The notes under the pieces: generated by a model
What the model was told of the DNA's origin: nothing
Seen by the model: only the letters and a program-made list of their open reading frames with translations
Databases searched by the model: none
IMG/VR virus record: IMGVR_UViG_3300032320_000360
Coordinates: 1 to 30,154 of that record
From: a virus
Lineage: Duplodnaviria; Caudoviricetes
Strand: one strand, 5' to 3'
DNA length: 30,154 bases
Translations under genes and position numbers: made by a program
In this document: piece after piece, positions 1-30,154 of the stretch
Layout of the letters: the number at the start of each line of letters is the position of its first letter
Position numbering within the stretch: position 1 is the stretch's first letter

Positions 1-30
1 AAAAAAAGCCACCTTTTTATGAGTGGCTTT
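1..30 (-). terminator. Rho-independent terminator after the NUMOD3 gene
   Basis: Stem AAAGCCAC/GTGGCTTT followed by a T7 run on the minus strand, just after the stop at 34. Confidence 0.8.
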
Positions 31-123
31 GGGTTATTTCTTTGTTAGTCTTAAATATTCTTCACGAGAAATATAATAATATTGATCTGGATATCTTGTT
101 TTTCGATATCCATAATAATCTGC
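1..123. repeat. Terminal direct repeat, copy 1 (circular assembly overlap)
   Basis: 1-123 is identical to 30032-30154. Confidence 0.97.
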
Positions 124-621
124 TCCGCCGTTAGAGTTATTTTTTTGGTTATATTGTTTTACAGCCTCTGCTCTACATTCAAAAATGCCTTCTGGCGTTA
201 CAAAACCTTTAGAATTTTCTCTTTTCTTTTTGCTCAATTTAGATTTTGTTTCTTCAGTCCAAGATTTACCTAATCTCATTTGTCTAATTTTTTCACAAGT
301 TTCTTCTGTCCTCTTTTGTCCTGTATTTTTTTCACTTATCTTTTTTCTAGTTTCTAAAGAAGCTGGCGGTTTGTTTAAGGCACTTTTTTTTAAGTTTTCT
401 TTATGAGATTGAGATTTTTCTTTACCTTTAAGAGAATCTCTAATTTTATCATTCCAATATACATCTCGACCTTTTAATCCAGCACTTATTTTTTTTCTAA
501 TTGTATCTGTAATTGGTCTTGACAGATTATTATTTGCAATTTTAATTCGACCTTCAGTCTGTTTGCGAAACTTTTGATCTCGTGTAGATTCTAATAATTG
601 ATTTAATTCTTCTGGAGTCAT
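34..621 (-). CDS. NUMOD3-repeat DNA-binding protein (homing-endonuclease-related, no nuclease domain recognised)
   Basis: Repeated NUMOD3-like motifs (ETRKKISEK, RTEETCEKIR, WTEETKSKLS) and a C-terminal VTPEGIFECRAEA module. ATG at 621 preferred over TTG at 630. Confidence 0.7.
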   Translation of the reverse strand: MTPEELNQLLESTRDQKFRKQTEGRIKIANNNLSRPITDTIRKKISAGLKGRDVYWNDKIRDSLKGKEKSQSHKENLKKSALNKPPASLETRKKISEKNTGQKRTEETCEKIRQMRLGKSWTEETKSKLSKKKRENSKGFVTPEGIFECRAEAVKQYNQKNNSNGGADYYGYRKTRYPDQYYYISREEYLRLTKK

Positions 622-622
622 A

Positions 623-1474
623 TTAGTCAATCAAGTAATCACATTTCCAAGCAGTGGTATAACTGTCTGGATCTAATTGCATTTCTTCAAATAGTTTTTC
701 AGCAAAACTAATATTATGTTCTTTGAGATTGTCCCAATTGGAATCCATCCAATAAAGGATTTGTTCTAGTTCTTCAACTGAGGCTGATTGCATACTAGGA
801 GGAGTTTCATTTAAAATACAATCAGCAATCCATCCCCAAAGCATTTTTCCTTCTAGTTCATAATCACGAGCATTTAAACGACGGCGTAGTGCTTCTTCAT
901 CAATATATTTTTGACGCTTGTTATCGCTTGAAGTATTTTTAACATCTTGTTGATCCGCTAATTTGTAATTACTACACCAAATGATAGTCATATTTGTCAA
1001 GGGAATAGTTACACCATTGCGTCCAGCAACACGATATTGATCGATACATTCTTTCTGAAACTCTTCTAATTGATTATATTGAGCTGTTAGTGCTTTATTG
1101 TAATTTAATTTGCCATCATTCAATGCAATTTTAAGAGTGTTTACGCTGTCTGCGTGAAGTAATAAATTATCACAATCGTCAATAAAAATATAAAGATGTT
1201 CATTTGGATTACGATTAGTCATAATCATAGCCATATCAACTACAAAACCAAATAGACTGGTATTGCCTTTGATACCAATTGGAACAATATTATTTTCTTT
1301 AAAGACTTTTTCAACGGTGTATGTTTTACCTAATCCTGGAGGACTATAGATATAAAAGTCTCGTTTGGTTGATCTATTGACTGCACGCTCAATTGCCTGT
1401 CGTAATCTTTTACGATTTATTTGACCTTGATCGATGAATAAACGATGAGTATCATCAAATAATTGAATTGCCAT
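623..1474 (-). CDS. AAA+ family P-loop ATPase
   Basis: Walker A YSPPGLGKT, Walker B IFIDDCD, sensor-like CSN, arginine-finger-like ALRRR. Confidence 0.85.
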   Translation of the reverse strand: MAIQLFDDTHRLFIDQGQINRKRLRQAIERAVNRSTKRDFYIYSPPGLGKTYTVEKVFKENNIVPIGIKGNTSLFGFVVDMAMIMTNRNPNEHLYIFIDDCDNLLLHADSVNTLKIALNDGKLNYNKALTAQYNQLEEFQKECIDQYRVAGRNGVTIPLTNMTIIWCSNYKLADQQDVKNTSSDNKRQKYIDEEALRRRLNARDYELEGKMLWGWIADCILNETPPSMQSASVEELEQILYWMDSNWDNLKEHNISFAEKLFEEMQLDPDSYTTAWKCDYLID

Positions 1475-1505
1475 TTTGAACTCTCTGTGTGGTTGCTATG
1501 TTGTT

Positions 1506-1534
1506 ATAATAGCATCACAGAGAGGATCTGTCAA
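1506..1534 (-). promoter_or_regulatory. Sigma70-type (early) promoter for the ATPase and NUMOD3 genes
   Basis: TTGACA-17 nt-TATTAT with an extended -10 TG. Confidence 0.8.
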
Positions 1535-1551
1535 TTGAGTGTTCTACCAAA

Positions 1552-1887
1552 TTACAGTGAACGGTTTTCTACTCTAACTCTAAAGTTACGGCGATCAACT
1601 GCACCACTGTCCACTGTGATCTGTGCAGTCACAGTATAGACCTTGTTGACTGTGCCAGCGGCCAATTTCACATAGGTGATCTTGTTGGCGCCAGTTATGC
1701 CACTGGTTGATATGGTCAAGGGCGTGGGGTTGTAGGTAGGTGCTGTAATTGAATATGACACTGCGGAAATGGTTTCACCCGCTGCCAGCCAATCTGTCCA
1801 ATCTATGGTATAGGTTAAACTGGCCAGGCGATCTTTTTCAATGTAGGCACCTTCTGTGTCGTATTTGTATCCGGTTATAGTGCTCAT
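1552..1887 (-). CDS. Putative fibre-to-virion adaptor protein
   Basis: KD...TYTIDWTDWL..GETI motif seen in small phage fibre adaptors; last gene of the fibre module; SD AAGGA. Confidence 0.55.
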   Translation of the reverse strand: MSTITGYKYDTEGAYIEKDRLASLTYTIDWTDWLAAGETISAVSYSITAPTYNPTPLTISTSGITGANKITYVKLAAGTVNKVYTVTAQITVDSGAVDRRNFRVRVENRSL

Positions 1888-1897
1888 ATAGTTGTCC

Positions 1898-4066
1898 TTA
1901 GCATTTGATTATATTTACTCTAGTTTCAAATTCCACCTTTAATACACGAGTTTCTTGTGGCACTTTGAGACGTCTTGTTTCACTTTCTACTATCAACAGT
2001 CTTGATTCTGGCAGTAGACGGGCCAGGCGTGTTTCAGGATCTACTGGAATTTCTCTACAAGGATCAAAGTTTAGAATGTCTCCTTGTGTGAGCACAAAGC
2101 CATTGGCTGATAGATTAGCCTGGGCAATTACTGCACGGAATATTATGCTAGTGATTGCAAAACTTGCAGTCAAGTTGGCCGTGTTGACAATGACCTTTTT
2201 GGCATCTGCAGTTAGTGTAAATGCTGATCTCAGCGTGCCTACTGCTCGTTTTACTGATAGACTGCTAGTGGTAGCGGTGGCCGTGGCTGTAATTGCACCT
2301 GCTCCTGGTCTTATTCTAGTATAAGTGATGTTTAGGCTAAAGGCACCTGCTTGTAGTGCTATTGCATCACGAGTTCTATCTGTGGGTTGAGCAAACGCTG
2401 TAAATCTGCCAGTCAGTGTTTCACTAACGCTTCTAATTCTAAGGCCAGTTATTGAAGTAGTTACAACTGTTGCCAGTGTGCTGGCAAATGGTTTGACCTT
2501 GAACGCAGTGGCTGTGAATGTGGCAGCACTGGTTAAACTGCTTAGGCCAAATCTCAGTCTCTGGCCCACAGTGCTCATTGTGCTGGTGCTGACAAAGTCA
2601 CTGACAGCACGAACTGTTTTTACCACAGTGGCTGACACAGTGGCTGTGCTGGTCATTGTGGCTGAATTTCTTAGGATTCTATTGGCTGTGGCTGATATAG
2701 TGGCCACTGACTGAATATTCACTGTGTTTTCTATAACAGTGACATTATTACCTGTTAGACTAAATCTGGCTTGAACACTGGGAAGTCCCAATGGTGTAGA
2801 TGCTGGACTTGGCACAGGAGTTGCACCTGGATTCAGTGTAACACCAGTGTAAGGGTCAGTGAGTTTATTGTAGAATACAGGAGTAGGCAATCCAGTTGCA
2901 GTGCCATCACTGCCTAGATCAACAAAACCTGAATAGAATCTTTCCAGTCTAAATTGGCTGTCAGTGGTTATGCCCATCCATACCTGTGCAACACCGCCTA
3001 ATAATGGTGACGATATTATTTCACGAGAACCTTCGTCTTGTGCTATTTGTCCAAAACCCAGTCTCAGTCCGCCATACAAATTACCATTGCCACTGCCATA
3101 TCTACCTGCAAACTGTAGATCTCTGCCGGAAAAATAACTGGTTCTTGAACCTTGATAAACTCCGTCAATCCATAGATTCCAACTTTCTACTGGATAGGTT
3201 TCATTAGCGGGATTGATTATGCTTCTAAATAGATAGTGGTGCCATTCAGTGTCTGTAGGTGCTACATCTTGCCAACTGGCTCCTGGTTCATCTGCATCAA
3301 AGTTAAATCTAATCCTAACGTCATTGTTCTTGAGAACAATACCACCATTGTTTAAACTGCTGCCACCTGTTTGCTCTTGAACTAGTCCTTCTGCAATGGT
3401 TTGATATGCACCGTTTACAGTGTCTCTCTTGACCCAAACACTGAATGTCCAATAATTATCTCTTGCTGATAATGTGCCGCCACTGAGTCCACTGCCAACT
3501 GGTGCTGGAAACAGACTTTGATTGAAATCTATTGTGCCATACTGGCTGCTGGTAGTGCCTAGACCAGTAAGTTGATTTAGTGGAAACTGACGACGAACAC
3601 CTGTTAGTGCTGTGAGTGAAAAGTTACTGCTGAAATTGCTGCCATTACTAACGCTGGCTCGGGCAGTGATTGTGGGTGAAAATGCTGAAGTCCATATGGC
3701 TTGAGCACGGGCTGTGATTACGGATGATACTGTCTGTGTGACTACTGCGGATGCTGAACTGGATAACTGTCTCAGTTTCAAGGCCTGTGCAGACACATTG
3801 GCAATGGTTGATAGTGTTACAGTGGTTCTTGCATCTTTTTTAGCAGTGGTGGTCTGTGCAAAAGCAGAGGCCAGTGCGGCATCAAATGCAACAAATCTAA
3901 CTCTTGTGCCTTCACAGACTAGACTAGATCGACTGCCTCCATCTTCAAAGAAGCCTTGGTCTAGATAACCGTCGGCAATGTAGGGTGCAAATCCTGCACT
4001 GGCACTGGCAGTATATACAAAATATTTGCCTTCGTAGTAGCCATCTTCGAAGTAGAGTTGATCCAT
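1898..4066 (-). CDS. Fibre protein with 20-aa repeats and a central LamG/ConA-like domain
   Basis: Thr/Ala/Ser-rich 20-aa periodic segments; LamG signature WTFSVWVKR..WHHY..LWIDG; C-terminal 9-aa ETR repeats. Confidence 0.7.
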   Translation of the reverse strand: MDQLYFEDGYYEGKYFVYTASASAGFAPYIADGYLDQGFFEDGGSRSSLVCEGTRVRFVAFDAALASAFAQTTTAKKDARTTVTLSTIANVSAQALKLRQLSSSASAVVTQTVSSVITARAQAIWTSAFSPTITARASVSNGSNFSSNFSLTALTGVRRQFPLNQLTGLGTTSSQYGTIDFNQSLFPAPVGSGLSGGTLSARDNYWTFSVWVKRDTVNGAYQTIAEGLVQEQTGGSSLNNGGIVLKNNDVRIRFNFDADEPGASWQDVAPTDTEWHHYLFRSIINPANETYPVESWNLWIDGVYQGSRTSYFSGRDLQFAGRYGSGNGNLYGGLRLGFGQIAQDEGSREIISSPLLGGVAQVWMGITTDSQFRLERFYSGFVDLGSDGTATGLPTPVFYNKLTDPYTGVTLNPGATPVPSPASTPLGLPSVQARFSLTGNNVTVIENTVNIQSVATISATANRILRNSATMTSTATVSATVVKTVRAVSDFVSTSTMSTVGQRLRFGLSSLTSAATFTATAFKVKPFASTLATVVTTSITGLRIRSVSETLTGRFTAFAQPTDRTRDAIALQAGAFSLNITYTRIRPGAGAITATATATTSSLSVKRAVGTLRSAFTLTADAKKVIVNTANLTASFAITSIIFRAVIAQANLSANGFVLTQGDILNFDPCREIPVDPETRLARLLPESRLLIVESETRRLKVPQETRVLKVEFETRVNIIKC
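1912..1917 (-). promoter_or_regulatory. TAAATA late-type promoter motif
   Basis: GTAAATA about 25 nt upstream of the 1887 start. Confidence 0.5.
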
Positions 4067-4075
4067 TTTTTAACC

Positions 4076-6079
4076 TTATGGGGTGTAAGGTGCTATACCG
4101 TTGTCGTCTATGAATACTGTTGAAGCATTTGTGCCATCCATATGCAATAACAATACTGTGTTGGCATCACTTTGAAATGGTTCTGTTGGTGCTGTAAAAT
4201 TAGCATTATAACGAGCAATGTTACTAACACGAACTTCGTCAATGTAGCCTGTAAAATATTCTACACTTCCGTGTTCAAATGCACCAATGTCAAAATGTCC
4301 ACTAGAAGTTAGGGTTGCTGAACTTGTGCCAATGGTTGTTTTAGTGCCGTTTACAAACCCATAAAAACTAGTGCCTTCACGAACCACTGCTAGATGATAC
4401 CAAGTATTGTCACTAATTGTTCCCCAGGCAACATCTGAAAATACATCCCACCCTGATCCATTACTAGAAGCATACATTCTTAAACTGGTGCCTTGGTGAT
4501 AAAATGCAATTCCTGCAAGCCCGCTGGCAGCACCGTTTACACTCATAATGTGTCTATTTCCAGAGGCAGAGGCTGTTGGACGGACCCAGGCTTCAATGGT
4601 AAAATTACCTGTGCCAAAATTCTGCACATTATATGCTCTAGCATATCCTCCTGAATTGGCATATAAACTACTAGTTCCAAATTTACTTTGTGTTGTAGAT
4701 ATCTGTGCATTGCCTATGGCTTGGATACCTCGTTGACTACGACCTTCACCATTATCATCACGGAATACTTGTGAAGCACTGGTTCCATCTGCGTGTATCA
4801 ATAATAATGTATTGGCGTCATTGACAAATGGTGCCGTAGGTGCTGTGAAGTTGGAACTATATCTTACATTATTTGAAACACGAATTTCATCAATATAACC
4901 TACGAATGGATGACTGCTTTCATCATTGGCAATACCAATGTTAAATTCATTACACTCTAAACTGCCTGAACTGGCCGTCACTGTGGTCAATGCTGTGCCA
5001 TTTTGATAGGCTTTATAAGTTGAACCTGATCTTGTAATGGCAATGTGATACCAAGTGTTGGTGCTCCAGGATCCACCAAAATCATAAAAAGTATTTTGAT
5101 AAAGTTGAAGTTTAGAATCCCATAAGAACACATTCATTGAACTTGCTGATCCATTGGCACCACGCAGATCAAATAGTGTTCTATTGGCACCTGATATAGA
5201 AGTAAAGTAAAACCAACCTTCATAGGTAAATGTTCCTGATCCTGCAAAACTACTTAGAGGTGAAACTGTCAATCCATCTCCAGTTCCATCTAGATTGGCA
5301 CTGGTGCCACCAAACTTTGACTGCGTGGTGCTGATCTGTGTATTTCCAACTGCTGACACTCCCAATGCTGATCTACCTGATCCATTATCATCTTCAAAGA
5401 ATGTTGATGCATTAGTTCCACTGCAATGCATCAATAAAACTGTATTGGCATCGTTGGTGAATGGCGTTGTTGATGGGGTAAAGGTTGCGGTATAACGGGC
5501 AGAGTTTGAAACACGAATTTCATCAATGTAACCGTTCATACTCAATGCACCACCACCTGAAGCCTGATCCGCTCCAATGGTCAATGTGCTTGCCACAATT
5601 ACTGAACCACTGTTGGTATAGGTTGAACCTATTTGTGTCCCATCAACCCAAAATTTATGATCATCACCTGAACGGGTAATGGCCACGTGATACCAAGTGT
5701 TGGCACTAAAGGTAGTTGATGCTCTATTAGCACCTTGATAGTAATAGACTGTGGAACCATCTGTGTAGATAACAGGCGTATTGTCTGAAAAACCACTGGC
5801 AGCACGACCATCATAGATAATGTTGGTGCCTGAGGTATTGGCTCTACGGAACCAAAGTTCTACAGTAAAGGCATTAGTGCCAAATGCAAAATCTGTTGTA
5901 GGTGATACTAACAAATAATCAGTGGTCCCATCAAACAGGGCACTTGCACCACCAAATTTACTTTGTGCTGTAGATATCTGTGCATTGCCAACGGCCTGAA
6001 TGCCTTTCTTTGATCTCAAGACCTGGGCCACTGCTGCCACAGTAAATGAAGCACCAACCATTGAACATAGGATACTCAT
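4076..6079 (-). CDS. Receptor-binding protein with three tandem LamG/ConA-like lectin domains
   Basis: Three repeats of GNAQIST.QSKFG...FT.E.W...WYH.A..R...YIDE.RVSN..RY...DANT.LL.H. Start at 6079 (TAATG overlap) preferred over 6136. Confidence 0.85.
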   Translation of the reverse strand: MSILCSMVGASFTVAAVAQVLRSKKGIQAVGNAQISTAQSKFGGASALFDGTTDYLLVSPTTDFAFGTNAFTVELWFRRANTSGTNIIYDGRAASGFSDNTPVIYTDGSTVYYYQGANRASTTFSANTWYHVAITRSGDDHKFWVDGTQIGSTYTNSGSVIVASTLTIGADQASGGGALSMNGYIDEIRVSNSARYTATFTPSTTPFTNDANTVLLMHCSGTNASTFFEDDNGSGRSALGVSAVGNTQISTTQSKFGGTSANLDGTGDGLTVSPLSSFAGSGTFTYEGWFYFTSISGANRTLFDLRGANGSASSMNVFLWDSKLQLYQNTFYDFGGSWSTNTWYHIAITRSGSTYKAYQNGTALTTVTASSGSLECNEFNIGIANDESSHPFVGYIDEIRVSNNVRYSSNFTAPTAPFVNDANTLLLIHADGTSASQVFRDDNGEGRSQRGIQAIGNAQISTTQSKFGTSSLYANSGGYARAYNVQNFGTGNFTIEAWVRPTASASGNRHIMSVNGAASGLAGIAFYHQGTSLRMYASSNGSGWDVFSDVAWGTISDNTWYHLAVVREGTSFYGFVNGTKTTIGTSSATLTSSGHFDIGAFEHGSVEYFTGYIDEVRVSNIARYNANFTAPTEPFQSDANTVLLLHMDGTNASTVFIDDNGIAPYTP

Positions 6080-7089
6080 TAGGATATACTTCCTGTTAGG
6101 ATTGCCACTGTTGAACTCACAAATAAAATATTGCAAACACCGCGTGTGGCTAGACTCACTGATGTCTTATTGGTATTGGTGCCTGAAATATAGGCATTGG
6201 TTGTTGATAGTGTGATTGTGATAGCGGCTGTGTGATTGTTGTAGACTACCACAACATCACCTGCGGCAAATGTTGAGTTAGGAACAGTAATTGATCCACC
6301 ACTACCCACTTGCACAAATTCAGCACGGTCTGAAGTAGTCAATGTGTATGAACTGGTCTTTTCTGATCCAGCACTTGGTATGTTTCTATAGCCTACTGCA
6401 TTGGTTCCATCTGCGGTGCAATTTGTCAATGTGCCTGAACTTGGTGTGCCCAATGCACCACTTGGTGCCACAAAGTCTGTGCCTGCGGTTGCCGCTGATA
6501 CTACACCACTTGCTGCCTTTAAGACACCACTCAATGCAGTTGCCAATGTGGTAGTTCCAGTGGCTGTCAATGCAGTAAATGTGCCTGCGGCTGCGGTAGT
6601 GCCACCTATGGTGACATTGTTTATGGTGCCTGCGGTAGCAGGATTGACTGTCAATGAACCTGTGCCTGTGGGTGCTATGCTGACATTGGCATTGGCAGGA
6701 TTGATATTGGTAGCAACCAATAGACTTAGGTTGCTGCCGCCTGAACCCCAAGATAATTGATCTACGCCTGAATTATTGCGTAGTTTACCACCCCCACTAC
6801 CACTGGCGTCATAATTGGTGCCAGAAAATGCAGTTGATCCTACAGAAGTCAATCCATTTATAGAACTGTCAAGATTGATTGTAATTGTGTCAGTTGCAGA
6901 TGCCACTGAAGTTAAATTAGTGCCGCCTGCAATAGTTAGCGTGTCATTGAGATCCAGTGTTTGACTGGTGCCACTATCTGCAGCCACAGTGATTGTGGCA
7001 TCGCGTAAATTGGTAAAGTTTGCATCACCTTCAACGAAAGTAAGTGCTGAGCCTTTGCCTGCTCTTGTGACGATTGTTGGCTTGGCCAT
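6079..7089 (-). CDS. Tail fibre protein
   Basis: N-terminal MAKPTIVTRAGKGSALTFVEGDANF attachment motif; G/T/S-rich body (INNVTIGGTTAAAGTFT). Confidence 0.8.
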   Translation of the reverse strand: MAKPTIVTRAGKGSALTFVEGDANFTNLRDATITVAADSGTSQTLDLNDTLTIAGGTNLTSVASATDTITINLDSSINGLTSVGSTAFSGTNYDASGSGGGKLRNNSGVDQLSWGSGGSNLSLLVATNINPANANVSIAPTGTGSLTVNPATAGTINNVTIGGTTAAAGTFTALTATGTTTLATALSGVLKAASGVVSAATAGTDFVAPSGALGTPSSGTLTNCTADGTNAVGYRNIPSAGSEKTSSYTLTTSDRAEFVQVGSGGSITVPNSTFAAGDVVVVYNNHTAAITITLSTTNAYISGTNTNKTSVSLATRGVCNILFVSSTVAILTGSIS

Positions 7090-7109
7090 AGTATTATCCT
7101 TTTATATTG

Positions 7110-7141
7110 AAAAGAGGGTGCTAGAACACTAACACCCTCTT
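7110..7141 (-). terminator. Rho-independent terminator
   Basis: AGAGGGTGTTAG/CTAGCACCCTCT stem followed by a short T run. Confidence 0.7.
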
Positions 7142-7148
7142 AGACCTA

Positions 7149-7574
7149 TTAGGCTAAAGCGATTGTTAAATTGCCGCTTGATACTTGGAAAGTATCGCCA
7201 GTGTCAATGGTTTTTGCAGTTGTAACTGCACCGTAGAATAATACATTGCCAGCACCTGCTGTGGCACCATCCATAACTGCAATGTGAGTAATGCTACCCC
7301 AACTTGCTGTGGCTGTGTCAAATGTCACTGTTGCAGAACTTGCTGATGTGCCACTTGAGGCTGCACCAAATGTAATTGCCTTGCGGCTGTAAGCACTTGA
7401 AGAAGTAGTAACTTCATCAGTCAATGTGCCTGCTTCCAAGTTGGTAGCGGCATTACCTGATGTGTTGTTGAACAGAGCAAGATAAAGTGTTGAAACACCA
7501 GTGTATGGTGCTGTAGAATAGCGTAGAGTGTGGTCTAGTAGTTTGTTTTCTAGATAATTTGAGGCTGCGGACAT
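7149..7574 (-). CDS. Small beta-rich virion/fibre subunit
   Basis: SNYLENKLLDH..LYLALF..EV...Y.R..ITF..WG.ITH..GN.L.YG family motif; SD CAGGAG; own promoter and terminator. Confidence 0.7.
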   Translation of the reverse strand: MSAASNYLENKLLDHTLRYSTAPYTGVSTLYLALFNNTSGNAATNLEAGTLTDEVTTSSSAYSRKAITFGAASSGTSASSATVTFDTATASWGSITHIAVMDGATAGAGNVLFYGAVTTAKTIDTGDTFQVSSGNLTIALA

Positions 7575-7649
7575 ATTGGTCTCCTGTTTGAAATATGTTG
7601 TCTTTGAGCAGACAACATATGGTTGTCTGGTGTCCTAGTGGACTACAAC

Positions 7650-7657
7650 TATTTATA
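7650..7657 (-). promoter_or_regulatory. TATAAATA, perfect T4 late-promoter consensus
   Basis: Intergenic, upstream of the structured leader of 7149-7574. Confidence 0.7.
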
Positions 7658-7691
7658 GAAAACCGTCAAAAGCCTTAAAAAACTTTAAAAT

Positions 7692-8246
7692 TTAGTGAAG
7701 ATCAACCCAAGCACCGCTGGCATATACTCTCAACTTGTTAGTGGTAGTGTTAAAGATAACCATACCACTAACACCTGTAAGTGCATTTTGTTCTGTGGTG
7801 GTATAATTTTTGAAAACCACCTGCTTGTCAAATTGCACATTACTGCTCACGCTGGTAATTTTATAAACTCCTACATCTAGGTCAGCACCTAGATGTAATC
7901 CATCACTGGCATCTGTAAACAGAGCTGGACTATTATTGATTCTAGTATCACTGCCTGGTAAATCATAAAAAGCAAATTGATATTGATCACCATATTGAAT
8001 TGTGCCACCTCCGCCACCTGAACTGGCAATGGTAATTGTTTTAGCACTATTATTGCCAGTGATAGTCACATTGCTGCCAGCCACCAATGTAATGGTGCCA
8101 TTGAGATCTGCTGTGACATTTACACCACCTGTGCCACCTTGGATTGTGATCGTGGCATCTTTGATGTTTGAAAAGTTGTTGTCTAGTTCAGTGTAGGTCA
8201 GTGCCGCTCCTTTGCCTGCTCTAGTGACGATTGTGGGTTTGGCCAT
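7692..8246 (-). CDS. Short tail fibre protein, paralogous N-terminus to 6079-7089
   Basis: MAKPTIVTRAGKGAALTYTELDNNF; C-terminal GMVIFNTTTNKLRVYASGAW fibre motif. Confidence 0.75.
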   Translation of the reverse strand: MAKPTIVTRAGKGAALTYTELDNNFSNIKDATITIQGGTGGVNVTADLNGTITLVAGSNVTITGNNSAKTITIASSGGGGGTIQYGDQYQFAFYDLPGSDTRINNSPALFTDASDGLHLGADLDVGVYKITSVSSNVQFDKQVVFKNYTTTEQNALTGVSGMVIFNTTTNKLRVYASGAWVDLH

Positions 8247-8250
8247 AGTA

Positions 8251-8472
8251 TTATCTCATATCCTTTAATTTTTCAGTCATTGTGCTTAGTGCATCTTTCA
8301 TAAGAATTTGATTGGCTGTGTTGGCAGCATTCATACCCTTTAACAAGATGTCGATGGTTTCTTGTTGCTGTTCGACTAGACGGGCTAGGTTGTTGTGGGC
8401 CTGTATCAAATTGGCCAAATTGGTATCTAAATTTACCATTGCTTGGTATGGATCAAAATTACTGTCAAACAC
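8251..8472 (-). CDS. Hypothetical coiled-coil protein
   Basis: GTG at 8472 with SD AAGGAG; heptad-like helix. Confidence 0.65.
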   Translation of the reverse strand: MFDSNFDPYQAMVNLDTNLANLIQAHNNLARLVEQQQETIDILLKGMNAANTANQILMKDALSTMTEKLKDMR

Positions 8473-8818
8473 TGGCCTTCTCCTTTCTTCTGCGTTTTCT
8501 TTCGGCAAATTTGCCAATCTTTTCTCTTGAACAAATTTGATAATGTTCTAGTCTAGTTAAAATTTCAACATTGTCTAGATGCCAACCTTTTTCATAGTCT
8601 CGACGCACTAGGCAAAATTGATTGTTGCCACGGCCTTTGTTTAGATAGCGATCATTGATTCGCCATAGGCCTATGTATTCATCTTCACTAATAGTCCATT
8701 CTTGTCCCATATACCAAGCCTGTGCTCTGGCTCTCATACAGTCCATAAACAATTTGTTGTCTACAGGGTCTGGATATCTTCTTAGGTGCGGTCTCGGTGC
8801 TGATCTATCGTATGCCAT
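8465..8818 (-). CDS. HNH-like (His-Me finger) endonuclease-related protein
   Basis: W.IS.DEY..LW and CLVRRDYEKGWHLDNVEI resemble the DR.D...GY...NV family; leaderless start after TAAATA. Confidence 0.5.
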   Translation of the reverse strand: MAYDRSAPRPHLRRYPDPVDNKLFMDCMRARAQAWYMGQEWTISEDEYIGLWRINDRYLNKGRGNNQFCLVRRDYEKGWHLDNVEILTRLEHYQICSREKIGKFAERKRRRKEKASV

Positions 8819-8823
8819 AATAG

Positions 8824-8829
8824 TATTTA
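8824..8829 (-). promoter_or_regulatory. TAAATA motif, 5 nt before ATG
   Basis: GTAAATA-ctatt-ATG, no SD. Confidence 0.65.
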
Positions 8830-8997
8830 CTCATCTTTATAATAGGGGATATCAAACAGAGCCAATATCATTAAAAACTTTGGATCTGGATCATAGAATA
8901 CAAATTCATCTTGCATTGGGTTGGCCCAATCTCTGCAGAGGATATGTTTTTGAATCTTGTCAAATTCATCATCTGACATTGACACTGATATTTTCAT
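8827..8997 (-). CDS. Hypothetical 56-aa protein (MKISVSMSDDEFDKIQKH...), absent from the ORF track
   Basis: ATGA overlap with the upstream gene; fills the gap exactly. Confidence 0.7.
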   Translation of the reverse strand: MKISVSMSDDEFDKIQKHILCRDWANPMQDEFVFYDPDPKFLMILALFDIPYYKDE

Positions 8998-9695
8998 TTT
9001 AGTGCCCTTTTCTGTGCCCAGGTAAGAGGTCTTTGATTTTTTTCATATTTGGGATTTTGCCAAAGGTATGTAGATTTCACACCCATTTTAGATTGACGAT
9101 CTGTAACATTGGTATTGAATAAATCAAATTCTAAAATAAAGTCATAGACTTTGACAACTCCACTCCAACCTTCACCATCATACCAAACACAGGCATATGA
9201 ATAAGGTTCAACCTGTATCTTGCTTATTCCATCACTCCAATTATTTTGATTCAAATGGAACTTGCCAAAATAAGGTTTATTATCAATACCTTTATCTTTG
9301 ACCCATTGACGCATTTCATTATGAAAATCAATCAAATCATCTCTTGTGCCAGGTGCTGTGTATCTACGAAATGAACGCCCATCTTTAGTTAAAGGTGCAA
9401 TAAATTCAGGACTATTTTTTGTGTCCTCATCTTTAAGATTTAATCTAATAGCAATCTTATATCTCTGTTTGGCAGTTTCACCATTATCAAAAAATGTGAT
9501 AATGGCTCGTTCTACCATTGATTTGTTGAGGATTGGTGTTGGCGCTAATTCAATTGAAGTAGTTGAGGCTTGCGCCTCCTGGACTGGCAGGAAGTCAGAA
9601 ACAAATATCTCACTTGGCGAAGCCAGATCAATTGACGAAGTCAACCCATTGGACTTTGTTGTTCTTTGTTCTTCTTTATTAAACTTTGTTATCAT
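8994..9695 (-). CDS. Hypothetical protein, candidate replication-associated protein
   Basis: 233-aa ORF with SD AAGGA; its 5' end overlaps origin-like repeats; function is inference only. Confidence 0.6.
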   Translation of the reverse strand: MITKFNKEEQRTTKSNGLTSSIDLASPSEIFVSDFLPVQEAQASTTSIELAPTPILNKSMVERAIITFFDNGETAKQRYKIAIRLNLKDEDTKNSPEFIAPLTKDGRSFRRYTAPGTRDDLIDFHNEMRQWVKDKGIDNKPYFGKFHLNQNNWSDGISKIQVEPYSYACVWYDGEGWSGVVKVYDFILEFDLFNTNVTDRQSKMGVKSTYLWQNPKYEKNQRPLTWAQKRALK

Positions 9696-9710
9696 ATATT
9701 ATCCTTTGTT
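9565..9710. repeat. 10-bp-phased CTTTGTT repeats plus three mini-hairpins (candidate origin)
   Basis: CTTTGTT at 9654, 9664, 9684, 9704 and CTTTATT at 9674; hairpins at 9565-9578, 9615-9625, 9632-9644. Confidence 0.55.
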
Positions 9711-9726
9711 ATAATAATCAACACCA

Positions 9727-9930
9727 TTAGATGCCTAGATCCTTAGGATCAGCCCAGGTTGTTATTACTTTAACGCCCATTGATTTTAATTGATTAGATT
9801 CAATAGAAGATAGCCATTGGATATGCTTGTTGCAATCCACACATCTAAGAGCGGCATAGTGTTTGCTGTTAGATTTTGTTTTATGGATCCTAACAGAGTG
9901 ATTGTCGTGATTGGTTAGTTTAGTAATCAT
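9727..9930 (-). CDS. Small putative zinc-binding protein
   Basis: H..H...HYAALRCVDCNKHIQWL; ATGA coupling at 9930. Confidence 0.65.
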   Translation of the reverse strand: MITKLTNHDNHSVRIHKTKSNSKHYAALRCVDCNKHIQWLSSIESNQLKSMGVKVITTWADPKDLGI

Positions 9931-10304
9931 TCGAATAGATCTCCAAATTTGTCTGAATCTTTTTTGCGATCCTCTTCTGCCCAATAACGCTGTGCATCAA
10001 TTAGGACTTCATCTAGGGTTTCAGTTTCCCATTCAATTATGGGTTGACTGTCGGCATTGATTATGGTCTGTCCTTTTTTGGTAGACTTTGCAGTGGTATT
10101 GAGATTGCGTAGAACGAATCCGTGAGTGGGGTTTCTTGTGATGTGTGCCCAGTTGACAGTATTGCGATTGGGTGAGTCAATGTATGTGACATATTCTCTA
10201 CGGTCCTTGACGCCTACCATAATGATAGTGGTCATTTCAGTGCCGTATTTCTGACTATGCCCAGATCGTTGCTCTAGCACGATGTAGGGTTGTTTGATTG
10301 CCAT
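9927..10304 (-). CDS. Hypothetical protein
   Basis: Strong SD AAGGAG; 125 aa; beta-rich. Confidence 0.75.
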   Translation of the reverse strand: MAIKQPYIVLEQRSGHSQKYGTEMTTIIMVGVKDRREYVTYIDSPNRNTVNWAHITRNPTHGFVLRNLNTTAKSTKKGQTIINADSQPIIEWETETLDEVLIDAQRYWAEEDRKKDSDKFGDLFE

Positions 10305-10328
10305 TAGTTTCTCCTTGTTAGACTAATA

Positions 10329-10334
10329 TATTTA
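10329..10334 (-). promoter_or_regulatory. TAAATA motif inside a TAGACTAA/TTAGTCTA inverted repeat
   Basis: Intergenic, after a terminator and before the SD of 10304. Confidence 0.65.
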
Positions 10335-10376
10335 GTCTACACTCTAAATAACCCCTTGTAAAGAGAAAAATTAGTC

Positions 10377-10406
10377 AAACGAAAGCCCCTGAGAAAAGGG
10401 GCTTTC
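10377..10406 (-). terminator. Rho-independent terminator
   Basis: GAAAGCCCCT/AGGGGCTTTC 10-bp stem. Confidence 0.8.
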
Positions 10407-10500
10407 TAACAGAGCAATTTGGGTTATGGTAATGGCAATAACTTTCACCCAATTTTTATGCCAGCCTTGACAGTCTATTTTCGGAGAATAGTGCTCTGCT
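10377..10500 (-). ncRNA. Candidate structured small RNA
   Basis: Begins 5 nt after TAAATA (10506-10511); closing stem AGCAGAGCA/TGCTCTGTT with three internal hairpins; followed by a terminator; no ORF. Confidence 0.6.
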
Positions 10501-10504
10501 GAAT

Positions 10505-10975
10505 TTATTTATCACTGTCCTTTTTAGCCAGTTTGTTTCTGGCGTTAAATTCAGCACCAGCCCAATTTAAAAACACTTGACAAGCAGGTCCTTGAGGTAG
10601 TGTGAATTCTCCTGTGTTTGGATCCCTATACTTGTTGCAGACTAGGCAACGCTCACGGCGATGTGCTATGTGCTTGTTGGTGGCCTTGTAGTATTTGATT
10701 TCCATTTCACGACTGACTGTTAGATGTTTGTGGCAGTCTTCACAGTTTTTGGGTTTGATATTGAGTCGAACTAATTCTGGAGTGTGAGTGGGATTGATGC
10801 CTTGAAACAAATCTAAGAATACTTCTTCGTGTTCATCTTGATAAAGTTCTTCATTGCTAGGGCGGCCCTTGCCTCTGGCTTTCTGTTTGCTTATTTTGAT
10901 TTCACTGGGTGAAAGTTTAGGCATACGAAATTCTGCCACTTCATTGAGTTTTTGAAACAATTCATCTTTGGTCAT
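10505..10975 (-). CDS. Putative zinc-finger DNA-binding protein
   Basis: CEDC...CLVC pairs; AT-hook-like RGKGRP; leaderless start. Confidence 0.65.
   Translation of the reverse strand: MTKDELFQKLNEVAEFRMPKLSPSEIKISKQKARGKGRPSNEELYQDEHEEVFLDLFQGINPTHTPELVRLNIKPKNCEDCHKHLTVSREMEIKYYKATNKHIAHRRERCLVCNKYRDPNTGEFTLPQGPACQVFLNWAGAEFNARNKLAKKDSDK
10506..10511 (-). promoter_or_regulatory. TAAATA motif upstream of the candidate sRNA
   Basis: ATAAATA overlapping the stop of 10505-10975. Confidence 0.55.
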
Positions 10976-10980
10976 ACCAA

Positions 10981-10986
10981 TATTTA
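10981..10986 (-). promoter_or_regulatory. TAAATA motif, 5 nt before ATG
   Basis: TTAAATA-ttggt-ATG. Confidence 0.65.
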
Positions 10987-10987
10987 A

Positions 10988-11146
10988 AATATGGCTCTTA
11001 AATCACCGTCAAATGTGAGTGAGGACTGGTATAGGTATTAGATGGCCTACAAATAGAAAATTCTATTTTGAGCCCACAAAAAAACCGTGTTGTTGACTTC
11101 ACAAACACGGTTTTTTTTCATTGATTTTGGAATATGGCTCTTAAAT
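10988..11146. repeat. 16-bp direct repeat AATATGGCTCTTAAAT flanking a non-coding segment
   Basis: Copies at 10988-11003 and 11131-11146. Confidence 0.85.
11078..11118. terminator. Bidirectional terminator ending the tail operon
   Basis: A7-CCGTGTT...AACACGG-T8. Confidence 0.8.
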
Positions 11147-11329
11147 TTTTTGCACGAACTCAACCACGGCTGGTAAAACCACTGCACCTACCAATAATAA
11201 TAGAATGGCCCAAACTCTGCCATCCATCTTTTCCACTTTCTTTTCAATACGGTCAATGTCTTGAGCCATATGAGCCAAGTGATTGTTTTTGATAGTGTCA
11301 ATTTCTTTGGCTAGATCTTTTAGTGTCAT
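11141..11329 (-). CDS. Small membrane protein, XhlA/holin-like
   Basis: Coiled coil (NHLAHMAQDIDRIEKKVEK) plus one C-terminal TM helix; ATG at 11329 just after the upstream stop. Confidence 0.6.
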   Translation of the reverse strand: MTLKDLAKEIDTIKNNHLAHMAQDIDRIEKKVEKMDGRVWAILLLLVGAVVLPAVVEFVQKI

Positions 11330-11330
11330 T

Positions 11331-11813
11331 TTAAGGCACCGCCGTTGCTGTAACAGTAAATGCTGATGATAGTGCGGCTGCACTTGGTCCAACCTGTGTG
11401 CCCAATCTAACTATGCGCCAATTGGTGCCATTGTAAACTGCTAGGCAGGGTCTGCCACCATCACCATCTGTTAGATAGACAATATCACCTGCACTTGGAC
11501 TTGTAGTGCCAGCCATTGAACCCAATTGCACAAACTGTATCTGTCGCATACGCAGAACATTACGCAGACTGATAATACCATTGGTTGGGCTTATGGTTTG
11601 ATCGCCAGTGACCGTGATAGTTCCAGGAATAAAATTAGTGGCAACTTTACCACCACTGTCTAATGAAAGGACACCATTGGCACTATTCACTGATGCAATC
11701 AGTTGATTTACTGCCACAATTAAATTATAGATATCAGCACGGGCCAGACTTGGATCGTCGTCCGGGCTGTCCACATTGTCTGTTGATATTACTGTTCCTG
11801 TTGGAAATGTCAT
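11331..11813 (-). CDS. Minor tail/fibre protein
   Basis: NGVLSLDSGGKV and GDIVYLTDG...AVYNGTNW fibre motifs. Confidence 0.65.
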   Translation of the reverse strand: MTFPTGTVISTDNVDSPDDDPSLARADIYNLIVAVNQLIASVNSANGVLSLDSGGKVATNFIPGTITVTGDQTISPTNGIISLRNVLRMRQIQFVQLGSMAGTTSPSAGDIVYLTDGDGGRPCLAVYNGTNWRIVRLGTQVGPSAAALSSAFTVTATAVP

Positions 11814-11829
11814 TTGTCTGTCCTCTTGA

Positions 11830-11835
11830 TATTTA
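11830..11835 (-). promoter_or_regulatory. TAAATA motif
   Basis: ATAAATA in a 27-nt intergenic gap. Confidence 0.6.
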
Positions 11836-11840
11836 TTAGT

Positions 11841-12737
11841 TTACTTTATAACCACTAGATTACCGCCACTCATCACCTGTCTTGGCAAGCCCTTGATTGA
11901 AATGTCCACAATGCCATCTCTAGGCTGATTGTCTATGCCATATAAGGCAAAACTTGCACCAAATGATGAAGCAAAATAATCAGTGGCAATGTAATCTGTG
12001 GCTATGTAATTTCCGCCTGCGGCCTTGTTGATTACAATGGGTATCAATAAGGTGCTGGTCGCTGAATTGCTCACATACAAATCCACTGCATAGGCACTAG
12101 GTGCTCTAGGTGTTATAACCATTTCTGTAATCAGTGAAATGGGATTGTCTAAATTTAGTGTTCTTTGTGAACTGGTTCCACCTAGTGTGGCTGTATCCAA
12201 ATCTCTATAGGTGTATTCTACCACTTGTTTGTCTGTGGTGATCTGCATCTTGATAAGTTCTGTGCCTGAACATTCAGCAGTTACATAGATATATCTGCCA
12301 TAGAAAGCGGCAATATTGCTGTCGCCATCTTGAATGACATATTCTGTTTCTTCACCTGCAAATGCTCCAGTTTGGCTCACATAGATTCTATAGAATAAAC
12401 TACCTTTGAATTCGCTTGAAATAGCAATGTTGAAATAGGCTACTTCACCAGTGTCAATTAGACTGCTGGTCCAGCGTATGGGCAAGAATGTGTTTACATA
12501 GGAATTAAAAGTGCTCCATTTGCTGGATCTTAGACTACCCCAGCGACCAAACCCTTGGGCTTTGATTGTGCCTGATTGTGGATCAATAATGCCTTGTGTG
12601 TAAGGAAAAAATCCTGTTACAGGTATAAAATTAAATGCTGATGTCAAAGACGCAGTGGCCCGTGTCTTGCCACCTCTGGCTTGGCAAGTCAATGTTGCTA
12701 TGGTTTGTAGTGCGGCTTCGCCTGTTTTAGTTGCCAT
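11841..12737 (-). CDS. Minor tail protein
   Basis: Beta-rich; follows the tail-tip gene. Confidence 0.6.
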   Translation of the reverse strand: MATKTGEAALQTIATLTCQARGGKTRATASLTSAFNFIPVTGFFPYTQGIIDPQSGTIKAQGFGRWGSLRSSKWSTFNSYVNTFLPIRWTSSLIDTGEVAYFNIAISSEFKGSLFYRIYVSQTGAFAGEETEYVIQDGDSNIAAFYGRYIYVTAECSGTELIKMQITTDKQVVEYTYRDLDTATLGGTSSQRTLNLDNPISLITEMVITPRAPSAYAVDLYVSNSATSTLLIPIVINKAAGGNYIATDYIATDYFASSFGASFALYGIDNQPRDGIVDISIKGLPRQVMSGGNLVVIK

Positions 12738-12746
12738 ATCTTGTCC

Positions 12747-15700
12747 TTAGTAAACTGTGTCGCCTGATTCAGGGCCGCTTAAATTGATCCAAGTAGATGA
12801 AAGGGTGCCGGCTCTATAAGGGGTTCCTAGCAAGTTCCATTGATTTGGACTGTCAGGCAATACCAACTTGTTTAATGGCACATTGGTAATGGCTTCATTT
12901 AGATTGCGTTTATATCCTGCAACAAAATTATTGTAGTCTGCCAGCGTGACCACATTTTGATTGCTGACATTGCCTGAAATAAATCCATCTGTTTCATATC
13001 TATAGGTTGGACTAACTGGTGAAGTATTAAAATCAGTGAGTCTTAGAGCTTGTGTGCTGAGAACACCAACATCTTTAATGGCTAATAGGAATTCAACCCA
13101 GGAGGTATTGGTAATCACTGAGAAATTGGTATTACCTACTCCCCAATAAGGATAAACTGAATTGATTACTGACCCGCCTGTGTTAGGCCAATTGCCATCT
13201 GGACCATAATGGGATTGATATAATGTTCTTGTGCTAAAACCTGTCTGTTGATAGTAAGGATCAAACAGATTAGGGTGTAGTGGTCCACGCAGATTTAAGG
13301 TATAAACACCATTGGCTTTGGTCATTGATGTTCTTGGTATTTCAATCTTTTCCCAAGCACCTAGTCCTGAATATTTTGCCACATTGGCCTGTGTGCCAGC
13401 AGCCGCTGTCTGATTATACAATCTACGATAGACTGTGATATTGTCAAAGGTATCATTGGGAGTGGTAAATGTCAATTTGTAATAAGCACCTAATTTAATA
13501 GCAGTAACCACATTTGAAGTTTTTAGTGCATACGCATCAATAATTCCACTACCAGCACTTATTAGTGTTCCACCATATTGAATTGATCCATAGGGATCTG
13601 ATTGTTTAACCTGACGCTTGATCCAAGTCTTTGGTTGAGGTGTTGGAACAGCGGCAAATGGAGCATCTAGGGCATTTAATGCTGTCTTGGTATTTTCCTG
13701 TCTAAAGTTAAAAATATTATTCATAAGTTCAGTATAGACTAGACCCACATTCACTGGAACATTGGCACGACATACTAGACTGTTATCACTTTCCAGTGTG
13801 CTGGCAGTTATTGGATCCCAATACTGTGCAGTAATTACCCAATCATAAAAAGTGTTTAATCTAAATCCGCCATCAATCAACTCCTTGTAGATGTCTAAGG
13901 ATGCTTCACGAAGTGTAGCACCCACTTCCACAGTGGTATAGCCTGGATCAGTTCCAGGAACTACTTCACGGAATCGAATCAAAAAGCCCATAAATTTAGT
14001 GCTTTGAGGTTTTTCAAATGTCCAACTGATTTTGTTTTCTGTATAACCTAGAGGGCGAATGCTTTTGATACTGGGCACAATCTCACTGCCTGCCTTTGGA
14101 CCTTGTGGTGCTTGATCCACTGTCTGTATGCTCCAACCTGCAGGGATATCCACATTGGTAACATTGGCATTGGCATAGGGATTTGTTCCATAGATAATGA
14201 AACCTGTGTATTGTAAAACATTATTGACTTCAACATTGGCCTGACCAGGTCTTATATATTTGGTAGCATTACCACCATCTTTGTAAAGCAATTTGACCAC
14301 AAAATCATATCTTGAATTACCACCATAACGAGCACCAAAGTCTCCATTCAAATTGTATTCAGTTTGATTGTAGGGACTGTATCCTGTGATGTCATCAAAG
14401 AACTTGTCTTCAAAGGCATAGTAGGTATCTGCAGAATTTTTGTAGTAGACACGAATGCCTTTGATTAGATTGTTTGGTGTTTGATTGATTGCATCAGTCA
14501 ATTGTGTAAAACGCACATAGACTTTTCTACGAACCAGGGGCAATCCACCACTGGTCTGTGGAATAATGGCAAAGTCAGAAATGATGTCATTGTAGCGTGG
14601 ATTAGGATCTATTTCACTGGCAGGCACAGTCCAACCATCTGTAACTGTCTGCACCTGTATCACTGTGGCAATGTTTGTAAGACCAGGATTTAGTTCATTG
14701 GAATTTTGTCTAAGGCTTACTCTACCTTGAATCACACGATTACTGGCTCTGCCATCACTGGCATAACTTCTTACATAAAAATCAAAATCACCAAATGTGC
14801 AGGTAAAGCTGACTGGAATGTCTCCACCAACACCTGGTATGGTTGCCAAGCGAATTTCTTGCCAGGCAGAGAATTTATTCAAACGCCAGTAGAACAATGA
14901 ATAACTGTAAAGTCCATCATTGGGCTGTGTGAACACCAAATTATATGAATAGGTGTTGCCAGTTATCAATGTGGCCTTACTAGACTTCAAGGTCAAGAAG
15001 GCAGTAAATGGTTTAGGTGGCTCTACTGGCACCGGAGTTGGATCTGCTGGTGGCGTAGGTGTTATTGGAGTTCCGCCAGGTGGCACATAAATCTGTGGAG
15101 GCACATAAGGAGGAGGTGGAACACTTGGTGGTAAGTTTGGTGGCACCACTGGTGGAAACGGTGCTTGATTAGGAGGCACAAGTCCAATAGGTGCTGTTCT
15201 GTTTACACTTGATGGATAATAGATATCTGAACCTTTGGGCACATAAACAGGATCTACAGTATCTTCTTCATTGTAGCGAGCGTGTGGGTAAATGTCGTCT
15301 GGATTTCGAACCAAGCCAAGACTCACAGTCATATTGTCGTTGAGTTTTACTGATACTACACGCCAAGGAACTATTAGGCTTCCTGTGTTAAAGTTTAGAA
15401 TATTACCTTCTACACGAATGTTATCACCTGGCTCTAATTCCATACCTTCACTGGTAACTGTGATGCTTAGAGTTTCTTGTCTGCGCGATTTTAGAAACAA
15501 CAATTTGGCCATATCTTTGGCAATGGCATAGTTTGTGATTGTGGGGAATGTGGCTTCTTGTTTGTTTTCTCTACCACCATCTTTGAGAATATAGACCTGA
15601 CGCTCTTCTTCTGTTTCAGGCCATACCACCTGTTGTGGACTCCACTTTTGATCTGGGTCTACATAATTGACAACCACAGAAGTATATTTGTTGCTCTTGT

Positions 15701-16880
15701 CAATGCCAGTATAGGTAATGTCGCCCACAATGTCTGCCACATTGCCAGTGAATTGATTTTTAGGATAGGGTTTTGTGGTAGCAGTCATAACCACTTGTGC
15801 AACACCACTTAGAATGTCTAGTTCATTGCCAGCATCTTCAATGCGTAGTTTGTATTTGCCTTGAACATAGGGCATATAGGCACGGAAACCCATAAGCAGA
15901 GTCTTGGTGTTGGCCAATATGGTCTGACTGGTGTCAAGAACAAAATTACAGGTCAAGATAGGACCAGCATAACTTTGTCCAGTGACATAGTTCACAATGG
16001 TATTACACTTGTTGGTGGTCTTGATCCAACTATCTAAATCTATATCTTCATTGAAGATGCCTTTACCATATCTGGGATTGCGTAGGTAATCTAGAAGACA
16101 TTCTGCTGGGTTTGTAGAATAACGCACCGGAGCACTATCATAACTAAAGCCAGTGGTCTGACTGTTGATTGGTGCCACACGCTTGCCCAACATTGACACC
16201 TGCACCTGTGGGATACTGCCAGTGAAAGGATTATTGTCAGCATCTGCTTGAGTTTTGATTTCACGCCATTCATAGCGAACTGCCAATGCGGCCAATCCAT
16301 TAAAATTCATTTGATTGGTAAAACTAGGTGCTTCACCAAATAGATTGTTTTTAAGATATGTGCCTACTTGACTTGATGCAGGATTAGTGTAGTAAACACC
16401 TGGATTCCAAATCATTTTCACACGATCTTTATATCTGTCTGTGTTTACAGTGACTAATTGTCCAGCATTGAGGTTGGCAGTTAGATCCACTGGCAATTGC
16501 CAGTCATCAATAAACACTTCACGAAGTCCTTCTACTGTGCCTTCTGCAAACACATAGACCACATAGAGATATCTGTTATTAGTTGATCCTGTTTCAGCAA
16601 AGGTCACAATGCCGCCTACCTTGCGATAGCCATAGACCACAGGCACCTGTTGATCGCTGCCTTGACGCTGTATGAGAACACCTTGTTGTCTTGCGGCTTC
16701 AGCCTGAGCAGAGGGTATGTCAGGCATACCTCCCAACAGGCCCATAAATGGTTGTGCAACAAAGTTGACCACAGAGGCCACAACATTGACCACGGCCTTG
16801 ACCACTGATGAAACTACATTGACTACGGCCTTGACAACACTTGATACTGCATTGCCAACTGCCTTAAAGACCTTACTCAT
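12747..16880 (-). CDS. Tail tip / central fibre protein (lambda J-like)
   Basis: VPVVYGYRKVGG, STNPAECLLDYLRNPRYGKG, LEPGD.I.V motifs; Pro-rich linker; FnIII-like C-terminal region. Confidence 0.88.
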   Translation of the reverse strand: MSKVFKAVGNAVSSVVKAVVNVVSSVVKAVVNVVASVVNFVAQPFMGLLGGMPDIPSAQAEAARQQGVLIQRQGSDQQVPVVYGYRKVGGIVTFAETGSTNNRYLYVVYVFAEGTVEGLREVFIDDWQLPVDLTANLNAGQLVTVNTDRYKDRVKMIWNPGVYYTNPASSQVGTYLKNNLFGEAPSFTNQMNFNGLAALAVRYEWREIKTQADADNNPFTGSIPQVQVSMLGKRVAPINSQTTGFSYDSAPVRYSTNPAECLLDYLRNPRYGKGIFNEDIDLDSWIKTTNKCNTIVNYVTGQSYAGPILTCNFVLDTSQTILANTKTLLMGFRAYMPYVQGKYKLRIEDAGNELDILSGVAQVVMTATTKPYPKNQFTGNVADIVGDITYTGIDKSNKYTSVVVNYVDPDQKWSPQQVVWPETEEERQVYILKDGGRENKQEATFPTITNYAIAKDMAKLLFLKSRRQETLSITVTSEGMELEPGDNIRVEGNILNFNTGSLIVPWRVVSVKLNDNMTVSLGLVRNPDDIYPHARYNEEDTVDPVYVPKGSDIYYPSSVNRTAPIGLVPPNQAPFPPVVPPNLPPSVPPPPYVPPQIYVPPGGTPITPTPPADPTPVPVEPPKPFTAFLTLKSSKATLITGNTYSYNLVFTQPNDGLYSYSLFYWRLNKFSAWQEIRLATIPGVGGDIPVSFTCTFGDFDFYVRSYASDGRASNRVIQGRVSLRQNSNELNPGLTNIATVIQVQTVTDGWTVPASEIDPNPRYNDIISDFAIIPQTSGGLPLVRRKVYVRFTQLTDAINQTPNNLIKGIRVYYKNSADTYYAFEDKFFDDITGYSPYNQTEYNLNGDFGARYGGNSRYDFVVKLLYKDGGNATKYIRPGQANVEVNNVLQYTGFIIYGTNPYANANVTNVDIPAGWSIQTVDQAPQGPKAGSEIVPSIKSIRPLGYTENKISWTFEKPQSTKFMGFLIRFREVVPGTDPGYTTVEVGATLREASLDIYKELIDGGFRLNTFYDWVITAQYWDPITASTLESDNSLVCRANVPVNVGLVYTELMNNIFNFRQENTKTALNALDAPFAAVPTPQPKTWIKRQVKQSDPYGSIQYGGTLISAGSGIIDAYALKTSNVVTAIKLGAYYKLTFTTPNDTFDNITVYRRLYNQTAAAGTQANVAKYSGLGAWEKIEIPRTSMTKANGVYTLNLRGPLHPNLFDPYYQQTGFSTRTLYQSHYGPDGNWPNTGGSVINSVYPYWGVGNTNFSVITNTSWVEFLLAIKDVGVLSTQALRLTDFNTSPVSPTYRYETDGFISGNVSNQNVVTLADYNNFVAGYKRNLNEAITNVPLNKLVLPDSPNQWNLLGTPYRAGTLSSTWINLSGPESGDTVY

Positions 16881-17340
16881 TTGTCAACTCCTTGTTCATC
16901 CATACACCTGGTTTGAAGTCAAAGTGTTCATAAAGTTTTTGTGTGCGTTCTGGATTGATGCCAATGTCACCGGCTGTGATGTTACGGGCTTTGATAGTTC
17001 TTGCCCACTCCTCAAATTTCCCCAATAATTGACGGAAATTGTCCATATTTTTGTGTGAATCCAGCATAAAAATGAAGGCAATATTGGCGTCTATGATTTC
17101 CTTGTTCCAAGGGCATTCTGAAGCATAGCCTGCAATGAATCCAACCACACGCTGTCCCTCATAGGCATTGAACCAACAGTGATCCCACTTGCTGGCAAAG
17201 TGTTTGATGGTTTTGATTACTGAATTCTCATCATACTCTTCTGCAATGCGTGGTAATGATTCAATGGCTTCATCACGATAGTATTGAAAGCATATGATGG
17301 TGCTGTCAAATTCTTGGGGTTGCATCTGTCTAACAATCAT
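16873..17340 (-). CDS. GNAT-fold acetyltransferase-like protein
   Basis: MIVRQM..., VVGFIAG, FEEWAR..KA, KLYEHFDF GNAT pattern; TAATG-coupled start at 17340. Confidence 0.75.
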   Translation of the reverse strand: MIVRQMQPQEFDSTIICFQYYRDEAIESLPRIAEEYDENSVIKTIKHFASKWDHCWFNAYEGQRVVGFIAGYASECPWNKEIIDANIAFIFMLDSHKNMDNFRQLLGKFEEWARTIKARNITAGDIGINPERTQKLYEHFDFKPGVWMNKELTNE

Positions 17341-17963
17341 TATAGTCTTCCCCATTTAAATTCTGTTTGTCCAACCCAACCTGCTTTGTCAAAACACATA
17401 TCTCCTTTGACTCCTTGATAAAACCAATTGCTCCAATTGCTGGTTCTGCGACCTGCTGTTCTTTCAAAGTCTGCAAATAGACTGGAACAGTCAATGGTAA
17501 TTTGACAGGACTTTTCACTTTCTACCACGGCAAAATTATAGATAACACCATCAAACATCAGTATGGGTGTGTCTGCCAATTGTAGGTTGCTGGTGCCACC
17601 CGTGCCAAAGTTTAGAAAGGCCTTATAGATGACCACACGCTTGCCTTCAATTTCATTTTCCATTAGATATTGAACTGATGTTCTATCAACGCCACTTAGG
17701 AATATGGAAAACTTGCCAACCTTGACATCAAAGTCTTCTGCCAACGATGAAAAGCCAATGAAATTGCCCTGTGCGGTATAGACATTGCTACCTGCAGTAG
17801 GTGCAGTGGGGCTGTCAAATGATAAATCAGCACCGCCACTACACAAGTATATGGGTAGATTGGCACCAGCATTGGTTTTTAGGTGCAGTTCAACACAATC
17901 AATTGCAATGGTATGATCGCGATAGTATTCATCACGATTGGCTGATGATGAGAATGATTTCAT
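17340..17963 (-). CDS. Tail tip hub protein (lambda L / DUF2163-like)
   Basis: Y.AQGNFIG..., FDG.I, SS.FADFER..GRRT, KWGR ending; gene order. Confidence 0.75.
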   Translation of the reverse strand: MKSFSSSANRDEYYRDHTIAIDCVELHLKTNAGANLPIYLCSGGADLSFDSPTAPTAGSNVYTAQGNFIGFSSLAEDFDVKVGKFSIFLSGVDRTSVQYLMENEIEGKRVVIYKAFLNFGTGGTSNLQLADTPILMFDGVIYNFAVVESEKSCQITIDCSSLFADFERTAGRRTSNWSNWFYQGVKGDMCFDKAGWVGQTEFKWGRL

Positions 17964-18581
17964 TTACCAAACTTCCCTCATTGATACTGACATTGAAGTA
18001 ATACCACCGATGCCTGTGTCAAACTCTTGCACATCTTCTGCTAGAACAGCGGTAAATGGCACGGCAGTGATTGTGAGGTTAGTTGATGAGGGAACTGCTG
18101 ATGTTAGTGGGCAGGTAAAGTATAGTGTGGCATTACCTGAACCGTTTGCAATGCAAGGTGCCACACACAAGTAGACCTTTGAGTGATTGTTAAACTTGAA
18201 ATAATCACCTGCTGCCAAAACAGTTTTGCCATTGCCACAGTTGGTTAGTGAAACCTGCTTGGCACCTAGAACTGCATTGGCTGATGTTCTCACAGTGGTT
18301 GAAGGTGGATTAGTGCTTTTGGAATAACTTAGTTTAGGCAATACAATTTCAAAACTAAATGTCTGACCCAGGGCCTGTCCTAGAAATCCTGTGACTGTGC
18401 CAGCATCAATGGCTTCCATTGAAGGATATTTTACTTCCCAGGTATAATAACTTATGCCCAAGCCTACTCGACGCATCTTGCCACTTAGACTGGTAGAAGT
18501 CTGTGCAGGAGTTACTGTCTTAAAGTTCACACTGGTGAAACTTGGGTATGTTGGGTATTGACTACCTGTAATGTCAGCCAT
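17964..18581 (-). CDS. Distal tail protein
   Basis: Directly after the tape measure gene; AGDYFKFNNHSKVY motif. Confidence 0.7.
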   Translation of the reverse strand: MADITGSQYPTYPSFTSVNFKTVTPAQTSTSLSGKMRRVGLGISYYTWEVKYPSMEAIDAGTVTGFLGQALGQTFSFEIVLPKLSYSKSTNPPSTTVRTSANAVLGAKQVSLTNCGNGKTVLAAGDYFKFNNHSKVYLCVAPCIANGSGNATLYFTCPLTSAVPSSTNLTITAVPFTAVLAEDVQEFDTGIGGITSMSVSMREVW

Positions 18582-21118
18582 TATACAATGCTCCTTTGTC
18601 CACGCTCTAACATAGCGTCAGAGATAATTTGTTGTATCACACCTTTGCGACTTGATAACAATTGATCAAATCCCTGTGTGTCATTTGCAATGATAGTAAA
18701 ATTTATGTTAGTTGGTGAACTAGAACCTAGGTCCTGGTTGCGTGTGATTGAGCCTGTGGTGTTTGGAGTGAATAGTTCTGGACCATTCTCACCAACCATA
18801 TATGATTTGCCGCCCATAACTGGACCACCCAACTGTCTTCCACTATACTGTTGATTCTTGATTGCTGCCACATTGGCCATACCAGCGGCCACAATGGTAG
18901 CGGCTGCGGCAAAGCCCAGTGCTGGACCAATGAATGGAATCAAACTCATTGCGGCAAATGCCTGAGTGGCCGCTTGGTATGTGCTTATGATGGTCTGTGC
19001 AATGGCCACTGCCTTTTGTGCTTCAAAGGCTTTCTTGTTGTTCTTGCCTGCTTGTTCTAAGAAGCCACCTAGCATTGATAATCCACCTTGGATACCAACA
19101 ATACCACCCTGCACAACCATTTGACTCTGTTGCATTGTGGTCTTGGCCACATTTAGAATGGTAGCATCTGTGACACCAGCCATCTTCAAGTTGGCTTCAA
19201 AGGCATTTAAACGAATTTCGTTCATCTTCTGTTGGTGTTCATATTCCAACTTTTGTAGCAATTGATTCTTTTGATCCGCAGCCAGAACTTCTGAATTTTC
19301 CAATGCGGCTTTTTCAGTCATATACTGTTGTTGTGCAGAAAGACTTGGATCTAGTCTTGACATTGCACCAGTGGCAGTGGTAATTTGTTCTGCTCTGCCC
19401 TGTGGCAATGCTGAACCACTTGCCAATGCTCTTTGCTGTTCTAGTGCCACTGCTTCTCTCAGTGCTTGATTGTTCTGCACATTGGCACGAACTGCCTTTT
19501 CCATTTCAGTGGTGAATAAACTGCCATATTTCAGTCTTTCTTTTTCAACAGCAATGGTCTGTTCACGAACATCTAAATCTTTGATAGTCAATGCAGTGAT
19601 TTCAATTTGACTGGATTTTAGTTCATTGGTGTAATCATTTAGTGCTTTGGTCTGTATGTTCTTTTGAATCAGTGCCGATAAAGTATTCTTATTGGCTTCA
19701 TAGGTTTCTTTGCTTACTGATAAACGATAGGATTCAAGTTGTCCAGCAATTTGACGCTGTCCCGCATCCTTGATGCCTTCTACATAGATAGCACTTTCAA
19801 GTTCTAGAATCTTTTGTTTGGTTTTTAGACTTTCTTCAATCAGCAATTTCTTGCGTGTTTCTAGAGCAAGTTCTCGTTCCAATGCTGGAGGAATTGCTTC
19901 ACCAGTCTTTTTGTATTTCTCACGCTCTTTGGCCACGGCTTTTTCAACTTCAAGCCCAATGTTTCTAATGCCATTTTGTTGTGCTTCAATGACATTCTGT
20001 GCTTTGAGTTGATCTATAGTCTGTCTTAGACCCTTGTCTAAGTCCAGAGCCTGCATATTGCGTTGATGGTTGACTACCAAACCTTTCTTGGCTTCTTCAG
20101 TCAATTGTGTTTGACTCTTGACTGCTTTTTCTGTGTCCTTGCCAAACACACCTGCTTGTTGTGCGGCATATCCAATGGCAGCACCCAGTGCGGCTGCACC
20201 TAATACTGCGGCACCACCTGTCAATACTGCCATTGCTGTGGCAGCAGGTATCAATGGTATCAACAATGCGGCTGTGGCAACTGCAATACCACCAATGGCT
20301 CCTATGACCACCCCAATGTTTTTACTCATCAAGTCAAGAACTCGAACAAAGGCATCGCTGATGCCAAACACGCTGTCAAAGTTTTTCACTGCCACTGTTA
20401 GTGCAGTATTGAGATTTTCAAATGCCTGTGGTATTGTTCTTATGGTTTTGCCATAATCCTGCGTGATCATATCGGCATCGATAAGAGCCTTGCCCAACAT
20501 TTCAGCACTTAGGCGTCCATCGCTGGCCATTGAAATCAATTCAGTTCTTGTGAGTCCAGTCTGCTTTTCCAAGACCTTCATCAAATAACCGTTGGTTTCC
20601 ATAATGGTGCGGAACTCATCACCATTCAATGTGCCTTTCTGCATTGCCTGAGCAAACTGATAGAGAGCCGCGGCAGCACCAGCACCTGATGCACCAGATA
20701 TCTGTAGAGTCTTGTTGAAGTTCTCTGTTATCTTGGCCAATGCTTCATTACTGCTACCAGCAAAGGTGCTTGATTGTGCTAGTTTTGAAAATAGGTCAAT
20801 GGTTCCTGCTAGACTACTGCCTGTGGCCTGTGCAGTATTGGCCAATAAACCAAATGTCTTGTTGGCAGCATCAACTGATCCAGTGGCAAAGATCAACTTG
20901 TTGGTCATCTCTTGTGCTGCCACTGTGATATCGTAGAGTTGTTTGGTGATACTACCGCCAACGGCTATGCCAGCGATAGCACCCAATGCTGATTGTAATC
21001 CGCCTAGGCTTCTAGTGACTGTGGAAGCAGATCTCTGAATGCCACCAAGAGCACTTTCAATCTGCGATATGCTTCGTAACGCACCACTGGCGTCACCATC
21101 AATTTTAATAACAGCCAC
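18581..21118 (-). CDS. Tail tape measure protein
   Basis: Tape-measure domain (QAMQKGTLNGDEFRTIME), hydrophobic segments, C-terminal GGPV..G..YMVGENGPELF. Confidence 0.93.
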   Translation of the reverse strand: MAVIKIDGDASGALRSISQIESALGGIQRSASTVTRSLGGLQSALGAIAGIAVGGSITKQLYDITVAAQEMTNKLIFATGSVDAANKTFGLLANTAQATGSSLAGTIDLFSKLAQSSTFAGSSNEALAKITENFNKTLQISGASGAGAAAALYQFAQAMQKGTLNGDEFRTIMETNGYLMKVLEKQTGLTRTELISMASDGRLSAEMLGKALIDADMITQDYGKTIRTIPQAFENLNTALTVAVKNFDSVFGISDAFVRVLDLMSKNIGVVIGAIGGIAVATAALLIPLIPAATAMAVLTGGAAVLGAAALGAAIGYAAQQAGVFGKDTEKAVKSQTQLTEEAKKGLVVNHQRNMQALDLDKGLRQTIDQLKAQNVIEAQQNGIRNIGLEVEKAVAKEREKYKKTGEAIPPALERELALETRKKLLIEESLKTKQKILELESAIYVEGIKDAGQRQIAGQLESYRLSVSKETYEANKNTLSALIQKNIQTKALNDYTNELKSSQIEITALTIKDLDVREQTIAVEKERLKYGSLFTTEMEKAVRANVQNNQALREAVALEQQRALASGSALPQGRAEQITTATGAMSRLDPSLSAQQQYMTEKAALENSEVLAADQKNQLLQKLEYEHQQKMNEIRLNAFEANLKMAGVTDATILNVAKTTMQQSQMVVQGGIVGIQGGLSMLGGFLEQAGKNNKKAFEAQKAVAIAQTIISTYQAATQAFAAMSLIPFIGPALGFAAAATIVAAGMANVAAIKNQQYSGRQLGGPVMGGKSYMVGENGPELFTPNTTGSITRNQDLGSSSPTNINFTIIANDTQGFDQLLSSRKGVIQQIISDAMLERGQRSIV

Positions 21119-21285
21119 TATCTGCTCCTTTTATTCGCCTGCTTCTTCATTTCCTCTGCTTCCATCTTGTAGAACTGTGCCCAACCGGCAAATTCATAAG
21201 TGGTTATGCTGAGGATCTCTTCCACTGTGCGGCCCAAATCCTTTGCCAGTCTATAGGCAAACATCAGGTCTGGGTCCGCCTTTAG
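21118..21285 (-). CDS. Tail chaperone frameshift extension (gpT-like)
   Basis: -1 frame after A AAA AAC reads LKADPDLMFAYRLAKDLGRTVEEILSITTYEFAGWAQFY...; TAG overlaps the tape-measure GTG. Confidence 0.85.
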   Translation of the reverse strand, partial: LKADPDLMFAYRLAKDLGRTVEEILSITTYEFAGWAQFYKMEAEEMKKQANKRSR

Positions 21286-21632
21286 TTTTTTGCTACACTA
21301 TCTCCAGCAAGGTCATCTCCGGCAAGTTTGTTCATTTCACCTACTACCTTGATTAGAACCTTGGGATCTACTTCATTTAACAATGCGGCTTTGTCTGCAA
21401 AGTTGAACATCTTGGTGCCATCCTCATTGCGAGCACGAACAATAAGACTTTCTACTAGGGCTTCCACAGTTTTACCTGCTTGGCTTAGTTCTAGAATCTT
21501 GCCTTCTTCTTTGAGACTCACTGCTGACTTGTAATAGATTTTTGTTTCCCATTCAGGAACATCTACCATCTGCATTGCACCTGATATTTGATTACGGAAG
21601 TGTGCCGTTGCTGTGTCTAATACTTTACTCAT
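21282..21632 (-). CDS. Tail assembly chaperone (gpG-like)
   Basis: V.VPEW...Y, ARNEDGTKMF motif; ends at a slippery site. Confidence 0.85.
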   Translation of the reverse strand: MSKVLDTATAHFRNQISGAMQMVDVPEWETKIYYKSAVSLKEEGKILELSQAGKTVEALVESLIVRARNEDGTKMFNFADKAALLNEVDPKVLIKVVGEMNKLAGDDLAGDSVAKN

Positions 21633-21916
21633 TTTGTTTTTCCTTTAATTGCTGTTAGAGTTGGTCCTATGATGCCCTTTGGCGCCTGACGGCTCGCTCC
21701 AGCCTCTAGTCTTTCAATGTAAGGAACCCTGTTTACTACTTCAAAATTATCCTTGGTCTGTGTCTTGGTCCATTTTGATCTGGCATTACCTGACTTCACT
21801 GGCGTCTTGGCACGGGCTTCTTGTAGCGTGGTGTTGCCCAAATCATTTAAGAATTGAGTCAACTCACGCTTCAAGTCGCTTGCTATGTTGCTAGAACCAG
21901 TAAAGGTCACTTTCAT
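21629..21916 (-). CDS. HK97 gp10-like tail completion protein
   Basis: TPVKSGNARSKW, NRVPYIERLEAG.S.QAPKG. Confidence 0.85.
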   Translation of the reverse strand: MKVTFTGSSNIASDLKRELTQFLNDLGNTTLQEARAKTPVKSGNARSKWTKTQTKDNFEVVNRVPYIERLEAGASRQAPKGIIGPTLTAIKGKTK

Positions 21917-22338
21917 TATACCGCAGTAGTTGAATAGGTTGTTGCGCCAGTTCCTTGGAAGGAAATTGAGGCTTCAACCATACCATCAAATGATGAATTC
22001 ACTGTATAGCCTGTCACAATCACATTGCCTGTGAATGCGTAGTCACTTGTAGATGAATAGTTTTCTTGAATGTAGAACTTGACTGCAACACCACTGGCAC
22101 CAACTAATCCTGATGTTGGATTGAATGTTGTTTCGTATGTGTCAAAATCAGCGGCATCAAAGTAGACATCTGCAGAACCTGAGAATTGGCTTAGTCCACC
22201 AATATAAGTTCTAACATCTGTGCCCATTACTGTTGTTTCAATTGTGTCTTCAGTCATTTCAACTGAGAAATTACGAACTGAAGCAACTGCATTACCATTT
22301 ACGGTAAGTGCTCCGTTGTTTCCTGTTAAATTAGCCAT
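21916..22338 (-). CDS. Major tail (tube) protein, paralog 2
   Basis: IETTVMG.DVRTYI.GL..FSGS; GMVEASISFQGTG. Confidence 0.85.
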   Translation of the reverse strand: MANLTGNNGALTVNGNAVASVRNFSVEMTEDTIETTVMGTDVRTYIGGLSQFSGSADVYFDAADFDTYETTFNPTSGLVGASGVAVKFYIQENYSSTSDYAFTGNVIVTGYTVNSSFDGMVEASISFQGTGATTYSTTAV

Positions 22339-22351
22339 CGTGGTCTCCTAA

Positions 22352-22777
22352 TTAGGCTGTGAATGTGCAAGCACCAGAACCTTGGAAACTGATAGATGCT
22401 TCTACCATACCGTCCATTGAACTGTTGACTGTAAATCCAGTGATGATAACTTCACCTGAGAACTTGCCTGCTGTATCAGCAAGATATAATTCTACAGTTA
22501 AAGTTGATTGACCCACTGTGCCACTTGTTGGATTTAGAACTGCGTGAGTGGCAATAGTTCCTGTTGAAGCCGCTGGATCAAAATAGATGTCAGCACTTCC
22601 ACTCCAAGAACTCAAACCATTTAGGTATGTTCTTACATCAACACCCATTGTGGTTGTTTCAATGGTGTCTCTTGTGAGTTCAACTGAAAAAGTTCTTACT
22701 GATGCGATAGTTGCTACTGAACCACCTACTGATGAGTCTAATTTTACGACTCCGTTGTTTCCTGTTAAAATGGCCAT
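22352..22777 (-). CDS. Major tail (tube) protein, paralog 1
   Basis: IETTTMG.DVRTYL.GL.SWSGS; GMVEASISFQGSG. Confidence 0.85.
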   Translation of the reverse strand: MAILTGNNGVVKLDSSVGGSVATIASVRTFSVELTRDTIETTTMGVDVRTYLNGLSSWSGSADIYFDPAASTGTIATHAVLNPTSGTVGQSTLTVELYLADTAGKFSGEVIITGFTVNSSMDGMVEASISFQGSGACTFTA

Positions 22778-22983
22778 TATTCGTCTCCTTTATTAGTGAT
22801 ATTGGCTTCTTCTACGGCTGTTACGGTCGCCTTAGACTTCACCGGGGGCTTGAGACGAATAACCTCTTCTCCTGCCTGTTCTTTGTCAGCGGCTGCTTCA
22901 CGCCATCCTGCTGACTGCATTAGTTCTAATTCTTCAGGTTGACAGTATCTAGTCATACCTTTTTTAGTTAAATGTATCTTCAT
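22777..22983 (-). CDS. Hypothetical small protein
   Basis: Overlap-coupled at both ends; SD AGGAG. Confidence 0.65.
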   Translation of the reverse strand: MKIHLTKKGMTRYCQPEELELMQSAGWREAAADKEQAGEEVIRLKPPVKSKATVTAVEEANITNKGDE

Positions 22984-23426
22984 ACTGCTCCTCTTAGATA
23001 ATTGTAAGTGACTACATAGGTAATTAGGAACTCAGCCAGTGGTGGTTGGCGATCTATGATCTCCACTCTTGTTATTTGACTGTCTATGACACCACTTGAG
23101 ACAAGTTCTCTATAACGATCGCTGTCTAGTGCCTCTTCTATGGCTTCTATGAGATCATTACGCTGACGATCTAGTTCTGTGCCACGCACATAGGCACGAA
23201 TTGAATACTCAATCCGGCCCATACGACGACCCGCTCCCGGGATACCCATTGTGATAGTTTCTCTATCTTCTACTGTTGGTTGCACAAAGATTGCTGGGAA
23301 CTGTGTGATGGCCATTTCTTGGATCACTACTGGCTCACGACTGACAAACACTGGGCGTGGATCAGTCATTTCTTTGAGAACACGAACAATGTTCTCTGCT
23401 ACCTGTTGGCGTATGTTCTGTGCCAT
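22980..23426 (-). CDS. Tail terminator protein
   Basis: IRQQV..., QFPAIFV...EDRE, LIEAIEEAL; gene order. Confidence 0.75.
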   Translation of the reverse strand: MAQNIRQQVAENIVRVLKEMTDPRPVFVSREPVVIQEMAITQFPAIFVQPTVEDRETITMGIPGAGRRMGRIEYSIRAYVRGTELDRQRNDLIEAIEEALDSDRYRELVSSGVIDSQITRVEIIDRQPPLAEFLITYVVTYNYLRGAV

Positions 23427-23863
23427 TATCGTTTGAGCCTTAGGCTGGTTACAGGGGCACCTTCTGCCAATGAAACTGTATCATTGTTGTCAATGTCATA
23501 CTGCACACCTTCACGCAGAATGAGATCCATTTCGTGTTCAAAACGACCCTGATAGTAGGTCATCATCATTTGGAATTTGTCGGGTTCGCCCCCGGAGAAC
23601 TGTGTTAGTTTAGGAGCAATATGATAGGCCAATGCGTGATAGACTGTGGCCTGTTTGAATTGTGTTGCAGTTAGTAGTGTGGGGTCAAAGGCCACATTGA
23701 TTAAACTGGTATGCGTCTTTTGATATGCTTGATACCAACGCACCTTGAGCACACGATTGATTTCACTTTCGCTACGGGCTAATTCTGCATCCCAATCTAA
23801 AACACCATATTGATCAATAGTTGGTTCAACCTGTTTGAGGTCGTCAAAAGTTGCATAAGCCAT
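23426..23863 (-). CDS. Head-tail adaptor protein
   Basis: MAYATFDDL start typical of adaptors; ATG at 23863 with SD AAGGA. Confidence 0.75.
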   Translation of the reverse strand: MAYATFDDLKQVEPTIDQYGVLDWDAELARSESEINRVLKVRWYQAYQKTHTSLINVAFDPTLLTATQFKQATVYHALAYHIAPKLTQFSGGEPDKFQMMMTYYQGRFEHEMDLILREGVQYDIDNNDTVSLAEGAPVTSLRLKR

Positions 23864-23868
23864 AGTAG

Positions 23869-23921
23869 CGAGTCCTTCTCGATTATAAGATAGAGGAGTC
23901 CTTCTCCTCACTGTATATTTA
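23869..23921 (-). promoter_or_regulatory. TAAATA motif followed by two AAGGA-loop hairpins
   Basis: TAAATA 23916-23921; GAGGAG-AAGGA-CTCCTC 23893-23909; CGAG-AAGGA-CTCG 23869-23881. Confidence 0.7.
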
Positions 23922-23929
23922 GCGAGGCC

Positions 23930-23959
23930 AAAAGAAAAGGCCCTGATTAGGGGCCTTTT
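23930..23959. terminator. Terminator closing the small-gene cassette
   Basis: AAAAGGCCC/GGGCCTTTT. Confidence 0.8.
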
Positions 23960-23977
23960 GAGGTATGCTATTTCGCT

Positions 23978-24166
23978 TTATTTTGCTTGATAGACAGTAT
24001 AGACTGAGCCATTGACCACCACACGACTTTGTCCTGGCATAGGCTGTGGTGCCCACGCTGGTCCCATCTTATAGGGAATGGGCTGTCCTGGATACCAAGT
24101 GTCTTTACCACCATTATAGGCACAACCAGATGTGACTAAGACTACAAAGAGAATGAAGGGTTTCAC
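23978..24166 (-). CDS. Small lipoprotein
   Basis: Signal peptide MKPFILFVVLVTSG-C with lipobox; Pro-rich mature part. Confidence 0.7.
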   Translation of the reverse strand: MKPFILFVVLVTSGCAYNGGKDTWYPGQPIPYKMGPAWAPQPMPGQSRVVVNGSVYTVYQAK

Positions 24167-24244
24167 TGCACACCACCCTTCAAGGTGAAGAAAAAGAGAT
24201 GGGTATCTCTGGCAGTTGTCACACTCGAGTCACCGGGTGCAATT

Positions 24245-24469
24245 TTATTTAATTTCATAGCCATTATCTCTGGGGTCCATAACCAAATGCCAAAATGACC
24301 ACAATGACATTTTATGATGTTGAGCGGCAGCATAGGAATTGGCAAACTCACCTAGAGGTGTCCGCACAGGCAGAAGTTTCCTGCTGTGTCCTAGCGATTT
24401 GGCGGAGTTCTTTAATTCTCGCGATTGCCTCCTTCGCTCGTTGGTGGTGTTTGACTTTTTCTCGCTCAT
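24245..24469 (-). CDS. Small basic putative DNA-binding protein
   Basis: VRTPLGEFANSYAAAQHH resembles the C-terminal module of 34-621. Confidence 0.55.
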   Translation of the reverse strand: MSEKKSNTTNERRRQSRELKNSAKSLGHSRKLLPVRTPLGEFANSYAAAQHHKMSLWSFWHLVMDPRDNGYEIK

Positions 24470-24509
24470 TTAACTGTTTAATGTGTTTGGTGAGTTCATT
24501 AAAATCCAT
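24348..24509 (-). CDS. Hypothetical 53-aa helical protein (MDFNELTKHIKQLNERE...)
   Basis: SD GAGG; overlaps 24245-24469 in another frame. Confidence 0.5.
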   Translation of the reverse strand: MDFNELTKHIKQLNEREKVKHHQRAKEAIARIKELRQIARTQQETSACADTSR

Positions 24510-24675
24510 TTTTAACCTCACTGTATTCTAGTTTATCCAATTGGTCAAGCCAATATTGCAGTTCAAGCAGTTCACTTTGCCAATTGTCGTGTGCCCGTTG
24601 AACACGATGTTCTAAGTGATCTATATTGGCCACAATACCTGCACGGCTGAGAGTGGGTTTGGGATCTGTAGTCAT
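24499..24675 (-). CDS. Hypothetical 58-aa protein (MTTDPKPTLSRAG...)
   Basis: Tiles between neighbours; coiled-coil-like. Confidence 0.6.
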   Translation of the reverse strand: MTTDPKPTLSRAGIVANIDHLEHRVQRAHDNWQSELLELQYWLDQLDKLEYSEVKNGF

Positions 24676-24677
24676 TT

Positions 24678-24764
24678 TTAGATATCTTTAGGATTGAAAC
24701 GAACAAAACGACCAAATAATTTTGGATACTTGACTGCCAAACGACCTAATAAACGATTAAACAT
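24678..24764 (-). CDS. 28-aa cationic amphipathic peptide MFNRLLGRLAVKYPKLFGRFVRFNPKDI
   Basis: First ORF after a sigma70 promoter; SD AAGGTG. Confidence 0.55.
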   Translation of the reverse strand: MFNRLLGRLAVKYPKLFGRFVRFNPKDI

Positions 24765-24799
24765 TTTGCACCTTTCACAATGCTGTTGAACATAGTATA

Positions 24800-24828
24800 A
24801 TAATAGCACCATTTGCGTCATTTGTCAA
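24800..24828 (-). promoter_or_regulatory. Sigma70-type (early) promoter of the small-gene cassette
   Basis: TTGACA-17 nt-TATTAT with extended -10 TG; same design as 1506-1534. Confidence 0.8.
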
Positions 24829-24854
24829 TGTGAAATCTAACCAAAATGATAGTC

Positions 24855-24883
24855 AAAAGAAAAGGGCCTTTTGAGCCCTTTTC
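24855..24883. terminator. Terminator after the major capsid gene
   Basis: GAAAAGGGC/GCCCTTTTC. Confidence 0.8.
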
Positions 24884-24904
24884 ACCAATCTAACCTAAAT
24901 TAGA

Positions 24905-25750
24905 TTAAAGAATGCTTGAGTCAAATGCTAGGTATTGACCAGCTGGGTTGTTCAATACGCCAACACCATAACGAGCTGAACCAACAATGTCCCAACCACG
25001 CAATGCGGCTTGACGTTGTGTTTCAATGTTGATGTCTGCTTGAATTGCAAGACCTAGTGCATCCTTGTGGAATACAGCACCATTGTAATCACCAGTTGTG
25101 CCAGTGTTAGCAATGTTAGATGTTTCATAAACTGGGCAACCAGCCAACATACCAATGTAGCCATTTTCCAAAGCACTATTACCAATCATTGACGCAGGAG
25201 CGGCAAAAGTAGAAGTGATAGTAGATTTTAGATCATAGGCGATCATTGGGTGTAGAACGATGGCACAATCATTAGTTGTGTCATAGCCTTGAGCACGGAG
25301 TTTAGCCACTGCTTCAAAAACCTTAGCGGCTGTGATAGCGCCAGAATTGTCGCCAACACCTGCTGAGAATGAAGTGAACAGAGCTGTTAGATCCAAGTCA
25401 ATCTTACGAGCAATTGCTTCACCAAATAGGCGACCAATATCTGCTACCACATTGCTTGCTGAAGCAACCATAGACAAGTCAGTAACTGAAGTCATTAGAC
25501 CAACTTCACCAATGGTCAATGTTGCACCATCTGTAGAAACTGCTGTGTTGGTCAATGCTGTGCCTTCTGTCAATCCAGCGGCTGTGCTTTTTGGATAAAC
25601 TGGAACAGTGATTTGCTTACCCTGGCCTTGGCCTAAAGAGTAATTGCGAACGAGTCCACGCATAATGGAACGCTCATTTGCCACGAATAATGCCTCTGCA
25701 ACGATTGTAGGCAATAGGTCGTTGAGGGTTGTTGTTGTTGATGCTGCCAT
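24905..25750 (-). CDS. Major capsid protein
   Basis: AIARKIDLD, IVLHP..AYDL, GYIGMLAGCPVYETS, YGVGVL; follows the scaffold; SD AAGGAG. Confidence 0.9.
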   Translation of the reverse strand: MAASTTTTLNDLLPTIVAEALFVANERSIMRGLVRNYSLGQGQGKQITVPVYPKSTAAGLTEGTALTNTAVSTDGATLTIGEVGLMTSVTDLSMVASASNVVADIGRLFGEAIARKIDLDLTALFTSFSAGVGDNSGAITAAKVFEAVAKLRAQGYDTTNDCAIVLHPMIAYDLKSTITSTFAAPASMIGNSALENGYIGMLAGCPVYETSNIANTGTTGDYNGAVFHKDALGLAIQADINIETQRQAALRGWDIVGSARYGVGVLNNPAGQYLAFDSSIL

Positions 25751-25772
25751 AATAGGCTCCTTTAATTAAATG

Positions 25773-26456
25773 TTATTGCAGTCCATTGGCTTTCTTATAT
25801 TCTTTATAGAGAGCACGGTGTTCTGCTTTTGTCATATCCAATGTGGTTATGTCTAATTTGCCAGGTCCAGAATTTGTGACTGATGATTTAGTGTTGGTAG
25901 TTGCTGGGCTTGACTGGACGAAATGCGGATTACTTGTTAGAAATTCCTGCACTAAATCATTCACACCCAATGGAGCACCCGTATCTGTATAACGAACACT
26001 ACCATCACTGCCTACCACTTCTACTTCACCTTCTGCATTTAAACGAACATTGTTTGATAATAATGCCTTTACCTGTTCAGCATTGACGGCACGGTATTGT
26101 GCGGCCGCTGCCAGCAATGGCGTATTCACTTTATATTCTTTAATTACACTATCTCTTTTCTGAATCTCAGCGTCTTTCTTAGCGGCTAACTCTTGCAGAG
26201 TCTTTTCAAACTCCCCACGCTTGATTTGTTGTTCCTGTTGTTTTTTCTCCCACTCTGTTTTAATAGAGCGAAGTTCTTCAGGATCACCTAAATCTTCGTA
26301 TGGTTTTAGAAGTTTCTTTTGTAATGAACCTTTCATACGGGCCATCATTCCATCTACTTCTTCTTGACTGTAAGTCTTAGTCGCTTGTGCCTGATTTTCA
26401 GTTTGTTCAGTTGCCGCATCAGTTGCGTTATCTGTAACCAATGAATTGTCTGTCAT
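25773..26456 (-). CDS. Capsid scaffolding protein
   Basis: KTYSQEEVD motif, long coiled coil, FL..NPHF; directly upstream of the capsid gene. Confidence 0.85.
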   Translation of the reverse strand: MTDNSLVTDNATDAATEQTENQAQATKTYSQEEVDGMMARMKGSLQKKLLKPYEDLGDPEELRSIKTEWEKKQQEQQIKRGEFEKTLQELAAKKDAEIQKRDSVIKEYKVNTPLLAAAAQYRAVNAEQVKALLSNNVRLNAEGEVEVVGSDGSVRYTDTGAPLGVNDLVQEFLTSNPHFVQSSPATTNTKSSVTNSGPGKLDITTLDMTKAEHRALYKEYKKANGLQ

Positions 26457-26492
26457 TGTAGCATCACCTCTCTTATGAGTTATTTGTAGAGT

Positions 26493-26498
26493 TATTTA
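26493..26498 (-). promoter_or_regulatory. TAAATA motif for scaffold and capsid
   Basis: CATAAATA, intergenic, just downstream of a TGTGTG/CACACA hairpin. Confidence 0.7.
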
Positions 26499-26529
26499 TG
26501 TGTGGCTTGTGTAATCACACAGAAATTGA

Positions 26530-26694
26530 CTACTTCTTGGTAAACTTGGCTTTCAGGGCCTTGGGAGCTGATTTACGAGCACTGGATAAAGCAATGGCCA
26601 CAGCCTGCTTGTTGCTCATATCAGGATGCTTCTTCATCTCTGCACTGATATTCTTGCTAATGGTCTTTTGACCGTAACCTTTCTTTAATGGCAT
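26530..26694 (-). CDS. 54-aa basic protein ([41 protein letters not shown]...)
   Basis: PLKKG..ISKNI..E...QAVAIALS motif recurrent in phage head modules; SD AGAGGA. Confidence 0.8.
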
Positions 26695-26695
26695 T

Positions 26696-26752
26696 TTAGT
26701 ATCCTCTCTTCTTTGGGGGTTTAGGCTGTTTCTTTTTCTTTGGATATGGCAT
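26696..26752 (-). CDS. 18-aa Lys/Pro-rich peptide [18 protein letters not shown]
   Basis: Strong SD TAAGGAG; tiles the gap exactly. Confidence 0.65.
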
Positions 26753-26761
26753 TATGACTCC

Positions 26762-28309
26762 TTATTTGATTTCTTTGATTTCCCATACTGCACACCACCA
26801 ATCACTTCTCACTGGGGCGTCAAACTTGTAGCAGTAGAGTTCACCTGCCTTGTAGTATTCACAGTTGGCACAATTCTGTCCTTCGGGAACTGTAGGATCA
26901 ACTGCCGCTTTGTAGGCAGCGGGTAATGTGTCCGGGATAGATTCACCATCTGGATAGAGTCTACCTGGCTGTGGGTTAGGGTCAATGAATGGTAGATATT
27001 CACGCTCTTTGCCCAAGGTTTCCAATATCTCACCATCTATCACACGGAGAACTGCAGGATCAGTGGCTGCTTGACGGGCTTTGTAGAGAATGTCCATATC
27101 ATTGGCTTCATCTTTGATGTTGAATGAACGAGGATATTCAACTTTGCCATTCCAAGTGGTGCCTTGATAGTAGGCAAACCACTGCCATATAGATTCTTCT
27201 ACCAATTCTAGGTTTGCGGCTTTCTCACTGAGTTTGGCATTGAGCAATTCAAATTCTTGTTGTTGTGCAACACCACTCATACGGCGACTTTCAGTGGCAC
27301 GGATTGATCCAGTGTTGGCCATTTTGTCTATGGCATTTACAGCGTGTTCAATGGCAGTAAAGATTGAGTTTATGTCAGTAGAAACACTGAGAACAAATGG
27401 TTTCAATCCAGGATCTAGATTGTCTTCCATAAGAACAATAGCACCAGCACCTGCTGATGCTTCAGTGCCGACGGTTTTGCAAAGTGCCGGATGCCCATTG
27501 ATGCGTATTGATTGTTCTACTTCTGAGGTTAGGTTGTAGATGGTCTTTTGTGCATCAGCAATATCTGTAATGTCACTGACACCCATACCACGCACAGGAC
27601 TCTTACGGCTATAGGCAACAATAGCTGGAATTTCACCAATTTCATTAGGCTCTACAAGGTGTTCCATTACAGTTCTATTTTTGTGATCCACTATCCAAGT
27701 GTGGATCTCTGTGGGGAACCATTCACGGATTGTGCTCACTGTGTCATTGCCTTCTTCAATATACTTGAGATATTCTAGATCATAGCGGCCATTGGCATTA
27801 CGTCTCCAACGCCAATCAGTTACTGTAAGTGGAGTAATTAGATTCACATAAGGGCGAACGCCCTGTGCCAGTTCATCACCCTTGGTCAATGCACCCACAT
27901 TGGGCTTGACCACCAACAACCAACAATGGCCAAACACTGAACTCCATACAGCCACTTCTTTCATAAAAGCATTTAAACTTCTGCCATCCAAGTCAGCATC
28001 ATTGAGAAATTCTTCTACTGCAGGATCTAGATCTAGGCCTTCAAACTCTCTGTCAGGTTCTTCACGGAATAAGAAACTCATATAGGTTGAAACCACTGAT
28101 TGACAGTGATTTTCTAGGTGTGTTGAATTCAGTCTGGCTGTGTATTCACCTGAAGTTTCATTGATGTATTTTGTGAGATGTCCAGCATTACGATAGTCAA
28201 TGCCTCCCATATAACTTTCTAGTAGGTATTGATAGTGATCACGGTTACGAATGTAAAGTTGATTTGTGGATACCGCTTGTAGGTATTGTTCTTGTAGTGT
28301 CTGAATCAT
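26762..28309 (-). CDS. Portal protein with a C-terminal HiPIP-like domain
   Basis: Follows TerL; DADLDGRSLNAFM, GEIPAIV.Y, ESRRMSGVA portal motifs; C-terminal CxxC-C-WWC. Confidence 0.9.
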   Translation of the reverse strand: MIQTLQEQYLQAVSTNQLYIRNRDHYQYLLESYMGGIDYRNAGHLTKYINETSGEYTARLNSTHLENHCQSVVSTYMSFLFREEPDREFEGLDLDPAVEEFLNDADLDGRSLNAFMKEVAVWSSVFGHCWLLVVKPNVGALTKGDELAQGVRPYVNLITPLTVTDWRWRRNANGRYDLEYLKYIEEGNDTVSTIREWFPTEIHTWIVDHKNRTVMEHLVEPNEIGEIPAIVAYSRKSPVRGMGVSDITDIADAQKTIYNLTSEVEQSIRINGHPALCKTVGTEASAGAGAIVLMEDNLDPGLKPFVLSVSTDINSIFTAIEHAVNAIDKMANTGSIRATESRRMSGVAQQQEFELLNAKLSEKAANLELVEESIWQWFAYYQGTTWNGKVEYPRSFNIKDEANDMDILYKARQAATDPAVLRVIDGEILETLGKEREYLPFIDPNPQPGRLYPDGESIPDTLPAAYKAAVDPTVPEGQNCANCEYYKAGELYCYKFDAPVRSDWWCAVWEIKEIK

Positions 28310-28324
28310 TTGGGTTGTCCTGTA

Positions 28325-29563
28325 TTAGCCAATTTGATGTAGCCATCTTCCTGGCGGTTGCTGTTCTCTTTCTCTAGTTATTGGGAACATATAGGCCACA
28401 GCATAGGATAAGGCATCAAACATATGACTGTAGTCTGGATCACCACCTTTGTCAGGTGTTTGTGTTCCTTCTTTATAACTGTATTTCTCTAGACTTTCAA
28501 TAGTGTATTTACATTTAGGGCTGATAAACAAGGATCTAATGCCACTTGCTGAACATAATCTAGAATTTAAAGCGTTAAATCTATCTCTAATTGGATCGTG
28601 GCTTCTGGGTGCCTTGACAATGAAGCCTGCGTTACGCAATATGATGTGGTCAGTAAGACCGCCACTTGAGGTTTTTCGTGCTGAGCCTGAAGGGTCCGGA
28701 TACGCCCACACTCTGCTCGTAGGGTAGCGTGTTTTGATTTCATCGCAGAGCTCATTAGTATTGCTGGAATACATTTGGATTTCGTCGATTGCATAAAGTG
28801 TATCTCCCTGGCGAACCATTATTGAAGCAGTAACAGGTGAGACGTTGAAGTCGCATCCCACGTGAATTAGATCAGTGTTGAATATTTCAGGTGTTTTTAA
28901 ATTATGCTCACGCTTGAATGCCCAGGCAATTTGACTTTCCACTGTGGTAAAGGTGGCTTCAAACTCCTGCTGGTAGGTTCTCCAATCAAGTTCTGCTTGT
29001 GCGGCTTCTAGTTCAGCAACACTGACAAAACCACCTTCTGCTGTGGTATATTGAAATGATTTCCAAGTGTCAGGATGTTCGTCCTGCATACAGAATAATT
29101 CAAATGCGTGATTGTTTTTGCCCTTGGGTGTGCCTATGAATAAACAACCACCTTGACTGTCTGCCAGTGCTGGGCGTATGATCTCAGGAAATAGATCAGG
29201 ATCGCAGTCTGCAATTTCATCAATGGCACAATAGTAGAGTTTAGCACCACGCAGAGCATCAGGATTATCACTGCCTTTTAGGCTGATTACTGATTGATTC
29301 TTCAGTGTAATTGACAGTTCACTTTCATTGATCTTTTCAACCCAGCGTAAATCCAACAGTTTACGCTTTAACTGTTTCCAAGCCAACATTTTGATAGCAC
29401 GATAACTTGATCCTATCAACCATACATTGACATCAGGAACACGAGCGTGCCGGCATATTTCACGAATAGCCAGGGTGGTTTTACCTACCCTGCGACCAGC
29501 GACTACCACCTTGAAACGGTGTGGGTCATTGGCCACTTCCTGTTGTGGTTTACTCAGTGGCAT
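28325..29563 (-). CDS. terL: Terminase large subunit
   Basis: Walker A AGRRVGKT, Walker B CAIDE, GTPKG coupling motif, nuclease GCDFN and HMFDALSYA. Confidence 0.96.
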   Translation of the reverse strand: MPLSKPQQEVANDPHRFKVVVAGRRVGKTTLAIREICRHARVPDVNVWLIGSSYRAIKMLAWKQLKRKLLDLRWVEKINESELSITLKNQSVISLKGSDNPDALRGAKLYYCAIDEIADCDPDLFPEIIRPALADSQGGCLFIGTPKGKNNHAFELFCMQDEHPDTWKSFQYTTAEGGFVSVAELEAAQAELDWRTYQQEFEATFTTVESQIAWAFKREHNLKTPEIFNTDLIHVGCDFNVSPVTASIMVRQGDTLYAIDEIQMYSSNTNELCDEIKTRYPTSRVWAYPDPSGSARKTSSGGLTDHIILRNAGFIVKAPRSHDPIRDRFNALNSRLCSASGIRSLFISPKCKYTIESLEKYSYKEGTQTPDKGGDPDYSHMFDALSYAVAYMFPITREREQQPPGRWLHQIG

Positions 29564-30012
29564 TAGAGATCATCTGTCCACGGTAGTGGATCATTGTCAG
29601 TGCCATTGTAGGGATTATCGCTTTGTGCTAGATATTGCTTGCCCAGCCAAATTAGCAGAGTAGCATTACCATCTAGTGCAGTCTTTAACTGTATGGCTCG
29701 CAAACGGCGTTTCATTCCAGCACGACCTTTTGTAAGATAATCCGCAAAGTTGTATCTCAGAGTATCTTCCTTGATCATAAACCACTCTGCTATCTCACGA
29801 TCTGTGCAGCCAATTTCTGCCAATTTCCAAACTTCATCAGGTGGTATCACTCGTTGTGTAGCACCACGACCCACTATGAGACCCTGTTTAGTGACTTCTC
29901 CCCAGCGTGGATCCTTGCGACTTTTGTATTCCCACTTAGGGTATTTGGTTAGATCTTGTTCAGGAGTTTCTGAGGGCAGATCAGGCAGTTCTATAAGTTC
30001 ATTTTCATCCAT
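29563..30012 (-). CDS. terS: Terminase small subunit
   Basis: HTH (GCTDREIAEWF), LIWLGKQYLAQSD motif; coupled to terL. Confidence 0.85.
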   Translation of the reverse strand: MDENELIELPDLPSETPEQDLTKYPKWEYKSRKDPRWGEVTKQGLIVGRGATQRVIPPDEVWKLAEIGCTDREIAEWFMIKEDTLRYNFADYLTKGRAGMKRRLRAIQLKTALDGNATLLIWLGKQYLAQSDNPYNGTDNDPLPWTDDL

Positions 30013-30017
30013 ACTTG

Positions 30018-30023
30018 TATTTA
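30018..30023 (-). promoter_or_regulatory. TAAATA motif, 5 nt before the terS ATG
   Basis: TTAAATA-caagt-ATG, directly after a terminator. Confidence 0.7.
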
Positions 30024-30031
30024 AGCAGGAT

Positions 30032-30154
30032 AAAAAAAGCCACCTTTTTATGAGTGGCTTTGGGTTATTTCTTTGTTAGTCTTAAATATTCTTCACGAGA
30101 AATATAATAATATTGATCTGGATATCTTGTTTTTCGATATCCATAATAATCTGC
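30032..30154. repeat. Terminal direct repeat, copy 2
   Basis: Identical to 1-123. Confidence 0.97.

Follow-up and report, generated by a model that had tools for sequence, protein, structure and literature searches.

Putative small RNAs with loops complementary to the neighbouring leader in a family of small tailed phages carrying TAAATA boxes

The window, by which we mean the whole stretch of DNA that was analysed, is a complete virus record of 30,154 bp with terminal repeats, and its main genes are carried by the minus strand. A PHROG scan of its 42 open reading frames (ORFs) recognised genes for terminase, portal, scaffold, capsid, tail and tape measure proteins, an AAA ATPase and a homing-endonuclease-like gene, and among the same 42 ORFs found no sigma factor, polymerase, primase or integrase and no match to gp55, gp33 or gp45. 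The minus strand has 12 copies of the hexamer TAAATA and the plus strand four. When the window and its relatives are taken together, an ATG stands 5 nt past the box (TAAATA+5) in 44 of 244 TAAATA contexts and in at most nine at every other offset. A sequence-only reading of the locus had placed the start of a stand-alone structured RNA at 10500, at this same distance from the box at 10511–10506, and had compared it with three leaderless ATGs; the shared spacing was confirmed for those at 30012, 10975 and 8818. The T4 late promoter consensus spans –13 to –6 (PMC1524935, in part), and a TAAATA core ending at –6, with positions predicted from sequence, has the geometry of a T4-type late promoter. 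Early and late promoters overlap in RB49 and S-PM2 (PMC2984593, in part), and further background on T4-type transcription is found in portions of that paper and of PMC7892883 and PMC3014915. The features on which the analysis centres are the following.

10505–10975, minus strand: leaderless gene for a 156-aa protein with two CxxC pairs and no known family
10506–10511, minus strand: promoter-like TAAATA box of the RNA, with T4-late-type geometry and no overlapping sigma-70-like –10
10377–10500, minus strand: predicted RNA of about 124 nt, a 93-nt core plus a terminator
10492–10500, minus strand: closing stem P1, 5' strand
10475–10491, minus strand: hairpin 1, carrying arm b' (UUCUCC, 10488–10483), complement of the SD of gene 10304
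10471–10477, minus strand: arm a' (UAGACUG), complement of the 5' end of the 10304 transcript
10459–10472, minus strand: hairpin 2
10419–10452, minus strand: hairpin 3, carrying arm c' (AUUGCCAUUA, 10439–10430), which includes the invariant GCCAU
10408–10416, minus strand: closing stem P1, 3' strand
10377–10406, minus strand: intrinsic-terminator-like hairpin (itself 10406–10381) with an imperfect U tail
10334–10362, minus strand: sigma-70-like promoter of the target unit, TTTACA-17-TAGACT
10329–10334, minus strand: second TAAATA, overlapping the sigma-70-like –10 of the target unit
10297–10325, minus strand: target leader, with site a (10325–10319), site b (the SD, 10314–10309) and site c (the start, 10306–10297)
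9927–10304, minus strand: target gene for a 125-aa protein whose C-terminal tail is acidic and whose predicted fold, on a weak match, is an SSB/RPA-like OB fold

Some observations on the surroundings can be added. A tailed-phage genome that has TAAATA boxes and no recognised sigma factor, polymerase, primase or integrase may depend on a T4-like helper. The nearest named capsid proteins to that of the window belong to Pelagibacter phages (50–52%), a likeness that does not give the host, and eight pattern matches in GTDB genomes, considered for prophage or host assignment, were judged to be chance because none has a closing stem plus terminator. A sigma-70-like promoter (window 1474–1540, TTGACA-17-TATTAT) belongs to the AAA ATPase gene, whose clamp-loader match is weak (E 0.005). 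A direct repeat of about 15 nt (TTTAAGAGCCATATT, minus strand; window 10988–11002 and 11131–11146) lies on either side of the intergenic region that precedes the 156-aa gene.

RNAfold returned exactly the closing stem, three hairpins and terminator that had been described. The fold has a z of –4.3 with the terminator and of –1.8 without it, when 10 of 200 shuffles are equally good, so that the window alone would not have settled the matter. Arm a' runs from the 3' strand of hairpin 1 across the linker into the beginning of hairpin 2, and in many relatives it is the loop of hairpin 2. No Rfam family matched the element, the only match in the window being a terminator-like ctRNA at 24853–24882 (E 0.33), and nothing was matched in 12 homologue loci; nor does the window hold a second copy (95 bits for the element, 15.1 for the next best). 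A literature search, with subscription papers, bioRxiv supplements and uncurated supplementary motif lists outside its reach, found no description of the RNA. Two other identities were put aside: a tRNA or anticodon mimic by inspection, the GCCAU loop being mostly of 10 nt, and a CsrA-type decoy for lack of GGA in the loops of the window element. A U/C-rich stretch just after the terminator (window 10376–10360) pairs with the 10304 SD in the predicted read-through fold.

Homologue searches anchored on flanking proteins and DNA patterns gave 40 distinct cores of 69–101 nt with closing stem and terminator, all from related small phages; 14 of the 47 cores initially collected had been dropped because they had no terminator hairpin. 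A loose sequence pattern was abandoned, its matches being mostly chance and accompanied by the upstream protein in only 4 of 120 loci. Since closing-stem pairing served as a filter in collecting the 40 cores, it is the variety of the closing-stem pairs that counts. Across 30 aligned cores, 7 of the 14 pairs of closing stem and terminator change on both sides, the covariation score is reached by none of 500 shuffles, and slid controls drop to 36–58% paired; covariation among relatives, which had been named as a check, is present. Where the GCCAU loop has its canonical 10 nt (30 of 40 cores), each position of the stem below it is filled by three to six types of pair. GCCAU itself was found in 33/33 cores gathered before any pattern required it and is retained in the third hairpin of all 40. 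The element starts at TAAATA+5 in all 27 loci found via the upstream protein alone (one truncated by a contig end, some near-duplicates). One conserved pair is G-U in 37 cores and G-C in three, and G-U pairs occur in both P1 and the terminator, which favours an RNA on this strand. A longer variant of about 190 nt occupies the same position in G004 and G005 (G004:C1:24559 and G005:C1:22736, both minus strand) and in L292 and L332 and has the GCCAU hairpin first, then a larger domain with the anti-SD and anti-5'-end arms. One complete relative of 29.4 kb (G003, L262) has a homologue of gene 10304 and no detectable element. That this is a real and uncatalogued RNA family we regard as almost certain.

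The arms of the RNA match three sites in the leader of the next unit. UUCUCC is the complement of GGAGAA at site b, as the sequence-only reading had it, but its UU lies in the stem and not in the loop of hairpin 1. The 10-nt complement that the same reading had seen across the start of gene 10304 is present, AUUGCCAUUA in hairpin 3 facing UAAUGGCAAU, which occurs once on the minus strand. A third complementary site had been missed: UAGACUG of arm a' matches UAGUCUA at the 5' end of the target transcript (10325–10319). That these matches exceed chance is shown by the homologues. Pairing matrices were computed for 36 RNA–leader pairs, L010, L015, L146 and L169 being omitted because no TAAATA leader lies next to them within range. 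With the GCCAU loop and P1 masked, duplexes average –17.2 kcal/mol with the RNA's own leader versus –11.6 kcal/mol with the others, a preference equalled in none of 20,000 permutations and retained with one member per cluster (p=0.0005; 12 and 17 clusters); with the cost of self-folding included the values are –7.3 and –3.7. Compared with the other TAAATA leaders of its locus, the own neighbour comes first in 23 of 24 cases; compared with the other ATGGC starts, it comes first in all 21. Lineage-specific matches of 8–14 nt occur in L005, L008, L052, L054, L058, L060, L202 and L214; besides a 14-nt match, L005 has a further module directed at another ribosome-binding site, matches of 9–10 nt are private to L054, L058, L202 and L214, and in L052 the loop has shifted to AGCCAUU opposite an AUGGCU start. 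The expectation that the loops would follow their target starts in relatives was therefore borne out, the arms covarying with the neighbouring leader over the 36 pairs, among which L050 comes last in the masked test.

The window copy, taken by itself, is predicted to bind weakly, at –1.8 kcal/mol after self-folding in a model that leaves loop–loop contacts outside, and ranks 8th of the 36 leaders. Target prediction over the 42 start regions of the window puts the 10304 start 11th by plain duplex scoring and 3rd once self-folding is paid for. In the comparison among ATGGC starts its lead over the next one is 0.3 kcal/mol. The 9-mer noted at the AAA ATPase start does exist, at 1475, but as a target this start is not supported: it ranks 4th of 42 (–1.5 kcal/mol after self-folding), the match is the GCCAU loop alone, and in the other 20 loci the gene is absent from the stretch examined. 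The objection that the two loops are not in colinear order is eased. The usual order of the arms is b', a', c', so that b' and a' form one colinear duplex in predicted dimer structures and c' makes a separate contact; in L058 the order c', b', a' is fully colinear with all three sites. GCCAU is kept although the neighbour lacks AUGGC in L060, L202, L196 and L292, and is uncompensated in L054 and L214, which implies that this loop does something more. Altogether we consider it very likely, on these comparisons of sequence, that the RNA pairs with the neighbouring leader. Separately, in L010, L015, L169, L260 and L264 the element is directly followed by an inserted gene of 52–83 aa that has a promoter of its own; the leader of this gene, on the opposite strand in L260, also matches the local RNA.

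What the RNA would act upon differs among the phages. The modelled product of gene 10304 (pLDDT 85.5) gave a best Foldseek E of 4.8e-3 and a best VIA Z of 7.0 (rmsd 2.8, 85 aligned). It ends (window 9927–9950) in a conserved F-x-DLF(E/K) tail, which we take to resemble T4-type sliding-clamp-binding motifs. In the relatives the same slot is filled by several unrelated protein families with no convincing library match, and no antirepressor family was found among the window ORFs or 18 downstream proteins of relatives, most of which have no family at all. A protein of about 339 aa is encoded further down the target unit (L020:10792–11808, L052:1444–2457, L069), has no PHROG or Pfam match, and bears motifs that presumably recall the palm motifs of family A polymerases. 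The target unit is probably an early DNA-handling module, as judged by the OB-fold gene in the window, whose fold match (Z 7.0) is weak. In 13 of the 36 pairs the neighbour is instead non-coding, as in the following example.

L012:9400–9940, minus strand: non-coding stretch of about 500 nt, found also in L013, L017, L023, L032, L044, L048, L061, L062, L149 and L182

This stretch, which has UUGGCA and, by inspection, no conserved reading frame, starts at TAAATA+5, is rich in hairpins, carries GGCA repeats at its 5' end and often GCGAAGC repeats at its end, and sometimes precedes a GIY-YIG gene; it has no Rfam match and is absent from the window. It is a candidate long RNA or replication origin, and since the small RNA matches its 5' end in the 13 pairs, two uncatalogued RNAs are linked.

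The promoters of the two partners differ. In the window a scan for sigma-70-like promoters found one against 3.1 expected in shuffles, and for this reason the promoter of the target unit is weak evidence alone. Over the family, a sigma-70-like –10 overlaps the TAAATA box in 0 of 40 RNAs, in 16 of 23 coding neighbours and in 1 of 13 non-coding neighbours. This contrast suggests an early target and a late RNA, with the timing deduced from the type of promoter, and the late expression already proposed for the RNA would fit it. An 8-bp palindrome lies over the target promoter (window 10339–10319), links its –10 hexamer and site a and could be an operator; similar palindromes are seen in L002, L008, L014, L024, L047 and L075.

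We think it reasonably probable, from the sequences compared here, that the element is a c4-like antisense RNA that shuts off the early neighbouring unit late in infection, acting in trans. Synthesis of the RNA from TAAATA+5 would have to await a T4-late-type factor, and the target unit, having a host-type promoter as well, would be expressed early. Pairing would begin at the exposed loops and proceed as the anti-SD and anti-5'-end arms zip up into a single duplex, with the GCCAU loop lying over the start codon as a second contact; ribosome loading would be blocked at coding targets, and at the long non-coding target the folding of its 5' end would be altered. Both the trans action and the repression by the RNA we infer. 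Trans action is indirectly supported by the conserved terminator, by the end-to-end pairing of the RNA and by matching leaders that are distant or on the opposite strand (400 nt off or on the opposite strand; shuffle p 0.005–0.41 over 12 comparisons). Of the late trans-acting repressor that had been proposed, what stands is a structured RNA that matches the initiation region of its neighbour; a general repressor acting on mRNAs of the phage, a helper or the host is unsupported because the specificity points to the adjacent unit.

The RNA could instead work in cis, late read-through of the imperfect terminator joining the arms and the downstream leader in one molecule, where they would pair and leave the early gene untranslated. 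Core and leader do share a strand, the next TAAATA unit starting 65–84 nt past the core end, the U tail is imperfect, and for 25 of 36 members the minimum free energy read-through structure has six or more leader nt paired with the core. Nevertheless, in the window the read-through fold keeps the core closed and the SD pairs with the spacer, the terminator is conserved and covarying, and P1 pairs the +1 base with the base of the terminator, as in a finished RNA; in L260, moreover, it is the other strand that carries a matching leader (matches of 6 and 7 nt; shuffle p 0.14, suggestive only). We consider action in cis improbable.

A distinctly improbable role, in our estimate, is that of an incompatibility or copy-control RNA, in which arm and leader would co-diverge into specificity groups and, in the lineages with the long RNA, a replication-primer-like RNA would be controlled. 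It would account for the divergence of arms and leaders in pairs and for a slot held by an OB-fold gene, other genes or the structured stretch of about 500 nt often ending in GCGAAGC repeats, and it has a precedent in the c4 loops, which determine P1/P7 heteroimmunity (PMC12197685, in part). The promoter of the RNA, however, is without a host-type –10 in 40 of 40 cases, which suits late expression rather than constant immunity, and neither integrase nor repressor was found among the 42 ORFs.

The 156-aa protein raises another reading. Its gene lies immediately upstream of 38 of the 40 cores, and its stop codon falls within the TAAATA of the RNA; it has no PHROG match and only Pfam matches of E≥0.03, its fold search was uninformative (best PDB Z 4.0), and it is a possible candidate for a partner protein of the RNA. 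The RNA might then guide a ribonucleoprotein, or its GCCAU loop might attack AUGGC starts of helper or host mRNAs. The proximity of a gene without known fold, the presence of GCCAU in all 40 cores and in the longer variant even where the neighbour has no AUGGC, and the permutable arm order (L058) are all in keeping with such a function. The linkage may be mere synteny, though, the SD and start-codon arms are explained by protein-free antisense, and the phage's own start regions, those of late genes included, begin with ATGGC in 11 of 42 cases; we hold this reading to be very improbable. Hardly credible, finally, is a role of the complementarity as DNA, as inverted repeats or operator sites with the hairpins as a by-product: the window arm a' is the –10 hexamer TAGACT and forms the 8-bp palindrome with site a, and G-U is not in excess over A-C beside the intermolecular helices (38 vs 50), but the G-U pairs conserved on one strand, the covarying stems, the terminator, the arms matching SD and start codon, and, in 26 of 36 pairs, lower duplex energies for the transcribed strand all speak against it.

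The antisense shut-off in trans, which remains our preferred reading, can be extended to a modular family with a fixed scaffold, three swappable and permutable guide arms and a promoter served by a T4-like helper, retargeted as the adjacent replication module changes, in which the RNA of about 500 nt would be a replication primer and the GCCAU loop, possibly with the 156-aa protein, would also act on AUGGC starts beyond the neighbour; taken as a whole this extension is speculative and rather unlikely. Phage small RNAs whose targets can be read from genomes alone are few, and the 36 RNA–leader pairs that change together are ready-made compensatory pairs for a reporter test. If the preferred reading is true, these small phages, seemingly without a late transcription factor or polymerase of their own, would have an RNA-timed switch from early to late expression. 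Swappable, reorderable arms on one scaffold would also help the design of repressors of bacterial translation.

The closest precedents come from phages and a plasmid. The c4 RNA is a small trans-acting phage RNA; its complementary stretches, likely located in loops, are directed at the ribosome-binding region of a nearby mRNA, and the sequence of its arms sets specificity (PMC12197685, in part). In a portion of the supplement of PMC2864571, C4 alignment rows resemble a closing stem with inner hairpins, and a second set of target sites (a1, b1) lies beside the c4 RNA, described as c4-a1b1; c4 of P1/P7 is also treated in part of PMC8201110. In the element, as in c4 (RF01695), looped stretches are complementary, here by computation only, to a nearby mRNA at its ribosome-binding region. 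Unlike c4, it has its own TAAATA box and terminator and addresses three sites, one of them at the 5' end of the transcript; the c4 target is an antirepressor operon, and here the predicted target is the OB-fold gene, another unknown gene or a long non-coding RNA. The c4 model had no match at E≤1 in the window or five homologue loci, and none at gathering score in seven more. The CI RNA of P4 controls the phage's own replication genes via separate complementary sites on the same strand; it is cut out of the very transcript that it regulates, which it terminates prematurely via seqA upstream and seqC downstream (PMC4825925, in part). The element shares with CI the separate complementary same-strand sites, but has a predicted start and end of its own, while its target has its own promoters; the TAAATA box and the terminator argue for an independent transcript, unlike CI. 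No match to the Rfam model of P4 CI was found in the window or five homologue loci.

The 13 long-RNA cases are reminiscent of ColE1, in which RNA I, of about 100 nt and three hairpins, pairs loop-first with the 5' part of an RNA of about 550 nt and controls this replication-primer RNA. RNA I, transcribed from the opposite strand, is fully complementary to RNA II, whereas in all 36 pairs the present element lies upstream on the same strand and its complementarity is short and patchy. With the T4-type late promoters (gp55/gp33/gp45) it shares a TAAATA that ends 5 nt before +1, in a genome, unlike that of T4, where matches to gp55, gp33 and gp45 are absent from the 42 ORFs scanned. Matching neither the c4 nor the CI model, the RNA appears, as far as sequence comparison can indicate, to be transcribed on its own and to stand functionally nearest to c4 of P1/P7 and CI of P4.
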